Below the pieces are notes generated by a model. It did not search any database. It was not told the origin of the DNA and saw only the letters and a list, made by a program, of their open reading frames with translations. The translations under genes were made by a program, and so were the position numbers. This document shows positions 1 through 64,000 of a stretch of 64,000 nucleotides of DNA, piece by piece. How positions within the stretch are numbered: position 1 is the first letter of the stretch; each line of letters begins with the position of its first letter. Origin of the DNA: Escherichia phage ECD7; the sequence record NC_041936.1; one strand, written 5' to 3'.

Positions 1-1434
1 TTAAAATTTAACATTCTTAACCAGTTTCATAAAGTCTTGTGCGCGTTTGTCGTTATGCAGAATACGATACCAGTTATCTACAATATCATACAGTAACGGG
101 CTATTCTCTTTAAACTTCGCACAAACTGCTTTAATTCGTTCGTTTGCTGCCGTGAATTTTTCGTCACAGATCTTTTTAGTTTCTTCGTCCATAATCCAAC
201 GAGTACGAAGGAGTAACTTGGAAACCTCTTTATTATAATGACGACCGTACAGTCTGTCAATAAATTCTGGAACACAGCGTTCTAGTTCATCGTCATGAAA
301 CAACATAGTGATCACACCCAGATATTCGCCATACCCCAGATGATTGGTCTTAACCTTCTTAGCCAGACCAGCCAGCTTACCGCGAACAAATTCTAGCGCA
401 CATTCCAATTGTTCGTCAACGAGATATTTTTGTGTCTCGTTTCGAGTAATAATATACTTTGTTACCCCGAAGTAGTCACGCGCCGTGTGTAATGTATTTT
501 CATTATAGATCGATTGACGGCTACGGCTTTCGAATGCATCACCTACGCGGAACATGTGCAAGCCTGATAACTCGCGAATCTCTGCCGCTTTCATGTGATG
601 GCTGGTTTTATGCCAACTGTCACCAATCTTTTCCATGATATACACGTTAGGCAGCTTGGGAGTAGCTTCACGTTGTGTACGCTCGGTCTTCTCCGGCTTA
701 ACTGCTTTAGCACGCAGATCATCGGCCTCTGATACCTTAATCACGGTCATTTCAGAATCATCATAATACTGTTTGATGTACTCGAAAGTCTCCATATGTT
801 TTTCGTTTTTCTGACGGAACACCAGTACCTTTTTATTGATGCCGTATTCCTGGACCATGCCGTTAAGAGTCAGTGCACGCAGTTTCGGTTTATCGGTGTC
901 ATCAATAAGACACGTAATATCTTCTTTATGCATCCATACAAAATGCGTAATGTTATATTGACTGCTAACGAAAGCAGGGCGCAATTTACTGATTGTGTGA
1001 CGAGTACGATACAGAGTATACACCTGACCTTCTACGTCATTTGGCGAATCTTTACCCGCATTCACAAACTTATTATAGATTGCTACCGGATCATCCCACT
1101 GTCCGATCTTACCCATCTTGCTAATAATATTGCGTTGCGTCGATGAATACTCGCTCATAAATTGCGCAAGTTTACGCTCTGTTTTAATGTTGGCGATCTT
1201 TTCTTTAACCTTTTCCAACATCATTTCATTGATTTCTGCAATGCGTTTTTCGATGTTCGCTTTAGTCTCAATTGACAAGTGAACTTCTTCACGCGATGGC
1301 ATCAGGTCCAGATCACCCAACTCAAAATTAATGTAAATGGTCTGGTGCTGGCGGTTTACAGCTTCTAACCATGTTCCGCGAACATATTCATACGGGATCG
1401 GATACTGGATCTTACCCATGATTGCATATACCAC
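1..1434 (-). CDS. rIIA: rIIA, C-terminal portion (same reading frame as 1498..2109; stop TAA at 1-3)
   Basis: Translation resembles T4 RIIA central/C-terminal region; track start is GTG at 1434 but frame is open up to the TAA at 1498-1500. Confidence 0.8.
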   Translation of the reverse strand: MVYAIMGKIQYPIPYEYVRGTWLEAVNRQHQTIYINFELGDLDLMPSREEVHLSIETKANIEKRIAEINEMMLEKVKEKIANIKTERKLAQFMSEYSSTQRNIISKMGKIGQWDDPVAIYNKFVNAGKDSPNDVEGQVYTLYRTRHTISKLRPAFVSSQYNITHFVWMHKEDITCLIDDTDKPKLRALTLNGMVQEYGINKKVLVFRQKNEKHMETFEYIKQYYDDSEMTVIKVSEADDLRAKAVKPEKTERTQREATPKLPNVYIMEKIGDSWHKTSHHMKAAEIRELSGLHMFRVGDAFESRSRQSIYNENTLHTARDYFGVTKYIITRNETQKYLVDEQLECALEFVRGKLAGLAKKVKTNHLGYGEYLGVITMLFHDDELERCVPEFIDRLYGRHYNKEVSKLLLRTRWIMDEETKKICDEKFTAANERIKAVCAKFKENSPLLYDIVDNWYRILHNDKRAQDFMKLVKNVKF

Positions 1435-1497
1435 ATACGCATCATTATCGCGACCATTACAAACATAATAATTATCAAAGCTAGGGAAATAATTAAT

Positions 1498-2109
1498 TTA
1501 GATTGCGTTGATATTAGGCTTATGTTCCCCAAAATGACGCAGTACAAACTGTGCTTCTCGATGCCATGTCTGAATGTCTTTTTCTTTCACCGGAATAGTG
1601 ATTTTCAGACCATTGTCTTCATAGGTCGGATCGTCGAAAATCTGCACCATTTTCGGCATAGAGTTTTGCACAAATGCCGTAAAGCCATAAGCGCGACCAT
1701 TGTAGTAGTTTACGATTGTAAAGGTGTCGGTGTAACTATAAGCAGACTTCGCACCCAAACCAAAAGATCCGATATAATCATTAGTTTGGTCTTTTGTTGA
1801 TTCAAAGTAAACCGTAAACAATTGTTCTAATTCTTTCTTAGACGGAATACCAGTACCATAATCACGCACAGAAAAATACGGTTCGATTGCAGTTGGTAAA
1901 TGAATATCAAACGGACGATCTAAGGTTCCTGCTTCTTTGTGAGTGTCGGTAGCATTGCACGAATACTCACGGACGCAAGCACGTTCACAATATTGATAAG
2001 TGTTCTTAGAAAGCACCATAAAAGCCTTGCTACTTGCTTTCAGTGAAAAATCAACCGCACCGCTCAGGTCACTGCCAAATACTTCTTCATTATCGATATG
2101 CATTTTCAT
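1498..2109 (-). CDS. rIIA: rIIA N-terminal GHKL-ATPase-like portion, ended by in-frame TAA at 1498-1500
   Basis: 203 aa with GSFGLGAKSAYSYTDTF region resembling RIIA N-terminus; ATG at 2107-2109. Confidence 0.8.
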   Translation of the reverse strand: MKMHIDNEEVFGSDLSGAVDFSLKASSKAFMVLSKNTYQYCERACVREYSCNATDTHKEAGTLDRPFDIHLPTAIEPYFSVRDYGTGIPSKKELEQLFTVYFESTKDQTNDYIGSFGLGAKSAYSYTDTFTIVNYYNGRAYGFTAFVQNSMPKMVQIFDDPTYEDNGLKITIPVKEKDIQTWHREAQFVLRHFGEHKPNINAI

Positions 2110-2123
2110 AATATAATCCTCAC

Positions 2124-2381
2124 TTAATTAAAATCTTCTTTGTCCATCTCTGCGTAGATTACATCCCACGCCCATAAATCAATAAACGCATTATATGTCA
2201 CGGTGCAATCGTTGTCAATCACTTCTTTCGCATATTTCTTGATGTTTTCGTAGGAAACTTGCGGGTCAATTTTGTGTTTACGAAGGTGCGCATATTCATA
2301 CCTCAGACATTTCATAAACAGGTCCATCGATTTCTTTTCTCGATGACACTTGGCGATCATAAAATCAAAACTTCGACTCAT
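2124..2381 (-). CDS. hypothetical protein (rIIA.1 position)
   Basis: 85-aa minus-strand ORF between rIIA and gene 39; no recognised family. Confidence 0.45.
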   Translation of the reverse strand: MSRSFDFMIAKCHREKKSMDLFMKCLRYEYAHLRKHKIDPQVSYENIKKYAKEVIDNDCTVTYNAFIDLWAWDVIYAEMDKEDFN

Positions 2382-2391
2382 TTTCTACTCC

Positions 2392-2586
2392 TTATACATT
2401 TTCAATCACCCATTGCAGATGGGCTTCTGCGTCAACCAGTTCAGCGCGGCTTTTCTCTAAGCACTTGCTGTATTCTTTACGTTCCCAATCAGCTATTTCG
2501 TTTTTCAGGACTTCTTCATAGTAAGCAATTACGCCTTTCAGGTCTGAAACTTTACGGCTTGCCAGTTCGATGTAATGGTTACGCAT
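2392..2586 (-). CDS. hypothetical protein
   Basis: 64-aa minus-strand ORF, tightly packed. Confidence 0.4.
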   Translation of the reverse strand: MRNHYIELASRKVSDLKGVIAYYEEVLKNEIADWERKEYSKCLEKSRAELVDAEAHLQWVIENV

Positions 2587-2782
2587 TTTGATTCTCCTTT
2601 GTTACTAGATAACGAATTTGGTCTTGCATTGCGATCAGTTCCCAGCGTGCTACTTTCATCATGGAAACTGACTCTTTGAACATAATATTGGCTTTTTCCT
2701 TCTCCCCTGTCAAGTAGATTTCTGCAATTTTTTCACAAAATTTTTGAGTTTCTTCATTCTTAAATGGTTTCATATAAGTCAA
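2579..2782 (-). CDS. hypothetical protein
   Basis: 67-aa minus-strand ORF immediately downstream of an early promoter. Confidence 0.4.
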   Translation of the reverse strand: MTYMKPFKNEETQKFCEKIAEIYLTGEKEKANIMFKESVSMMKVARWELIAMQDQIRYLVTKENQNA

Positions 2783-2798
2783 CCTTTTGTTTTCGATG

Positions 2799-2836
2799 GG
2801 GATATTATGATATATCCCCTATCTGGTGTCAACAAC
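2799..2836 (-). promoter_or_regulatory. sigma70-type early promoter with GGGGATAT/ATATCCCC stem-loop around the -10
   Basis: Minus strand reads TTGACA-17nt-CATAAT; plus-strand tgtcaa at 2827-2832. Confidence 0.55.
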
Positions 2837-2839
2837 TTT

Positions 2840-3139
2840 TTAATCTTTTTTCAGTGCATCCATTACTCGCTCTGCGATCAGTTCTCGTAAGCACTGATAG
2901 CCATGATATTTGATGGCAATGTCACGCAGATCATTAACCAGTTCCCGTACTTCATGGTCTTTCAAATCGTCTCTGTATTTCGACTTAACCGTGTCTTTAG
3001 GTGGATTGCGAATAACCTGAAAACCTTGTTCTGCAATCACTGCGGCTTCTCGCTGGCGTTCATGCTGTACTGTATTTTTGATCAGGTCTACTTCCATGAA
3101 CTTTGTCATACTCATCATCATGTTATTCTTTTTGCTCAT
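2840..3139 (-). CDS. hypothetical protein
   Basis: Likely start ATG at 3137-3139 (MSKKNN...) downstream of promoter at 3170-3203; track ORF extends to 3220. Confidence 0.45.
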   Translation of the reverse strand: MSKKNNMMMSMTKFMEVDLIKNTVQHERQREAAVIAEQGFQVIRNPPKDTVKSKYRDDLKDHEVRELVNDLRDIAIKYHGYQCLRELIAERVMDALKKD

Positions 3140-3169
3140 TATTAAATCCTCATAAAAGAAAAGGGAGAC

Positions 3170-3203
3170 TCCCATTATAGAGAATCTCCCTTGTATGTCA
3201 AGT
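3170..3203 (-). promoter_or_regulatory. sigma70-type early promoter
   Basis: Minus strand TTGACA-16nt-TATAAT just after the gene 39 stop. Confidence 0.5.
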
Positions 3204-3204
3204 G

Positions 3205-5028
3205 TTATGATTGCATCCAAATTTTTCGGCGGTCTGAATCTTCGCTATAGAGCAAATCGAATAGCTCTTTATAGTTTTCCGGTAACGTGATGATTTCCAT
3301 TACAGGATCGTTGATCACGCGATGATAATCTGATTCTGTAAGAGATGCTAACCCTTTGATATATCGAATGCTATAACCTTTGATATTATCTCGGTCGTTC
3401 TCGAAATCTTCTAGGTCATAATACCATCGAACATCATCACCTTTCTTTGGTTCCGCAATGATAATAGGTGTTTTGATAAACCGGATTCGTCCATCTTCGA
3501 ACAATTCAGGCCAACGTGCAAAGAAAGAGATCAGACTAGGTTTAATAGACCCGATCCCGTCAGTATCAGCGTCGGTCATAATCGCAATATTTTTGTATTG
3601 CATAACTTCCAATGCATCAACACCAAATTGCAAGCCAGTGATCGCCATGATGTTAAAAATTTCGGCGTTCTTAACGATCTTTGCCTCCGGTTGTTCCCAC
3701 GTTGTAAGAGTTTTGCCTCGCAACGGGAAACCTCCATGTAAATCTGGATCACGTACAGAGACCAGATAGTTGATCGCGGAATCACCTTCCGTCAAAAACA
3801 GGGTAGTTTCTGCGTCAGTTCCAATAAGGTTAGCTTTAACGTGTTTTGCTACCTTAGCCCGTTTCGCTGCTTTTGCTGCCTTAGTCGCTGCCGCTTTATC
3901 TGCTGCCTCTTTGCGTGCCAGGACTACAGCAATAATAGGCATGATAATGTTTTCTTTCTTCGCAATGACTTTAGCCAGCTTTTTAAAATCAAGATCAATA
4001 TGACGCTTGATATCACCAGTTGGATTAGTCAATCGTTCTTTTGTCTGTGAATCAAAACGGAGGTTTGGCAATTCACGAACAATAAGAATACAGGTCAATC
4101 CAGACTTAACCGCCGCTTTAGTAACATCAACCTTATGTTCTTTCTTGATTCGTTTTACAATCTCTTCACAAAGATCATCTATCACGTAGTCTACGTGTGT
4201 TCCCCCGTTTTTGGTAAACAGACCATTAGCAAAGGATACTGATTTAAAACCTTCTCCCTCGACCGCAGGAACTAGGGCAAGTGAAAAGTTTTTATCTTCA
4301 ATGACAAACGGATCATCATTGTATAGTTTAGCATAATCCTTGAACTTACTAACAATACGTTTACCATTAAACTTAAACGTGATCTTAGGAAAGATTACGC
4401 TCAATGATTGCAGACGGTCATGAACAATATCTAAAACAGAGTTGTCCATCATATAACCTTCGAAGTGGTCAAAGTCTGGACAAAATGTAACCTTCGTTCC
4501 CTTCAATTTTGATGGTTTTGATGACCATGTGATATTTTCAGCACCATTTGTGCATTGAACGGTCATTTCTGTTTCACCGTCACAAGTTACACCAGTAAAC
4601 CAATCGCTAAAGAAATTTGACAACGACGACCCCACACCGTTCATCCCTTGCGTTAATCGATTTGTATCATCAAAGTTAGATCCGGCCTTTGTTCGTGTCC
4701 ATGCGGCTACAGGTTGCGGAATCTGCGTACCCTCTGGAGTAGTAACCATATGTTGAGGAATACCGCGACCATTGTCTGTTACCGTAACAATATTGTTTTG
4801 GATATCTACGCTAATCACATTGGCAAATTCAAAATTAGTGCGGATCGCCTCGTCTACAGAGTTGTCGATGATCTCATCAATGATTTTAACCAGCCCAGGA
4901 ACATATGAAATTTTTGTCCATTTACCGAACAGGAAACGTTGATGTTCTTCGTAAGTTGTTGATCCTATATACATTCCTGCACGCTTAAGGACATGTTCAC
5001 GATCAGATAAAATGCGAAACTCACTCAT
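3205..5028 (-). CDS. 39: DNA topoisomerase II large subunit, fused gp39/gp60 form (GyrB-like ATPase)
   Basis: 607 aa; strong resemblance to T4 gp39 N-terminus (ILSDxEH, GMYIGS, VPGLVK, DNGRGIP) continuing through the region that is gp60 in T4. Confidence 0.93.
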   Translation of the reverse strand: MSEFRILSDREHVLKRAGMYIGSTTYEEHQRFLFGKWTKISYVPGLVKIIDEIIDNSVDEAIRTNFEFANVISVDIQNNIVTVTDNGRGIPQHMVTTPEGTQIPQPVAAWTRTKAGSNFDDTNRLTQGMNGVGSSLSNFFSDWFTGVTCDGETEMTVQCTNGAENITWSSKPSKLKGTKVTFCPDFDHFEGYMMDNSVLDIVHDRLQSLSVIFPKITFKFNGKRIVSKFKDYAKLYNDDPFVIEDKNFSLALVPAVEGEGFKSVSFANGLFTKNGGTHVDYVIDDLCEEIVKRIKKEHKVDVTKAAVKSGLTCILIVRELPNLRFDSQTKERLTNPTGDIKRHIDLDFKKLAKVIAKKENIIMPIIAVVLARKEAADKAAATKAAKAAKRAKVAKHVKANLIGTDAETTLFLTEGDSAINYLVSVRDPDLHGGFPLRGKTLTTWEQPEAKIVKNAEIFNIMAITGLQFGVDALEVMQYKNIAIMTDADTDGIGSIKPSLISFFARWPELFEDGRIRFIKTPIIIAEPKKGDDVRWYYDLEDFENDRDNIKGYSIRYIKGLASLTESDYHRVINDPVMEIITLPENYKELFDLLYSEDSDRRKIWMQS

Positions 5029-5127
5029 TATTAAACCTCTTCATAACATAACCATAACTTACTGCAACCGCCACAAAGACGGCTGCAACAATCATATTAA
5101 AAATTGAGTGATTGTCAAGTATATGAC

Positions 5128-5301
5128 TCATGACACGCGCACATTTTTATCGTAATACCCGCCATTAATCCCGCGCGGGGCAGTTAATCCCTGTTTGCAT
5201 TCTTTACCACATTCAGGGCATTCTGCCTTTTCACGCTCGGAAATTTTGCGGATTTTCTGAAATTGACCGTGTTCTTCACAAGAATAATCATATAATGGCA
5301 T
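5128..5301 (-). CDS. FmdB-like zinc-ribbon protein
   Basis: Internal start MPLYDYSCEEHG...; CxxC...CPECG pattern; track ORF 5128..5382 overlaps dexA. Confidence 0.5.
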   Translation of the reverse strand: MPLYDYSCEEHGQFQKIRKISEREKAECPECGKECKQGLTAPRGINGGYYDKNVRVS

Positions 5302-5302
5302 A

Positions 5303-5971
5303 TTATCCCCTTTGTTTCTTAACTGAATTTGGATCTGGATTTTCTGGCAAGTCTTCCAGACCCATAGCATAACGTTGTGCATAGATTAGCATAAGAATAT
5401 CGCGAGCGCAATCATGAATTGCATCATGCGCGATAAATCCGTCTAGCGTACCCATTGGTAACGGGCATTCACACATACCACGATGCATCAATGTACGCTC
5501 AATGGCGGTGCGAACGTCTCGGATGTTCCAGAATCGCACAGGTTCAAGATTGAACGTCTCTCGTGTATTGTATGCACGGCGGATCATATCAACTAGTAAC
5601 GGAATATCAAACGCATTACCGCGTGACCACATTACGGATTTAACCGGATCTACCCCTACGGATTCACAGAATGCGTTAAAACGCGCTAAACCTTCTTTAG
5701 TTGATACTTCCGTACCATTTGTGATTAATTGCTTTCTCATGCCTTCTGAGGCGGTATTCTTCCACCATTCAACCACACCATGATCAAACACCCTTACACC
5801 TTTCTGGGAAGGAATATCAAATTTTACCAGAAAGGAATTGTCAACCAGTTCTTTAAATGTAGGTGGGTTGTGCGGATCTTCTTTAAATCCGATTGCCGCC
5901 ATATTGATCACCGCCCCATCAGGCGGATAACCTAAACTTTCAAAGTCAATCATTAAATCCACTGGAAGCAT
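5303..5971 (-). CDS. dexA: exonuclease A (DEDDh 3'-5' exonuclease)
   Basis: Start ATG 5969-5971 preceded by GGAGG; MLPVDLMIDFESLG... resembles T4 DexA; synteny. Confidence 0.85.
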   Translation of the reverse strand: MLPVDLMIDFESLGYPPDGAVINMAAIGFKEDPHNPPTFKELVDNSFLVKFDIPSQKGVRVFDHGVVEWWKNTASEGMRKQLITNGTEVSTKEGLARFNAFCESVGVDPVKSVMWSRGNAFDIPLLVDMIRRAYNTRETFNLEPVRFWNIRDVRTAIERTLMHRGMCECPLPMGTLDGFIAHDAIHDCARDILMLIYAQRYAMGLEDLPENPDPNSVKKQRG

Positions 5972-5972
5972 T

Positions 5973-6278
5973 TTAAATATCCTCCGCGATATGACGGAAC
6001 AACTCCAGATCGTTTTTATCCAGAATGAAACCGCTACAATCAATAATCCCGTTACCGTAATTATCGGTTAACAGTCGGTCCGTTGCCATGTATGCGCGTA
6101 CTTTGTTGTTAAAATTCATTACGTGTTGTGCATAGTCACAATGAATCTTTTGACGGTTCCACGCGACAATTGATTGTAGATGTATGACATTAGCCATATC
6201 ATTAATAACAACCATATCAAAAACCTCGCTTAGTGAAATGTTCTGGCATTTTATTGATACATACAGCTTGGTAGTCAC
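5973..6278 (-). CDS. hypothetical protein (dexA.1 position)
   Basis: 101-aa ORF; its 5' region is part of a local direct repeat. Confidence 0.4.
   Translation of the reverse strand: MTTKLYVSIKCQNISLSEVFDMVVINDMANVIHLQSIVAWNRQKIHCDYAQHVMNFNNKVRAYMATDRLLTDNYGNGIIDCSGFILDKNDLELFRHIAEDI
6190..6269. repeat. direct repeat copy 1 (gene end/start junction module)
   Basis: ccatatcaaaaacctcgcttagtgaaatgttctggcattttattgatacatacagctt, repeated imperfectly at 6387-6447. Confidence 0.7.
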
Positions 6279-6386
6279 GAGATTTTTTTTGACGAATTAA
6301 GAGCTACAGCCAAAAAATCCTGTAACTGTTTGTTTGTCATTTTTGGCTTACACCGCGTATCTAAACTCTTCGTTCTTCTGGCTTCA

Positions 6387-6447
6387 TTAGCCATATCAAA
6401 ACCCTCGCTTAGTGAAATATTCGATCATTTTATTGATACATTCAGCT
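6387..6447. repeat. direct repeat copy 2
   Basis: ccatatcaaaaccctcgcttagtgaaatattcgatcattttattgatacattcagctt. Confidence 0.7.
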
Positions 6448-6573
6448 TCACTGTCGCCGGATACGTTCCATCCATAATGACCCCAACTAAAACACATGGT
6501 AACAGTTCCATTGTGACGGCGTACCGTCACATCATCAAATTCTGGGATACTTCGCATAATCATAATAATTTCC

Positions 6574-7965
6574 TCAAATATAGTCTACTCGATACCGCGC
6601 ACGGGTAACACCCACATATAATAACTGCATTGCCAATTCAAAGTCAACATTGTCTGTACACATGCAAGGAGTATACAGGAACACGCGGTCTACGCTGATC
6701 CCTTGTGACTTATGAATGGTGCAAGCTGGTAATGCTTTTACATTCAAGAACATACGCTTCATCGTCCAGAATGAATCCCAATCTGGTTTAAATTTTGGAT
6801 TCTCTTTCTTCATTTCGCGATATTGTCCGGCGACCGTATTCAGATAGATAGAGAAAATGTTCTTCTGACGTTGTTCTGTCAGAATGTTGATTTCTACTAA
6901 ATCTGGTTTATCTGTAGTGATTCCGACTGCATCTAAACCTACTTTCTGATTTAGGATTTCTTTGTCTTCGTCATCATCGACGCTTTCCACTTTCAGAGTA
7001 TATCCTAAAACTGGTTGCGGATCTACCCCCGTGCAACGTAATGTAAATTCACGCGGGATGACCTCTTTAACTCGGATCATCTCACCATTGTTAAAAATAA
7101 CATTGGGAATCTTCTTCCCGCGTTCATCTCGCAGATATTCGATCAATGGTTCCTGAGTAACCAGAATTTCATCTACAATCACTGGTTCATCGGTGTTATA
7201 AACGCGCTTACGTACAATTTCATTGAGTTTTTCGACGCTCTTGTTAGTGTAGGCCAGAATACGGTTTTCTAGAAGGTCTTCCGGCGTTTTAACGGTTTCG
7301 AAATAATGCTTCATAAACTCCGGCAGAGTTGAGCTATGGAATACACCCTCGTTACCGCACTGCTTTTCGAATACCCATTTACCGTTACGGACAGCGGTCG
7401 CCACATCAATTATTGGTGCATTGGACCGTTTAATCTCTGTGAGTTCTACATTCTGGAATCTTTCATCGGTGAAGAAAGGAGAGATCGACGTTGCACCGCT
7501 CGGATCAACTGGTCGTAACTGGTACAGATCACCAACGGCAATAATAACAATTCGACCGTTGATACTCTTCATGAGAATATCAAATAGTTTCTTATCGACC
7601 ATACTCGCTTCATCAACAATGATGATCTGAACATCATCTAGCTTAGGAGTATCTTTTTGCTCAAATACTTGAGTATCTTCATAGTTGGTCGGGTTTAGTC
7701 GCAGTAGTGCATGTAAAGTAAATGCTTGACGACCTACCGCTTTACTCAAAACTTTTTTAGCCTGGTGGGTGGGCGTTGCCAAAACCACACCAGTTACACC
7801 ACGGCGGACCATTTCCTGAACAATGAATTTCATCATTGCGGTTTTACCAGTACCCGCCGCACCCCGGACAGTTGTATGCTTCTTTTGTTCAATGCGTTTC
7901 ATTAGAACATCAAAAGCATGTTTTTGCCCGTCTGTTAACATATCGAAAGTTAATACTCTGCTCAT
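6574..7965 (-). CDS. dda: Dda DNA helicase (SF1)
   Basis: 463 aa; GAAGTGKT Walker A; LTDGQKHAFD and C-terminal LLYVGVTRARY resemble T4 Dda. Confidence 0.93.
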   Translation of the reverse strand: MSRVLTFDMLTDGQKHAFDVLMKRIEQKKHTTVRGAAGTGKTAMMKFIVQEMVRRGVTGVVLATPTHQAKKVLSKAVGRQAFTLHALLRLNPTNYEDTQVFEQKDTPKLDDVQIIIVDEASMVDKKLFDILMKSINGRIVIIAVGDLYQLRPVDPSGATSISPFFTDERFQNVELTEIKRSNAPIIDVATAVRNGKWVFEKQCGNEGVFHSSTLPEFMKHYFETVKTPEDLLENRILAYTNKSVEKLNEIVRKRVYNTDEPVIVDEILVTQEPLIEYLRDERGKKIPNVIFNNGEMIRVKEVIPREFTLRCTGVDPQPVLGYTLKVESVDDDEDKEILNQKVGLDAVGITTDKPDLVEINILTEQRQKNIFSIYLNTVAGQYREMKKENPKFKPDWDSFWTMKRMFLNVKALPACTIHKSQGISVDRVFLYTPCMCTDNVDFELAMQLLYVGVTRARYRVDYI

Positions 7966-8279
7966 TATCCTAAAATCCTCACCTTGCGAACACAGATAGT
8001 ATTGAGTTCTCGCCGTACCCGTTCTTTCTCATATTCAGGAATTTTGTATTCTATACCATCCCGAACAATTTCAGAAGACCGGATTATACCAAATTTTCTT
8101 TTAGGCACAACCTTGTATTTCGGTTCACCTGCCAATAGACTCTCACAATAATCTATCTGATCACACATTGACGCTAACGCAGCATCATGGGTTTCGCAAG
8201 TTAGGACGCGACCCTTCGCGTCCACTGAGTATTGAAAGAATCCGTCTTTATCACGATAACATACAGCAAATACATGCAT
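7965..8279 (-). CDS. hypothetical protein (dda.1 position)
   Basis: 104-aa ORF, start overlaps dda stop. Confidence 0.45.
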   Translation of the reverse strand: MHVFAVCYRDKDGFFQYSVDAKGRVLTCETHDAALASMCDQIDYCESLLAGEPKYKVVPKRKFGIIRSSEIVRDGIEYKIPEYEKERVRRELNTICVRKVRILG

Positions 8280-9034
8280 TATAAACCTACCTTAGCTTTC
8301 ATCAATTCAATCCACGACGCATCAATCGGAAGCCCGTATTTCACGCGTTCTTTTTGTGCTGGCGTTAAGTTCTCATACTTAGAAAGAGATTCAATCAAAA
8401 CGCTGGTATATTTTAGCACGATTTCGGTATTGTTTGCAATAGCCTTAAGTTTTTCTTCTTTCTTGTTGATTTCGCTAAGTGCTTGCTTGAGGTCTGCAAT
8501 TTTCTGATAACGTTCTTCCATACGGAAGAGAGTATTTTTAATCGCTCGCTCGGCTGCCTCTGCTTTTTCCGGTTCGTTGTGCTTTTTGTGGCGCTCGATT
8601 GCTAATTTCTTTTCTTCGATTGCCATTTCCTGATTTTTGATGCGATTCTCGTTAAGTTCGATCCACTCGATGTACTTCGCACGTAGGGCAATTTCATCAT
8701 CAGAAAGTTTACCGTTAGTTCCTAGTTCCTGGATCTCTTTAAGAGATTCGATAGTGTGATTGCCACGGAAAGAATTATATTTCAGTTTAACCGGAATTAC
8801 ATTGCCATCAACATATCCCAGATTGCAATCAATGCGCTCTAATGAGAGTCCGTCATCACCTTCACCGAAAGCCTCACCTGAATAGGCGCAATGAGTCTGA
8901 CGGTAAATGTTACGCACAGTGACTAAGCTCATAGAGAAGTCTTTGTTGCGACGTGAAGCGCCAGCCATGATAGAGTTCAGACGGAAAACAACCAGCGCCA
9001 ATTCTTCGTTAGATTTAAAAGCAAACAGTTTCAT
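8279..9034 (-). CDS. hypothetical protein with C-terminal coiled coil (Srd-like by position only)
   Basis: 251 aa; position matches T4 srd; sequence similarity not verified. Confidence 0.4.
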   Translation of the reverse strand: MKLFAFKSNEELALVVFRLNSIMAGASRRNKDFSMSLVTVRNIYRQTHCAYSGEAFGEGDDGLSLERIDCNLGYVDGNVIPVKLKYNSFRGNHTIESLKEIQELGTNGKLSDDEIALRAKYIEWIELNENRIKNQEMAIEEKKLAIERHKKHNEPEKAEAAERAIKNTLFRMEERYQKIADLKQALSEINKKEEKLKAIANNTEIVLKYTSVLIESLSKYENLTPAQKERVKYGLPIDASWIELMKAKVGL

Positions 9035-9057
9035 AATTGATTCTCCTTAGTTGGTAT

Positions 9058-9094
9058 GTGTGTATTATTGTCTATCTGGTTTGTGCTGTCAACA
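9058..9094 (-). promoter_or_regulatory. sigma70-type early promoter
   Basis: Minus strand TTGACA then about 17 nt then AATAAT/TAATAC; followed by RBS and ATG at 9034. Confidence 0.45.
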
Positions 9095-9095
9095 C

Positions 9096-9599
9096 TTAAA
9101 TTAAAGAAAATTTGTAAATCTCTATCAGATCGCCGTTACACGCGTAAACTTCCTCGATCTCATCAAGGATCATGGTCGTCCCTGTCTTGTATATGCACTC
9201 TCGCTCATCTGCCAACATAGCATACAAAGACAGTCGAGTAGTCGGATTGTCATACTCTTTAGACACCACTCGGTCAATAGCATGTTCGTAATAATTCATG
9301 CAAGGCTTGGTAGGTTTTATTGCAATAATCTTTCCTGTTGCATAAACATCGGTTGCAAAGTCCTCTGCTGTTGATTGCAGTGGCGTAAAGCTCATAGGAC
9401 GCTCTACAACGAAAGAATCACCTACAATTAAGGTATCCAGCTTACGGCCTTCTCTTTTGCTCACACCGCGATACAAGGCTTCATGATGCACTAACCGTTC
9501 AGTCTTTTCGATCAATCCATTAAGGATCGACATATCGATATTTTCTTTAGAGTTCATCACTTCATCAATGATGTTAAGTTCTTCTGGTGTAAATTGCAT
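9096..9599 (-). CDS. ADP-ribosyltransferase (ModA/ModB-like)
   Basis: 167 aa; R (LYRG), S-T-x (QSTAE) and E-x-E (ERE) motifs in the order expected for R-S-E ARTs; T4 modA/modB position. Confidence 0.55.
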   Translation of the reverse strand: MQFTPEELNIIDEVMNSKENIDMSILNGLIEKTERLVHHEALYRGVSKREGRKLDTLIVGDSFVVERPMSFTPLQSTAEDFATDVYATGKIIAIKPTKPCMNYYEHAIDRVVSKEYDNPTTRLSLYAMLADERECIYKTGTTMILDEIEEVYACNGDLIEIYKFSLI

Positions 9600-9600
9600 A

Positions 9601-9663
9601 ATAAAAAAGCCTCCAATCTTTCGACGGGAGGCATAATAAAACCATTATAGAGTAGTGTCAACT
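9601..9663 (-). promoter_or_regulatory. early promoter plus terminator-like hairpin that sequesters the ART gene Shine-Dalgarno
   Basis: Minus: TTGACA-17-TATTAT, then GCCTCC-12nt-GGAGGC hairpin, U6, ATG at 9599. Confidence 0.5.
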
Positions 9664-9668
9664 AATTT

Positions 9669-10187
9669 TTAGTAGCCGCGTTCTTGACGGGCGAAGTTTT
9701 CAGCATTTTTCAGATAGTACAGAATAAAGAGTTCTTGAGCGTCAATACCCAGCGGGATCATCTTGGACAGAATGAAGTGGATCGCGTCCACAAATTCAAA
9801 TTTCACTTCAAGCTGATCTTCTGGTGACAGTTCAGAGAATTTACGCGCTCGCGCTTCCCCGTGGTTCTTTTTCCACATTTTCCAGATTGCGCTTGCATCT
9901 TTACCATTGGACATTCCACCCAGCGATGTGTAAAGCTCTCGTGTTTCGTCTGCGATAGCGTCATCCATCCGTTGCATCCAATCCAGCATTTCACCGCAAG
10001 TCTCTAGCTTAGTTGGGTTTGGGACCCAATCAAATTTTTCGGATAATGCAACCTGCAAACCAGTTTGCATTTCGAGCATCACCTGAAACGGATCTTTACC
10101 TTCTGCAATCGCGTGATGATATGCGGCGATAGCCGCGTTAATATCTTTTTCGTTAACCAGACCAGCACAAGAATTAAATTCTGACAT
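9669..10187 (-). CDS. 56: dCTP/dUTP pyrophosphatase gp56 (MazG-like)
   Basis: ATG at 10185-10187 with GAGGTG SD (track start is GTG at 10193); position between mod and 61. Confidence 0.65.
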   Translation of the reverse strand: MSEFNSCAGLVNEKDINAAIAAYHHAIAEGKDPFQVMLEMQTGLQVALSEKFDWVPNPTKLETCGEMLDWMQRMDDAIADETRELYTSLGGMSNGKDASAIWKMWKKNHGEARARKFSELSPEDQLEVKFEFVDAIHFILSKMIPLGIDAQELFILYYLKNAENFARQERGY

Positions 10188-10201
10188 ATTCACCTCATTA
10201 A

Positions 10202-11230
10202 TTAAAATTTACAATATTTCATAAACCGCATTTTAGCCATCAGACCTTGTACGGTGTTCTCTTTGATATATTCCATGATCTGGTCGCGTGTAGCGCCCTC
10301 GTCCTGAATCATGGCGTTAACGTCTTTAGAATGCCACGGGCAACGATCCCACAATACAATCTTTTCCCCTGCATTGATAAACTTTTCCAGTCGGTGCATT
10401 GTATCGGCTGACCGTGGTTCCGCATCAAGTACAAACACTCGCTGGTCTGGGAAAGGGATTTCATCTAATCCCAAAGTACCGCCAGTAATTGCACACCCGT
10501 TATCAATAAACAATGAATCGATCGGACCTTCTAAGAAATACACTGGCTTACTCGGATCGGCGCGTTCAAGACCATAGACCTTACTCGCCAACTCGTGAGT
10601 TTTAATCGTCATATATTTGGTCTTTCCGTAATCCTTTCTCAATGCTCGCCCCTGAATGGATTCTATCTTGTTCTCGCGGTTAAAGATAGGAATAACTAAA
10701 CGCGGTTCAGGTTGTGGATTCTTGAAAGTATCAGCCTTAATGTGATTTGCTACCTTTTGCCATTCTCTCGTGAAATAAAGAAGATCCCATTTATCGTGGG
10801 GAATGCAACGATCACTGACATACTTTATTATAGGATGATTAGCCGGAAGAGTATCTAATCTCTCGCAGAAAGGCAATGTTTGCACTTTCTTAATCTCCGG
10901 CTTTTCTACCTTTTTCAGTGGCTTGAACGTGGTGTTCTTGTGGTCGCCTTGTTCCTTCCGTCGTTCCATAAGCCATTCCCTGAATAGATCCGGCTTATAT
11001 TGTTTAAGAAATTCACCTAACGGCTGATTGTAGTTACAGTTGAAACATCCGGCTCGCAAACTATCTTTATAGGTATAGATACGGAATCGCGCCATTGTGC
11101 TATTCTTTTTGGAATCTCCGCAGATCGGACAACTTGCTACTAACGTAAATGAGTTAGTATGTAACCGCTTGAAATTTCGTTCGCCGTATAATGCTTTTTC
11201 GGCTATTTCATAATCTGCGTAGTAAATCAT
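10202..11230 (-). CDS. 61: DNA primase gp61
   Basis: 342 aa, same length as T4 gp61; N-terminal CPICGDS...CFNCNY zinc ribbon. Confidence 0.9.
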   Translation of the reverse strand: MIYYADYEIAEKALYGERNFKRLHTNSFTLVASCPICGDSKKNSTMARFRIYTYKDSLRAGCFNCNYNQPLGEFLKQYKPDLFREWLMERRKEQGDHKNTTFKPLKKVEKPEIKKVQTLPFCERLDTLPANHPIIKYVSDRCIPHDKWDLLYFTREWQKVANHIKADTFKNPQPEPRLVIPIFNRENKIESIQGRALRKDYGKTKYMTIKTHELASKVYGLERADPSKPVYFLEGPIDSLFIDNGCAITGGTLGLDEIPFPDQRVFVLDAEPRSADTMHRLEKFINAGEKIVLWDRCPWHSKDVNAMIQDEGATRDQIMEYIKENTVQGLMAKMRFMKYCKF

Positions 11231-11237
11231 AAGATCC

Positions 11238-11801
11238 TCACTGTATATTTTTACTTCTCTGCTTTCCTATCCAGATCCGTCTAACTGTTTCCGCATTAAC
11301 ATCATATATTTTTGCGATCTTTGCCGCAGATCCGGTTCCTTTTAGAGTTTTGATTTCTTCAATCTGATCTTTGGTTAATTTAGCCCAATGGTGTGCATCA
11401 CCATAACACGAACTCAGACCGTGTGTCAATGCATGAATCTGATTTTCTGATTGTGTAACCCATTCAAGATTATATAGGTCATGGTTTCTTTTGTTTCCAT
11501 CGATATGATTAACAAACGGCAAATTGTTTACGTTTGGTATAAACGCTTCTGCTTTTGCTCTGTGTATGTATATCGATAGAGATTTAACCCTAGACCCTGA
11601 ACTAGTTTTATTACCGTAAGGATCTCTGATTCTTGCTACGGCGTATCCACCGCTTCTTCCGGCTACAGATTCTCTATAAATCTTTCCTGTTTTCTTGTTT
11701 CTAATGCGTCCATATGAGCTAACCTCGTAGCCTGGCATTTCGACGCCCATATAAACAAGGTCTTTCCATTCTTCTGGATGTTCATCACAATACCGTTTCA
11801 T
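11238..11801 (-). CDS. free-standing HNH homing endonuclease (AP2/NUMOD-like N-terminus, C-terminal HTH)
   Basis: HIDGNKRNHDLYNLEWVTQSEN HNH motif; inserted between 61 and 56. Confidence 0.8.
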   Translation of the reverse strand: MKRYCDEHPEEWKDLVYMGVEMPGYEVSSYGRIRNKKTGKIYRESVAGRSGGYAVARIRDPYGNKTSSGSRVKSLSIYIHRAKAEAFIPNVNNLPFVNHIDGNKRNHDLYNLEWVTQSENQIHALTHGLSSCYGDAHHWAKLTKDQIEEIKTLKGTGSAAKIAKIYDVNAETVRRIWIGKQRSKNIQ

Positions 11802-11816
11802 GATGTTATTAACCTC

Positions 11817-12020
11817 TTATAGCTCAAATTTCATGAAAGTTCCTACACTTTCATTTTCATTCTCTCCGTTCTCATCTAAGCCAAATTTGTAGACACTACC
11901 ATCTGGCGATGTGTAAGAGAATACACGAAAACGGCCTACCGGGTCAAGTTCTGTAAATTCATATTCTTTTCCGGCTTCAAAAAGTGCATATGTGCTTTTA
12001 AGACATTTCATCGTAATCAT
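11817..12020 (-). CDS. hypothetical protein
   Basis: 67-aa ORF, ATG at 12018-12020. Confidence 0.4.
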   Translation of the reverse strand: MITMKCLKSTYALFEAGKEYEFTELDPVGRFRVFSYTSPDGSVYKFGLDENGENENESVGTFMKFEL

Positions 12021-12340
12021 TTAAGCGCCACCGATAACAGAATGAGAACTACACCAACATACATTGTGATCTCGGATAACTTTTCTGTTTTTGTTTTGTG
12101 TCCAGATAATCCGAAAACAACAACACCGATAATAGCGGACAGCAAGCCAACGATAAACATGATGATACTAAGCACCGTCTTTCTCCTTTTTGCGTTTTTC
12201 TTTACCCGCTACACTAGGTCCACGATTGGTAATAGATCCGCTCGTTTCACCTGCTGCAATCTTCTCAGGATTGCCGCCAGCATCGCCAGCGGTCATATCT
12301 TCTTTGAGTTTATTTTCTTCAACAAACTGTTTAAAGCCAA

Positions 12341-12718
12341 TCATAGAATAATCTCTTTCAGTAAGTCAACAATCTGGTCTTTTGTCAGTTTATCCTGATT
12401 CTCTACAATCTTGATAACACAAGCGTTAACATCTTTTCGAGTCACGCGGGAGATCGTTTTAATACGATGAAACGGTTCGTAGAAATATACTGCTTCATTA
12501 TAGAGAGCGGATACTTTACGACGCATTTGATCTTTATCTGACAAGAAAACAAGTGCTGTTTTATGACCTTCTACACCCGCCACGTTATATAGTTCAGCAA
12601 CACCCCAGCGACCTTCCGGTTCAATCATTCCGGCGTGTTTACCGTCGATAAAAATAAGAATATCTCCGTTGAATGCGGTTTTGAATGCTACATCTTCCGG
12701 CGTAATCATATTTTTCAT
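12341..12718 (-). CDS. hypothetical protein (61.x region)
   Basis: 125-aa ORF. Confidence 0.45.
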   Translation of the reverse strand: MKNMITPEDVAFKTAFNGDILIFIDGKHAGMIEPEGRWGVAELYNVAGVEGHKTALVFLSDKDQMRRKVSALYNEAVYFYEPFHRIKTISRVTRKDVNACVIKIVENQDKLTKDQIVDLLKEIIL

Positions 12719-12748
12719 AATATAGTCTCCTTAGAGTTTCATTATAGA

Positions 12749-13384
12749 TTAATCGAATGTAGAAAGCAAATGTTTTGTTTCTTTCAGTTGTCGTTCAAGA
12801 TTTTTGCGTTTCTCTTTAAGTTGCATTTTAGCATTATTTCTCTCTCTTGTAACCTCTTTATCAATGCTCTTATTCCAGTTATCAATATCAGAATAAGTTG
12901 GCATACCCAATTCTAGACCTAATGCGGTTGGATGCAGGGTAACAGTCCATAAACCGCTAATCTTCTTAAATAGGTCGGGGTGTAGTGTACTATCTACATC
13001 TTCCGGTGTCAACTCTTTTTCTTCTTTCAGTGGTGGGATCTCGTCATATGGTTCCAGTGCATTTACTTTAATATCAGATACCTCATCAAAGAATCCGCGT
13101 ACATCCGCAGGAAATACACAAGCAATTTCCCAACCGTGATCACGAAGAGAAGTAATATTTTTCACTCCCCCGCCATGTGTGATGATTGATGTGACATTGC
13201 CATCAAGGTCCACCGAATTTACGAGAAATGGCTTATCGTCTGTCAGATCATTATAAAACTGTGCTTCGGCTGTAGTCATCTCCAGAAACAGATCTCGGAT
13301 CGGACGACCATCAGGTGCGTTACCTTCCTTGAGAGTATAAAAGCGACTTACGATCCATTTTGGCGGTAAAGTATTAGCGATCAT
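12749..13384 (-). CDS. hypothetical protein (61.x region)
   Basis: 211-aa ORF. Confidence 0.45.
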   Translation of the reverse strand: MIANTLPPKWIVSRFYTLKEGNAPDGRPIRDLFLEMTTAEAQFYNDLTDDKPFLVNSVDLDGNVTSIITHGGGVKNITSLRDHGWEIACVFPADVRGFFDEVSDIKVNALEPYDEIPPLKEEKELTPEDVDSTLHPDLFKKISGLWTVTLHPTALGLELGMPTYSDIDNWNKSIDKEVTRERNNAKMQLKEKRKNLERQLKETKHLLSTFD

Positions 13385-13434
13385 GTTATATCTCCTATCA
13401 AATCATTCACCAGCGCCCCGCAGGGCGCATTTTA

Positions 13435-14847
13435 TTAGAAAGTCATGTTATTTGCTAGCTCGTCGAGTTTTTCTCGTTTCTCGGCTTGCTGTGCGCTTTG
13501 TGGTTTAACTTGTGCATTCTCCTGATCTGCGATCTGGTTTGGTACTTCATACCAACGCTGATTGCCTTTTTTTACACCAACGTTAAATCGTGAATAATAG
13601 TTCTTGTCACCGTAACGAGACTTGATCTGCTTCATGAGTTGAACGCCCATTTTAGCCAGGTCTTCGGTTTCGATAACACCCAACATAAAATCGGCTGTAG
13701 CCGGAAGACCTGCTGATTCAGCGGTATCACTCATGTTAAGGTCGGAAGCATCCCAACCCGCGCGGGTAGTCTGTGCCGCAGTCCAACCAACAACATCCCA
13801 CTTAACAAAAAATCCTCGCAGTTCTTCCGCAATCGCCTTAACTAGTGTGTAACTATTTTCAGAGTATACACGCAAGCGAGACGATGCGCAAATCCCCAGA
13901 TAGTCAACAATCACAACATCAGGTTTAAACTGTTTCTTGAGTCGCAATTCATTCATTAACGCCTCAAAGTGATTGGAGTTCGCGCCACCAGTCGGATACT
14001 GCTTGATCATCAATTTTCCAACCGGACGATCTCCGATCTTCTTATTCTTAACACGCTTCATACGTGCGGAATATTCCGCAAAAGAAACATTACCATTATC
14101 CAATTCATCTAATGTAATGTCAAGCAAGTTTGCGTCGATACGTTTGGCTACGACATGCTCTGCCATCTCCATTGAGATATACAATACATCATAACCGCAT
14201 TCCATATAATCCGCAGCAAGAGAACACAATCCAAGCGATTTACCAACATTTACACCAGCAAGCAACACATTTAGCGTTTTTCTTTCCGCCCCTCCTTTCG
14301 TGATTTTATTCAACATCGGCAGCTTAAACGGGATCTTATTCGCTTTAGTCTGATATAGCAAGAATCGTTTTTCAAAGTCATTAAACCAGTCATGACCTAC
14401 ATCAGAATCAAACGTAATGGATAGTGCTTCCTGCATGATCTCAGGAATAGCTCCCTCACTCGGCAATTTCTTATTCTGTTTCTCTTTTGGTAGTTGTGCG
14501 TTCGCCTGAATCTCTAGCGCCCGTGACATTGCATTATACATGGCACGGTCACGAATAAATTTTTCGGTTTCCTTCATTAACCAATCAAGGTCTTCCGGTG
14601 TATTCTCCAGCGAATCGAGAAGAGTTTTAGCCCCTTCATATGTTGTCTGATTGCCTCTCTCCTTGTCCAAAGCAATCTGTAATGCAGTTGGCGTAGGAAT
14701 ATTGGAATATTCGTCTACGTGCTTTTTAATCAGCTTATAAATCAGTTTTTCTTCGTCTTCGGTGAAGTAGTCCGCTTTAAGGTGAGGCCATACATTCGTA
14801 AAGAATGCGCCATTGTAAATCAACTGTGAAAAGATAGTTTTAATCAT
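13435..14847 (-). CDS. 41: replicative DNA helicase gp41 (DnaB-like)
   Basis: 470 aa; long stretches resemble T4 gp41 (NVLLAGVNVGKSLGLCSLAADY, YISMEMAE, KQIKSRYGDKN). Confidence 0.95.
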   Translation of the reverse strand: MIKTIFSQLIYNGAFFTNVWPHLKADYFTEDEEKLIYKLIKKHVDEYSNIPTPTALQIALDKERGNQTTYEGAKTLLDSLENTPEDLDWLMKETEKFIRDRAMYNAMSRALEIQANAQLPKEKQNKKLPSEGAIPEIMQEALSITFDSDVGHDWFNDFEKRFLLYQTKANKIPFKLPMLNKITKGGAERKTLNVLLAGVNVGKSLGLCSLAADYMECGYDVLYISMEMAEHVVAKRIDANLLDITLDELDNGNVSFAEYSARMKRVKNKKIGDRPVGKLMIKQYPTGGANSNHFEALMNELRLKKQFKPDVVIVDYLGICASSRLRVYSENSYTLVKAIAEELRGFFVKWDVVGWTAAQTTRAGWDASDLNMSDTAESAGLPATADFMLGVIETEDLAKMGVQLMKQIKSRYGDKNYYSRFNVGVKKGNQRWYEVPNQIADQENAQVKPQSAQQAEKREKLDELANNMTF

Positions 14848-15161
14848 ACATAGCCCCCAACTACACGCATAACAAAGGTCTTGAGTTTATACCAGAAAGT
14901 TTCTTTTTTCAACTTTTCTTCTGCTTCTTTGATCTGCGCGGTTAACGCCTTAATGACGTGTGGATATACCACATCACGATCTGACGGCGTGGAGTAGTCG
15001 ACCACAATACCTTTAGTGTCTGGATCGTATTCAACATTATGAATATAGACAATATGATGTTCTCCCTCTTCATCAACAATTATCAGTTCCTGGATAACTG
15101 TCTTCATTGCTTCTTGAATCAAGCTGTGTGCTTCTTCTAAACTTGTTGGTTTCTTATCCAT
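14844..15161 (-). CDS. gp40-like protein (assigned by position)
   Basis: 105-aa ORF between uvsX and 41 with hydrophobic C-terminus. Confidence 0.4.
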   Translation of the reverse strand: MDKKPTSLEEAHSLIQEAMKTVIQELIIVDEEGEHHIVYIHNVEYDPDTKGIVVDYSTPSDRDVVYPHVIKALTAQIKEAEEKLKKETFWYKLKTFVMRVVGGYV

Positions 15162-15182
15162 AATATAATCCTCTCTAGATAT

Positions 15183-15206
15183 GAAAAAGGGGCACGTAGC
15201 CCCTTT
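15183..15206 (-). terminator. intrinsic terminator-like hairpin after uvsX
   Basis: Minus: AGGGGC-uacgu-GCCCCU followed by UUUUU. Confidence 0.5.
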
Positions 15207-15216
15207 ACTACCATTG

Positions 15217-16287
15217 TTATGCTAACATATCTTCGATTTCTTTGTCAACTGCTTCGTCGCTGATCACTTGCCCCAGCTTATAATGATCGTTGATTGCTTC
15301 GTTAAACTTATCGTTTGTCAGAAGTGGTTTCCAGAACTCAATGCTATTGGTTTCTTTAGCACGGAACTTGCGTTCTTCGGTTTCCATCTCTCCGGTCTCA
15401 GTATTCAGGATTGAACGAGAATACCAGCCGTTTGACGGTTTCACTACCCAACCTAACTCTACAGCCAACTCCAGCAAACCGGAATAAGGATCGATGCCAC
15501 CGCTAAATGTTACGCTAATCGGGAACTTAGATTTTTCTTTAACGGTTCGTGATTTTTCCGCATTCAGGATAAAATCATAACCAGTAATTTCGGTTCCTTC
15601 TTTCTGCTGACGACGACCAATAATGAAAACTTCATTGGCTGAATACATCGCGCCCGTACCGCCGGACATAACGGTCTTACTAAACATTTCTTGCGTTTCG
15701 TAAGTGTGGTTAATAGCGATGCACGGGATATCATTCATAGTCAGATACGGTGTAACCATACGGAACAAGCCTTTAAGTGCTTTAGCTCGCGTCATATCCT
15801 GTGCGGATTTCTCATTAATCGCGTCTTCAACTTCTTTTTTACTTGCTAAGTTACCGATTGAGTCAATAAAGATGATCACTTTATCTTCACGGGTAATTTG
15901 CTCAAGCTGGTTCATGATTTCAAATTTAAGTTCTTCGATGTTCTTGATTGGAACATGCACCACGCGATCAGGATCTACACCCATAGATTCAAGATAAGCG
16001 GGTGTAATACCGAACTCAGAATCAAAGAACAAACACGCCGCATCAGGATTCTGTTTCATGTATGCACTAACACAAGTTAATCCCATGTTTGATTTAAAGT
16101 GCTTAGACGGACCAGCAAAGAAAATCAGACCAGATTGAAAGCCCTTTTTAAGATCACCTGAAAACGCAATATTCAGCATCGGGATCTTAGTGCGAGTATT
16201 TGTTTTTTCGTTAAAGAAGCTGGATTTAGACAGTACCGCAGTAGTTTTCAGGGTAGAGTTCTTTTTCAGTTTTTCCAGTACAGACAT
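15217..16287 (-). CDS. uvsX: UvsX recombinase (RecA-like)
   Basis: 356 aa; TKIPMLNIAFSG, GPSKHFKSN, CIAINHTYETQEMFSKTVM resemble T4 UvsX. Confidence 0.95.
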   Translation of the reverse strand: MSVLEKLKKNSTLKTTAVLSKSSFFNEKTNTRTKIPMLNIAFSGDLKKGFQSGLIFFAGPSKHFKSNMGLTCVSAYMKQNPDAACLFFDSEFGITPAYLESMGVDPDRVVHVPIKNIEELKFEIMNQLEQITREDKVIIFIDSIGNLASKKEVEDAINEKSAQDMTRAKALKGLFRMVTPYLTMNDIPCIAINHTYETQEMFSKTVMSGGTGAMYSANEVFIIGRRQQKEGTEITGYDFILNAEKSRTVKEKSKFPISVTFSGGIDPYSGLLELAVELGWVVKPSNGWYSRSILNTETGEMETEERKFRAKETNSIEFWKPLLTNDKFNEAINDHYKLGQVISDEAVDKEIEDMLA

Positions 16288-16298
16288 TATTAATACCT

Positions 16299-16526
16299 CT
16301 ATTCAGTTAATCCGTAATACTTTAATTGCTTCATTGTTATTCGATCTTTGTAGTGCTCTTGAATTAACTTTTTCATCGCATCAACATCGATCGTCACAAA
16401 TACTTCGTTGCTGTGATTTCCGTGAACTTTCTTGAAATGCTCTATGCCTTCCTCACGTTCGCGTTTAATCTTTTCAATGTCTCTCATAGTATATTTCTCA
16501 CGTTGGCGGGTATCGTCACCCAACAC
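16299..16526 (-). CDS. hypothetical protein
   Basis: 75-aa ORF occupying the slot where T4 has beta-gt/42/imm. Confidence 0.4.
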   Translation of the reverse strand: MLGDDTRQREKYTMRDIEKIKREREEGIEHFKKVHGNHSNEVFVTIDVDAMKKLIQEHYKDRITMKQLKYYGLTE

Positions 16527-16548
16527 CCGCCATTATACACACTCGATC

Positions 16549-18025
16549 TTAAATGTCAAACAGGTCCGTAAGCGATGCCACCTTTTCATATTGCAGCTTT
16601 GCAGCCGTGGTAATGTTCTCCAGTGGTTTGACGAAAGTCTTATTAAACAACAAAGGCCAGTCTAACCACTTCAACACTTCTGATTCAATTTCTGGCGGAA
16701 TACGAGTACCAGACAACCAACCAAAACAGATTTCTCCAAACGGATTTCGATCTTTAAGCGGTACAATCATAACCTTCTCGCCTTCACGAATCGGATCTAG
16801 TCCGAATTTTCGAGCATTACGATTATAACACAATACACTCTTAACCGCATACGGACAACCCTTAATCGGATACCCGTTTGAATCGCTGTATTTCTGTAGG
16901 TTGTTTGCAGATGATACCGCAGCAACCTCAAGATAATCAAGTTTTCTAAACTCTTGCTCAAAAATACCGTAGTATTCCTGTAGCGATTCTTCCCCTTCCT
17001 GCAACATACGGCGAATACATTCTTTCAGTGATTTCTGACATGCTTTAGGGGTGGAGCTACGTTGCGTTTCCAAGCCCATGATTTTTAGCTTAGGTTCAGC
17101 AAAGCGCGTTCCTTCCATATCCCAAACATTAAGAGCATAACGCTTTTTACCAGTCCAGAATCCACCGATACCCGCAGATTTCAACGGAGGACCAGCAATT
17201 GCCTCACGGTCCATAAACATCAAGTGCTCATAGTTATTCATGTACTCGCATAACTCGCGATATCCCTTGTCGATAATAGGTTCCATTCGATGTTTACCGA
17301 AATTATCAAGGAAGTCAACAAGTTTTTCGGTATCGTCGAAACGGTCTTCCCCGCCAACCTTATCAACAACATTGTTAACCAGCACATAAACGGAGTCAGT
17401 ATCACAATAACGAACATATGCAAAATCAGTTGTTCCGCAAAGCTCGTTTAAGTATTCGTTAATCTTACGCTCAATCCACTGAATTGCAAGCTGACCAAAC
17501 AGTGTGATCGCACTAGCGTTACGGAGATCATAAAAACGGAATTTAGGATTCCCCAACGCACCATAAAGGGAGTTGATCAAAACTTTACGAGAAAGCTGGT
17601 TTGTATTGCACAAGATCGACTCGTCTTTACATTCTTCCAGCAATTTCTCTAAGGCATCTTTACTTAATTCAGAAAGCATCGATTTAAACGCTTCGTCAAA
17701 GTCGTGACGCACTTCAACGCTATAGCTAATGGTTCCCCCATAAACATGATTTTCATCGTGTAGAATCGCTTTACATAGTTCAGCATTGCGATCACATGCC
17801 AGCATCATATTTTTGTACTGCTTACGCTGATCAAATACCTTTTTAATCTCAATAGGTACGATACCATGAATATCTTTTCGATACATCCACCCGTTAGGCG
17901 AGCAAGAATACTCATCACTCGGACGTGGTGCAGTTTTATTGATATATTCGTGCATCGGTGCAGCATCAAAAGATCCAGCGATTGTTTCAGGCGAAATATT
18001 AACCTGACGGATGATTGATGGATAC
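16549..18025 (-). CDS. 43: DNA polymerase gp43, exon 2 (motif A YPS onward; palm/thumb)
   Basis: Frame open from 18025 (YPSIIRQVNISPET...); LINSLYGALGN, YCDTDS, KKRY motifs; stop at 16549-16551. Confidence 0.9.
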
Positions 18026-18165
18026 CATTATGTTCAGCGCGGTTCGCTACTCCCGCGCCCGTTCTCTTGCGAACTGCTACATGTCACCATGTAGATCAGA
18101 CTATATCACATTCTCATAGAGAATCCTGCCATTTCGAATCGCTTGATTCTACTCTACTCGGTTCG

Positions 18166-18990
18166 TTACCCTTTCGATAGTCGTTGAACAACTGCATCTT
18201 TAAGCTCATTTTGATCAAACGGTGTTCTCTTACAGTACCCGCTATAATTCTTGGCAAAAGGTTTCTTCTTACCAAAGATCTCTTTTCCTGAATTATGTGC
18301 TTCAACAAGAAAATTCACCATTTCATCAAATGTGAAACTTGTAAATTTAGCATAAGTTTCATTACGTTTTGACATTATTTTACTCATAACTTCCGGTCGT
18401 TTAGACGCTGAATTTTCGCGCTTCTCGCCAGCATTAAATGATACTAACTCACCGGAAACATATCTAGGATCATCACAACTAACTCTAAACCGATTTCCTT
18501 CCTTATCCTTAACGATAACAGTATTCTTTAGCTTTTCTGCCATAGAATCAAGACCTTTTCGTATAGTGTCCTCATCAGCCCCGAAATATTTCTTTCCGCT
18601 CATATCGGTTCTGGCTTTTCCGGTCTTGTTTTCGGATATTTTCAGTCTAACTTCCTCTCGCTTGGCTGGGTTATTGTCTCCAGCGAATGCATCTTTGGTT
18701 AACGCCTTCACTTTATCGTCATAAGATCCTCTAGAGATGAAAGCATATGCTCTCTTGCATTCACCGTTATTGAATATTAAGCACAATAACCGATGCGCCT
18801 CGACGTGGTCTTCAAACTTAAGCCTAACAAGATTCCATTTATCTAACCGATATTCAGGGAACATTGACTTCGGGCATATATGATGCACCTCGGAATATTC
18901 TTCACCCTGATACGGATTAGACACCAGTTTAATGTAGTCGTTTAATGCTTCCTCGTTATGTATTTCGTACTTTCTTAAAATGTCTTTCAT
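18166..18990 (-). CDS. intron-encoded HNH homing endonuclease
   Basis: HNH motif EVHHICPKSMFPEYRLDKWNLVRL...HVEAH; ATG at 18988-18990 preceded by GGAGG. Confidence 0.8.
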   Translation of the reverse strand: MKDILRKYEIHNEEALNDYIKLVSNPYQGEEYSEVHHICPKSMFPEYRLDKWNLVRLKFEDHVEAHRLLCLIFNNGECKRAYAFISRGSYDDKVKALTKDAFAGDNNPAKREEVRLKISENKTGKARTDMSGKKYFGADEDTIRKGLDSMAEKLKNTVIVKDKEGNRFRVSCDDPRYVSGELVSFNAGEKRENSASKRPEVMSKIMSKRNETYAKFTSFTFDEMVNFLVEAHNSGKEIFGKKKPFAKNYSGYCKRTPFDQNELKDAVVQRLSKG

Positions 18991-19035
18991 CTCGCGCCTC
19001 CAATGTATATCAATATTTATATACATTATAAGACA
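18991..19035 (-). promoter_or_regulatory. T4-type late promoter (TATAAATA) and RBS for the intron endonuclease
   Basis: Minus strand TATAAATA (plus 19024-19031) about 33 nt upstream of the HEG ATG. Confidence 0.5.
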
Positions 19036-19139
19036 CGTTAGCTCAAAATGCAACTGCTGCTGATTGTCTCCTTAGAGATTTCCCAGCAATTAAGCAGGTT
19101 ATTCGATCACTGTCACCAGTGAAAGCCCCATATCAGTTT

Positions 19140-20341
19140 AGGGAAGTAAGGTCAAAGCTCATCATCCAACGATAAGCATTAGGTACTGGCTCTTTTACGA
19201 ATGCGCCAGGATAAGTCTGCTTAGGCTGTATCTTGTTCTCTGGTACTACTTTACCCTCAGCTTTCAGAGATCCGAAGATAATAGCATCCCATACTTTCAT
19301 CGGGTTATAAACATGGTTAAATTTAATCTTTGCATAGAAACATAGACTATACACCAGATCGATAAATCCACGCTTTTTATCAATCGCCAGCACACGATCA
19401 ACGTCGCCGATGTTATAATCGATGTAAAGTTGATGATTGTCATCACGCAATTTCTTTAACGGACCATCATAATCAACCTTACCGATTCCTGTCTCATATT
19501 CAGCAACATAATCTAACGCATATGTTGGTTGAGTCGTAAAGCTAAATTTCTTGTACAGGTCAATATAATCAAGGCTTTCGATCCCCATGATCGTAAATGC
19601 TTCACGCTCGTTGCCAAAATCATCCTGTGAGATTCTGGATTTAATCTTACCGCACGGGCTTAGACGGTTAGCGGTTCTACTTCCGAACTTATTACTGATA
19701 CGTTTAATGATATATGGAATATCGAATGTTTCTGTGTTCCAGCCAGTGAAACCAACGGGTCGGTTTTCCTCAAAGAATCGGATGTATTCTAACAGCAATT
19801 CATCTTCTGTGTCATAGACGTTATAAACAACGCGCTCTACAATATCAGGTCGAAGAATAGACTTGCTTGCTTCCCAGATTTCACCGTTTTTTCCTTTCAA
19901 ATCAAATACAAAGAAACGATCATGTACGGAATCATAATGCGTAATTGCATCTATAGGATATTTCGCTTCTTCTGGTTTAGGAAATTCTGGGGCAGTGACC
20001 TCAATATCAACCCATGCTACACGGATTTTATTTCGGTCATATCGAATCTCTCCTTTATACGTATCGGACAGATAGGAGATGATAAAATCATCCATCCCTA
20101 GTGCCTCTTGCCCCATCTCCCCCATCTTTTTACGCCATTTGTTGGCCTCGTTCATAGATGGGAATTTTTTAGCAATGCAAGGCTTGCCGTAGATATCTTT
20201 ATAATTCGTAACCATACCAGGCGCGGCATGATGAAATAAAGTTGGCGTATATTCAACGTAACGCTCTTGTTCTTGTCCAGCATCATCAATATAACGCTCG
20301 TAGATCTTATCACCCACTCGCTCACATGACAGAAAATACAT
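19140..20341 (-). CDS. 43: DNA polymerase gp43, exon 1 (N-terminal and 3'-5' exonuclease domains to motif A)
   Basis: ATG 20339-20341 with AAGGAG SD; ERYIDDAGQ, FDIPYI, ends FDLTSL at splice site. Confidence 0.9.
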
Positions 20342-20364
20342 AATATAAACTCCTTCACTTACGA

Positions 20365-20405
20365 AAGACACTCATTATAGGGGAATCGACTTAGTTTGTC
20401 AATAC
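20365..20405 (-). promoter_or_regulatory. sigma70-type early promoter upstream of gene 43
   Basis: Minus: TTGACA-17nt-TATAAT, with GGGG/CCCC inverted repeat flanking the -35. Confidence 0.5.
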
Positions 20406-20423
20406 CCCTATCCCATCAGTATC

Positions 20424-20786
20424 TTAGCGTCCGATCTGATATTTCTCGATCAGCGTCCACTCTTCTTTCTGTTTGAAAGACAGTACACGGAAATTATTAA
20501 CTTCGGTAGTTTCAAAATCATTATCAATCAGGGTACACAGATTCCACTGCGCCAGAAGTTTTGCAATGTTATTACGGCGTAATTCATCTTCCCACGTCAT
20601 TTTAACACTACGACCATCTAATTTCAACAACTCCTTGAAATGAACGATGTAATAGCGCCCTTTCTTCTGGAGAATATGACAAGACTGATACAGTGTCTTG
20701 TCTCGATTGTTGGCAATGCCGCAGCGGGTTAAAGTTTCCTTAATTTTAAGGAAGTTTTCAGGACTAATCAAATTAATTTCAATCAT
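20424..20786 (-). CDS. regA: translational repressor RegA
   Basis: 120 aa; LYQSCHILQKKG.YYIVHFKE nearly identical to T4 RegA. Confidence 0.93.
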   Translation of the reverse strand: MIEINLISPENFLKIKETLTRCGIANNRDKTLYQSCHILQKKGRYYIVHFKELLKLDGRSVKMTWEDELRRNNIAKLLAQWNLCTLIDNDFETTEVNNFRVLSFKQKEEWTLIEKYQIGR

Positions 20787-20787
20787 T

Positions 20788-21366
20788 TTACCACCTTTCT
20801 ATAATCTTTTTAAGTCGTTTCCTTTCTGTCTGATTCTTAGTAACACCCGCCAAAAGTTCATCGGTCGCATACGGTTTAATGTGCTTCAATAACTTGTCCA
20901 TATATCCCTTTTCATTAGCCAAATCGAGATAAAACCGGGCGTCATCCATATTTACACAATATGCTTTCGCCACTGCCATTAAAACCAATTTTTGGTCCAA
21001 TTCTTCTGTTAGTTTAGCCCATTTACCGTATCGTTTCCCCTTAGAAATACTCTGTAAGAGATAATCAAAATGCATTTGATCTGGGAGGCCATGACCGATT
21101 AAATTCATCACATACGCGCTATATAGGCAATCTGCGTGCTGGGAAAGAGCGGTGTTAATCCATCTCTGGTTATATGCAGAATTGTTTCCCACATTAACGC
21201 GCTGTTTATCTAAGGTGATATGATCCATCAGAGCAAATAATGCATTGTCGGTTTTCTCGGTGAATGTGTCAGCTAATTCAGACACCTTTTCCCAATCACG
21301 AGAGCGCCATGCAATTTCATGCTCGTTTAATTGTGTATCATCTTCACCGAAAAATTGACCTAACAT
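20788..21366 (-). CDS. 62: clamp loader small subunit gp62
   Basis: 192 aa; QLNEH.VAW, KRYGKWAKL resemble T4 gp62. Confidence 0.85.
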   Translation of the reverse strand: MLGQFFGEDDTQLNEHEIAWRSRDWEKVSELADTFTEKTDNALFALMDHITLDKQRVNVGNNSAYNQRWINTALSQHADCLYSAYVMNLIGHGLPDQMHFDYLLQSISKGKRYGKWAKLTEELDQKLVLMAVAKAYCVNMDDARFYLDLANEKGYMDKLLKHIKPYATDELLAGVTKNQTERKRLKKIIERW

Positions 21367-22340
21367 TATACGAACTCCAATTCAACCATTAATTGCATTA
21401 ACAAAAAGACAATGTGAATCTCTTTATCAGCCGCGTGCGCAAACATCTGATTATTTTCACCGATAATCTCAGTGAGACGAATAATAGAAGCTGGCTTAAC
21501 TTGAGTATACAACTCATTATAAAGTTTCTTGACAAATTGAGCGTATGTATTGGTATAGCGTGGCGCGAGTTTACGCACATTAGCAAACTGTTTAGTTTTA
21601 AGTGCTTCCACCACATCGGTTACTTCGGTATTGCTACTTTCGATAACCATGCTCAATACGCCAGCATCAATTTTACCATGTTTAGCGTAGCGGTCCAAAA
21701 GTTTCATTACGCGTCGGAAGTCTGGGAAGTTCTGCTTAACCAATTCCGCTAATACGCGCATTTCTTCTACTGGTACACCTTCTTTATCAAGAATTGCTTT
21801 ACACCGGACGATCATTTCTTTCATCATGCGAAGCTGATCATCTTTAGTCGGAGATCCAAACGTGATGGGGTCAAAACGAGATCGTAACGCTGGGATAATA
21901 CCTTCTAGATCGTTTGCTGTGATAATGAATGTTACATTGTTTGAGTATGCCTCAGAGAAACTACGCAAGTGTCTTTGAGCATCAGCTAGCCCCGCTCGGT
22001 CATACTCATCGATAATAACAACTTTGCCTTTTTCTCGTTTTTCTTCATCGAGTGATACACTCTGCGCAAAGCGTGTAATCTCATCTCGGATAAAATCAAT
22101 CTTACAATCTGCACCGTTAACAAACAGATAATCAACACCCACATCTTCGCAAAGCGCCTTAGCAACGGTTGTTTTACCAGTACCCGGCGATGGGCTATGC
22201 AGAATCATTGAAGGGATTCGGCCTTGCTTAACAATCTGCGCGAAGATCTTTTTATCTGCTTCCGGCAGAATACATTCAGAAATTGATTTCGGACGGTATT
22301 TCTGTTCCCACTGAAACTCATTTTCATTAACACTCAGCAT
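21366..22340 (-). CDS. 44: clamp loader large subunit gp44 (AAA+)
   Basis: ATG at 22338-22340; EQKYRP, SPGTGKTT Walker A; synteny. Confidence 0.92.
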   Translation of the reverse strand: MLSVNENEFQWEQKYRPKSISECILPEADKKIFAQIVKQGRIPSMILHSPSPGTGKTTVAKALCEDVGVDYLFVNGADCKIDFIRDEITRFAQSVSLDEEKREKGKVVIIDEYDRAGLADAQRHLRSFSEAYSNNVTFIITANDLEGIIPALRSRFDPITFGSPTKDDQLRMMKEMIVRCKAILDKEGVPVEEMRVLAELVKQNFPDFRRVMKLLDRYAKHGKIDAGVLSMVIESSNTEVTDVVEALKTKQFANVRKLAPRYTNTYAQFVKKLYNELYTQVKPASIIRLTEIIGENNQMFAHAADKEIHIVFLLMQLMVELEFV

Positions 22341-22365
22341 ATAATCACCTCTCACAAATTACATC

Positions 22366-22393
22366 ATTAAAACGGGGAGTATTTATACTCCCC
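22366..22393 (-). promoter_or_regulatory. stem-loop with TATAAATA in the loop between genes 45 and 44
   Basis: GGGGAGTA-TAAA-TACTCCCC perfect inverted repeat; possible late promoter or attenuator. Confidence 0.35.
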
Positions 22394-22405
22394 ACAAACA
22401 TTATA

Positions 22406-23092
22406 TTAGTCGGTGTAGCTGGAGTCAAGGTCACACGCGATCATATAAGATACGGTTTCACTTGCCAGCCATACAGCCTTACGGCGAGTGAAGCTCAGTT
22501 TGTAATCGCCGAAGTCAGTAGCAACCAGTTTCATGTTATCTTTACGAATAAAGAAATGGAAGTCTGCGGTTCCGGTATATTCGCCCATATCAAGACAAAA
22601 CATCTCATTAGGATTATTTTTGTCAATCTCTTCCCAACCTTTGATCATCAGACGACCATCAATCGGAAGAAATTCAAGGCGATCCACTTTAAGCTGATTG
22701 CTCATTTTCATAAGCTGTTTCAGATCGTCGTTGCTCAGTTCGTAATCTACATCGCTTGCAGGTGGAGTAACTCGGCCTTTCGGTGATACGATAGCAGCAG
22801 CACTAGCACCAGGGTAATTAATTTTCAGACGATCATTAGACACACGAATGTTACCAGTGCGGTCATCAACCGTAATATCTGCTTCATCGCCTACCAGATT
22901 CAGAATACCCAGGAAAGAGTTAAGATCATAGATCCCGATTTCGTGTTCCAGTTCTTGATTCAGAGTCGCTTCACCATATACAACGTTTGTCATGTTTTTG
23001 GTGATTAGGACGTTTCCTTTTTTCAGGATGATACCTGGGTTAATAGCGGAAAAGTTTTTCAGGGTAGCAATGGTTTCTTTAGTCAGTTTCAT
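22406..23092 (-). CDS. 45: sliding clamp gp45
   Basis: ATG 23090-23092; MKLTKETIATLKNFSAINPGI resembles T4 gp45 N-terminus. Confidence 0.9.
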   Translation of the reverse strand: MKLTKETIATLKNFSAINPGIILKKGNVLITKNMTNVVYGEATLNQELEHEIGIYDLNSFLGILNLVGDEADITVDDRTGNIRVSNDRLKINYPGASAAAIVSPKGRVTPPASDVDYELSNDDLKQLMKMSNQLKVDRLEFLPIDGRLMIKGWEEIDKNNPNEMFCLDMGEYTGTADFHFFIRKDNMKLVATDFGDYKLSFTRRKAVWLASETVSYMIACDLDSSYTD

Positions 23093-23122
23093 CAAATCAC
23101 CTTTATCATGTTAATCAATTAA

Positions 23123-23521
23123 TTACGGGTTTACTGCGTGTTCGTTACGAATCTTGAGCATTTTGTTTTGGAAGTTTTCCGCAGCTTGCTCATCAATAGC
23201 ATGAGTATACTTAAATCCAATGTATGCTGTCAAGTATTGTTGCAGAGCATAGACAGTAACAGGATTCTTTGCGGTCTTCTTGCCTTCGAGATATATCAGA
23301 TCACCACGAACATCAAACGCAAGTTTACGACGAATCACATTATCAACAAACTCATCAACAACAAAATGCCAAATGTTGCTATCGGTTCCAATATCAAAAT
23401 TAATCACACAGCCTTGTTTGACATAATCAAACGGTATCGGGAATAGTTTATAGTCAAGTTCGATAAACATTAATTGTTCTTTTAAGCTCATACGTTTCAT
23501 TCTATCACTTCCCATCAGCAA
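23123..23521 (-). CDS. hypothetical protein (rpbA position)
   Basis: 132-aa ORF immediately upstream of 45; assignment by position only. Confidence 0.35.
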   Translation of the reverse strand: MLMGSDRMKRMSLKEQLMFIELDYKLFPIPFDYVKQGCVINFDIGTDSNIWHFVVDEFVDNVIRRKLAFDVRGDLIYLEGKKTAKNPVTVYALQQYLTAYIGFKYTHAIDEQAAENFQNKMLKIRNEHAVNP

Positions 23522-23897
23522 TTGCGATCAGACGAGTTACTACTACGCTAGCGGCTTCAATCAGCAGTTCATCAGTGTCAATCTGATAACCCTTTTCGAG
23601 AATATCTTTACCTCGAATAGTTTTAGCGCCTTTAGCAATTGAATCATCGTAATACTTGCGCATTGCAGCGATCCATTCTTTTTGCACCATATCATCAATA
23701 TGCGCGTACAGTTCAAAGCGTGCTTGCTGCGGGATAACCTTCATTTTAGCTTTCTCGCTTTCTGGCATTTGTAGTACCCACGCTTTACGGATCTTGTTCA
23801 TTGCTCGGTCAAATTCGAGACTGGTTTTCTTGTTCTGAATGTCTGCTACAGTAATTTTAGCCAGGTTTGCGGAAGTAGTCATAATATTAATCTCCAA
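23505..23897 (-). CDS. hypothetical protein
   Basis: 130-aa ORF. Confidence 0.4.
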   Translation of the reverse strand: MEINIMTTSANLAKITVADIQNKKTSLEFDRAMNKIRKAWVLQMPESEKAKMKVIPQQARFELYAHIDDMVQKEWIAAMRKYYDDSIAKGAKTIRGKDILEKGYQIDTDELLIEAASVVVTRLIAIADGK

Positions 23898-23912
23898 AAT
23901 AAAATCAGTATA

Positions 23913-24143
23913 TCACGTTCTAAAGTTTGTTGCAACCCCAGCATCAGGGTAATCAAGTTTATCAAAGTTTGGGACCAGCATAAACTCATGATGACGACAA
24001 GACAACATTTTTGTTATGTCTTCATCGCTGTATATGCTGTTTTTCATATCCCCCATACTAACTACATATTCTTCACCGGAATATAGATTGATTAAGGTAT
24101 ACAATTCTAACTCCGGCTGCGTTACTCTGTCAAATGTTAACAT
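23913..24143 (-). CDS. hypothetical protein
   Basis: 76-aa ORF. Confidence 0.4.
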   Translation of the reverse strand: MLTFDRVTQPELELYTLINLYSGEEYVVSMGDMKNSIYSDEDITKMLSCRHHEFMLVPNFDKLDYPDAGVATNFRT

Positions 24144-25812
24144 TCATTTCAGTGAATCGCCCACGTTTAACCATCTTGAGATGACGGCTAAAATCATCAG
24201 GGTTATGGTCACGATGGCTGATAATATACACGTTATCATCTAACTTGTCAATGATGGAATCAAGTGCTTTTACGCCTTGAACGTCCGTAGCCCCATCATA
24301 AATTTCGTCGAGTACCAACAAAGAAATGTTAGTATCAGATACTTTACCAGCAACATCACGCCATGTAAAGAGCATCGCAAGGTCAATACGTGCTTTTTCG
24401 CCTTGACTGAATGATGTATACGAAAACGATTCACGCCCCCGTGATTTGATTGTTTCGTTAAACTCTTCATCTAGCGTAAAGATATAATCCGCTTCCATGA
24501 TATCAAGATAATATGCAATCCGATCATTGAAATATGGAATATATTTCTTGACGATAGACGCCTTAACACCGGAATCCTTCAACATTTCTGTTACAAATCC
24601 ACGGTGATATTTTTCAAGAACTAGCTTTGATTTTTCATTAGTAATCTCTACCAGTTCGTGTTCCAGTTTAGCAAGTTCTTCGGAATTGTCAACCCTTTCT
24701 TTTTGTAATTCCTGAATTGCTTTCTGGATCTGTTTAGCACGACCTACAGATGCCGTTAAATTCGCTCGCTGCGACTCTATAGCGCGTTTAATTTCCAAGA
24801 CCTTAGTTTGTGCTGCCTGGAAAGAATTGGCTTTCTCTGCGTATTCTACGCGTTTCTCGTCAATCAGAGACAGTTTATGTTCTGCTTGTGCTTTTTGTTC
24901 GCGTACAGCCTGATCATTACCCTGAATGATCGGTTGTGTGCACGTAGGACAGATCCCGCCTTTCTCGTGCATATGGATAACACGGTCAAAGTTCTGGATC
25001 TGCGCACCAATCTGTGCGATAGCAGTATTAATTTTAGCCAATGCTGCGCTAGGATCTTCCGGCATAACAACAGCCAATAGCTCATCGGTCAAGCGCGTTT
25101 CTTCGGCTTTAAACGCTTTAGCTGATTCTACTTCTTTCTCGTACATATTCTGCAAACGCTGTAGATTCTCGGCACTCGCCTTGCTAGCGTCTTCTATGTA
25201 CTTTTTATGAGTGTTGATTTGTTGCTGAACGTGATTAGCTTTCATTTCCTGCATTTGGATATTCTGGGTAATCTCGCGCACATACGCTTTATTCAGTTTA
25301 TCCATTTCGCCTAGCGTAGCAATATCAAGCAAATCCTCGACCAGTTTACGGCGACCCGCTGCCGGAAGACTCATAAACGGAACATAACCAGCCGTGCCTA
25401 AAACAACGATCTGTTTGAAGCTGGCTAGATTCATGCCTATGATACCTTCAAAATATTCCTGAAAGTCTTTGGTGCTTGCGCTCTCGTCGATCTTTTGACC
25501 GTCGCGATGCACTTCGAATACTTCCGGCTTTTGACCACGTTTGATATAAAACTCTTTCCCGTCCAGTTCAAACCAGACTTCGACTAACAGTTTCTTTTTG
25601 TTTACGCTGTTAATCAATTGGCCTTTCTTGATACTACGAAACGGTTTACCGAACAACACAAAGCAAAGCGCCTCAATCATGGTCGATTTACCAGCACCGT
25701 TAACACCAGTGATTAGTGTCTTTTTGAATCCGTCTAGCTGAATCTCAACAGGTTCAGCACCCACGCTCATTATATTTTGATAGCGCAAGGTTTTAAAATT
25801 TAACTTTGCCAT
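24130..25812 (-). CDS. 46: recombination endonuclease subunit gp46 (SbcC/Rad50-like ATPase)
   Basis: ATG 25810-25812; LITGVNGAGKST Walker A, long coiled coil, C-terminal signature region. Confidence 0.93.
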   Translation of the reverse strand: MAKLNFKTLRYQNIMSVGAEPVEIQLDGFKKTLITGVNGAGKSTMIEALCFVLFGKPFRSIKKGQLINSVNKKKLLVEVWFELDGKEFYIKRGQKPEVFEVHRDGQKIDESASTKDFQEYFEGIIGMNLASFKQIVVLGTAGYVPFMSLPAAGRRKLVEDLLDIATLGEMDKLNKAYVREITQNIQMQEMKANHVQQQINTHKKYIEDASKASAENLQRLQNMYEKEVESAKAFKAEETRLTDELLAVVMPEDPSAALAKINTAIAQIGAQIQNFDRVIHMHEKGGICPTCTQPIIQGNDQAVREQKAQAEHKLSLIDEKRVEYAEKANSFQAAQTKVLEIKRAIESQRANLTASVGRAKQIQKAIQELQKERVDNSEELAKLEHELVEITNEKSKLVLEKYHRGFVTEMLKDSGVKASIVKKYIPYFNDRIAYYLDIMEADYIFTLDEEFNETIKSRGRESFSYTSFSQGEKARIDLAMLFTWRDVAGKVSDTNISLLVLDEIYDGATDVQGVKALDSIIDKLDDNVYIISHRDHNPDDFSRHLKMVKRGRFTEMNVNI

Positions 25813-26056
25813 TAATCCACTCCGCAATCACACATTCCATAATATTAAATGCTAACACATCTTCATCAATGTTGTAAACACTTGCCGCCTTCACTTTAAC
25901 TAGTGTGTCTCTGCGATCTGGCAACATGATCACATAATCCAGTGTCGCCGGATCATATGTCATAAAGGGGTCAATATAAACCCCTTTATTCAATGCCAGA
26001 TATTCGCGAAGACCTTCTATAACCCTGTGTCTAAGGTAGGTCATCGATAGAATCAT
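25793..26056 (-). CDS. hypothetical protein
   Basis: 87-aa ORF between 46 and 47. Confidence 0.4.
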   Translation of the reverse strand: MILSMTYLRHRVIEGLREYLALNKGVYIDPFMTYDPATLDYVIMLPDRRDTLVKVKAASVYNIDEDVLAFNIMECVIAEWINGKVKF

Positions 26057-26649
26057 TTTAGTTTATGTTCCTCTAAAAATTCTTCAATTTCACCTTGCAG
26101 GTCTTCCGCTTGTTGTTCCAGAATATCACGAAATTCACCTACAGTCAAGCGGTAATCACACTTCACCAGTCGATGTGGGAGAATATACCCTTTATACATC
26201 GTCTCTGACGCTTCCAGGAATACCCCACTATGCATGACAGAGATCCAACCTGTTAACGTCAATGGAGTATTCGGAAAATAATACTTGCTGGATTGTTTCC
26301 ACTGTACGAAAGCACCATATACAATCGGATTATATTCACCAACCACACTCTTAATAATGGATTCTACTTTGTCTTTTACAAAGTCGCCAATGTCCATAGT
26401 TACCATCAAATCCTGTGGGTGAATCACTTTAAGGTAACGACGATAACCGTCATCATACCACATCTTAACCACTGGCTGACCCCACATTTTAGCAATACTC
26501 GCTTTCAGATAGCCATAGATCGGATTCTTGCAATGTGATTGTTTTAGTGTGTATGTGTGCACCAATTTAATAAAATGTTCCATTACCAACAAATCAGAAT
26601 CAGCCGCGACCATAGTCGTATTCATAATATGTTCCTCGTTCAATCTCAT
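26053..26649 (-). CDS. hypothetical protein
   Basis: 198-aa ORF between 46 and 47. Confidence 0.45.
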   Translation of the reverse strand: MRLNEEHIMNTTMVAADSDLLVMEHFIKLVHTYTLKQSHCKNPIYGYLKASIAKMWGQPVVKMWYDDGYRRYLKVIHPQDLMVTMDIGDFVKDKVESIIKSVVGEYNPIVYGAFVQWKQSSKYYFPNTPLTLTGWISVMHSGVFLEASETMYKGYILPHRLVKCDYRLTVGEFRDILEQQAEDLQGEIEEFLEEHKLK

Positions 26650-26917
26650 ATTGTTTCAGGTCTTCTAAAAGTTCATCCACTGCTTGTTTCAGTACATGAC
26701 GCAGCGTAAAGTAATAGCTTTCATCAAATTCTATTTCCGCGCGAGGAATAGAGCGAATCTTACACTTAACAGTAGTATCGGTGAGTCGCTTTTCGACCAT
26801 CATCCGAACTTCTTCATGCTCTTTGGAATACCATACATCAACGGAGATCCCCTTACGTCGAGCAAACATAGGCAATGCTGCATTAAATTCCATTACTTTT
26901 TGTGCAAGTGTTTTCAT
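26600..26917 (-). CDS. hypothetical protein
   Basis: 105-aa ORF. Confidence 0.4.
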   Translation of the reverse strand: MKTLAQKVMEFNAALPMFARRKGISVDVWYSKEHEEVRMMVEKRLTDTTVKCKIRSIPRAEIEFDESYYFTLRHVLKQAVDELLEDLKQYEIERGTYYEYDYGRG

Positions 26918-27165
26918 CGTACAGACTCCATAGATCCACGCGCAATAACATTCTGGGTAATATCAGCAACCTTACGGGATACGATGTTTGTTAGCCCCTC
27001 TTTGGTGATATTTTCACGATCAAATGGGATTTCGTCATGAGTCCACAAACCATAGTTAGACCGAAATGATAGCATATACTGACCATCTCGCACAACCTCA
27101 AATACATGGATCTTAGTGAATTTCGATAAACCTTCGTTGATTTCTTTCAGTGCATTAGTAATCAT
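26914..27165 (-). CDS. hypothetical protein
   Basis: ATG at 27163-27165 with GGAGG SD (track start is TTG at 27177). Confidence 0.4.
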   Translation of the reverse strand: MITNALKEINEGLSKFTKIHVFEVVRDGQYMLSFRSNYGLWTHDEIPFDRENITKEGLTNIVSRKVADITQNVIARGSMESVR

Positions 27166-27189
27166 AACAACCTCCAATCAATTTTTTTA

Positions 27190-27222
27190 GAGAGTATAAC
27201 GGGGATTTCTCCCCGCGTCAAC
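27190..27222 (-). promoter_or_regulatory. sigma70-type early promoter with CGGGGA/TCCCCG stem-loop in spacer
   Basis: Minus: TTGACG-17nt-TATACT. Confidence 0.5.
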
Positions 27223-28247
27223 TAACTTTTTGCGCTATTTACTTCGGCTAAAAGTTCATCAGAAATACGCTTGACCGCCGCAAGTTCTTCCGGTTCTAGG
27301 TTTTGTTCTTCCAGATATTCATAGACCATCTGAATAGTGCTTTTAACTTCAATAACACCTGTTTCCTGTGATGCGCTACTCTCCAGCTTATGGACCACTT
27401 TTAGCTTGTGTACAACGGCCTCTAACGCGCTTTCTAACTTAGTTAACCCATTATCAGCGACCGTTGCGATAAGACGCACACTAAGCCCTTTAAAGCGTTC
27501 TACATCGATTTTATCATCTGACGGGTAAGTGATACGCACATGATAAGTTTTGTCATTCTGGATAAACTCTTTTTTGTGTGTATCGGTATCGAATACCCAA
27601 AACCCACGCGGATCGTTTTCGTCACCCGCCGTTAGTGTGTATGGTGTACCGATATACGTTACATTACCGCCATCGCTGATAGTATGAAAGTGACCAGAAA
27701 ACACTTCACGGTATTTCTTGAGGAAGTCCGCGCTATAACCTTCGGATTTTAGCCCTTTATAGAAATAGTAACCAGACAGTTCCCAATGGCCTACACAATA
27801 TTCGCTGAATGAGTTTTGAATAAACTCTAAAATCTCTGATTTATTGTCATCACAAAACCACGGGAACAGATCAAATGATACACCATCAAAGGTGACTGTT
27901 TCCGGTTTATCAATAACCTTAATGCAATCATACTGGCTTAACACTTCACGCGGTGCGTTAGGCTGGATCTTGTTTCGTTTAAACATATCATGATTCCCGA
28001 CCGTGATATAACAAGTAATTCCAGCCTCTTCCAGTAATGGGATGACCTTAGTACGGTTAAATTTCATGGTTTCATGGGTAATTGCTTTTCGGCAATCAAA
28101 CCAATCCCCTGTTTGAATCCATGTCTTAATATTATGCTCTTTGGAGTATTCAACCGCTTTCTTGATGGTATCAAGAATATACTCATGCACCCACGGATCA
28201 TCGCCACCGATACCAGTATGCAGATCACCTAAAAGCAAAATTTTCAT
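27222..28247 (-). CDS. 47: recombination nuclease subunit gp47 (SbcD/Mre11-like phosphoesterase)
   Basis: MKILLLGDLH, GNHDM metallophosphatase motifs; 341 aa. Confidence 0.93.
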   Translation of the reverse strand: MKILLLGDLHTGIGGDDPWVHEYILDTIKKAVEYSKEHNIKTWIQTGDWFDCRKAITHETMKFNRTKVIPLLEEAGITCYITVGNHDMFKRNKIQPNAPREVLSQYDCIKVIDKPETVTFDGVSFDLFPWFCDDNKSEILEFIQNSFSEYCVGHWELSGYYFYKGLKSEGYSADFLKKYREVFSGHFHTISDGGNVTYIGTPYTLTAGDENDPRGFWVFDTDTHKKEFIQNDKTYHVRITYPSDDKIDVERFKGLSVRLIATVADNGLTKLESALEAVVHKLKVVHKLESSASQETGVIEVKSTIQMVYEYLEEQNLEPEELAAVKRISDELLAEVNSAKS

Positions 28248-28289
28248 AGTCTCTTCCTCTCTTCGTTTTCGATGCTCTCACTATATCAC

Positions 28290-28316
28290 AGAAAAATAAA
28301 AAGGGAAACCCCCTTT
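28290..28316 (-). terminator. weak intrinsic terminator-like hairpin upstream of gene 47
   Basis: Minus: AAAGGG-loop-CCCUUU followed by U-rich run. Confidence 0.35.
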
Positions 28317-28338
28317 CAGAGTCTCCCTTATAAAGCCA

Positions 28339-28626
28339 TTACAGCATACTTAATACCGTTTGCCGTGTACTAATCCACATAGCAGAAAGCAGTTCTGGCG
28401 TGTGTGGCTGTTTGTAGATATCACGTAACTTTCCGATAGCGTAGATATACGCATCACGATTATCATCGATGATAGCTTGTTCAGCCCACCGCTTAAGGCG
28501 TGCAATCTCTCGCGAGTTCTTACGCAAGATCTTTTCCGCTTTCTTAGCGGCTTTAGCCTCTAGTTCTGCTTGTACTTTGTCTACTTCATTCACTGCAATC
28601 TGGTCATGCTGTTCATTGCAAGTCAT
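28339..28626 (-). CDS. hypothetical protein
   Basis: 95-aa ORF in the slot where T4 has alpha-gt. Confidence 0.4.
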   Translation of the reverse strand: MTCNEQHDQIAVNEVDKVQAELEAKAAKKAEKILRKNSREIARLKRWAEQAIIDDNRDAYIYAIGKLRDIYKQPHTPELLSAMWISTRQTVLSML

Positions 28627-28627
28627 A

Positions 28628-28861
28628 TTATTTTACCTCTGGGATATAATCAATTATTAAAGAAAATTCATCTTCTGATACATTATAGCTATGTGAGATT
28701 GTACCCGTAAAGACCTCAAGATCCGGTGATTTGATATTGCACGGATCGATAATCACCGGAACGCCGCAATCTCTCAAAAATAATTTGGCGAAATACGGCA
28801 CAAGGTCAGTTTCAAACTCTGCTTCTTCCAGCAAACGGGAAATGTTAATTTTCAATCTCAT
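28628..28861 (-). CDS. hypothetical protein
   Basis: 77-aa ORF. Confidence 0.4.
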
Positions 28862-29378
28862 AAAATTGGTCCAGGCTAGGCAATTCCTCGGTCAATACAT
28901 CTTCAACCTTTGGCGCTTTCGGTTTATTGACCGATTCCTCGTAGTTGTTGATTTTATCGTAAATGTCCTGTATGAATGCCTCATCAGCAATCTGGCACAT
29001 ATCAGCGTCGCGTTCGTCATATACATGATGCACAAAATATTTGTATTTTGCGGCTGTCGCTGTTCTCTCTTTTTTAATGCGCTGTACAAAAGCATTAAAG
29101 CACGCTTGCGTGATGTAAGCATGAGGATTTTTATACTTTGTCTCGTCAAAATTAATCAAACCCTTGACCGCCGCTTCGATTCCGTCGTCGATCATTTCTT
29201 CGCGCCATGTTTGACTATAACCAGAAAAGTTAAAACGACGTGATAGATTTTTGGAGATTTGCATAATTGCTAGGCCGATTTGATCGCTCATTGGAACTTG
29301 CCGACCTTCTGCTGCAATTTGTTGTTTCCAACGGCAAATTTCTTCGTAAAGCTCTTTATTGTTTACATAATCAGACAC
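28845..29378 (-). CDS. 55: late-transcription sigma factor gp55
   Basis: [36 protein letters not shown] essentially identical to T4 gp55; GTG start with GAGGGT SD. Confidence 0.92.
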
Positions 29379-29418
29379 TTCGCACCCTCGCTATTATTTA
29401 GGAAATAACCCTTTCGGG

Positions 29419-30888
29419 CTATTCCCCATTGCCATTATACTTTCTTTGCTTAGTTATCCACACTCTAACCATCTCTACAGATTCGCCGTCAGACGGATCA
29501 AGAGTTTTTCCTTTTTTCTTCATGCGGTACTTAAATCCGTTAAATCTTGCATTCTCTTGCTCGTTAAAGTCGAACATCTTTTTAAATGATTTTCGCCCTT
29601 TACGCTCACCACATTCTAGCGGAATCATTCGGTCTGTTATTACATTGGCATTAGGTAGAAACGTTTTTAGATAATCAACCAACGCCCAATCAGGAACATA
29701 TAGATTAACATTCTCCTTGCTCTCGTTGTCTCTCAGGTTACAACGCAAACATAATTGAAATGCTGGTTCCAGATAATCAGACACATGACGCGCTTTCAAA
29801 AACTCGTTTGTCGGGAGATCACAACTATTAGCAAGACCTTTTAAAATATCAATCTCCCATCGTTGAGGGTTAAAGCTGAACATCACAGCAACATTTTTAT
29901 GATGAATGTAAGAGTTAAGACCATAAGATCCGTAAGGTATCCGCTCACCAATACCATTTGTGCACGATTCACGGTCCCGATTCACGGTATAAATGAAGTC
30001 ATCACCACATTCATTTTTAACCATATCAACAAGACGTTCAAAGGTATTGTTTGTTTCTGACTGGTGACGCGACCATCGTTCGGAGTCCGTCATAAGGATG
30101 ATGTTAACTCTATCTGTATTTTTATACTCTTTGAAATATAGTCTGGATTCTAGCGCACTCGGAACAAAATCGCAATTTGCATAGTATCGTAGATACTTCC
30201 CGCTATATGTATCAAAGAGATTTGCACATGCTATCGTAACCTTTTTAAAGTCTCCCCACGTACCGTGTTTGTTATCGTTCAAGAAAACAATTTTCGACCC
30301 ATTCTTCCGGTGTCCTTCGTTATGTTTTACCATAACGTTGATTTTCTTCTCTAATAACGCCTCATAAAGCCCTCTAAGAGAAGAATCGATCATATCAGTA
30401 CCATCCTTTGCACTTTCTATCTTTTCTTTGATAGCGGCCTTCTCAGAGTCTTTTAGAACTAAGTTCTGTAGGCATTCCGATTCGTCGGCGATTGGTTCGC
30501 AATGCTTCGTGATAAGTTCAAGATTAGACTTAAACGGATACTCATTAAATTCAACCAGTTGAGGAACTTCATCAATGTAAAGAGCATAATCACCAAACAT
30601 TTTTGAACGTTCCATATTAGATAACGCTGTATGTGTAATGAATATCACATCAGCACCATCTTTAACTGATTGCATTATCGACGCTTGCACTGTCTTAAGG
30701 CTTCTTAGTCTTGTGCTATCAATCAAGACAGCACGACCGCCCATTCTTTTAAACTTATTGTAAGATTGTTCACTTAAAACACGAGATGGCGAAGCAATAA
30801 CCGCTTTTTCTTTTGTCTCTAGGACGTGGGAAAGTATAGCATCAGTTTTCCCCGCCGCTGGCAATGCGATTAATGTTTCAATCTTCAT
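29419..30888 (-). CDS. P-loop NTPase with SF2 helicase-like N-terminal domain, unknown function
   Basis: 489 aa; Walker A LPAAGKT, motif Ia-like SPSRVLSEQ, Walker B YIDEV; no recognisable helicase domain 2. Confidence 0.55.
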   Translation of the reverse strand: MKIETLIALPAAGKTDAILSHVLETKEKAVIASPSRVLSEQSYNKFKRMGGRAVLIDSTRLRSLKTVQASIMQSVKDGADVIFITHTALSNMERSKMFGDYALYIDEVPQLVEFNEYPFKSNLELITKHCEPIADESECLQNLVLKDSEKAAIKEKIESAKDGTDMIDSSLRGLYEALLEKKINVMVKHNEGHRKNGSKIVFLNDNKHGTWGDFKKVTIACANLFDTYSGKYLRYYANCDFVPSALESRLYFKEYKNTDRVNIILMTDSERWSRHQSETNNTFERLVDMVKNECGDDFIYTVNRDRESCTNGIGERIPYGSYGLNSYIHHKNVAVMFSFNPQRWEIDILKGLANSCDLPTNEFLKARHVSDYLEPAFQLCLRCNLRDNESKENVNLYVPDWALVDYLKTFLPNANVITDRMIPLECGERKGRKSFKKMFDFNEQENARFNGFKYRMKKKGKTLDPSDGESVEMVRVWITKQRKYNGNGE

Positions 30889-31193
30889 TAGAAACCCTTA
30901 CGTCGTGCTTTCTGGCATTTCTTGATCATTTTATCAGAAATTTCGCGCTTAGGTGCAATCTCTTTCACACCGAAAGCACTAATGCCAAATTCAGAGAGAA
31001 TATATTCAACCAACAATTCACGCACACGCGCTTTACCGATATTCACGCCGTTATTTTTCAGATATGTCTGGCCTTCGACTTGCATCAGATCTAAATCTGC
31101 GTCGGTAATATTGATTTCTTCCATGCGCCCAAATCGAGAATAAACCATGTGTGCGATTGCATTGTGTACTAACATAATATATTCCTCACTCAA
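30888..31193 (-). CDS. hypothetical protein, translationally coupled to the P-loop NTPase
   Basis: 101 aa; stop overlaps the downstream ATG; basic C-terminus. Confidence 0.45.
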   Translation of the reverse strand: MSEEYIMLVHNAIAHMVYSRFGRMEEINITDADLDLMQVEGQTYLKNNGVNIGKARVRELLVEYILSEFGISAFGVKEIAPKREISDKMIKKCQKARRKGF

Positions 31194-31200
31194 GAATTAC

Positions 31201-31359
31201 TTAATGATACTTACTTTACCAGATCCATGACAATGAGCGCAACACCCATCACCACGCAATCCTGTTCCGTTACAGTGTTTACACTTCTTCAACGGTAAAG
31301 CCATTATAGCAAATAAAGCAATAATGAACACCGAAACTAAATTCTCAATAATCATAAAT
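31201..31359 (-). CDS. small membrane-anchored Cys-rich peptide (52 aa)
   Basis: MIIENLVSVFIIALF...CKHCNGTG...CCAHCHGSG; below the ORF-track length cutoff, hand-translated. Confidence 0.3.
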
Positions 31360-31614
31360 CGCCCTCAGTTCTTTATAGCCTCCAATGTGCTCGTTGTCAA
31401 TGAATATCTGGGGGTATACAAACCGGAGGCTCTTTGAGTTTAGCCTCCCCGCCAGTTCTTCAATCATATCACGGTCGGGAATAATGTCAACCCCGACCTG
31501 CTTGAATACTGGTTTAAGTGTATACGGAATACCCAGATCATCCAGTAGCTTCATTGCACTAATACAACCATAACAATGATAAGCCTCTTTCGGTATACCG
31601 TATATCTCGATCAT
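31345..31614 (-). CDS. nrdH: glutaredoxin-like protein NrdH
   Basis: 89 aa; CYGC redox motif; position near nrdG/nrdD. Confidence 0.7.
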   Translation of the reverse strand: MIEIYGIPKEAYHCYGCISAMKLLDDLGIPYTLKPVFKQVGVDIIPDRDMIEELAGRLNSKSLRFVYPQIFIDNEHIGGYKELRAIYDY

Positions 31615-32093
31615 TTCTCAGCCTTTAATCTTTCTAGTTCTTCTTCCAGTTCCTTAATGCGCTTCTCGCGTTCAATATCACGTTGGATCTTAGTGGCGAA
31701 TACTCGTTTAAACTGATTATAGTCATCAATTTTAAATACTTCCTCTTCACCGTATCGACGTACAGAAACTTCGTAGTTGTTGAAAAATTGTTCCAACATT
31801 GCATCAGTGGTCAGTTCTGCCGATACCACTTTAAAATGACGTTCTTCTGATTGCAAAAACCAGTTGTGCGCGTATTCCCGTACATCATCAACATTGCGGC
31901 AGGTGTATACCGTGCCATCAATTTCAATCGCAGAAACATAATCAACATCCGATGCATGGTGATCAAATGCGATAACTTTAAATGGACGGTCGCCTATAAA
32001 CTCTGCTATTGCATCATTTGCAACGCTAAAGTTTGCAAAATCTTCTCTCGTTTTCTTATCTTTCCACTGATAGGTCACGCCAGCAACAAACAT
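31611..32093 (-). CDS. paralog-family protein (one copy of ~90-aa repeated domain)
   Basis: ATG 32091-32093; GVTYQWKD...IEIDG...ERHFKVV domain pattern. Confidence 0.55.
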   Translation of the reverse strand: MFVAGVTYQWKDKKTREDFANFSVANDAIAEFIGDRPFKVIAFDHHASDVDYVSAIEIDGTVYTCRNVDDVREYAHNWFLQSEERHFKVVSAELTTDAMLEQFFNNYEVSVRRYGEEEVFKIDDYNQFKRVFATKIQRDIEREKRIKELEEELERLKAEK

Positions 32094-32094
32094 A

Positions 32095-32919
32095 TTACCA
32101 TCCTCGCTCTTTACCAATCAAAAATTCAACTTCACGACGTTTAATGTCTTCTTGAAGGTCTTTAATCTTCTGTCGATCTTGCATGATTTCATCCATCTTG
32201 TCAAGTGCCGCAATGAAATCATCGAAACGTTCAAAGGTTTTACCTTCATTTGCTTCGCCAAATTTAACCATTGTCAGGCCGTAACGACTACTAAACAGAC
32301 GTTTCAACTGTCCAACGATCTTAGAATCAGTGGTTATAACTTCCAATTCTTCTACTTCACGAAAGAATTTTCTATCAGAATCAATAAACCAGCTAGTTCC
32401 TTTATGGTCTCTATCTTCGGTTGCGCTCATTAGAGTATGGTCTTTACCATCAATTTCAATTACATCAATTTGCCCACATGGACTAACATTTTTAACAGTA
32501 AAAGGTCTATAATTTATTGCTCGTGCAATAACATAATTAAGGTTAGATACGTTTTCAGCATAATGGCAGAAGTCGGTCATAGCATTCGCATCTTTCCAAG
32601 TATAAGTTTTACCAACTTCCCATTTCTGGGGAACTTCTTCAACTTCACGAAAGAATTTTCTATCGAATGGACTAAAGAAATATGTTGCCGTCCAAATGTC
32701 TTTTCCTGTAGCAGTTTTCGCCGTATGATAAACACCGTCTAGCTCTATTGCATCAATCCAACCGTTACCCTCGATCTCGATGATGGTAAATGGCTTGTCA
32801 CCAATAGCTGCACTGATATCGCTGTTAAGTGGAGAAAGAACACCTTCTCCGTTAGTAATAAACTCAGTTTTAGCGTTTTCGTCTTTCCAGGTGTAAGTTT
32901 TACCAATTTCCCATTTCAT
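32095..32919 (-). CDS. paralog-family protein (two tandem copies of the domain)
   Basis: WEIGKTYTWKD...IELDGVYHT...DRKFFREVEE repeated twice within 274 aa. Confidence 0.6.
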   Translation of the reverse strand: MKWEIGKTYTWKDENAKTEFITNGEGVLSPLNSDISAAIGDKPFTIIEIEGNGWIDAIELDGVYHTAKTATGKDIWTATYFFSPFDRKFFREVEEVPQKWEVGKTYTWKDANAMTDFCHYAENVSNLNYVIARAINYRPFTVKNVSPCGQIDVIEIDGKDHTLMSATEDRDHKGTSWFIDSDRKFFREVEELEVITTDSKIVGQLKRLFSSRYGLTMVKFGEANEGKTFERFDDFIAALDKMDEIMQDRQKIKDLQEDIKRREVEFLIGKERGW

Positions 32920-32931
32920 AATATATTCCCC

Positions 32932-33417
32932 TTAACCGATTTTATCAAGTTCGTTTAATGCTTTCTCTGCTTCCTGTATAGCTTGCACCCTTTCCGGCAT
33001 TTTGTCAAGAAAATCTTTCAACTCTTCAAAACTGGAGATATGACGCAAGGCGTTAGCACCGATAGCCGCATGTGATTTACATTCAAAGCGGATTTTATAA
33101 TTATCCATCGCCAACTTGAGAAGATCTATTAGATCATATTCATGACCAGGCAATAAAACTTCTTTGAAGCACGCTCGGTCGCCATCGGAAAACCATATAT
33201 TATCACCAACATCGATAGAACTAATATAATCCCCTTCGTGATTATAGATTGAACGTACATTACCCCAACGGTCTACAGTAGCGACAGTAAATGGTTTATC
33301 TAGATATGTAAACACACCATCAATATTAGGTTTTTGTTTGTAACGCCAACAATCACGCAAAATGCGCTTTTCGTCCTCACCAACCAACTTATATGTCTTC
33401 CCTTCTTCCCATTTCAT
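32932..33417 (-). CDS. paralog-family protein
   Basis: MKWEEGKTYK...; probable ATG at 33415-33417. Confidence 0.55.
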   Translation of the reverse strand: MKWEEGKTYKLVGEDEKRILRDCWRYKQKPNIDGVFTYLDKPFTVATVDRWGNVRSIYNHEGDYISSIDVGDNIWFSDGDRACFKEVLLPGHEYDLIDLLKLAMDNYKIRFECKSHAAIGANALRHISSFEELKDFLDKMPERVQAIQEAEKALNELDKIG

Positions 33418-33456
33418 AATATCATCTCTCATTTTTGATACGTGATTCTAATTGGA

Positions 33457-33948
33457 TCATACGGTCGCGCGTTTGCTTGTATTCGCGGATAGCACCGATT
33501 CGGCTAGGCATACCATCCAGTACGCTCTTAATCCTTCTAGGGTAGTGATTTTAGCAATGCTATTATGTAACCCCATCTTATCGGTCAACTGAATGTCGTA
33601 GGCTTCCATAAGCAGACCCAGACGTTCTAAAGTTAGGTCTTCTTCTTTTTCTTCCGATTCTGGAATCTTAGGTTCAATAGTAACTTCGGTAAAGAAACGA
33701 CGCTCACCCGACCAAAACCACACGCCGGAACAACCAATAGGGGATTCTTTTAACGTCATAGAGTCGTAACCACTGCCGATAATAGTAATTTCTCTAACAT
33801 CACCATCATCGTCAAGGTCTTCTACCCTAAACGGGCGACCAGCCAACAAGTCAACAATACATCTGTTAATAGACGACGAAAATTTAGTCAGTTCGGCTTT
33901 CGACGCTTCGCATTCAATCTTGTAAGTTTTACCAACTTCCCATTCCAT
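33457..33948 (-). CDS. paralog-family protein
   Basis: MEWEVGKTYK... with GAGGTG SD; ATG 33946-33948. Confidence 0.55.
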   Translation of the reverse strand: MEWEVGKTYKIECEASKAELTKFSSSINRCIVDLLAGRPFRVEDLDDDGDVREITIIGSGYDSMTLKESPIGCSGVWFWSGERRFFTEVTIEPKIPESEEKEEDLTLERLGLLMEAYDIQLTDKMGLHNSIAKITTLEGLRAYWMVCLAESVLSANTSKRATV

Positions 33949-33958
33949 AATAATCACC

Positions 33959-34462
33959 TCAAATAATTTTCACTGGAATACTATTAACAATCTTGTATTG
34001 TACTTGATTGTCAGACCCCCGCCACGGCTTCTTCGTTGGCATATCTTTAATATAACGCCCATCGATGAACATGTCAACTGATTCTACAATTTTTCTTTGC
34101 TCATCATTCAATTGGTCAAGGGTATAACCGGACCATAGCCAAATATCTTTATTTGGCATCCATGATTTTACTTCATCGATGATCCGCTGTACACCCTTTA
34201 AATTGCGTTTATACAGTGGATCGCCACCTAAGAATGTTAGCCCCTGAATAAAATCAGGTCTAAGCAGATCCAGAATCAATCCCATTGTATCATCGGTGAA
34301 TGGTTCCCCGTTCTTAGGATTGAGTAGGCTAGCATTAAAGCAACCATCACATGCGTGTGAACATCCGGTAACGTAAAGGGAGACTCTCACTCCCTCACCG
34401 TTAACCATATCACAATCTTTAATATCGGCATAGCGTAGTTTGCCGTATGTATCAGAACTCAT
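33959..34462 (-). CDS. nrdG: anaerobic ribonucleotide reductase activating protein NrdG (radical SAM)
   Basis: CSHACDGC (CxxxCxxC) cluster; ATG at 34460-34462. Confidence 0.85.
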   Translation of the reverse strand: MSSDTYGKLRYADIKDCDMVNGEGVRVSLYVTGCSHACDGCFNASLLNPKNGEPFTDDTMGLILDLLRPDFIQGLTFLGGDPLYKRNLKGVQRIIDEVKSWMPNKDIWLWSGYTLDQLNDEQRKIVESVDMFIDGRYIKDMPTKKPWRGSDNQVQYKIVNSIPVKII

Positions 34463-34604
34463 ATTCAATTACCCCGAACTCGTTTACAATCTGCGCTTTA
34501 TAGTAACCACCGCGAGATGCTAATAGATAAGCTGGGCTTAGGTATTCGTATTCACGGATTTCTACTTGTGCGTTTTCAGTTTCCCAAATCAGTAAAGTCC
34601 ACAT
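34452..34604 (-). CDS. hypothetical small protein
   Basis: Internal ATG (MWTLLIWE...) after AGGAGA; track ORF 34452..34679 runs through the promoter. Confidence 0.3.
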   Translation of the reverse strand: MWTLLIWETENAQVEIREYEYLSPAYLLASRGGYYKAQIVNEFGVIEYEF

Positions 34605-34639
34605 ATTTGATTCTCCTGTAAAGTTGTATCTCGTCTTGA

Positions 34640-34676
34640 TGAATATAGTATAGGGGATCTCGCGATCCCCGTCAAG
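34640..34676 (-). promoter_or_regulatory. sigma70-type early promoter with 18-nt palindrome in spacer
   Basis: Minus: TTGACG-GGGATCGCGAGATCCCC-TATACT. Confidence 0.55.
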
Positions 34677-34679
34677 CAT

Positions 34680-35228
34680 TTATTTTAAATTTTTTCGAAT
34701 GTATTCAGACCATTCCTTCCCTGTCATTTCGGACCCGTTCTGGAAACTGAAATATTCATACGGCATCGAGTCAAGATAAAACAGGATCATACATCGCGCC
34801 ATATAATACCAATCACGATTAAAGTAAACTACGTTATCACCAGTACCATCAACCCCTTTATCATAACCATCGCGGGTACGGGCGACCCATTGAATAGTAT
34901 CATTTTTCTCGCGGATCGTAACAGGTTCCCAATATCCAGCACATCCAGCATGACCACACAAACAAGTCAGGAAATATTGACCTTTTGCTTTGTTGTCATC
35001 CCATTCACGATGGATTGGTTCGATCTCGTGAAACAGTGCTAAGCAATCATGATTATGCAACACTGGCTTACCATCAATCAATGCATGGAATGTATACAAA
35101 CGACCAGTAGACAAATAGCTATCCTCACGCTCAACCAGTTCAATAGCAATCTTTTTAGCTCGTTCTTTGTGTCGTTGTGCTTTACGCTTACGGTTTAATG
35201 ATTTCATATTCACCTCACACATTATCAA
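34680..35228 (-). CDS. hypothetical protein
   Basis: 182-aa ORF between nrdD and nrdG. Confidence 0.45.
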   Translation of the reverse strand: MIMCEVNMKSLNRKRKAQRHKERAKKIAIELVEREDSYLSTGRLYTFHALIDGKPVLHNHDCLALFHEIEPIHREWDDNKAKGQYFLTCLCGHAGCAGYWEPVTIREKNDTIQWVARTRDGYDKGVDGTGDNVVYFNRDWYYMARCMILFYLDSMPYEYFSFQNGSEMTGKEWSEYIRKNLK

Positions 35229-35770
35229 AGGTCGCGATATAGTACATTATGAAAATGAGAACTTGCATTACCAATATTGTAGATAATAAATTCTTCATCC
35301 GGCGCTTGCGCTACAAATTGAGTATGAGCAACCGCCACAACCTTAAAAATACGATCCGTGATCTTGTGTTTAATTTCGGCTCCTACTTCCATAGGAACAT
35401 ATTCATGTGTTTCTGTTTCAGTCGCAAAACAGCCATCTTCTTCATAAGCACGAACAAATCGATCGCAATCAGTACGCTTAACAAATTCAAGAGTATACAA
35501 TTCTCGTGAATTGTCGGTATAGACTAATACAGAATTATTCTGATAGCGAATCACATACAGGTTATTATCATCGTCAATTACGCAAAAGCTACGGATTTGT
35601 GTTCCTTCGCCTTTACTCCAGCAGATATTAACCACAGTTCCTCTAATAAAAAAACTTTCCTTTAAATTAAAACTAGCCAATGTGCTAGCGTGCATTTTAA
35701 CAACAACACCATCGCCAATTTCCAGTTTACGAAGTTTAACTTCTTTGCTCAGTACACAAAACATCATCAT
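35225..35770 (-). CDS. hypothetical protein
   Basis: 181-aa ORF. Confidence 0.45.
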   Translation of the reverse strand: MMMFCVLSKEVKLRKLEIGDGVVVKMHASTLASFNLKESFFIRGTVVNICWSKGEGTQIRSFCVIDDDNNLYVIRYQNNSVLVYTDNSRELYTLEFVKRTDCDRFVRAYEEDGCFATETETHEYVPMEVGAEIKHKITDRIFKVVAVAHTQFVAQAPDEEFIIYNIGNASSHFHNVLYRDL

Positions 35771-35789
35771 GTTGTCCTCTCGTTGTTTT

Positions 35790-35828
35790 CGATGTGAGCA
35801 TTATACATTAGCTAATCATGTTGTCAAC
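35790..35828 (-). promoter_or_regulatory. sigma70-type early promoter
   Basis: Minus: TTGACA-16nt-TATAAT directly after the nrdD terminator. Confidence 0.55.
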
Positions 35829-35835
35829 ACCCCAA

Positions 35836-35864
35836 AACGAAAAAGCCGACCCTTTCGGATCGGC
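35836..35864 (-). terminator. intrinsic terminator after nrdD
   Basis: Minus: GCCGAUCC-gaaag-GGUCGGC then UUUUUCGUUUU. Confidence 0.65.
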
Positions 35865-35870
35865 TGAAAT

Positions 35871-37733
35871 TTACATGTGCTTAACGCGGTTTACCATCTC
35901 GGAGTGTTTCCCGTGATTAAATGGACGCAGATCAACAGATCCAAGATATCCACTAACGCGACGGATAACATTCATCTTTTCCAGATTGTCATTGCCGCAA
36001 TCAGGACAAACAAAACCAGACTCGGTCGCTCTCATTTCCTTATTAGATCCGCATACATGACATACATCAGAAGGAGTATTAACACCGAAGTAGTGCAATT
36101 TATCCATTGCATAGTCTACTACAGTTTCAAGACCTTTCAGGTTGTTTTTCATGTCTGGGAACTCAACATAAGAGATCATGCCACCGGACGCCAGCCAGTG
36201 ATAATCTTTCTCAAAGTCGATTTTCTCAAATGGTGTGACTTTCCGGTCTACGTCAAGGTGGAATGAGTTGGTGTACCAGTCTTTATCGGTAGCACCCTTA
36301 ACAATACCAAATTGCTCTCTGTCCAGTCGATTAAATCGATAGCAAAGGCTCTCGGCTGGCGTACCGTAAAGACTAAACCCAAGTCCGGTTTCATCCTTCC
36401 ATTTTTCAGTATAATGACGCAAGATCTTAAGAATATGTTTACCGTATCGCTGCGCATCTTCCGAATCAAACGGATGAACACCAAACAGGACGCTCAATAC
36501 CTCATGTAAACCAATATATCCAAGAGAGATACTAGCGCGACCATCTTTCAGAACTTCCAAAATTTCATCGTTTTGATGAATACGGAAAAATGCACCTTCG
36601 GTATACAGCACCGGAGCAACATTGGCTTTAGCACCTTTTAAAGCGTCTACGCGACTCATGAGAGCATCAAAGCAAATAGGCAGACGATTAGCTAGCTCTT
36701 GTTCGAATAGCTCAATTCTGCGCATTACAGACGCTTTACCAGCACGACGCGCGGCAATAAGAGCAATACGCGGAAGATTCAGAGTCACAACACCCAAGTT
36801 ATTGCGTCCGTCTAATACTTCCTCGCCTTTCTCATTATGCCACACACCCAGGAAGCTACGACAACCCATCGGGCTAACCGGAACACTAGATCCAGTGATA
36901 CTACGGTTATTCTTCGCAGAGATATAATCAGGGTAAAGACGCTTACTAGAACATTCCAATGCAAGTTGCTTAATGTCGTAGTTCGGATCTTCCGGTTTAA
37001 GGTTTAATCCTTCTTCTAAGAACATCACCAGCTTAGGAAACACCGGAGTGATACCATCTTTACCTAAACCTTTAGTTCGAACGTTCAGGATCGCTTTCTG
37101 AATCAGTTTTTCTTCCCAGCTAGTACCCATACCAAAGGTTAAAGTCACAAAAGGCGTTTGACCGTTGGTGGAGAACAAAGTGTTGATTTCATATTCCAAC
37201 GCTTGATACCCGTCTAAAGTTTCTTTTTCTGTCTTCTCTTGTGCATAGAGAGTATCAGCTTTGATTCCGTAGGTTTCGGCATCAGCAAGGTGTTTATGAT
37301 ATGTTTTCTCAACATACGGTGCTAACACCTGATCGATGTTTGCGATTGTGGTCCCGCCATATTGATGACTTGCCACCTGTGCGATAATTTGAGCGGTTAC
37401 AGCACAAGCAACGCCGATCGATTTCGGACTTTCGATTTGTGCGCTACCCAATTTAAAACCATTCTCTAACATGTCTTTGAGATTAACAAGACAGCAGTTA
37501 GTAAACGGCATAGCGGGTGCATAATCCATATCATGATAATGAATATCACCGTCTACATGCGCTTTATAGATGTGCTCAGGTAACACGGTTTTAGCAATCT
37601 GTTTAGACACAGCACCAGCAATCAGATCTCGACGTGTCGGGAATGTTCGCGCGTCTTTGTTCGCGTTCTCTTTGCTTACTTCGTTTTCTTTACCCGTTGC
37701 GATCTCTGTAATGTCTTTGATTAGTTTTTCCAT
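35871..37733 (-). CDS. nrdD: anaerobic ribonucleoside-triphosphate reductase NrdD (glycyl radical enzyme), uninterrupted
   Basis: 620 aa; C-terminal Cys cluster CHVCG...CPDCG and glycyl-radical region; no intron. Confidence 0.93.
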   Translation of the reverse strand: MEKLIKDITEIATGKENEVSKENANKDARTFPTRRDLIAGAVSKQIAKTVLPEHIYKAHVDGDIHYHDMDYAPAMPFTNCCLVNLKDMLENGFKLGSAQIESPKSIGVACAVTAQIIAQVASHQYGGTTIANIDQVLAPYVEKTYHKHLADAETYGIKADTLYAQEKTEKETLDGYQALEYEINTLFSTNGQTPFVTLTFGMGTSWEEKLIQKAILNVRTKGLGKDGITPVFPKLVMFLEEGLNLKPEDPNYDIKQLALECSSKRLYPDYISAKNNRSITGSSVPVSPMGCRSFLGVWHNEKGEEVLDGRNNLGVVTLNLPRIALIAARRAGKASVMRRIELFEQELANRLPICFDALMSRVDALKGAKANVAPVLYTEGAFFRIHQNDEILEVLKDGRASISLGYIGLHEVLSVLFGVHPFDSEDAQRYGKHILKILRHYTEKWKDETGLGFSLYGTPAESLCYRFNRLDREQFGIVKGATDKDWYTNSFHLDVDRKVTPFEKIDFEKDYHWLASGGMISYVEFPDMKNNLKGLETVVDYAMDKLHYFGVNTPSDVCHVCGSNKEMRATESGFVCPDCGNDNLEKMNVIRRVSGYLGSVDLRPFNHGKHSEMVNRVKHM

Positions 37734-37777
37734 TGTATCACCTATGAAAAAGCGGGATTTCTCCCGCTCGTTGATAG

Positions 37778-38272
37778 TTATTTTACCAGTTCTGCTAATT
37801 CTTTTTCCGCCGCTTCCAGTTCAGCTTTCAGTTGTTTGATCTCTTGTCGCTTCTTATTAGCGGCTTCCTGCTTACTATTTCGGATAACCTGATCTAGATA
37901 CAACTCCCAATCCTGAATATTTTTGATAATGTAACCGTCAACATTAATTGGTCGGAGATTCAGTACAGCTTCCAGTTTAGTTGGAAAAACTTTAATTGCT
38001 GGGGTGAAGTATTCATATTCGTTATCTTCAAACCAATAACCTAGACTTGCATTATCAATACGAAGACGAAGTTCAAGATCAAGGTCTTTATCTTCGGTGT
38101 ATAGGTCTTTTACACACCCCATAGAATTAACAACAACTTTAAAACGAATTTTATCTACACCACCAAACACATCAGTAAGGATACCAGCAATTGAGCTATT
38201 AGCGCAAGATTGGTCGCTGAATGCGTCAAGGTTTTCTTTAGTTACAGTATACCAAACATCTTGTACCCACAT
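37778..38272 (-). CDS. hypothetical protein
   Basis: 164-aa ORF with C-terminal coiled coil. Confidence 0.45.
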   Translation of the reverse strand: MWVQDVWYTVTKENLDAFSDQSCANSSIAGILTDVFGGVDKIRFKVVVNSMGCVKDLYTEDKDLDLELRLRIDNASLGYWFEDNEYEYFTPAIKVFPTKLEAVLNLRPINVDGYIIKNIQDWELYLDQVIRNSKQEAANKKRQEIKQLKAELEAAEKELAELVK

Positions 38273-38294
38273 AATATAATCCTCTCGTTGTTAA

Positions 38295-38331
38295 GTGGGA
38301 GTATTATAGCATACTCCCTTTGCACGTCAAG
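38295..38331 (-). promoter_or_regulatory. sigma70-type early promoter with GGGAGTAT/ATACTCCC stem-loop over the -10
   Basis: Minus: TTGACG-about 16nt-TATAAT; -35 overlaps the stop of 38327..39505. Confidence 0.5.
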
Positions 38332-39505
38332 CACTAACTTTTTTCTTTACTGCTTTCACCTTCTGGCGAATTGCTCGAATCTCTTCGATCTCTTTTTCAG
38401 TATCTTTAACAATTTCTTTGCGATTCTGAATATCTTTATCGAGATTATCATCAAGTTTAGGCAGCATGTCAATCAAGAACTTTTTAAGGTCTTTCAGGTT
38501 TCGGATAACAGCACCTTCACCCATTACCGCCACACCAACACCATCCGGCAGATCACCAAACAGCTTAACCAGTTCAGACAGATGATCATGATCTTCTAGT
38601 GCTTCTTCCGGTTCAGATGGCAGTTCAACAAAGTTATAACGTTCATCATTGCTGATCAAGTGATACCACCAAACCCCGAAAGATTTCGGTGTATATTCTA
38701 CACCATCAATTTCAACCGCGTCAACACTTCCATAATCATCTACTTTAGTTACCTTAAATCCTTGTCCCAGCTTTTGAACAATTTCAACAACATTACTTGA
38801 TACAGTTTCAGCGGTAAACCAATATGGCAAATTATGCTGATTTGGCTTGTAGCGTTCACCTACTTTAAATCTCTGACCAGCCGCTTGCATAGAATGAAAT
38901 TGTTGTTTCGTGATTTCCGCGAAGTATTCAAATTCGCCATCATCAAACACACAAGCCCATTGATCACAAAAACGATCTGCCTTAACAGTTTCACCTTTCG
39001 CGGTGATCATGGTAGCTGATCCGTGCAATTCTTCTTCAACTAAAAAGCCATATTCGGCAAAATCAACAAGTTTCATGGCTTCTTTATGCTCTGGGTCATG
39101 CTCTCCCCAGAATCGCTTAAATTCTTGCAAACCTTCTGGGGTAAACGAATAACATTTACCTTTTTCAAAGTAAGTCGGCATTGCATCCTCTTTCTTGTTC
39201 ATCGCTTCGTATGCCTCTTTTGAGATGCGTTTAAAGTATTTACGCTCATTGTGCATAATCATAGTAGCCCAATAATCAACAATATCATTAGCGGAATAAA
39301 CTACATCTCCAGCTTCAATAGTAATAACATGACCGTGGTCATCTTTTTCTAATACTTTAAAGCCCTTTTCGACGATTTCAGCAACCCGAATATGACCACG
39401 GCGCGAAGCATCGGTCAGAATAATTGAATAGCGAGAAAAGTCTAGAAACTCATCTTTACCGCCTTCACGGAATGCATAGTAATGACCTTCAAAGAATTTA
39501 GCCAT
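38327..39505 (-). CDS. paralog-family protein (three tandem copies of the ~90-aa domain)
   Basis: FEGHYYAFREG...GFKVLEKD...ERKYFKRI, then two further repeats. Confidence 0.6.
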   Translation of the reverse strand: MAKFFEGHYYAFREGGKDEFLDFSRYSIILTDASRRGHIRVAEIVEKGFKVLEKDDHGHVITIEAGDVVYSANDIVDYWATMIMHNERKYFKRISKEAYEAMNKKEDAMPTYFEKGKCYSFTPEGLQEFKRFWGEHDPEHKEAMKLVDFAEYGFLVEEELHGSATMITAKGETVKADRFCDQWACVFDDGEFEYFAEITKQQFHSMQAAGQRFKVGERYKPNQHNLPYWFTAETVSSNVVEIVQKLGQGFKVTKVDDYGSVDAVEIDGVEYTPKSFGVWWYHLISNDERYNFVELPSEPEEALEDHDHLSELVKLFGDLPDGVGVAVMGEGAVIRNLKDLKKFLIDMLPKLDDNLDKDIQNRKEIVKDTEKEIEEIRAIRQKVKAVKKKVSA

Positions 39506-39524
39506 AATATAATCCTCTCGTTGT

Positions 39525-39566
39525 TTAGATTGTAGTATCTTACTACTCCCGTTTCATCATGTCAAG
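39525..39566 (-). promoter_or_regulatory. sigma70-type early promoter (PeSL-like)
   Basis: Minus: TTGACA-17nt-TAAGAT. Confidence 0.5.
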
Positions 39567-40146
39567 CGTTAAATGACTTTTGGATCTCTTTCAGTTCAGC
39601 TACTTTATCGGCGCTATATTTTGCTTGATGTTCCATGCGCTTAATCTCACCTTTGATATAGGTTTCTAGCTTAGGTTTATTCTCAATCAGAAAATCTTTC
39701 AAGTCATCGGCATTTTTAAAGTATAGCTGATTATCAAAGCTAAAATCTTCCAGCGTCAATGATACCAAAGAAGACTTCGCAAACAAGTTAATCAGATCTT
39801 CCAGCGATTCTTCTTTCTTAACTGGTTTCATTTCTTCAAACTGCTTTTTAGTGATGCGTTTAAAGTATTTGCGCTCGCTTGCATCAATCATGATTGACGC
39901 GCCCTCATAATCATGAGTTTCTACCAAATACACTTTACCCATAACATTAACCGTAAGAACTTTAAAGCCCCTGTGAAGCACACCATACAGGAACTTGTTA
40001 TGTTGTGGATAGCGTTTAACAAATTCCTCTACGGACTCAGCATTACGGAAAGTGTAATAACGACCTCGTTCAAAAACAGCATCATTTGAAGACTTAGCCG
40101 GATACAATTTATACGTTTTCTGTACCATAATATAATCCTCTATCAT
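39562..40146 (-). CDS. paralog-family protein
   Basis: ...GFKVLTVNVMGKVYLVE...ERKYFKRITKKQFEEM. Confidence 0.55.
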   Translation of the reverse strand: MIEDYIMVQKTYKLYPAKSSNDAVFERGRYYTFRNAESVEEFVKRYPQHNKFLYGVLHRGFKVLTVNVMGKVYLVETHDYEGASIMIDASERKYFKRITKKQFEEMKPVKKEESLEDLINLFAKSSLVSLTLEDFSFDNQLYFKNADDLKDFLIENKPKLETYIKGEIKRMEHQAKYSADKVAELKEIQKSFNA

Positions 40147-40415
40147 GTCACTAATTGAACAGCACGAAACAGAATGCGGTCACACGGAAGCAGCATAAAT
40201 TCCCAACGCGGATCAAAATCTTTAGCGGTGTATGTTTTCCCATCAACAGAGATTTCACTTACATAACCAATAGGTGACACTTTAAGAACAGTAAATCCAT
40301 TTTTGATTGCTTCGTAGGTATCTTTCAGACCTTCGTAGTCGTCCTCTAAGAAGTCTTTACGTGCTTGCTCAGATTTAAAAACATAGGCAACACCAGCTTT
40401 AAACATCTTACGCAT
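40143..40415 (-). CDS. paralog-family protein
   Basis: Internal ATG (MRKMFKAGVAY...) after AGGAGAATCAA; ...ISVDGKTYTAKDF...DRILFRAV. Confidence 0.5.
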   Translation of the reverse strand: MRKMFKAGVAYVFKSEQARKDFLEDDYEGLKDTYEAIKNGFTVLKVSPIGYVSEISVDGKTYTAKDFDPRWEFMLLPCDRILFRAVQLVT

Positions 40416-40439
40416 TGTTGATTCTCCTTCTTGATTAGA

Positions 40440-40476
40440 TGGGAGCATTTTACTACTCCCATTTCTTATTGTCAAC
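40440..40476 (-). promoter_or_regulatory. sigma70-type early promoter (PeSL-like)
   Basis: Minus: TTGACA-17nt-TAAAAT. Confidence 0.5.
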
Positions 40477-40478
40477 TA

Positions 40479-40952
40479 CTATCTTAATCTTTGTATGAAT
40501 TGTTTCTTATACTTCTTCGTGATCTCTTCTCGTGTATCAGCGTCGCAGTAATCGAAACCTTCTGCGTCCATAATATCAACCATCTCCGCGCGTGTCAAGC
40601 GTGAAAATCGTTTTACTTTATCAACAGCATATTGAGGATGTAAATGATTGTTGGTGTAGTCTCCTTTGATGTAATTAACATAGTTTGTAGCCCAAACAAC
40701 GAAATCAGCACCTAAAGCACCAACACCAAACCGTTTAAAGTCTCCGGTCAACGATCCTTCTAGGCGGTTGCAACACGAATGAAGCAATCCCCTTACGCGG
40801 CCTTGCCCTTTACCATCTAGATCGTGGTCGTGGTCAAGATGGTTTTTGCTCATATCCTCAAAAAGTGGCAATTGACAAAGGGGGCAAATGCCCCCCTGTT
40901 TTTCGAATAGTTCTTGTTTGTACTCTTTAGCACTCTTAGCAGTCAGTAACAT
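40479..40952 (-). CDS. 49: endonuclease VII gp49 (Holliday junction resolvase)
   Basis: CPLCQ...NHLDHDHDLDG...GRVRGLL resembles T4 endo VII. Confidence 0.88.
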   Translation of the reverse strand: MLLTAKSAKEYKQELFEKQGGICPLCQLPLFEDMSKNHLDHDHDLDGKGQGRVRGLLHSCCNRLEGSLTGDFKRFGVGALGADFVVWATNYVNYIKGDYTNNHLHPQYAVDKVKRFSRLTRAEMVDIMDAEGFDYCDADTREEITKKYKKQFIQRLR

Positions 40953-40976
40953 AAATTCACCCTCCAAAGAAGGTAT

Positions 40977-41258
40977 TTAACCATTAATCTTGTTTTTGAC
41001 TACAAAGGATCGGAACTCATCAAAGCCACCGATATAATCACCATCATAGAAAATCTGCGGCATGGTGGCAATAACTTCTACCCCTGCGCGATCCTGAATG
41101 TCGGCAATGATAGAATCAATCTTTACAGGGCGACCGTTTTCGTCCACACCATCATTGACAGGAATATAGATGTAAGGGATCTTACGCGATTCACAAAGGC
41201 GCTTTGCATTCTGGCAATACTTACAGTTGTAACCTTCAAAACCAAAAATTTCTACCAT
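40977..41258 (-). CDS. nrdC: thioredoxin/glutaredoxin NrdC
   Basis: ATG 41256-41258; CKYC redox motif; MPQIFYDGDYIGGFDEF resembles T4 NrdC. Confidence 0.8.
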   Translation of the reverse strand: MVEIFGFEGYNCKYCQNAKRLCESRKIPYIYIPVNDGVDENGRPVKIDSIIADIQDRAGVEVIATMPQIFYDGDYIGGFDEFRSFVVKNKING

Positions 41259-41266
41259 GTTGTACC

Positions 41267-42079
41267 TCAATCTACGTTAGTTACATAAACTTCTTGTGTA
41301 TCAGAAGACTTACCACCTGAACGATCTAGGCAATAGGTCTTATTCAACAGGACGCAGTTTAAATCATTCCGCTTGATAAAGTCAAGGAGATGATCATTTA
41401 CCTTTCCCTTATGATGTGTGACATTACTGATACCAAACCGAAAACCACGCTCCATAATAGATTCTACCCACTGATAGAATTTAATCTCTTCCTCGTCACT
41501 CCAGAACTTATTATATTCCGCAGAAGTGATAAGGTACGGCGGGTCCAAATAAACGAAATCACCTGGCAAGATCTCGATCTCGTCATAACGACCAGAAGTA
41601 AAACTGATTCGACCGTCTTTGTTTTCTTCCTTAAAATTCAGGACACGCTCTACCGCGTTTTCGTTAAAAGTCCGGCGACCAAAATTAGCATTAAATTCGC
41701 CCTTCCGGTTATGGCGGTTAATGTTGCTAAAACTGTGCTGAATCAGAACAAACAGAGATAGCGGATCTGGATTCTCATTATACTTCTTACGGAATGCCAT
41801 GTAAGCATCTTTATCATCACGAGACAAATCATTTTCGGCAATAATCCGCTTGATCGTAGAAACCGGATCAGGACACTCGTCAATCGCTTTGTACGCTTCA
41901 ATTAAGCGGTGATCATAGTCATTAGCCAGCACATCCCCTTCGACGTACAGAGACACGCTCAAGCCGCCACAAAAGGCATCAACAAAGCGGTTATAGTGCT
42001 TAGGGAAATACTTACTAACACCTGGCAATAGCTTTTCCTTATTGCCAGTATAGGGAATTAAACCTAATGCTTTCTTCAT
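41267..42079 (-). CDS. dam: DNA adenine methyltransferase Dam
   Basis: FCGGLSV (SAM-binding) and DPPY catalytic motif; 270 aa. Confidence 0.85.
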   Translation of the reverse strand: MKKALGLIPYTGNKEKLLPGVSKYFPKHYNRFVDAFCGGLSVSLYVEGDVLANDYDHRLIEAYKAIDECPDPVSTIKRIIAENDLSRDDKDAYMAFRKKYNENPDPLSLFVLIQHSFSNINRHNRKGEFNANFGRRTFNENAVERVLNFKEENKDGRISFTSGRYDEIEILPGDFVYLDPPYLITSAEYNKFWSDEEEIKFYQWVESIMERGFRFGISNVTHHKGKVNDHLLDFIKRNDLNCVLLNKTYCLDRSGGKSSDTQEVYVTNVD

Positions 42080-42510
42080 TATCCCTTCCTCAAATAAGTT
42101 CTCTCAAGCTCTACCAGTTCGAAAAATTCTTGCCAATCACACGGAAAATTGCAGTTTCCAAAATGGTCTTCGTTATAGAGTTCTTGACCGGATGGCAACT
42201 TAATATCTGTTACGCTGTAGTATCCGCAACAATCGCAATCACCCTCTGTATATTCTGTTTTGGTAGGAATATCCATCATTGCCAGATACAAAGGTACATC
42301 GTCTTGCTCAAAGTTCATGTAACCTTCATGGTCAAACGAGACAAAGTTATCATCACCACCGAAAGGGATATAATGGTCATAATCGGTTATAGGTTGACCG
42401 TGTAATTCCCATTCTACAATTTTAACATTACCACTAAACTTTATACCCATAATTTCAACAAGAAAATGAGTATCGTCAATGTAAATCTTACTAGGGGTTG
42501 GATAAACCAT
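42079..42510 (-). CDS. hypothetical protein
   Basis: 143-aa ORF. Confidence 0.4.
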   Translation of the reverse strand: MVYPTPSKIYIDDTHFLVEIMGIKFSGNVKIVEWELHGQPITDYDHYIPFGGDDNFVSFDHEGYMNFEQDDVPLYLAMMDIPTKTEYTEGDCDCCGYYSVTDIKLPSGQELYNEDHFGNCNFPCDWQEFFELVELERTYLRKG

Positions 42511-42520
42511 TATATAATCC

Positions 42521-42817
42521 TCATATCTCAGAGAATAGAATCTCTGTTAGCTTCACTGACTGCTCTCTGAATGTTAGCGTATACTCGAAAGGAAAGTCAA
42601 CACCCAACTTCAAAAGAGAATAGCCTACCGCCTCTTTATGCTTATCGGTTAGGGCGATCCTAACCAATTCCCGTTGAATCTCTTTAGGCGGTGAATGGAT
42701 AGTAACACGGGTATCATGTAATGTCCAGTCACCATTTCGAATTAAGATTAACGGTTTATCATCATTGAAGATCACCGACCCCTTTCCGGTCGGTGAATGT
42801 TTTATATTAATCATCAA
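42521..42817 (-). CDS. hypothetical protein
   Basis: 98-aa ORF. Confidence 0.4.
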   Translation of the reverse strand: MMINIKHSPTGKGSVIFNDDKPLILIRNGDWTLHDTRVTIHSPPKEIQRELVRIALTDKHKEAVGYSLLKLGVDFPFEYTLTFREQSVKLTEILFSEI

Positions 42818-43028
42818 ATTCTAAGAAATATTCTGGAACGATATAACCGTTAAAGTCATTGCACTTATAAAAATGTGGTGCATTTAATGCTGGATGAGCA
42901 TTAGTAAAGAGTTTACCCTCTAGAAACAGAATGTAATTAATCGGTCTAATACCGACAGAATCAGGGTCTAAACCTTTTTCTTTCAGTTCAGCCAGCGTTA
43001 AAACTCGTCCAGATCGTAACTTAGCCAT
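42807..43028 (-). CDS. hypothetical protein
   Basis: 73-aa ORF. Confidence 0.35.
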   Translation of the reverse strand: MAKLRSGRVLTLAELKEKGLDPDSVGIRPINYILFLEGKLFTNAHPALNAPHFYKCNDFNGYIVPEYFLEFDD

Positions 43029-43314
43029 GATTTACCCCCAATTCATCAAGATTATGTCGCAGCATTTCAGAGTATTTTTCTACTTCCTTAATCTTAGTGT
43101 GGATATCCACGATCTCATCCACACTATCAGAAATTTTAATGGCATTCGCGAGCGTGCTTTTACCCGCTTTCACAGTCTCTTTCATTTCAACCAACATGTC
43201 CGCGTGTTTCAATAGTAATTCTTCACGTCGAACATAAGCGACGGTCAAAGCCTCATCAGCGATTTCTAAAGCATTTTCAGCGACACCAACAACCATTTTA
43301 CGAGTAGACAGCAT
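43021..43314 (-). CDS. hypothetical protein
   Basis: 97-aa ORF. Confidence 0.4.
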   Translation of the reverse strand: MLSTRKMVVGVAENALEIADEALTVAYVRREELLLKHADMLVEMKETVKAGKSTLANAIKISDSVDEIVDIHTKIKEVEKYSEMLRHNLDELGVNHG

Positions 43315-43328
43315 AAATTCACCTCACA

Positions 43329-43673
43329 TTATTTCACATTAACGCCGTCATCAATCCAGCCGACGCTATTTGGTTTAACAGTTTTACCATAGGATGCATA
43401 CTTAATCAAGCATGGTTTAACATCATTATCAAATCTTCCTAAACGTACCCCAAGATCAGGAATATCCATGTAGGCGGCTTTATATCCCCATGTGCCATAT
43501 TCAGAATCAATCTCAACCGGACGGCCTTTAAAAGCATACACTACACCGTGACGGTCAACGATAACATAGCAATAACCAGCCGGAAGATACACAGTTTCGC
43601 CGTAAACTTTAACTGGAGTAGCAGAAGAGATAAACATAATATAATCCTCACATCGTTCATTTGATGCGGTCAT
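43329..43673 (-). CDS. hypothetical protein
   Basis: 114-aa ORF. Confidence 0.4.
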   Translation of the reverse strand: MTASNERCEDYIMFISSATPVKVYGETVYLPAGYCYVIVDRHGVVYAFKGRPVEIDSEYGTWGYKAAYMDIPDLGVRLGRFDNDVKPCLIKYASYGKTVKPNSVGWIDDGVNVK

Positions 43674-43701
43674 TATATGATAACCGCATTTTCATGTCAA
43701 C
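43666..43701 (-). promoter_or_regulatory. sigma70-type early promoter
   Basis: Minus: TTGACA-17nt-TATAAT with GCGGT/ACCGC inverted repeat. Confidence 0.5.
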
Positions 43702-43708
43702 AGTTTTT

Positions 43709-44083
43709 TTAAAAATCTTCGTCCGGTTTATATCGACCGTCATCGACTGGTTTTGGACTGAATCCTTTATGCGTGCGCGGCTTCGCTTCCGGTTTACCAG
43801 CAATCATCAAACCAAAACATTTCATCCCCTTATAACACATAACAATATCAACCACGGTCCACGTTATAGGCCATAAGATTGCAGCAATACAAAATGCTCC
43901 TGTATCGACCTCTTTGGTGTCCTTGTCGAATCTGGCATACAAGCAGAATACTAGATACGAGATCATTGCACCAGTAACCCAGATATAAAGTACATTAACA
44001 ATATCTTGTGTTGTCAAATTGTCCTCCTTACATGTCTTGCAGTGCATAAAAGCATTTTTCTTCGTAGTCATAGAAAATGTCAA
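43709..44083 (-). CDS. hypothetical membrane protein
   Basis: 124 aa with hydrophobic segments. Confidence 0.4.
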   Translation of the reverse strand: MTFSMTTKKNAFMHCKTCKEDNLTTQDIVNVLYIWVTGAMISYLVFCLYARFDKDTKEVDTGAFCIAAILWPITWTVVDIVMCYKGMKCFGLMIAGKPEAKPRTHKGFSPKPVDDGRYKPDEDF

Positions 44084-44306
44084 AGTATGCTTTTTCTACA
44101 TACTCGCCATTGATCCAAGCGGCAGTAACAATCAGAGTGGTCCAGTTAGATCCGCTCTCAACGGTAAAGGTTTTAATACCCAGCTTCGCTGCCAAGTCGA
44201 ACGCAAACCGGACGCAACCACGGCAGGAAGTGATATTGGAAGTTTTGATTTTAAAGCCACCGCGAGTTTTAGAAATTTCTACTTTAGCGAAAGACAGGTT
44301 GCTCAT
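44028..44306 (-). CDS. hypothetical protein
   Basis: 92-aa ORF. Confidence 0.4.
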   Translation of the reverse strand: MSNLSFAKVEISKTRGGFKIKTSNITSCRGCVRFAFDLAAKLGIKTFTVESGSNWTTLIVTAAWINGEYVEKAYFDIFYDYEEKCFYALQDM

Positions 44307-44347
44307 TTTGATTCTCCTTAAGAAAGTGTGTTTCGTTTTGATGTGTG

Positions 44348-44378
44348 TAGTATAGGGGATACGTGATCCCCTGTCAAC
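44348..44378 (-). promoter_or_regulatory. sigma70-type early promoter (PeSL-like)
   Basis: Minus: TTGACA-GGGGATCACGTATCCCC-TATACT. Confidence 0.55.
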
Positions 44379-44385
44379 AACTTTT

Positions 44386-44715
44386 TTATGATTTTAGTGA
44401 ATTAACCACTACATCAAAATGATGGACAGAGCACACCTTACGAAACACATATTCATCGTGTTTCGGGATCTCCCCTAACCTCTCTATTTCGCTCGCCATA
44501 ACGATAAACTGTTTATCTGGTGCATATGCCTTGTATGCTTCAACAACGCACGGAAAACGCGTTTTAGAGAGTTCTGGATAGTTTTCTGAATCCAGAAGGA
44601 CAATGAATACTCTGTTACATTGATTGTAGAATCCTGTTTTTGATTTCATCAAGTTTTCTTCTATGTTCAAGTCGCGCAATCTTCTTTTCATGATTTCGTT
44701 GGTTCTTGTCTTCAC
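44386..44715 (-). CDS. hypothetical protein
   Basis: 109-aa ORF. Confidence 0.4.
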   Translation of the reverse strand: MKTRTNEIMKRRLRDLNIEENLMKSKTGFYNQCNRVFIVLLDSENYPELSKTRFPCVVEAYKAYAPDKQFIVMASEIERLGEIPKHDEYVFRKVCSVHHFDVVVNSLKS

Positions 44716-44956
44716 AGTTTACCCACTCAACAAGATCTTTACCTAACTCGAAAGCCCATTCTCGGTCTTGCTTTACGTTTTGTAGGTATGGACTTTCTGA
44801 CACTCTACGAAGTGATGTTGTCGTAACAAGAATGATCCCAGAAATGGTCGGATGTTCCTTTCCATATACAATAGGACGCGAGTCACGTTCAATACCCTGT
44901 AAGAAGGTGTATCCTGAATCACTTAGGATCATATACATTTTCATTTCATCCATCAC
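44615..44956 (-). CDS. hypothetical protein
   Basis: 113-aa ORF. Confidence 0.4.
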   Translation of the reverse strand: MMDEMKMYMILSDSGYTFLQGIERDSRPIVYGKEHPTISGIILVTTTSLRRVSESPYLQNVKQDREWAFELGKDLVEWVNCEDKNQRNHEKKIARLEHRRKLDEIKNRILQSM

Positions 44957-45210
44957 AGTTTCCTCAACCAGTTATTAAAGCGAGTAAACCATGATGCTTT
45001 TCGTGCTTCTTTTACTTTATGTGCACGTAAACCACTGAAACACCATTCATAATCATCACTGAAACATGATTCAACAGGAACACCCGCATTTCGTAGTTCT
45101 CTGGTCTTTATCATGAATCCTTGACATAAGGGGCGACCTTCAACAATAATAGGAAGTTTAACTTTTTCCATGAAAGTATACCCAGCACGGTCAATAATTT
45201 CAATTTTCAT
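44953..45210 (-). CDS. hypothetical protein
   Basis: 85-aa ORF. Confidence 0.4.
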   Translation of the reverse strand: MKIEIIDRAGYTFMEKVKLPIIVEGRPLCQGFMIKTRELRNAGVPVESCFSDDYEWCFSGLRAHKVKEARKASWFTRFNNWLRKL

Positions 45211-45454
45211 TTACATTATCTCCATAGATCTTTCCAGCAATATCAATTTCACCAGCGCGAACATCTAGGATAAGATGCGGTAGGTGTATGCAGTTTTCCC
45301 ACCCTACGCGCTTCATTTCTTCTACGGTAACGTAAGCCCATCCGTTCGCTGTAATAAAGTCTACTTCAACCTTGAGAGGAAAGAAAGACTTTTCTATGTC
45401 TTCGAATCCGACAATATGTTTTGTTGTTGAATATGGAATATATCCGGTGATCAT
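45200..45454 (-). CDS. hypothetical protein
   Basis: 84-aa ORF. Confidence 0.4.
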   Translation of the reverse strand: MITGYIPYSTTKHIVGFEDIEKSFFPLKVEVDFITANGWAYVTVEEMKRVGWENCIHLPHLILDVRAGEIDIAGKIYGDNVNEN

Positions 45455-45885
45455 TTTGTGATCTCCTTATACTCAACACACCATAAGCGGGTAGCCCATG
45501 ATAAACGCTCATAACGCTGGCAGAAATCGGACCATAGATATTGTGCACCGTTCGGCATAGTTGAAATATGCGTTTTCTCTCCAACTTTCACGAAAGAAGT
45601 ATTCGATTTTGTGATCTCGACCGGAGTATACCCGAAAGCGGGTTCCAAGCCAACATCTGAACTAAATGCCAATTTAACAGAATTTGTTTTTCTGACCGCT
45701 GTCCGGTTTCCTTCTGGGTATAGCACAGCAGGTTTAGCGCCTAAGCGGATAAACTCAGTGTTTTTAATAAACAGAATATCATGATAACCGTCATATTCTG
45801 ACACTTCCATAGTAACAGGAAAATCGACATGTGCTAAACCCGGTAGATCTCGCATATCATGAAAGGTCGCCATCAACTTTTTCAT
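45451..45885 (-). CDS. hypothetical protein (shares ~55-aa domain with 45896..46141)
   Basis: VEITKSNTSFVKVGEKTHISTM...LSWATRLW vs IVITKSNMSFVEVGEHTHITTM...LSWAIDVW. Confidence 0.45.
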   Translation of the reverse strand: MKKLMATFHDMRDLPGLAHVDFPVTMEVSEYDGYHDILFIKNTEFIRLGAKPAVLYPEGNRTAVRKTNSVKLAFSSDVGLEPAFGYTPVEITKSNTSFVKVGEKTHISTMPNGAQYLWSDFCQRYERLSWATRLWCVEYKEITK

Positions 45886-45895
45886 TCTATATTCC

Positions 45896-46141
45896 TCACT
45901 CTTCTGTAATTACTTCATATTCAATTTTCCATACATCAATCGCCCAGCTTAAAAGCTCGTACGATTTACAGAAAGATGACCAAATATACTGTTTTCCGTA
46001 CATCGTTGTTATGTGTGTATGCTCGCCAACTTCAACGAAAGACATATTTGACTTTGTGATAACTATAGGAATGCAACCGAAAGGAGGCGGTATTACTGAT
46101 TCGTTGGTCTTCATTCTATATTCCTCACTCTTCGGTTTCAT
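45896..46141 (-). CDS. hypothetical protein (paralog of C-terminal domain of 45451..45885)
   Basis: See adjacent gene. Confidence 0.45.
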   Translation of the reverse strand: MKPKSEEYRMKTNESVIPPPFGCIPIVITKSNMSFVEVGEHTHITTMYGKQYIWSSFCKSYELLSWAIDVWKIEYEVITEE

Positions 46142-46361
46142 TTCTTTTATATGGTACTATAACCGGATTAATACAGCAAGCACCAATTACGTTATGAGCA
46201 CCACAATTTAAGCATTTATAATCATGGAACTTATTAAGGAATCGCCCGAACTCATAACCTACTAGCGCCGCGTGTACTTGAGTCTCGATCTCATCCATAT
46301 CAGCCAATGTTTTAACCTTCATAATATAATCCTCAAATACTGGTTTTGCGAAGATGGTCAT
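46125..46361 (-). CDS. hypothetical protein
   Basis: 78-aa ORF with Cys pairs. Confidence 0.4.
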   Translation of the reverse strand: MTIFAKPVFEDYIMKVKTLADMDEIETQVHAALVGYEFGRFLNKFHDYKCLNCGAHNVIGACCINPVIVPYKRNETEE

Positions 46362-46623
46362 TACATGCTTTTAATGCATCAGTTGCTGTGTCATAACGAG
46401 TATTATCATAGCACCAATAACCATCTGTCAACTGATAAATTAATCCATCCTTTTTAGCTTCGATGAAAGATAACTCTTTGAAAGTTTCTACTTTCTTTGC
46501 TGATACTCCACGGTCACGGCGCTTATAGAGTTTAGCTAAAATGCGTTCAGCTTGTTCCTCTTTATCACCAGACAGATCCCAAATAATGTTGCGGATATGT
46601 TTGATTAATTGTTCAGTGGTCAT
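46333..46623 (-). CDS. hypothetical protein
   Basis: 96-aa ORF. Confidence 0.4.
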   Translation of the reverse strand: MTTEQLIKHIRNIIWDLSGDKEEQAERILAKLYKRRDRGVSAKKVETFKELSFIEAKKDGLIYQLTDGYWCYDNTRYDTATDALKACNDHLRKTSI

Positions 46624-46649
46624 CTTTGATTCTCCTTAGTTGGTATGTG

Positions 46650-46681
46650 TGCATTATAGCATTGTGATTATCTTTGTCAAC
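46650..46681 (-). promoter_or_regulatory. sigma70-type early promoter (PeSL-like)
   Basis: Minus: TTGACA-17nt-TATAAT then conserved UTR and AAGGAG. Confidence 0.55.
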
Positions 46682-46684
46682 ACC

Positions 46685-46717
46685 CAAAAACAAAAAAGGC
46701 TATCCCGAAGGATAGCC
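46685..46717 (-). terminator. intrinsic terminator after the glycine-rich gene
   Basis: Minus: GGCUAUCC-uucg-GGAUAGCC then UUUUUUGUUUUU. Confidence 0.65.
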
Positions 46718-46724
46718 CATAAAA

Positions 46725-47501
46725 TTACACGCGAGCGCCGTAGATCGTGCCTACTTTATCCCAGCGAGGGGCATTACCAGTAACAGCCTTACCAGCAGCA
46801 CCACCGTTATATTCTGTACCGTTACCTTGAGTATTACATCTTCCTCCAGCAGCACCGACGTCACCACCAGCACCACCTGTATATGCACTAAGAGACCCCT
46901 CACCAACAGATCCTTTACCCGGAGCGGAAATAGTGCCGGCGGTTGCACCAGCACTCATATTAGAGGAAGACCCACCAGCACCAAATGGACGACCGCCGCC
47001 ACCGCCAAAGGATAGTTTACCCCTGTTACCACCGCCACCGCCACCGCCGCCACCAGCGATTGCACCGTTATTCGTAATTCGTAGACGTGTACCGATAGCG
47101 TTATTGATTGCGTTTCCACCAGCAGCGCCAGCAGCGTTACTACCACCATTACCCCCACGTCCGTAGACAGTCACACCGGCGTTAATGATCAATGTTACAT
47201 ATTCGTTTGTTAACGAGCTAGGGAAGTCAAGACAAGGAACGCCAGTAGATTGGGAAACAATATTACCAGTGATAGTAATTACTACAGGAGTAGATCCTTG
47301 TGCTTTCATCCAGTTAATAAGAGTGTCTTTATTGTAAGAGTTACTAGCACCAATGCTATAATGAATCTCTTTAGAGCGTCCGACCATTGCCGACATATAC
47401 GCCGGACGACCTAAGCGTACAGCTTGCATTGCGGCGCTCATCCACCGTTGACCAGTCTCGGACACCGCAGATGATCCTACCCATCCAGAAGATATTGCCA
47501 T
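46725..47501 (-). CDS. glycine-rich protein of unknown function
   Basis: 258 aa; structured N-terminus then GGNGG/GGGGGGGGG runs; unusually GC-rich for this genome. Confidence 0.55.
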   Translation of the reverse strand: MAISSGWVGSSAVSETGQRWMSAAMQAVRLGRPAYMSAMVGRSKEIHYSIGASNSYNKDTLINWMKAQGSTPVVITITGNIVSQSTGVPCLDFPSSLTNEYVTLIINAGVTVYGRGGNGGSNAAGAAGGNAINNAIGTRLRITNNGAIAGGGGGGGGGNRGKLSFGGGGGRPFGAGGSSSNMSAGATAGTISAPGKGSVGEGSLSAYTGGAGGDVGAAGGRCNTQGNGTEYNGGAAGKAVTGNAPRWDKVGTIYGARV

Positions 47502-47515
47502 AAAATTTCCTCACA

Positions 47516-47537
47516 AGAAAAGCCCCAATTAAGGGGC
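47516..47537 (-). terminator. terminator-like hairpin upstream of the glycine-rich gene
   Basis: Minus: GCCCC-uuaauu-GGGGC then UUUUC. Confidence 0.35.
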
Positions 47538-47555
47538 ATTGATTGATAATATTAC

Positions 47556-47777
47556 TTAGATGACCTCTGCTTCACCATCCAGGAAGAAAGACCATGTTTT
47601 GTTAGGATAGCGAAGCGCCCATGATTCAGCAGTTTTAACACCAGATTCGAACAATTGACGACTGGTTACTTTAGCCATACCATCTTCGATGGCAACGTTT
47701 TCAATAATCATCGGGTAATTAGCGCCACGCATGAAACCGAAACCAGCGGAAGATTTGATAATTTTAACAGTTGCCAT
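47556..47777 (-). CDS. hypothetical protein
   Basis: 73-aa ORF. Confidence 0.4.
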   Translation of the reverse strand: MATVKIIKSSAGFGFMRGANYPMIIENVAIEDGMAKVTSRQLFESGVKTAESWALRYPNKTWSFFLDGEAEVI

Positions 47778-47817
47778 TTTTTGATTCTCCTAGAAAGTGT
47801 ATCTCGTTTCGATGTGT

Positions 47818-47849
47818 GCATTATGCAATAACACCGGATCGCTGTCAAC
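47818..47849 (-). promoter_or_regulatory. sigma70-type early promoter (PeSL-like)
   Basis: Minus: TTGACA-17nt-CATAAT. Confidence 0.55.
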
Positions 47850-47866
47850 ACTTTCTAAGAAAAATT

Positions 47867-48151
47867 TTAAATTAATCGAATATAGCCCAGAATTTCAGCA
47901 CTTTTAGCCAGGTCTAAAACTTCCCATTCAAGGTCGCCGTAGTCATAATTTGCAACCATCAACTGACCATTTTTCATGCAGCAATCATGAGAGAAAATTT
48001 GCCCCGCATAAACTACGATAGTGATAAACTTTCCTGATTCTGGCGGTGTGGAAGACAAAGCGACCATATGACCATTCAGCTTAGTCACCAGTGATGGAAC
48101 AATAAAATTCGGGCTTACCTTAATACCGTTAAATTCGTTTGTGTCTTTCAT
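47867..48151 (-). CDS. hypothetical protein
   Basis: 94-aa ORF. Confidence 0.4.
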   Translation of the reverse strand: MKDTNEFNGIKVSPNFIVPSLVTKLNGHMVALSSTPPESGKFITIVVYAGQIFSHDCCMKNGQLMVANYDYGDLEWEVLDLAKSAEILGYIRLI

Positions 48152-48498
48152 GCCAGACCTCGCAAAACACTAATAGCATAATCATGCTGGTTATTCATAA
48201 TATCAATTGCATTGTGATAACGAGCTAAACCATCAAGGATAAATTCTTGTTTATCCTGTTTCAGTTTGGTATCACGCGCAGCCATAAGAGCATCGAGAAC
48301 AGGTCCAAAGTGATTATCTAATTCATCTTCGGTTGCAATGTTTCCTATTGCCTCGTCGATCCGTGATTCTAATGCTTGCTTTTCGTTGATCACTTGCTGG
48401 GTATATTCCAACACATCAAGAATATCGCGGGTAACGTCGCCATGATAAGGTATTCCCGCATGAAGGTGATCAATTAGTCGTTGAATGTCAATGTTCAT
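48148..48498 (-). CDS. hypothetical protein
   Basis: 116-aa ORF. Confidence 0.4.
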   Translation of the reverse strand: MNIDIQRLIDHLHAGIPYHGDVTRDILDVLEYTQQVINEKQALESRIDEAIGNIATEDELDNHFGPVLDALMAARDTKLKQDKQEFILDGLARYHNAIDIMNNQHDYAISVLRGLA

Positions 48499-48833
48499 TT
48501 GTAACCCTCCTCTGAAAGCACATCCCAGATCGTTGCGTCAAGATGCATTAAATTCCACATAATAGAATCATAACTACCGAAGCCAGAAGTAAAAATTACA
48601 TCACACTGGCGATAAGTCTTATGAAAATCGGTAGCGGTCTCTGCATCAATAGGCATATCGTCACCGGAAAGCACCAGACATTTAAGAATCATAACTCTGT
48701 TAGCCGTTGGCGCTTGCTTAGTCTTTTCAGCATATTTTTCGATGATCCGTTTTGCCTTTTCTTCTTTGATACGTCCAGACCAAATCCGGTTTCGGTATTG
48801 ATTCATAATAATTTCAATCACATCATTTTGCAT
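48495..48833 (-). CDS. hypothetical protein
   Basis: 112-aa ORF. Confidence 0.4.
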   Translation of the reverse strand: MQNDVIEIIMNQYRNRIWSGRIKEEKAKRIIEKYAEKTKQAPTANRVMILKCLVLSGDDMPIDAETATDFHKTYRQCDVIFTSGFGSYDSIMWNLMHLDATIWDVLSEEGYK

Positions 48834-49032
48834 TCTTCACGGTCTCCATAATTGTTTTGTAAGCCAGTTTAAGATGATCACCGAAAAACTTTGCGGTGTT
48901 ACCCTTCGGATCGCGGAGCATGGTTTCTACGATCTCATCGTCAGTAACAATTTCTCCCTTCTTTGCTGCATGTTCTACCATATACTTCAAAGTTTCTTCG
49001 GAGGCAAGTGCTGCGGCTACTGGATTAATCAT
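48823..49032 (-). CDS. hypothetical protein
   Basis: 69-aa ORF after AAGGAG. Confidence 0.4.
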   Translation of the reverse strand: MINPVAAALASEETLKYMVEHAAKKGEIVTDDEIVETMLRDPKGNTAKFFGDHLKLAYKTIMETVKNAK

Positions 49033-49059
49033 TTTGGTTCTCCTTTGTTGTCGATGTGT

Positions 49060-49091
49060 GCATTATGCTATACCCTATTCCGGTTGTCAAC
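49060..49091 (-). promoter_or_regulatory. sigma70-type early promoter (PeSL-like)
   Basis: Minus: TTGACA-17nt-CATAAT. Confidence 0.55.
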
Positions 49092-49099
49092 ACCTAAAA

Positions 49100-49125
49100 A
49101 CGAAAAAGCCACCCTTTCGGATGGC
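49100..49125 (-). terminator. intrinsic terminator
   Basis: Minus: GCCAUCC-gaaag-GGUGGC then UUUUUCGUUUUU. Confidence 0.65.
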
Positions 49126-49359
49126 TTTTGATTATATTTTATTCACGTCCATTTGTATAGTAGTGTTTGAATCGACCTTTGCTAAACTCGTTAAACATAG
49201 TAACCAATTTACCATCCCTTTCCAATGATAACCCTTCCTCGTCTTAGATGGGTCTTCCGATTCGGCAGTAATTGAACACGCGAAAGTATGAGGAAGCCAA
49301 ATGGTTGTGTTAATGCTAGTATTCTTTTACTTCTGGTATGTATCCCAATGTGACTAACA

Positions 49360-49758
49360 TTAAGCCAATCGAGTGAGTTTATAAATTGTTTTAAAGCATA
49401 GAGCTTTGATATCGTCTAAAACGCTCTGTAACGAGCTATCAACATCATTATAAATCTCACTAGCCATTTGCGTTAACTCTTGCAAATAGGCAATTTCGCT
49501 CATCTCCTTGCGGACGACCAACGTTGGCTGATAACGACCAGTGATCCCAATATTGGTTTCAGTGAAATCATCAACCAATTCTTGCATTTCAAGATAGAAC
49601 TCTTCTAGAGCCTTATGTTTTGCATAAGATCCAGGACCAGTTACCCCAAAATGCGCAGAATGCATATAAGTAACACTCATCAGACATTCACCGATAAAGC
49701 GGTCAACTTTATTAGCTTTCCCCTCTTCGGACGTCTTTCGAAAATCACTGAATTTCAT
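49360..49758 (-). CDS. hypothetical protein
   Basis: Internal ATG 49756-49758 (MKFSDFRK...) with GGAGAA SD. Confidence 0.45.
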   Translation of the reverse strand: MKFSDFRKTSEEGKANKVDRFIGECLMSVTYMHSAHFGVTGPGSYAKHKALEEFYLEMQELVDDFTETNIGITGRYQPTLVVRKEMSEIAYLQELTQMASEIYNDVDSSLQSVLDDIKALCFKTIYKLTRLA

Positions 49759-50047
49759 GTTCTCGATTCTCCATATTATGCAACATAACAAACTGTTGTG
49801 CGGCATATTCCCCCATAATAAAACACTGCTTAGAATCCATACATTTACTACGAGCATACATCTTCATAATATGGGCATGAAATTTCTGGCTGGTTTCAAT
49901 GGAAGGAGATATTTTGTTTACATATACTATCATTGCACCGTCGAAATAATCAGTAAAGTCACCAGTTGGATCATATTGATCAGCACTGACACTTCCGACC
50001 GCAGTCAAGCATATTGCCGCTGTTAGAGTTTTACGAATAAATGACAT
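49745..50047 (-). CDS. secreted protein with N-terminal signal peptide
   Basis: MSFIRKTLTAAICLTAVGSVSA signal-like N-terminus; late promoter and SD-sequestering hairpin upstream. Confidence 0.5.
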   Translation of the reverse strand: MSFIRKTLTAAICLTAVGSVSADQYDPTGDFTDYFDGAMIVYVNKISPSIETSQKFHAHIMKMYARSKCMDSKQCFIMGEYAAQQFVMLHNMENREHEIQ

Positions 50048-50051
50048 AAGT

Positions 50052-50095
50052 CATTCCCCCAGATTAAAAATATTCAGTTATATTTATAATCTGGG
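50052..50095 (-). promoter_or_regulatory. late promoter TATAAATA within a 10-bp stem hairpin that pairs with the SD
   Basis: Minus: CCCCAGATTATAAATA...TAATCTGGGGG then ATG; arrangement resembles the T4 soc/e regulatory logic. Confidence 0.55.
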
Positions 50096-50115
50096 GCTTT
50101 ATTTATGATTAACTC

Positions 50116-50712
50116 TTATTTGGTAGTACCGTCAATAAAATGTTTACGGCACACAGAGACATATTTATCCTCTGCACCAACTTCTATTTGAGCACCATCG
50201 CGAATAACATTACCCTCTTTATCTACACGAAGGACCATTGTTGCTTTCTTGCCACAATGACAAATACCCTTCATTTCGACCAGTTTATCAGCAAATGCCA
50301 TTAATGCCGCAGATCCTTCAAATAGATTGCCCTGAAAGTCGGTGCGAAGGCCATAGCACAGTACAGGGATATTTGCATCATCGACAAGCGCACACAAGCC
50401 TAAAACATGCTCTTTAGTCATAAATTGGGCTTCATCTACAAATACAGCATCAGGACGCCATCGATCCGGTCTACGCTTACCTAACGATTCACGATAAACC
50501 AAATCGAAAAGATCATCCGATTTAGTGAAGGTGATCGCTGGAGCACTTAGACCAATTCGGGAAACAACTTCACTTTCTGAATCTCGATTATCAATCGCTG
50601 GCTTAAGAATTAATACTCGCATATCACGTTCGGTATAGTTATAAGCACTTTGTAACAGAGAAGTTGATTTGCCAGCGTTCATAGATGCATAGTAGAAATA
50701 TAGTTGCGCCAT
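50116..50712 (-). CDS. tk: thymidine kinase
   Basis: YFYYASMNAGKST Walker A, Zn-ribbon CxxC...CxxH at C-terminus; 198 aa. Confidence 0.9.
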   Translation of the reverse strand: MAQLYFYYASMNAGKSTSLLQSAYNYTERDMRVLILKPAIDNRDSESEVVSRIGLSAPAITFTKSDDLFDLVYRESLGKRRPDRWRPDAVFVDEAQFMTKEHVLGLCALVDDANIPVLCYGLRTDFQGNLFEGSAALMAFADKLVEMKGICHCGKKATMVLRVDKEGNVIRDGAQIEVGAEDKYVSVCRKHFIDGTTK

Positions 50713-51005
50713 TAATTAATCTCCAAAAATCCAGCAAGACCTAAACCGATATAAGTCCAGATACAAAGGAAAAAGAAGCAAACACCCATAGCAAAGATAA
50801 ATCCGCGTAGTGTCTTTGGATAACCTACCCAATATTCCCGACCATCTTCTAACCGGATCAACTTATTGCCTTGCGAGTCCATATCAACTACAACATGTTT
50901 ATTTCGAGATTGCAATAGATATTGTTTTACAATCTCTACACCCGCCATAATAACAATAACGAAAATAAAAGTCCACACAACAAGATTAATGATAGTCTCA
51001 AGCAT
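50712..51005 (-). CDS. hypothetical membrane protein (two predicted TM helices)
   Basis: 97 aa, hydrophobic N- and C-terminal segments. Confidence 0.45.
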   Translation of the reverse strand: MLETIINLVVWTFIFVIVIMAGVEIVKQYLLQSRNKHVVVDMDSQGNKLIRLEDGREYWVGYPKTLRGFIFAMGVCFFFLCIWTYIGLGLAGFLEIN

Positions 51006-51240
51006 TTTCTATCACCTCCACCCAATCAGGTGTTTCCTGAAAGACTCCTTCACCTTCATGATGGTCGCAACCTTTATTGCTGCAATACATCCACCAATCC
51101 CACATTCCCCACGGTAAACGCTGCATATCGTCGTTACAGCAAGTGAAGATGATAGGCCAACCACATCTACCACAACGGCAGTTTTCCTTCATGTGTGCGG
51201 TATTAGGCTTCTTCATAGATGACTCCAATATAATCGACAT
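50998..51240 (-). CDS. Cys-rich small protein
   Basis: CRCGRCGW...CCND...CSNKGCDHHEGEG. Confidence 0.4.
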   Translation of the reverse strand: MSIILESSMKKPNTAHMKENCRCGRCGWPIIFTCCNDDMQRLPWGMWDWWMYCSNKGCDHHEGEGVFQETPDWVEVIENA

Positions 51241-51407
51241 TTACATTTAGGGCAATGCGGTTCTTTAATATAATACCCGTCTGTCTTTGGAACACTAACA
51301 GGAGCGGTTTTTATATTGTATTCAGTGAAACAACGAAAACAAGTTACGTTTTCTACAGACTGACGTTTCACCCAATCACCGGAATATAGATCATTTTTAT
51401 TTGTCAT
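51213..51407 (-). CDS. zinc-ribbon-like small protein
   Basis: CFRCF...CPKCKC; probable internal ATG at 51405-51407. Confidence 0.4.
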   Translation of the reverse strand: MTNKNDLYSGDWVKRQSVENVTCFRCFTEYNIKTAPVSVPKTDGYYIKEPHCPKCKCRLYWSHL

Positions 51408-51852
51408 ATTCAACCACCACAATGTTAATGTCTGGAGTAGCAATATTAATGATCTCTTCTACACATTCCCACTCAAGGCCACCGATACCGCAACCGATTT
51501 TAGGAATATAGAAAGGCTGTATAGCACCCTCAAAAACATCATTGAGAGACTCAAATCCTTTCAGGATAGCACCATATTCAGCATTTGGACCCGGTCGGAA
51601 TTTGGTATAGAGATTCACCCCGCACCAGTTATAACCATTAACTTGATGCGTCCAGACACTAAACCCACCCAGCTTTTCGACCTTACCGCGAGAAGTTTGC
51701 TTGTCAATCTCTAACGCTTGCGGGAACTCTTTCGCGATCTTCGCAGCAATACCAGCGCCCATAGTATGAAAACAATTACAACCATGAATTAAATGACCGT
51801 TTCCTTGTTTAAACAGGGCGATGAGATCGCCCTTTACAGTATCAATAATCAT
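51397..51852 (-). CDS. macro-domain protein (ADP-ribose binding/processing)
   Basis: GDLIAL...LIHGCNCFHTMGAGIAAKIAKEFP and later IGCGIGGL resemble the macro-domain ligand-binding loops. Confidence 0.65.
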   Translation of the reverse strand: MIIDTVKGDLIALFKQGNGHLIHGCNCFHTMGAGIAAKIAKEFPQALEIDKQTSRGKVEKLGGFSVWTHQVNGYNWCGVNLYTKFRPGPNAEYGAILKGFESLNDVFEGAIQPFYIPKIGCGIGGLEWECVEEIINIATPDINIVVVEYDK

Positions 51853-51867
51853 AATATAAACCTCTCA

Positions 51868-52227
51868 TTAGTCACGGGAAGACAACCCAGCCATAAAACG
51901 GCTTAACAGTGTGTCGCGATAAGCAAAGCATAATTGCTTATCAGGAGCAGTATCACACAAGTTGCGTTTTGTTTTAGCAAAGCTGGCAATACTCAGATCC
52001 CATGCTCGATTTTTTCGTTTTTCGTCTCGACCTTGTTTGTATGCTTCATCAAGTTCGAGCGCGATAAAATCACTACACATGTTATCATCATCACAGAAAG
52101 TTTTAATGATCTTTTTGTTGATCTCAAATCCTTTGTATTCAAACTTTGGATAAGGGCGCTCATTACTAGCAAGCGCACCAGCAGAGAACATCATAGCAAT
52201 CATAGCAATTATTGTCAACTTTTTCAT
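51868..52227 (-). CDS. secreted/periplasmic Cys-containing protein
   Basis: Signal peptide MKKLTIIAMIAMMFSAGALA; four Cys in mature part. Confidence 0.5.
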   Translation of the reverse strand: MKKLTIIAMIAMMFSAGALASNERPYPKFEYKGFEINKKIIKTFCDDDNMCSDFIALELDEAYKQGRDEKRKNRAWDLSIASFAKTKRNLCDTAPDKQLCFAYRDTLLSRFMAGLSSRD

Positions 52228-52234
52228 ATATTCC

Positions 52235-52825
52235 TCAATAGCGTTTAGTCTTAAGAATGCCTTTACTCTTTAGATGGTTAGCCTTTTTTAGTACGTCATC
52301 AGCATAACCTAATCCGGCTTTATAGTTCCATCCAGCATTGTAAGAAGCTAGCGCGAGTCTGATATTACCGTTTCGAATATCCAGCCAGTATGCTAACTCA
52401 TCCATCGCGTAGAATGCAGAAACCTCGCGATTCATGATAAAGTTGATAGTCTGGCGATCACTCATTTTAACACCGCGCTTTGCATTTTTCGCTTTCACCG
52501 TTTTAAGGTAATTTTGAAATAATCCATAAGCATGATGATTTTTCTTTGGTGCTAAGTTTGCACCCGCGCTTGATTCTTGCCATGCGATACCCGCCAGGAT
52601 GTGACCTAAACCCTTTCCGTTATAGCGAATATTCGGATGGTACTTTTTCAACTTACCGCTTTTCTCAAATTGCTCGCCGTATTGATAGGCGAAATGTAAA
52701 TTATCTAGTTGGTGTGCTGTAAAGTTGTCTATCGGCGCTTTTTTGATCGGTGCGCTAGTCGATGCGTGTGTAGCACCAACGGCTAGTGACAGACTCAATA
52801 CTATCGCTTTTAGAACTTTTAACAT
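52235..52825 (-). CDS. lytic transglycosylase (SLT domain) with Sec signal peptide
   Basis: Signal peptide MLKVLKAIVLSLSLAVGATHA; SLT motifs AWQESS, YGLFQ, ASYNAGW. Confidence 0.75.
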   Translation of the reverse strand: MLKVLKAIVLSLSLAVGATHASTSAPIKKAPIDNFTAHQLDNLHFAYQYGEQFEKSGKLKKYHPNIRYNGKGLGHILAGIAWQESSAGANLAPKKNHHAYGLFQNYLKTVKAKNAKRGVKMSDRQTINFIMNREVSAFYAMDELAYWLDIRNGNIRLALASYNAGWNYKAGLGYADDVLKKANHLKSKGILKTKRY

Positions 52826-52859
52826 TAATTTCTCCTGTTTGGCTTAACTTTCTGATTTC

Positions 52860-52890
52860 ATAATATAGCCCTATCACCAGAAAGTCAAGC
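52860..52890 (-). promoter_or_regulatory. sigma70-type early promoter driving the SLT operon
   Basis: Minus: TTGACT-17nt-TATTAT then CAGGAGAAATTA-ATG. Confidence 0.55.
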
Positions 52891-52911
52891 ATTATTTTTA
52901 ACCAATTTCCA

Positions 52912-53334
52912 TTATTGGTCTACCTTCAAAACAACCGCCGACATTTTACCCGCCAGTCGTTTTGGATTCTCTATAATCATTCGGCAGCATAGACCGTGAT
53001 ATGGCTTACCCTCTTCGATTAGATCTACTGTCATCCCGATCCACATGTTACCATCAGTAATTTCTAATCGATTAGGTCGGTTTTCCATTTTCAGGAAGTC
53101 GAAGATCTCCGGCAAACGAGTTTCTATCTTATTGAATAGTTCCATTGTCTTATGTTCATCGATATGACGATCGGTTAGACGGTCGATCATATGCGGACTA
53201 AAGCGAATGAAAATATACTCGCCGTAACCATCATTCAAGCACTTTTCTTTGATCTGCGCATTGGTTTTGCGCATTTCGGTTTCGAAGAATCTACGCAGCT
53301 TACTACGGCGAACATGTACGTTAATTGTTTCCAT
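52912..53334 (-). CDS. regB: RegB site-specific endoribonuclease
   Basis: VHVRRSKLRRFFE, RLEITDGNMWIGMTV, CRMIIENPKRLAGK resemble T4 RegB; ATG 53332-53334. Confidence 0.85.
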   Translation of the reverse strand: METINVHVRRSKLRRFFETEMRKTNAQIKEKCLNDGYGEYIFIRFSPHMIDRLTDRHIDEHKTMELFNKIETRLPEIFDFLKMENRPNRLEITDGNMWIGMTVDLIEEGKPYHGLCCRMIIENPKRLAGKMSAVVLKVDQ

Positions 53335-53338
53335 TTTA

Positions 53339-53674
53339 TTATCCTTTCTTAAACAAATTGCGAATCCAGTATACAAACGGGATCTCTTTAAACTTGAATT
53401 TCTCTATAGTTAATTCTTTAGTAGCAAGATGAATACCATAAGCATCATGTGTCACGATATGCCATTTTCTATAGTCCAAATGTGAACAACCGTCTGGATC
53501 TAGGTTAATAAGAGTTTCTCGCTCACTAGGATTATTTTTCCACAATTTTGTAATAGGATCGCACATAATTCGACCTAGCGTACCATGAATAATCTCACAA
53601 CGGTAAAGTTTTCCAGCAGTGAGATAGGCGCACCCGTCATAGTCGGTATAAACAAACACTTCTTTAACACTCAT
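53339..53674 (-). CDS. small paralog-family protein (GC[SA]HL..W motif)
   Basis: Internal ATG with GGAGTA SD; ...DPDGCSHLDYRKWHIV. Confidence 0.45.
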   Translation of the reverse strand: MSVKEVFVYTDYDGCAYLTAGKLYRCEIIHGTLGRIMCDPITKLWKNNPSERETLINLDPDGCSHLDYRKWHIVTHDAYGIHLATKELTIEKFKFKEIPFVYWIRNLFKKG

Positions 53675-53696
53675 TTTAATACTCCTTTGTTTCGAT

Positions 53697-53732
53697 GGGG
53701 GTATATTACTACCCCCGTTTTGTTGTGTCAAC
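53697..53732 (-). promoter_or_regulatory. sigma70-type early promoter (PeSL-like, GGGGGTA stem-loop)
   Basis: Minus: TTGACA-17nt-TAATAT. Confidence 0.55.
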
Positions 53733-53992
53733 TACTTTTTCAAGATTTTTTTAATTGCGTTCCAAAGACCTTTATTCTCAGGTTGTTTTGGTTCTTCGAT
53801 CAGTGTCCATGTTCGACCGTCTAAGTGTGCACAATTTTTAAGACAAATAAAAATCTGGTGTCCATTATCATCACGGATATAACCACTATTCGCAAATCTT
53901 TCATGTGGTGTATATTCATACAGTGTATTTGGTGTAATATACTTGCGGTTACTATAAGGTGTCATTACATATTTCATGGTACTAACTCCCAT
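53732..53992 (-). CDS. small paralog-family protein
   Basis: ...CLKNCAHLDGRTWTLIEEP. Confidence 0.45.
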   Translation of the reverse strand: MGVSTMKYVMTPYSNRKYITPNTLYEYTPHERFANSGYIRDDNGHQIFICLKNCAHLDGRTWTLIEEPKQPENKGLWNAIKKILKK

Positions 53993-54168
53993 TTATCACC
54001 GCGAAGATGAGAACATCCACCATCAAGAAGGATCGTAATACGAAACCCCGCATCATCTTCAATATACCCGATTGTCGGTGGATTTTCGTCGTCTCGTGCC
54101 GGGGTAAAATCATACATCTTTCCCGGTGTGATATCATTGCCTTTATTGCTATTGGTATAAACTTGCAT
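53974..54168 (-). CDS. small paralog-family protein
   Basis: ...LLDGGCSHLRGDKWELVP. Confidence 0.45.
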   Translation of the reverse strand: MQVYTNSNKGNDITPGKMYDFTPARDDENPPTIGYIEDDAGFRITILLDGGCSHLRGDKWELVP

Positions 54169-54189
54169 TTTCTTAATCTCCTATATTAA

Positions 54190-54888
54190 CTAACCACGGG
54201 TATAGTGTTCCAGAACAACTGTCAGATGAATATATTCTAATAGATCTTTCCAAAAGTCAACATCTGGTTCTTCCGGCATACCGTTTTTCTTTGCCTCTTC
54301 ACGCGCGAGTTTAACACGCTCGTAGAGGTCTTTCAATTCTTCCCGCACATTATCAAATGTTCTTTCTCCTAACTTACACGCTAAAATCGAAGAACGTCGT
54401 GCGAGCGGGAATTGTAGATCACCTGTCTGGTAGATTTCAAGTAGCTGATAACCAACACGCAGAGCATGAGAAAGATCTTTCCAGTTACTGAAATACTTTT
54501 CCGATTTGGCTACCTGTTTCTTGAGATAACCAGACAAACCCCACATACCAACATGATAGAATTTATCGCGATGTGTTCGGATGTATTCCCATTCTCTGGA
54601 GGATTCGATCAACATGTTACTAGGCGCGTGCACCATGTCAATAGCGCCGATATCGCCTTTACATGCCAGATTGATAAACCGTTTTAGACTGAACATATTA
54701 ACGTCAATATCGTCTTTGGTGTTCTTGATCCCTTGACCGCTAGTGCTTTGATCATAGTGTTCTTTCATCGATCCTAAGATAATTTCTTTCGCAGTCGGAA
54801 CAAAGATACCACGATAATCTTTATCTGAATTTTCAGTATCAAGGCCGTATAAGTGAGATCCGAAGACCATTTTAACCATTGTATGCAT
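54190..54888 (-). CDS. Pol-beta superfamily nucleotidyltransferase, unknown substrate
   Basis: FGSHLYGLDTENSDKDY fits the G[GS]x9-13DxD NTase motif; 232 aa. Confidence 0.6.
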   Translation of the reverse strand: MHTMVKMVFGSHLYGLDTENSDKDYRGIFVPTAKEIILGSMKEHYDQSTSGQGIKNTKDDIDVNMFSLKRFINLACKGDIGAIDMVHAPSNMLIESSREWEYIRTHRDKFYHVGMWGLSGYLKKQVAKSEKYFSNWKDLSHALRVGYQLLEIYQTGDLQFPLARRSSILACKLGERTFDNVREELKDLYERVKLAREEAKKNGMPEEPDVDFWKDLLEYIHLTVVLEHYTRG

Positions 54889-54933
54889 AATTAAACCCTC
54901 AGTTGATTAAGAGATTGCATCATATCATCATAA

Positions 54934-54963
54934 AACGAAAAAGCCAACCCTTTTCGGATTGGC
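54934..54963 (-). terminator. intrinsic terminator after the GrcA-like gene
   Basis: Minus: GCCAAUCC-gaaaag-GGUUGGC then UUUUUCGUUUU. Confidence 0.6.
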
Positions 54964-54974
54964 TTGATGAAAAA

Positions 54975-55391
54975 TTAGAGAGATTCGGTAAAGGTACGCG
55001 CGATAACGTCACGCTGCTGGTCTGGAGTCAGACTATTGAAGCGCACTGCGTAACCAGAAACGCGAATTGTAAGCTGCGGGTACTTCTCAGGATGTTCAAC
55101 AGCGTCCAGCAACATTTCTCGTAACAATACGTTAACATTCAAATGCTGACCACCTTCGACAACCGGAGCACCATTATCTACAATGACAGGACGGAAGCTA
55201 GTTGTGTGCAGTGCCAGCGAATCGACGTCTTCTGCGGTGATCACATGGTCTTCTGCGAAAGTTTTACTAACAATTACTTTAGCGCCGATCAGTGCTTTCG
55301 GTTCGGATACCAGAATCATAGGCGCGAAGTGTCCACCAATAATAGTACCTTTATGCTCACCTTTCATGATTTGAATTGCTTTAAATTCCAT
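54975..55391 (-). CDS. autonomous glycyl radical cofactor (GrcA/YfiD-like)
   Basis: C-terminal [12 protein letters not shown]...[34 protein letters not shown] nearly identical to enterobacterial GrcA. Confidence 0.85.
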
Positions 55392-55526
55392 AATTCACCT
55401 CTTATAGATCAGGACGTTCGTCATTAATTTTACCAACCAAAACACCATAGAGTTTATCAGGTTGGATTTTACGATTCTTTTTAATTGTAGCACGAAATCG
55501 ACGAGCTACGCTATCTTTATTTTTCA

Positions 55527-56012
55527 TTAGTTGATACCTAAGCCAATGAAAATAGGTTGGTCTTCTACACTACCCCTTCCAACACTAAATCGATTTACTT
55601 CTAAAAACTGCAATACGCTGTCAGTAAATCCGCGCATGGTAGTATCTAGGATAAAAATTGTTTTGTCAAGACTACGACCTCGCCAAGTGATCGGATTCAG
55701 GAAAGTTCGGATAGACGTACAATCTACATTTGAAATATTTACATTTTCACCGCGACCGCGATCTCGGATCGTTTTGGCATGTTCCCGCGTCGTTGAAACG
55801 ATAAAGACACTATAGCCTTTTCTAGTATAATGGTCATATAACTTGATTGTAGCGTCTGTATGCCCTGTCTGACGTCCTAAATTGATTGAGACGATGGAAT
55901 CTAGGTCATCAGCAAAATTGCGTCGCTTACGGCGTTCTATGATGCCATTTACGGCAGAAATACACGCAGCATAAATCAAATCTTTACTTTCTAATTTTAC
56001 ATCAATATTCAT
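55527..56012 (-). CDS. hypothetical protein
   Basis: 161-aa ORF preceded by a 9-bp stem 5'UTR hairpin (56030-56060). Confidence 0.45.
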   Translation of the reverse strand: MNIDVKLESKDLIYAACISAVNGIIERRKRRNFADDLDSIVSINLGRQTGHTDATIKLYDHYTRKGYSVFIVSTTREHAKTIRDRGRGENVNISNVDCTSIRTFLNPITWRGRSLDKTIFILDTTMRGFTDSVLQFLEVNRFSVGRGSVEDQPIFIGLGIN

Positions 56013-56074
56013 GGTAAAGTCTCCAGTGAACGGGGAGAGATCCTTAGATTGTCTCCCCGTTGATGGTTAATATT

Positions 56075-56464
56075 TTATTTTGGATCTGGGTATTTGCTGT
56101 GTGGTAGCTGAAAATGAACACCGTCTTTAAACGATACCCAATCCCCACCCCATTCAACAGAAACACCCAATTCTCGACCAGCTTGTTTAAATGCATCCGC
56201 GATCATGCGGTAGTATTTCATGTTCCATGTATCCTTATCTTTCGGATACGCTACAACGTCAACCGCTAAACCGTGAAGATGACGAGATTTCATAGTCTTA
56301 GATTTACCTTCCGCAACATATTTCTTTTGCGTTTCTAGACTACGTACACCTTCCGTAATACCAAAATCGACCGGAGTCAGTTCTAATGCACGATGAACGA
56401 CTTTTACCAGATCAGGATGCACACCAACAAGCCGATCTTTGCTTCTTTGAGATAATTTAAACAT
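56075..56464 (-). CDS. endolysin, L-alanyl-D-glutamate peptidase (peptidase M15-like)
   Basis: SRHLHGLAVDV and DGVHFQL zinc-ligand motifs; 129 aa; occupies the T4 e (lysozyme) neighbourhood. Confidence 0.8.
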   Translation of the reverse strand: MFKLSQRSKDRLVGVHPDLVKVVHRALELTPVDFGITEGVRSLETQKKYVAEGKSKTMKSRHLHGLAVDVVAYPKDKDTWNMKYYRMIADAFKQAGRELGVSVEWGGDWVSFKDGVHFQLPHSKYPDPK

Positions 56465-56493
56465 TATTCACCCCCCTTTGTGAGTGATAATAT

Positions 56494-56685
56494 TTAGATT
56501 CCGGCGATCCTGCATATAGTTCTTGTATTAGCACCAATCAGGATCGCATTAACGACAACCATTCCCCAATCAACCCACTGATTATTATAAATGCTAAACC
56601 CGTTTGCAAGACCAAATACAAGCATTCCGGTACACATACTCAGAGCAATAATCAACATCACGGTAAAACCAAATGCAAATCTCAT
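56494..56685 (-). CDS. small hydrophobic membrane protein
   Basis: 63 aa, mostly hydrophobic. Confidence 0.4.
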   Translation of the reverse strand: MRFAFGFTVMLIIALSMCTGMLVFGLANGFSIYNNQWVDWGMVVVNAILIGANTRTICRIAGI

Positions 56686-56686
56686 A

Positions 56687-56953
56687 TTATTTTCCTTTTC
56701 TCTGTTTACGTTTATAAAAGTAATACATTACCTCATCGCGTCCGGTGATCCAACATGCTAGGGCGGTAAACAGGTTTACAATTCCCAACACACCTACGGA
56801 TGCGGCGCTGTCAACAGACATAGGAACAGTAAAGGCCATAGCTAACATAGCAACGCCACAAATGACATTAAGCACCATTATAATAAGACCGAAGAAAACC
56901 ATTGTCAATCCTCCCAAATAAGAAAACCAACAATCACGCCAGTGATAAGACAT
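56687..56953 (-). CDS. small hydrophobic membrane protein
   Basis: 88 aa, two hydrophobic helices. Confidence 0.4.
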   Translation of the reverse strand: MSYHWRDCWFSYLGGLTMVFFGLIIMVLNVICGVAMLAMAFTVPMSVDSAASVGVLGIVNLFTALACWITGRDEVMYYFYKRKQRKGK

Positions 56954-57096
56954 GATGCGCCGCTAATAAGACAACCCGCGCCAAGTGATTCCCACCAGAT
57001 CAGAGAAGCGACAATAACACAGAATCCCCATACTACCGCAATCACAACATAGGCAAGGGTCGCCCAAAACATATATTTGTTCATAATAAATCCCAT
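56905..57096 (-). CDS. small hydrophobic membrane protein
   Basis: 63 aa. Confidence 0.35.
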   Translation of the reverse strand: MGFIMNKYMFWATLAYVVIAVVWGFCVIVASLIWWESLGAGCLISGASCLITGVIVGFLIWED

Positions 57097-57476
57097 TCAC
57101 CAAACAAATAAGAAAAAAGCCATATCAACAGAAACGAGGCAATTGATCCGGCAAGCAAAATGATATTAGAGAATCCGCCGTCTATCCAGCGACAAAACAG
57201 AATACGCCAGTATAGAAGCATAAACCCAGTACAAAGCATACTATAAGCAACCATAGAAAGCCCTCCAGTGAGCTAATTTAGTGCGGGTAGTACATTACCC
57301 TACCCGTATTGTTAATCATCGCAGAGCTTCTTCTAGCGCGATCCCAAACCATCCACAAACAACGCCCATACAGACAGCTACAAGAAGATTCATTCTCTCT
57401 TTAGGAATCATTGCAATCATAACAACAACCATACAGAAAGCCATTACCATTGAAGTTAACATTTGTTCAACCATTA

Positions 57477-57815
57477 TCACACCTTTAAAGTCATAGACGC
57501 ATAAACATTAATGCCAGTCCAGTTAGGATCGCAATTATACTCAACATCCCACAAATAAAGCGGTTTAGATGTATCAGCCAAGTTTTTAAAATCTTCTACC
57601 CACATTTCAAGGCTATATGATGGATAAACTAGGCTATCATATCCGCCGTAACGTTGGCCTACTGGTCGGTCAGTAAAAACTACCTCAAGATCCGGTAATT
57701 CTTTTTCAAGGATAACCGCCAGCGCATAAATCAGACGGTCTTCCTTGTTACGCTGCCGAAGGACCGTTGTCAGTTGGGTTTTCTGGTTCACTAGCAAGCA
57801 CCTCCACATTTTCAC
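57477..57815 (-). CDS. hypothetical protein
   Basis: 112-aa ORF. Confidence 0.4.
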   Translation of the reverse strand: MKMWRCLLVNQKTQLTTVLRQRNKEDRLIYALAVILEKELPDLEVVFTDRPVGQRYGGYDSLVYPSYSLEMWVEDFKNLADTSKPLYLWDVEYNCDPNWTGINVYASMTLKV

Positions 57816-58068
57816 AGAATGAAATTTTCACAGACACAATTTTACCATAAGTGAAGAATGAATATACATTATCGAGATATTCAACGTCACCTACAATCAC
57901 ATCAAACTGCGGATCAGCAACTGCCGCAACATATTCTACCAGTTCATCAAGAGAATGCAACTTAATTTCATCAATTCGGCTGTATTTGGTTGCATCTTTA
58001 ATTTTAAAACCACGTTCTTTCAGCTTGTCAATCAGAATTTCACGCGGAGTTTCAAACAGTTTGCTCAT
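57748..58068 (-). CDS. hypothetical protein
   Basis: 106-aa ORF. Confidence 0.4.
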   Translation of the reverse strand: MSKLFETPREILIDKLKERGFKIKDATKYSRIDEIKLHSLDELVEYVAAVADPQFDVIVGDVEYLDNVYSFFTYGKIVSVKISFCENVEVLASEPENPTDNGPSAA

Positions 58069-58089
58069 AATATAATCCTCACATTAAAT

Positions 58090-58290
58090 CTAAAATTTGT
58101 TAACGACGAATTGCATAATTAGACTAATCACAAACATTGCAAACCAAGTATAAATGCAACAGATAAAAGCTACATACAATTCAATCTGGTCAGAGAATAC
58201 ACCGGGTAAAAGCATTAGCAAAATAACAACAGTAAAGACGCTAGCGATACCCGCAACAAAACCAATATCATTTTTACTAATCGTCATCAA
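58090..58290 (-). CDS. small hydrophobic membrane protein
   Basis: 66 aa. Confidence 0.4.
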   Translation of the reverse strand: MMTISKNDIGFVAGIASVFTVVILLMLLPGVFSDQIELYVAFICCIYTWFAMFVISLIMQFVVNKF

Positions 58291-58496
58291 GTCACCGTTT
58301 TGTAAAGAAACACAATAAAATCCAAGACAAGAAAGACAGTGTAAATGATCATCGTCAAGACAGTAAACACTGTCAAATTTTCATCGTTAGTTAATTCATA
58401 GTCGCCCATCCATACAATAACAAGATATAGCATTGAAAGAATGGAAGCACCTACGAAGTTAAAAAACATATTCTTGAGCGTCATATTAACAACCAT
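58287..58496 (-). CDS. small hydrophobic membrane protein
   Basis: 69 aa. Confidence 0.4.
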   Translation of the reverse strand: MVVNMTLKNMFFNFVGASILSMLYLVIVWMGDYELTNDENLTVFTVLTMIIYTVFLVLDFIVFLYKTVT

Positions 58497-58668
58497 CGCG
58501 GCTTAAGTCAACAACAATTGCATACAGCATAATGAATATGCTAGCAGATCCGAGAATCAATGCACCCTCACATTTTGAAACTCGCTCATCAAAATGTAAC
58601 ATTATCCATCCGAGGATGTTAAAGGCGCAGACCGCGCCTATGTTCGCTAACCAATTAATCTTTTTCAT
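58486..58668 (-). CDS. small hydrophobic membrane protein
   Basis: 60 aa. Confidence 0.35.
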   Translation of the reverse strand: MKKINWLANIGAVCAFNILGWIMLHFDERVSKCEGALILGSASIFIMLYAIVVDLSRDGC

Positions 58669-58676
58669 AATATACC

Positions 58677-59003
58677 TTAGAAAGAAACAGTTTTCAAGAA
58701 ATCCAGATTTTTAGTACCGAAAACAGAAAAGTAGTGTTTTCCTTTTTCGGTTTTAGAGAAAGCGATTGTCTTCTCTACATGGTGACGGAAGCCAGACAGA
58801 CGATCACCCAGGTCAAGGCGGCAAGCGTAAGTAGTGCCGTTTTCGAAAGTAACCTCGATTTGAGTTTTGTCATATTCGCTTTCATAGGCTTTTGCTGCCG
58901 CGTCCTGTGCTTTACGCTCGAAGTCTTCGAAGTGGAATACTTCGTTTGCGTTAGCGAATACAGAAGATTCAGAGAAGATAACTTTAACAGATACTGGTTT
59001 CAT
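58677..59003 (-). CDS. hypothetical protein
   Basis: 108-aa ORF after AAGGAG. Confidence 0.45.
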   Translation of the reverse strand: MKPVSVKVIFSESSVFANANEVFHFEDFERKAQDAAAKAYESEYDKTQIEVTFENGTTYACRLDLGDRLSGFRHHVEKTIAFSKTEKGKHYFSVFGTKNLDFLKTVSF

Positions 59004-59044
59004 TTTGATACTCCTTAGTAGTTCGTGTTTCGTTTCGATGGGTG

Positions 59045-59076
59045 TATTATGCTATACACCCTCTCTCGTGTCAACA
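59045..59076 (-). promoter_or_regulatory. sigma70-type early promoter (PeSL-like)
   Basis: Minus: TTGACA-17nt-CATAAT then conserved CATCGAAACGAAACAC UTR. Confidence 0.55.
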
Positions 59077-59083
59077 ACTTTTT

Positions 59084-59272
59084 TTAGTCTTTTTTCAAAA
59101 TTTTTAAGGCAGTTTCTACAGCACCTTTCCAACCCTCCCACATAATGGACATAGTAATGAAGTTAAAGCACCCGCAGGAATCAACCTTTTTAGAGATAAA
59201 CCATTCAACAAATCCTTCGCTCATACCATGCTCTTTAGCGGATTCGCGTAATTGTTCAATTTGGTCTTCCAT
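59084..59272 (-). CDS. hypothetical protein
   Basis: 62-aa ORF. Confidence 0.35.
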   Translation of the reverse strand: MEDQIEQLRESAKEHGMSEGFVEWFISKKVDSCGCFNFITMSIMWEGWKGAVETALKILKKD

Positions 59273-59281
59273 AGTATCACC

Positions 59282-59482
59282 TCAACACTTAACGTTATTC
59301 AAACGATTTTGAAAGTACATATAGCAAGCATAATTTTGCTTTGGTTGTACCGTATCAGATAGACACGCTTTTGCAGCCTCGCGGTCCGATGGATCTACAC
59401 CCTCAGCTTTAAGTAATGCTAAAATCTGGTTATAGCGTACTCTTAGCTGTACTAATGGTTTCTCTCCCACAAAACCCTCCAA
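59282..59482 (-). CDS. hypothetical protein
   Basis: 66-aa ORF. Confidence 0.35.
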   Translation of the reverse strand: MEGFVGEKPLVQLRVRYNQILALLKAEGVDPSDREAAKACLSDTVQPKQNYACYMYFQNRLNNVKC

Positions 59483-59710
59483 TTAAAGTTGTTCTGCAAT
59501 GTATGCGGTGCATTTGCGGAGTTTAGCCATAGCACCACCTTTCATGTCGCTTGCGCCTACAATGTTCATGATCTCTAAGCGATCAGCCGGATTCAGTCTA
59601 GTAGCCCAGATCTGGTTAGCCAGTTCCATTTTACCCATCTGCGGTTCCATCTCAAACATTTCACGCTCAAAGTCGATAATTTCTTTTGCTGCGTCTTTAA
59701 AGTTAATCAT
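59483..59710 (-). CDS. hypothetical protein
   Basis: 75-aa ORF. Confidence 0.4.
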   Translation of the reverse strand: MINFKDAAKEIIDFEREMFEMEPQMGKMELANQIWATRLNPADRLEIMNIVGASDMKGGAMAKLRKCTAYIAEQL

Positions 59711-59737
59711 TTTGGTCCTCCCGTTTCGTTGATGGTT

Positions 59738-59769
59738 GTATTGTAGGGGAGTTATCCTCCCCTGTCAAC
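59738..59769 (-). promoter_or_regulatory. sigma70-type early promoter (PeSL-like)
   Basis: Minus: TTGACA-GGGGAGGATAACTCCCC-TACAAT. Confidence 0.5.
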
Positions 59770-59776
59770 ACTTTTA

Positions 59777-59962
59777 TCAGAAATATGCAATATAGTTTGC
59801 CAGTCCTACAGAGTCATCATTCGGCATTGCTTTTACCGCCAGTTCAAACCCTGCTTCAACTTTCTGTTTAGCGGATTCTTCGTTATAACCCCAGATGACC
59901 AGAATAGCTACTACGTTTTCTTTGCTTACTGCTTTCAGTGCTTTAGTGATGCGACGTGCCAT
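59777..59962 (-). CDS. hypothetical protein
   Basis: 61-aa ORF. Confidence 0.35.
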   Translation of the reverse strand: MARRITKALKAVSKENVVAILVIWGYNEESAKQKVEAGFELAVKAMPNDDSVGLANYIAYF

Positions 59963-60006
59963 AATTTGATTCTCCGTTTAAGAAAGTGTGTTTCGTTTCG
60001 ATGGGT

Positions 60007-60038
60007 GTATTATGCTATAGGCGTGATCTGGTGTCAAC
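60007..60038 (-). promoter_or_regulatory. sigma70-type early promoter (PeSL-like)
   Basis: Minus: TTGACA-17nt-CATAAT. Confidence 0.55.
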
Positions 60039-60060
60039 AACTTTTTTAAAAATTTTAGGC

Positions 60061-60087
60061 AATAAAAAAGCCACTCCGAAGAGTGGC
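60061..60087 (-). terminator. intrinsic terminator
   Basis: Minus: GCCACUC-uucg-GAGUGGC then UUUUUUAUU. Confidence 0.7.
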
Positions 60088-60237
60088 TTATAGGGAAGGT
60101 AGCGAATCTTCCTTGTCTCCAACCTGCTAGCGGCCTAGCAAGTGAATGCTTTAGCGTACCGGATCACCCCATACGCTGTAATAAATGCGGCTAGGTGACG
60201 TCCAAATCATTCTAACCGCGCTGTCTTTAGTTCACTA
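60088..60237 (-). ncRNA. candidate small structured RNA (late promoter to terminator, no ORF)
   Basis: TATAAATA at plus 60239-60246 (minus strand), about 150 nt with several 6-bp hairpins, longest ORF 14 codons, ends at terminator 60061-60087. Confidence 0.4.
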
Positions 60238-60456
60238 TTATTTATATCGCTTTCTCTCGCGACGTTTTTGATCTTCTTCCTTGATAGAGTTAAACGCATC
60301 AAAAAGACACATGACACTGATAATGAACATAACCGTATTTTCTACGATATCCCACGGCTTCGCATCAGTACAGATCCCCCAAACGGTAAGAAATGCAAAT
60401 AGTGCAGAAGAGATCACAAGCATGATACTTGCTAAGATATAAAAAGTCATTTTCAT
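60238..60456 (-). CDS. small hydrophobic membrane protein
   Basis: 72 aa. Confidence 0.4.
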   Translation of the reverse strand: MKMTFYILASIMLVISSALFAFLTVWGICTDAKPWDIVENTVMFIISVMCLFDAFNSIKEEDQKRRERKRYK

Positions 60457-60647
60457 GGTTTTACCTCAATTCTTCGATATTCATCACACATCCACGCAGT
60501 AAGCAAGAATCCCAGCACATAAGCAACAAAATACGTTAATGCTTCTTCTGGTTTCGTGCTATGTATCATCAGTAAACCAGCGAGAACGGTCTTAACAATT
60601 ACATTTAAAATAATTAGCCACGCAAATAATTTCATCGTTTGCCCCAT
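60453..60647 (-). CDS. small hydrophobic membrane protein
   Basis: 64 aa. Confidence 0.4.
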   Translation of the reverse strand: MGQTMKLFAWLIILNVIVKTVLAGLLMIHSTKPEEALTYFVAYVLGFLLTAWMCDEYRRIEVKP

Positions 60648-60871
60648 TTCGGTCGAGTCTTTTCAAACTTATACATTACGTAACAATCTCGAATCATCCA
60701 CGTAACAAGAGCACCAGTCAACACAGACAACACACAGAAGAAGTAAAACGGTCCGGTTGCATTATCAACATGAGCAAGCCATGTAAAGAAAACACATGCT
60801 AAGAATGTAAAGAACATCATAAAACACAAGAAAGCAAAATATTTTATGCTACTCATAGCGCCACCATACAA
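60632..60871 (-). CDS. small hydrophobic membrane protein
   Basis: 79 aa. Confidence 0.4.
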   Translation of the reverse strand: MYGGAMSSIKYFAFLCFMMFFTFLACVFFTWLAHVDNATGPFYFFCVLSVLTGALVTWMIRDCYVMYKFEKTRPKWGKR

Positions 60872-60959
60872 CAGATCATAAGAAAACCCAACGCAATAAG
60901 AATTGCATCAAATTTAGTGAACTCCGGTCCACCTATCAACATCATTCGTTCCTGTTCAT

Positions 60960-61202
60960 TCATAGATCACAGAGCCATCTGAAAGCACCACATAAAGCGA
61001 GCAGAATACTAGGTATAAACGAGACTAAAACAAGTTGGCAAAAATCATCTAAGGTAACACCGGAATAGCTACCTACTGTAACAACACCGATCATCAGACA
61101 CAGAAAGAAAACAAATGCAATCAGAAACAAAGTATTGCTAAACAGTTTAGTGATCATTAGACACCCCACGACGATCAATTTCAAAAACTTTTTTATCATC
61201 AA
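60960..61202 (-). CDS. small hydrophobic membrane protein
   Basis: 80 aa. Confidence 0.4.
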   Translation of the reverse strand: MMIKKFLKLIVVGCLMITKLFSNTLFLIAFVFFLCLMIGVVTVGSYSGVTLDDFCQLVLVSFIPSILLALCGAFRWLCDL

Positions 61203-61350
61203 CGAAGCATGTCACAACTGCCTCGTTGACTTCCGCAAATTGTTGTGTTACCCACTTAAGGTCAGAGCGAAACAATGTTCTATTAATAACAAATGTTTTA
61301 CCGCTCTTATCCTTACCCATAAATTTTGCTTTAACCATATCCAATTCCAT
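61147..61350 (-). CDS. hypothetical protein
   Basis: 67-aa ORF. Confidence 0.35.
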   Translation of the reverse strand: MELDMVKAKFMGKDKSGKTFVINRTLFRSDLKWVTQQFAEVNEAVVTCFVDDKKVFEIDRRGVSNDH

Positions 61351-61368
61351 ATTATCACCTTATTTGCT

Positions 61369-61527
61369 AATCGCTAAACCCAATCCGAAGAGAGCACCCG
61401 ATGCTACAGTATACACGAAAGTTTCAAAGGCAGTAAAGATATCTAAGCCACCAGCTAACAGAGTTGCAGTAAACAGAGTACCAGCTACGAACATAAAAGT
61501 TTTACCGATAAATTTCATCTTGATTCT
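61369..61527 (-). CDS. small hydrophobic membrane protein (52 aa)
   Basis: Hand-translated MKFIGKTFMFVAGTLFTATLLAGGLDIF...; below track cutoff. Confidence 0.3.
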
Positions 61528-61543
61528 CCTTTCGTTTGTTTGT

Positions 61544-61579
61544 GGGGGTATCTTACTACCCCCGTTTCATGTTGTCAAC
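61544..61579 (-). promoter_or_regulatory. sigma70-type early promoter (PeSL-like, GGGGGTA stem-loop)
   Basis: Minus: TTGACA-17nt-TAAGAT. Confidence 0.55.
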
Positions 61580-61584
61580 TGTTT

Positions 61585-62028
61585 TTAAGAAAATTTTACT
61601 TCGTCTACAATGTCTTTCATGACATTGATTTCCATTCCGGTCAGAACACGTTGGAACATGTGCTGAACATACGCTTTCAGGTATTCATTTGACGGCTTGC
61701 TATCAAAAGTCTTTTTAGTGTAGTAGTCATCACCGAAAGCTACTGTAATTACATTTTCGTCGTCATTCCAAGCGATATAAGCAAATTTGCCGTTATCCCA
61801 GAAGCGAGCACTAATTGCTACTTTTGTTGAATCGAATCCTAATTCGCTGTGAGATTCAAGAACTACTTGCGTGCCAGTTTCTTTATGAATGTAGTAGCGG
61901 GATACTAAGTCAAAGTTACGGGTGTAGTGACATTCGAATTTATCTTTAAACATCATCATTTTGATTCTCCTAAGTGTGTTTCGTTTCGATATGTGTATTA
62001 TTCTATAGTCGTTTATGGTTGTCAACAC
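61585..62028 (-). CDS. hypothetical protein
   Basis: 147-aa ORF upstream of the Acb1-like gene. Confidence 0.45.
   Translation of the reverse strand: MLTTINDYRIIHISKRNTLRRIKMMMFKDKFECHYTRNFDLVSRYYIHKETGTQVVLESHSELGFDSTKVAISARFWDNGKFAYIAWNDDENVITVAFGDDYYTKKTFDSKPSNEYLKAYVQHMFQRVLTGMEINVMKDIVDEVKFS
61995..62026 (-). promoter_or_regulatory. sigma70-type early promoter (PeSL-like)
   Basis: Minus: TTGACA-17nt-AATAAT. Confidence 0.5.
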
Positions 62029-62029
62029 C

Positions 62030-62061
62030 TAAAAACAAAAAACCCCGAAAAATTTTCGGGG
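62030..62061 (-). terminator. intrinsic terminator
   Basis: Minus: CCCCGAAAA-u-UUUUCGGGG then UUUUUUGUUUUU. Confidence 0.7.
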
Positions 62062-62068
62062 TATAAAA

Positions 62069-62533
62069 TTACAGTTTGGTCGTCCACTCCAGGTCTAGAT
62101 CTTCGACATACTCATGAGATCGGACAATCTCTAAATCGAACTCTAGGTCAGTGCCAAATTTACGCGCACCAACATCATAAGAAAGCGTGATATGCGGTAC
62201 ATATTCAGGATAATCCCACGTCGCACCTAAAGCAGTGCCGATATCGTGTCTGAATTGCATGTAGTCGCTTTCAAATGCCAACACAAGCGCATTAGTACCG
62301 GATTGAGTTTCAAACACTTTCAGATGACACAGAGAGCCTAAAAACTTTTCACCCTCTTCCGGGATAAACGGAACATAGACACGAGAATATAAGATAGTGC
62401 TATGCAGTTTATCACGAGGAACAGCATTAGGCAGATCGTAGAACTCCTGCAATTTTTCAATGCGGTCTAGTGTATCCTCAGTGAATTTAACCGCAGCATA
62501 TGTACCTTTAACGGATTCTCGAAACGGGGTCAT
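62069..62533 (-). CDS. 2H phosphoesterase-family protein, Acb1 (gene 57B)-like candidate
   Basis: Two H-x-T-x motifs (KLHSTILY, VPHITLSY); sits next to 57A and gene 1 as T4 57B does; ATG 62531-62533. Confidence 0.55.
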   Translation of the reverse strand: MTPFRESVKGTYAAVKFTEDTLDRIEKLQEFYDLPNAVPRDKLHSTILYSRVYVPFIPEEGEKFLGSLCHLKVFETQSGTNALVLAFESDYMQFRHDIGTALGATWDYPEYVPHITLSYDVGARKFGTDLEFDLEIVRSHEYVEDLDLEWTTKL

Positions 62534-62535
62534 AA

Positions 62536-62802
62536 TCAAGCCTCCGTGATCAGTTCTACTTCCTCTTTATCGTCTTCCGCTGCTTCGTCTTTAGGGAGAA
62601 GTGCTTTCACTTCTTCGACAATCGCATCAAGGGAAACAGTGCCGTTTTCGTCTGGCTGAATACCCAGAATGCGTACCAGTTCCATCAATACACGCTCACG
62701 ATCTTTCAGTTGGCCTTCTAAGAATGCGGCCTTTTCTTGAGTGTCAAACAGACGTACTTTCAGGACATTAATCATTTGTTCATGCTGATTGGACATATTC
62801 AC
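62536..62802 (-). CDS. 57A: tail fiber assembly chaperone gp57A-like
   Basis: 88 aa coiled-coil, LKVRLFDTQEKAAFLEGQL resembles T4 gp57A; synteny. Confidence 0.6.
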   Translation of the reverse strand: MNMSNQHEQMINVLKVRLFDTQEKAAFLEGQLKDRERVLMELVRILGIQPDENGTVSLDAIVEEVKALLPKDEAAEDDKEEVELITEA

Positions 62803-62829
62803 ATCTCCTACTTGTTGATAACTTTTTTA

Positions 62830-63486
62830 TTAAATGTTCGCGAGAATCGCGCTTTCAAATTCTTCTAATGTACCATTATTTATGATAATGGTTTCACCGT
62901 CAATAGGCAAAATTCCTTTTTCGGTGGAGTGAGTCGATACAATACCAGTATCACGATGAATATGCAACACCTTAGCACCCATAGAACGCATGAGAGCAAT
63001 TTCAATAGGCTGACGCACATCAACCACTACAAAATACCCTTCTTCATTTTTGCGCTTCATAAACTCATTCACGAAGAGATTACACCAATAAAGCGGATTG
63101 ATCAAGTTAACCATTATATCAGTACCGAGAGTGGTTAACATGAGACGAATAGACCAGACGTTATTATGTTTTTCGCCAATCTCATTAACGACCTTGTAAA
63201 TCTCAGCCAGACGATCACAAGTAAAGGAACTACCGCCATACTTCGAATCTAACATAAGCAGACACTGAATAAACCACTTATGCGCGGTATAGGTATCAAT
63301 ACCTAGATCGGCTTCTCTGTCACGCCCTAACCCGTCAAAGTCAAGATAAGTCAGACCTAAGTCTGGTTGACATTCGCATAAGATTTCTTTGATCGGTGCT
63401 GCCAGTTGATAACTGTGTCCATCAATGATTAACGCGGCAGTGTCTTTTCCTACTCGCTTTTTACCACAAAGTGCAATCAATTTCAT
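62830..63486 (-). CDS. 1: deoxynucleoside monophosphate kinase gp1
   Basis: MKLIALCGKKRVGKDT P-loop, LGTD, VVDVRQ resemble T4 gp1. Confidence 0.88.
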   Translation of the reverse strand: MKLIALCGKKRVGKDTAALIIDGHSYQLAAPIKEILCECQPDLGLTYLDFDGLGRDREADLGIDTYTAHKWFIQCLLMLDSKYGGSSFTCDRLAEIYKVVNEIGEKHNNVWSIRLMLTTLGTDIMVNLINPLYWCNLFVNEFMKRKNEEGYFVVVDVRQPIEIALMRSMGAKVLHIHRDTGIVSTHSTEKGILPIDGETIIINNGTLEEFESAILANI

Positions 63487-63501
63487 TATATAAGCCTCTT
63501 A

Positions 63502-64000
63502 TTACTTTCTAAAAGCAGGGTGCATAGCTTTAATACCTTCCACCCGCTGACGATCCGCCGCCTGAATTGCTGGGCGAGGAACGATCAGTTGACCATCACG
63601 TTCAATGCTCATTGTTTTAAATGGAAGAATTGCAGTACACACCAGAGATTCATGCATATCATCAGTGTATGTTAACTCAAGTTCCCCCAATTGTGAACAC
63701 CAACAACCATAAAAGTTAAAGGTGCAAACAATGTTACGGCGTTCATTGTCCATCATGTGAACTTGAACGGCTTCCGGCATTGAATCCTTCCACGCTGTGG
63801 AGTTACCGTTATTGTAGTCTACTATAGAAAGCATCCATGTGTAAAGGTTTAGATAGCTTTCCAAATGCTCATCAACGATAAACCGGACTACCAACGGGTC
63901 AAACTCCACATGACTAGACGGATAATCAGCAACCGCCAAACCATATTGACCAGCAACTTGCTTAGTCGGTGGAATGGTTATAGCAGGAAGTGTAACACAT
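63502..64000 (-). CDS. gp3-like protein (by position), 5' end beyond window
   Basis: Frame stays open to position 64000; track start at 63939 is a TTG, so the true start lies outside the window. Confidence 0.4.
   Translation of the reverse strand, partial: CVTLPAITIPPTKQVAGQYGLAVADYPSSHVEFDPLVVRFIVDEHLESYLNLYTWMLSIVDYNNGNSTAWKDSMPEAVQVHMMDNERRNIVCTFNFYGCWCSQLGELELTYTDDMHESLVCTAILPFKTMSIERDGQLIVPRPAIQAADRQRVEGIKAMHPAFRK

Follow-up and report, generated by a model that had tools for sequence, protein, structure and literature searches.

A gene 57B ortholog of Escherichia phage ECD7 that very probably encodes the anti-CBASS nuclease Acb1

Organization of the acb1 locus

The window considered here is the whole stretch of DNA that was analysed, 64 kb from Escherichia phage ECD7. 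Like phages GEC-3S, Phi1, JSE and RB49, it belongs to the genus Krischvirus of the family Straboviridae. Between positions 61000 and 64000 it is 98.6% identical to GEC-3S, and its identity to Phi1 and JSE is 98%. In this region acb1 is the last cistron of a block of genes, 3-1-57A-57B, which has the gene order of T4 (Table 1). The preliminary description of this DNA had placed the gene at the T4 57B position, next to 57A and gene 1, and the order of the four genes and their common strand bear this out. The overlap or near-overlap of 57B with the end of 57A is also found in both phages.

Reading of the open reading frame and its codons gives an ATG start at 62533 and a TAA stop at 62071-62069. 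The mechanical list of open reading frames makes the frame two codons longer by beginning it at the TTG at 62539. The ATG is to be preferred as the start, because it has a GGAGG sequence 7 nt upstream, gives an N-terminus that matches that of the T4 protein and agrees with the annotated length of 465 nt. Indeed, a 465-nt coding sequence is annotated in five Krischvirus records with an intact frame, including the GEC-3S RefSeq record, Makalu_002, UPWr_E1 and RB49. The TGA stop codon of 57A (62538-62536) lies 2 nt ahead of the acb1 ATG. Because of this short gap, and because the ribosome-binding site of acb1 is located inside 57A, acb1 and 57A are probably coupled in translation.

An intrinsic terminator, whose hairpin begins 6 nt past the acb1 stop codon, closes the block, and a terminator is annotated at the equivalent place in GEC-3S and Makalu_002. 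No late promoter of the T4 type (TATAAATA) was found upstream of 57A and acb1 when the coding strand was searched from 60239 to the end of the window. The only matches upstream of acb1 are to a sigma-70-like consensus and lie within gene 1, so that no acb1 promoter was established in the window; transcription of the gene is presumed.

Table 1. Coordinates of acb1, its sequence elements and other genes of the window
Feature	Position	Strand	Remarks
acb1 (gene 57B ortholog), coding sequence	62069..62533	minus	465 nt including stop, 154 aa
Shine-Dalgarno sequence GGAGG	62541..62545	minus	7 nt upstream of the acb1 ATG, within the end of 57A; sequence reading
First 2H motif, H44-S-T46-I (HSTI, residues 44-47)	62393..62404	minus	codons read directly
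Second 2H motif, H114-I-T116-L (HITL, residues 114-117)	62183..62194	minus	codons read directly
C-terminal lid region, E144 to L154	62072..62104	minus	with E144 (T4 E141) and W150 (T4 W147); alignments
57A, tail-fibre chaperone gene	62536..62802	minus	PHROG 1002, 2.2e-26; Pfam GP57, 27.3 bits; phmmer against T4 57A, 2.3e-07
Gene 1, dNMP kinase	62830..63486	minus	Pfam DNMK, 7.7e-68; tblastn with T4 gp1, 1e-31
Gene 3	from 63502	minus	upstream of gene 1
Intrinsic terminator	62032..62062	minus	9-bp GC-rich stem ACCCCGAAA/TTTCGGGGT, then T-run TTTTTGTTTT; terminator scan
Sigma-70-type (early-type) promoter, near consensus	62025-61997	minus	TTGACA-17-AATAAT; serves the 122-aa ORF after acb1
122-aa ORF	61585-61953	minus	PHROG 15253 (unknown function), 2e-85
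52-aa ORF	61360-61518	–	between the 122-aa ORF and dmd
dmd homolog, 67 aa	61147-61350	minus	Pfam PF17587, E=7.6e-16; annotated dmd in GEC-3S
LPD25-domain protein, 108 aa	58677-59003	minus	Pfam PF18840, 3.3e-14; among small early genes
RlaP-domain protein, 232 aa	54190-54888	minus	Pfam PF10127, 3.4e-14

Assignment to the Acb1 family

The preliminary description had proposed that the protein is an Acb1-like 2H phosphoesterase, on the basis of its position and of the motifs HSTI and HITL, both of which are indeed read from the sequence. The motif pair by itself is weak evidence for Acb1, because 4 of the 123 stop-to-stop reading frames of the window that reach 100 aa contain two Hx[TS] motifs separated by a comparable distance (50-100 aa). 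It is the evidence from profiles, structure and selection that places acb1 beyond chance.

The Pfam model of Acb1 (PF23474) matches the protein with 174.4 bits (cut-off 27, E=1.5e-51) over positions 1-143 of its 144 positions. Among the sequences of the PDB, the sole significant match is the Acb1 of phage FBB1 (7T26/7T27, E=1.8e-43), which is 53% identical over 144 residues. The alignment to T4 gp57B (NP_049750.1), which had been suggested as a check, is also significant: BLASTP aligns the two proteins over their full length with 47% identity (E=3e-47). T4 gp57B is Acb1 itself, the founding member of the family, and it has the same position after genes 3, 1 and 57A.

The "RNA ligase" label that the gene carries in the RefSeq records of GEC-3S, RB49, JSE and Phi1, by way of PHROG 755, which is annotated in the same manner, corresponds to another reading of the protein, as a LigT-like RNA 2',3'-cyclic phosphodiesterase or 2'-5' RNA ligase which acts on RNA ends. 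There is a weak similarity to the Pfam models 2_5_RNA_ligase2 and LigT_PEase, and the 2H fold is common to LigT and to the structural model of the acb1 product described below. However, the scores of these models (19.4 bits for PF13563, with a cut-off of 27, and 14.1 bits for PF02834, with a cut-off of 23.3) stay under their cut-offs and compare with 174.4 bits for Acb1, while the structural match to LigT-type enzymes reaches a TM score of about 0.5 with 11-12% identity, against 0.97 for Acb1. Moreover, T4 57B, which has likewise been labelled "RNA ligase", is a proven cyclic-oligonucleotide nuclease. An action on RNA ends is therefore very improbable, and both the profile scores and the comparison of folds led to the rejection of an RNA ligase or LigT enzyme. 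The record label is misleading, as the LigT-type models do not reach their cut-offs.

The assignment to Acb1 extends to the relatives of the protein. PF23474 is present in all 64 database homologs, and conservation was computed residue by residue on an alignment of 62 of these 64. H44, T46, S50, H114, T116, L117 and Y119 are invariant in the 62 sequences, and G10, T11, Y12, E141, Y142 and E144 are conserved in at least 90% of them.

The gene is not a new finding, as it is already known and filed as Acb1 by sequence. The same 154-aa sequence is that of RB49 gp57B (AAQ15381.1) and of three further NCBI accessions, and the UniRef name for this exact protein is "Anti-CBASS protein Acb1", with 16 Krischvirus entries. 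The labels seen in GenBank and RefSeq are "gp57B conserved hypothetical protein", "hypothetical protein" or "RNA ligase". The labels "RNA ligase" and "hypothetical protein" of the Krischvirus records should be changed to Acb1.

Purifying selection and disrupted alleles

The coding sequence of acb1 in RB49 is 98.5% identical to that of ECD7. All of the nucleotide differences which separate ECD7 acb1 from three other genomes are synonymous (18/18 for Makalu_002, 14/14 for UPWr_E1 and 7/7 for RB49, or 39/39 in total), and tblastn matches with 99% identity or more to the ECD7 protein occur in at least 54 phage records. Since the divergence is synonymous only and the protein is so uniform in these records, acb1 is under strong purifying selection.

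Two public Krischvirus records have a disrupted frame. In phage Cognac (MZ504877.1) a deletion of 1 nt in a run of five T, at nt 191 of the gene, leaves reading frames of 64 and 82 aa, and phage TB34 (OX001802.1) has two separate insertions of 1 nt, at nt 66 and nt 443. Either these frameshifts are genuine losses of function in nature or they stem from errors of sequencing. Phage SAP is 99.96% identical to TB34 (PMC13390438), and in the SAP record the match to acb1 covers the full 465 nt in length.

The frameshifts of Cognac and TB34 would fit a gene that is decaying or non-functional and is retained merely through its position beside 57A. They may be sequencing errors, and such a decay is at odds with the 39 synonymous differences, with the uniformity of the protein across at least 54 records and with the integrity of all catalytic and ligand-contacting residues. 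We give it a next to negligible probability.

Predicted fold and active site

An AlphaFold2 model of the acb1 product, built on the alignment of 62 homologs, has a pLDDT of 91.6 and a pTM of 0.84. Foldseek finds its best match in the PDB with the apo structure of FBB1 Acb1 (7T26; target-normalised TM score of 0.97, rmsd of 0.9 Å over 138 columns). The match to 7T27, the structure of the same enzyme with 3'3'-cGAMP (both from Hobbs et al. 2022, PMC9117128), has a TM score of 0.93 and an rmsd of 2.0 Å. The 2H fold expected in the preliminary description is thus predicted, and it superposes on that of Acb1. The next matches are a 2H phosphodiesterase of Burkholderia phage BCSR5, with a TM score of about 0.7, and the LigT-type enzymes mentioned above. 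Confidence is low only at residues 1-5 and 151-154, and the low confidence at residues 151-154 is consistent with a mobile end of the C-terminal lid.

Hobbs et al. describe T4 Acb1 as an enzyme whose acid-base catalysis relies on an HxT/HxT tetrad composed of H44, T46, H113 and T115 (PMC9117128). The nucleobases stack against the aromatic side chains of Y12, W74, F107 and W147, E141 touches the adenine N6, and a C-terminal lid (residues 145-152) closes over the ligand (PMC9117128). In the alignment, the tetrad of the ECD7 protein is made of H44, T46, H114 and T116. Its stacking aromatics, according to the alignments to FBB1 and T4, are Y12, F74, Y108 and W150, the last of which is contained in the lid segment D145-L154, and E144 corresponds to the adenine-reading E141. 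The nine catalytic and ligand-contacting residues of Acb1 are therefore all retained or conservatively replaced (9/9). The tetrad, Y12, the adenine-reading glutamate and the tryptophan of the lid are conserved between T4 gp57B and the ECD7 protein, and the two replacements, F74 for W74 and Y108 for F107, are identical to the residues of the FBB1 enzyme.

FBB1 is an Erwinia phage, of another genus and with another host than ECD7. Its Acb1 shares with the ECD7 protein the HxT/HxT tetrad, F74, the tyrosine at the position of T4 F107 and the glutamate and tryptophan of the lid. The two proteins differ by one extra residue before the second histidine and two extra residues in the 121-131 loop, all in the ECD7 protein, and by their C-terminal tail, which is EWTTKL in ECD7 and begins with EWSDK in FBB1.

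More distant enzymes have the same superfamily fold and its two catalytic histidines. This is the case of the LigT-type enzymes and of the 2H phosphodiesterase PDE-9 of phage BCSR5 (PDB 9Q2G/9Q2Y), in which the lid is N-terminal, and not C-terminal, and which avoids 2'3'-c-di-AMP (bioRxiv 10.1101/2025.08.21.671373). PDE-9 and the LigT-type enzymes have 11-18% identity to the ECD7 protein and TM scores of 0.5-0.7.

Proposed function in the evasion of CBASS

Taken together, the position of the gene, the family profile and the predicted fold indicate that the product of 62069-62533 is very probably the Krischvirus (RB49-group) ortholog of T4 57B/Acb1, which would cleave cyclic nucleotides and block the activation of CBASS effectors. 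By homology, ECD7 Acb1 most likely functions by cutting cyclic di- and trinucleotides that contain adenosine, without the need for a metal. The enzyme would bind 3'-5'-linked cyclic di- and trinucleotides with at least one adenosine (3'3'-cGAMP, cUA, cAA, cAAA, cAAG), whose bases would be clamped between the aromatics Y12, F74, Y108 and W150. The C-terminal lid would then shut over the ligand, with E144 reading the adenine N6. In the strained ligand, the 2'-OH of the adenosine would attack the 3'-5' bond over the His/Thr tetrad, so that H44, T46, H114 and T116 would cut 3' of the adenosine without a metal, and the linear product would be released via a 2',3'-cyclic phosphate intermediate. The CBASS effectors are expected to stay inactive because the cyclic-nucleotide signal would be linearised and depleted.

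This proposal is modelled on the T4 and FBB1 enzymes. Both 3'3'-cGAMP and cAAA were cleaved by T4 Acb1 and by each of nine other homologs (10/10), and cGG and cA4 are non-substrates of T4 Acb1 (PMC9117128). A T4 phage deleted of acb1 suffers a plating loss of more than 300-fold on CBASS hosts, and a corresponding anti-CBASS phenotype is predicted for ECD7 acb1. In the literature, no biochemical or genetic test of a Krischvirus Acb1 itself was found. The Krischvirus vB_EcoM-G2494 is listed among the 57 phages of the lysate screen of Hobbs et al., which presents the results for single phages in a figure (PMC9117128).

The substrate preference of related viral 2H phosphodiesterases varies, also inside the structural group of T4 Acb1, and few of these enzymes are as promiscuous as the T4 protein (bioRxiv 10.1101/2025.08.21.671373). 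The T4 enzyme also degrades 2'3'-c-di-AMP, and thereby triggers Panoptes (Panoptes paper; bioRxiv 10.1101/2025.08.21.671373). With two pocket aromatics unlike those of T4, the ECD7 protein could be an enzyme of the Acb1 fold that acts in vivo mainly on something other than a CBASS signal, such as 2'3'-c-di-AMP, the cA3 of type III CRISPR or a housekeeping cyclic dinucleotide of the host, and whose anti-CBASS activity is secondary or absent. Against this, the same variant pocket, with F74 and a tyrosine, is that of the FBB1 Acb1 which was crystallised with 3'3'-cGAMP, the adenine-reading E144 is retained, and 3'3'-cGAMP and cAAA were substrates of all ten Acb1 enzymes assayed. The conservation of the pocket speaks against a substantial substrate shift, and we consider a main target other than a CBASS signal to be very unlikely. 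Degradation of CBASS signals remains the preferred function of ECD7 Acb1.

RB49-group coliphages have an acb1 that is intact and strongly conserved, from which resistance to CBASS systems that signal with cGAMP or cAAA is predicted. Panoptes-type decoy systems fire upon the degradation of 2'3'-c-di-AMP and, by analogy with T4 Acb1, the gene may also imply that these phages are sensitive to decoy-signal systems of this kind. The acb1 status of a phage is useful information for picking therapeutic phages against CBASS-positive E. coli.

The "MM02 gp156" of the Panoptes paper, which is Acb1 (MM02-like meaning Bas46-47), was considered as a Krischvirus Acb1 and dropped, because Bas47 is listed as the closest relative of a Mosigvirus (PMC13390438) and the statement thus concerns another genus.

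Other known and possible counter-defence genes

The genes downstream of 57B differ between the two phages. In T4, 57B is followed by ipI and then by a tRNA cluster, whereas in ECD7 it is followed by an unrelated ORF of 122 aa and, further on, by dmd. The 122-aa ORF adjoins the acb1 terminator and fills the slot held by ipI in T4. Its only Pfam match, to T4 gp30.7, is sub-threshold, and a sequence search of the PDB returned no credible match and no solved relative. IPI of T4 is an anti-restriction protein. Dmd is an antitoxin-like inhibitor of the toxins RnlA and LsoA in T4, and its homolog lies about 0.7 kb downstream of acb1 in ECD7, which brings two counter-defence genes close together, unlike in T4. 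It is conceivable, if rather doubtful, that acb1 opens a small anti-defence island of the RB49 group, composed of acb1, the 122-aa ORF, the 52-aa ORF and dmd, in which the 122-aa ORF would perhaps be an undescribed counter-defence protein.

A second anti-CBASS gene, Acb2 (T4 Vs.4), was also sought. Searches of the 64-kb window with Vs.4 by tblastn and phmmer gave only noise, and the Acb2_Tad1_hairpin domain is absent from nine candidate small ORFs of the window, so that the presence of Acb2 in the window was rejected. Likewise, a spread sample of 60 phage records positive for Vs.4 includes none of the 57 Krischvirus records. On the basis of the window and of the sampled records, Acb1 may be the only known anti-CBASS gene of Krischvirus.

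Further features of the window

The tRNA genes that distinguish the T4 region are lacking. In T4 (positions 71000-79000 were compared) a cluster of eight tRNAs lies about 1.4 kb downstream of 57B, and ARAGORN detects none in the 64 kb of the window.

Homologs of regB, vs.1, vs.6, tk and tk.4 are located at 50119-55391. The RlaP-domain protein encoded in this region belongs to a DNA polymerase beta family of nucleotidyltransferases linked to an RNA-repair pathway, and the position of its gene corresponds to T4 vs.3 to vs.5. Between regB and this nucleotidyltransferase gene, three adjacent small ORFs on the minus strand (53339-54168; about 112, 86 and 64 aa) are mutual paralogs with 29-36% identity. 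They have a common C-(S/A)-H-L...W motif, and none of the three has a significant match in Pfam.

The endolysin encoded at 56075-56464 is an M15 peptidase (Pfam PF13539) and not a lysozyme of the T4 e type. The LPD25 domain listed in Table 1 is the large polyvalent protein associated domain 25. At 56494-57254, 58090-58668 and 60238-61202, the minus strand carries several series of tiny ORFs (50-90 aa) whose products are strongly hydrophobic and resemble membrane proteins.
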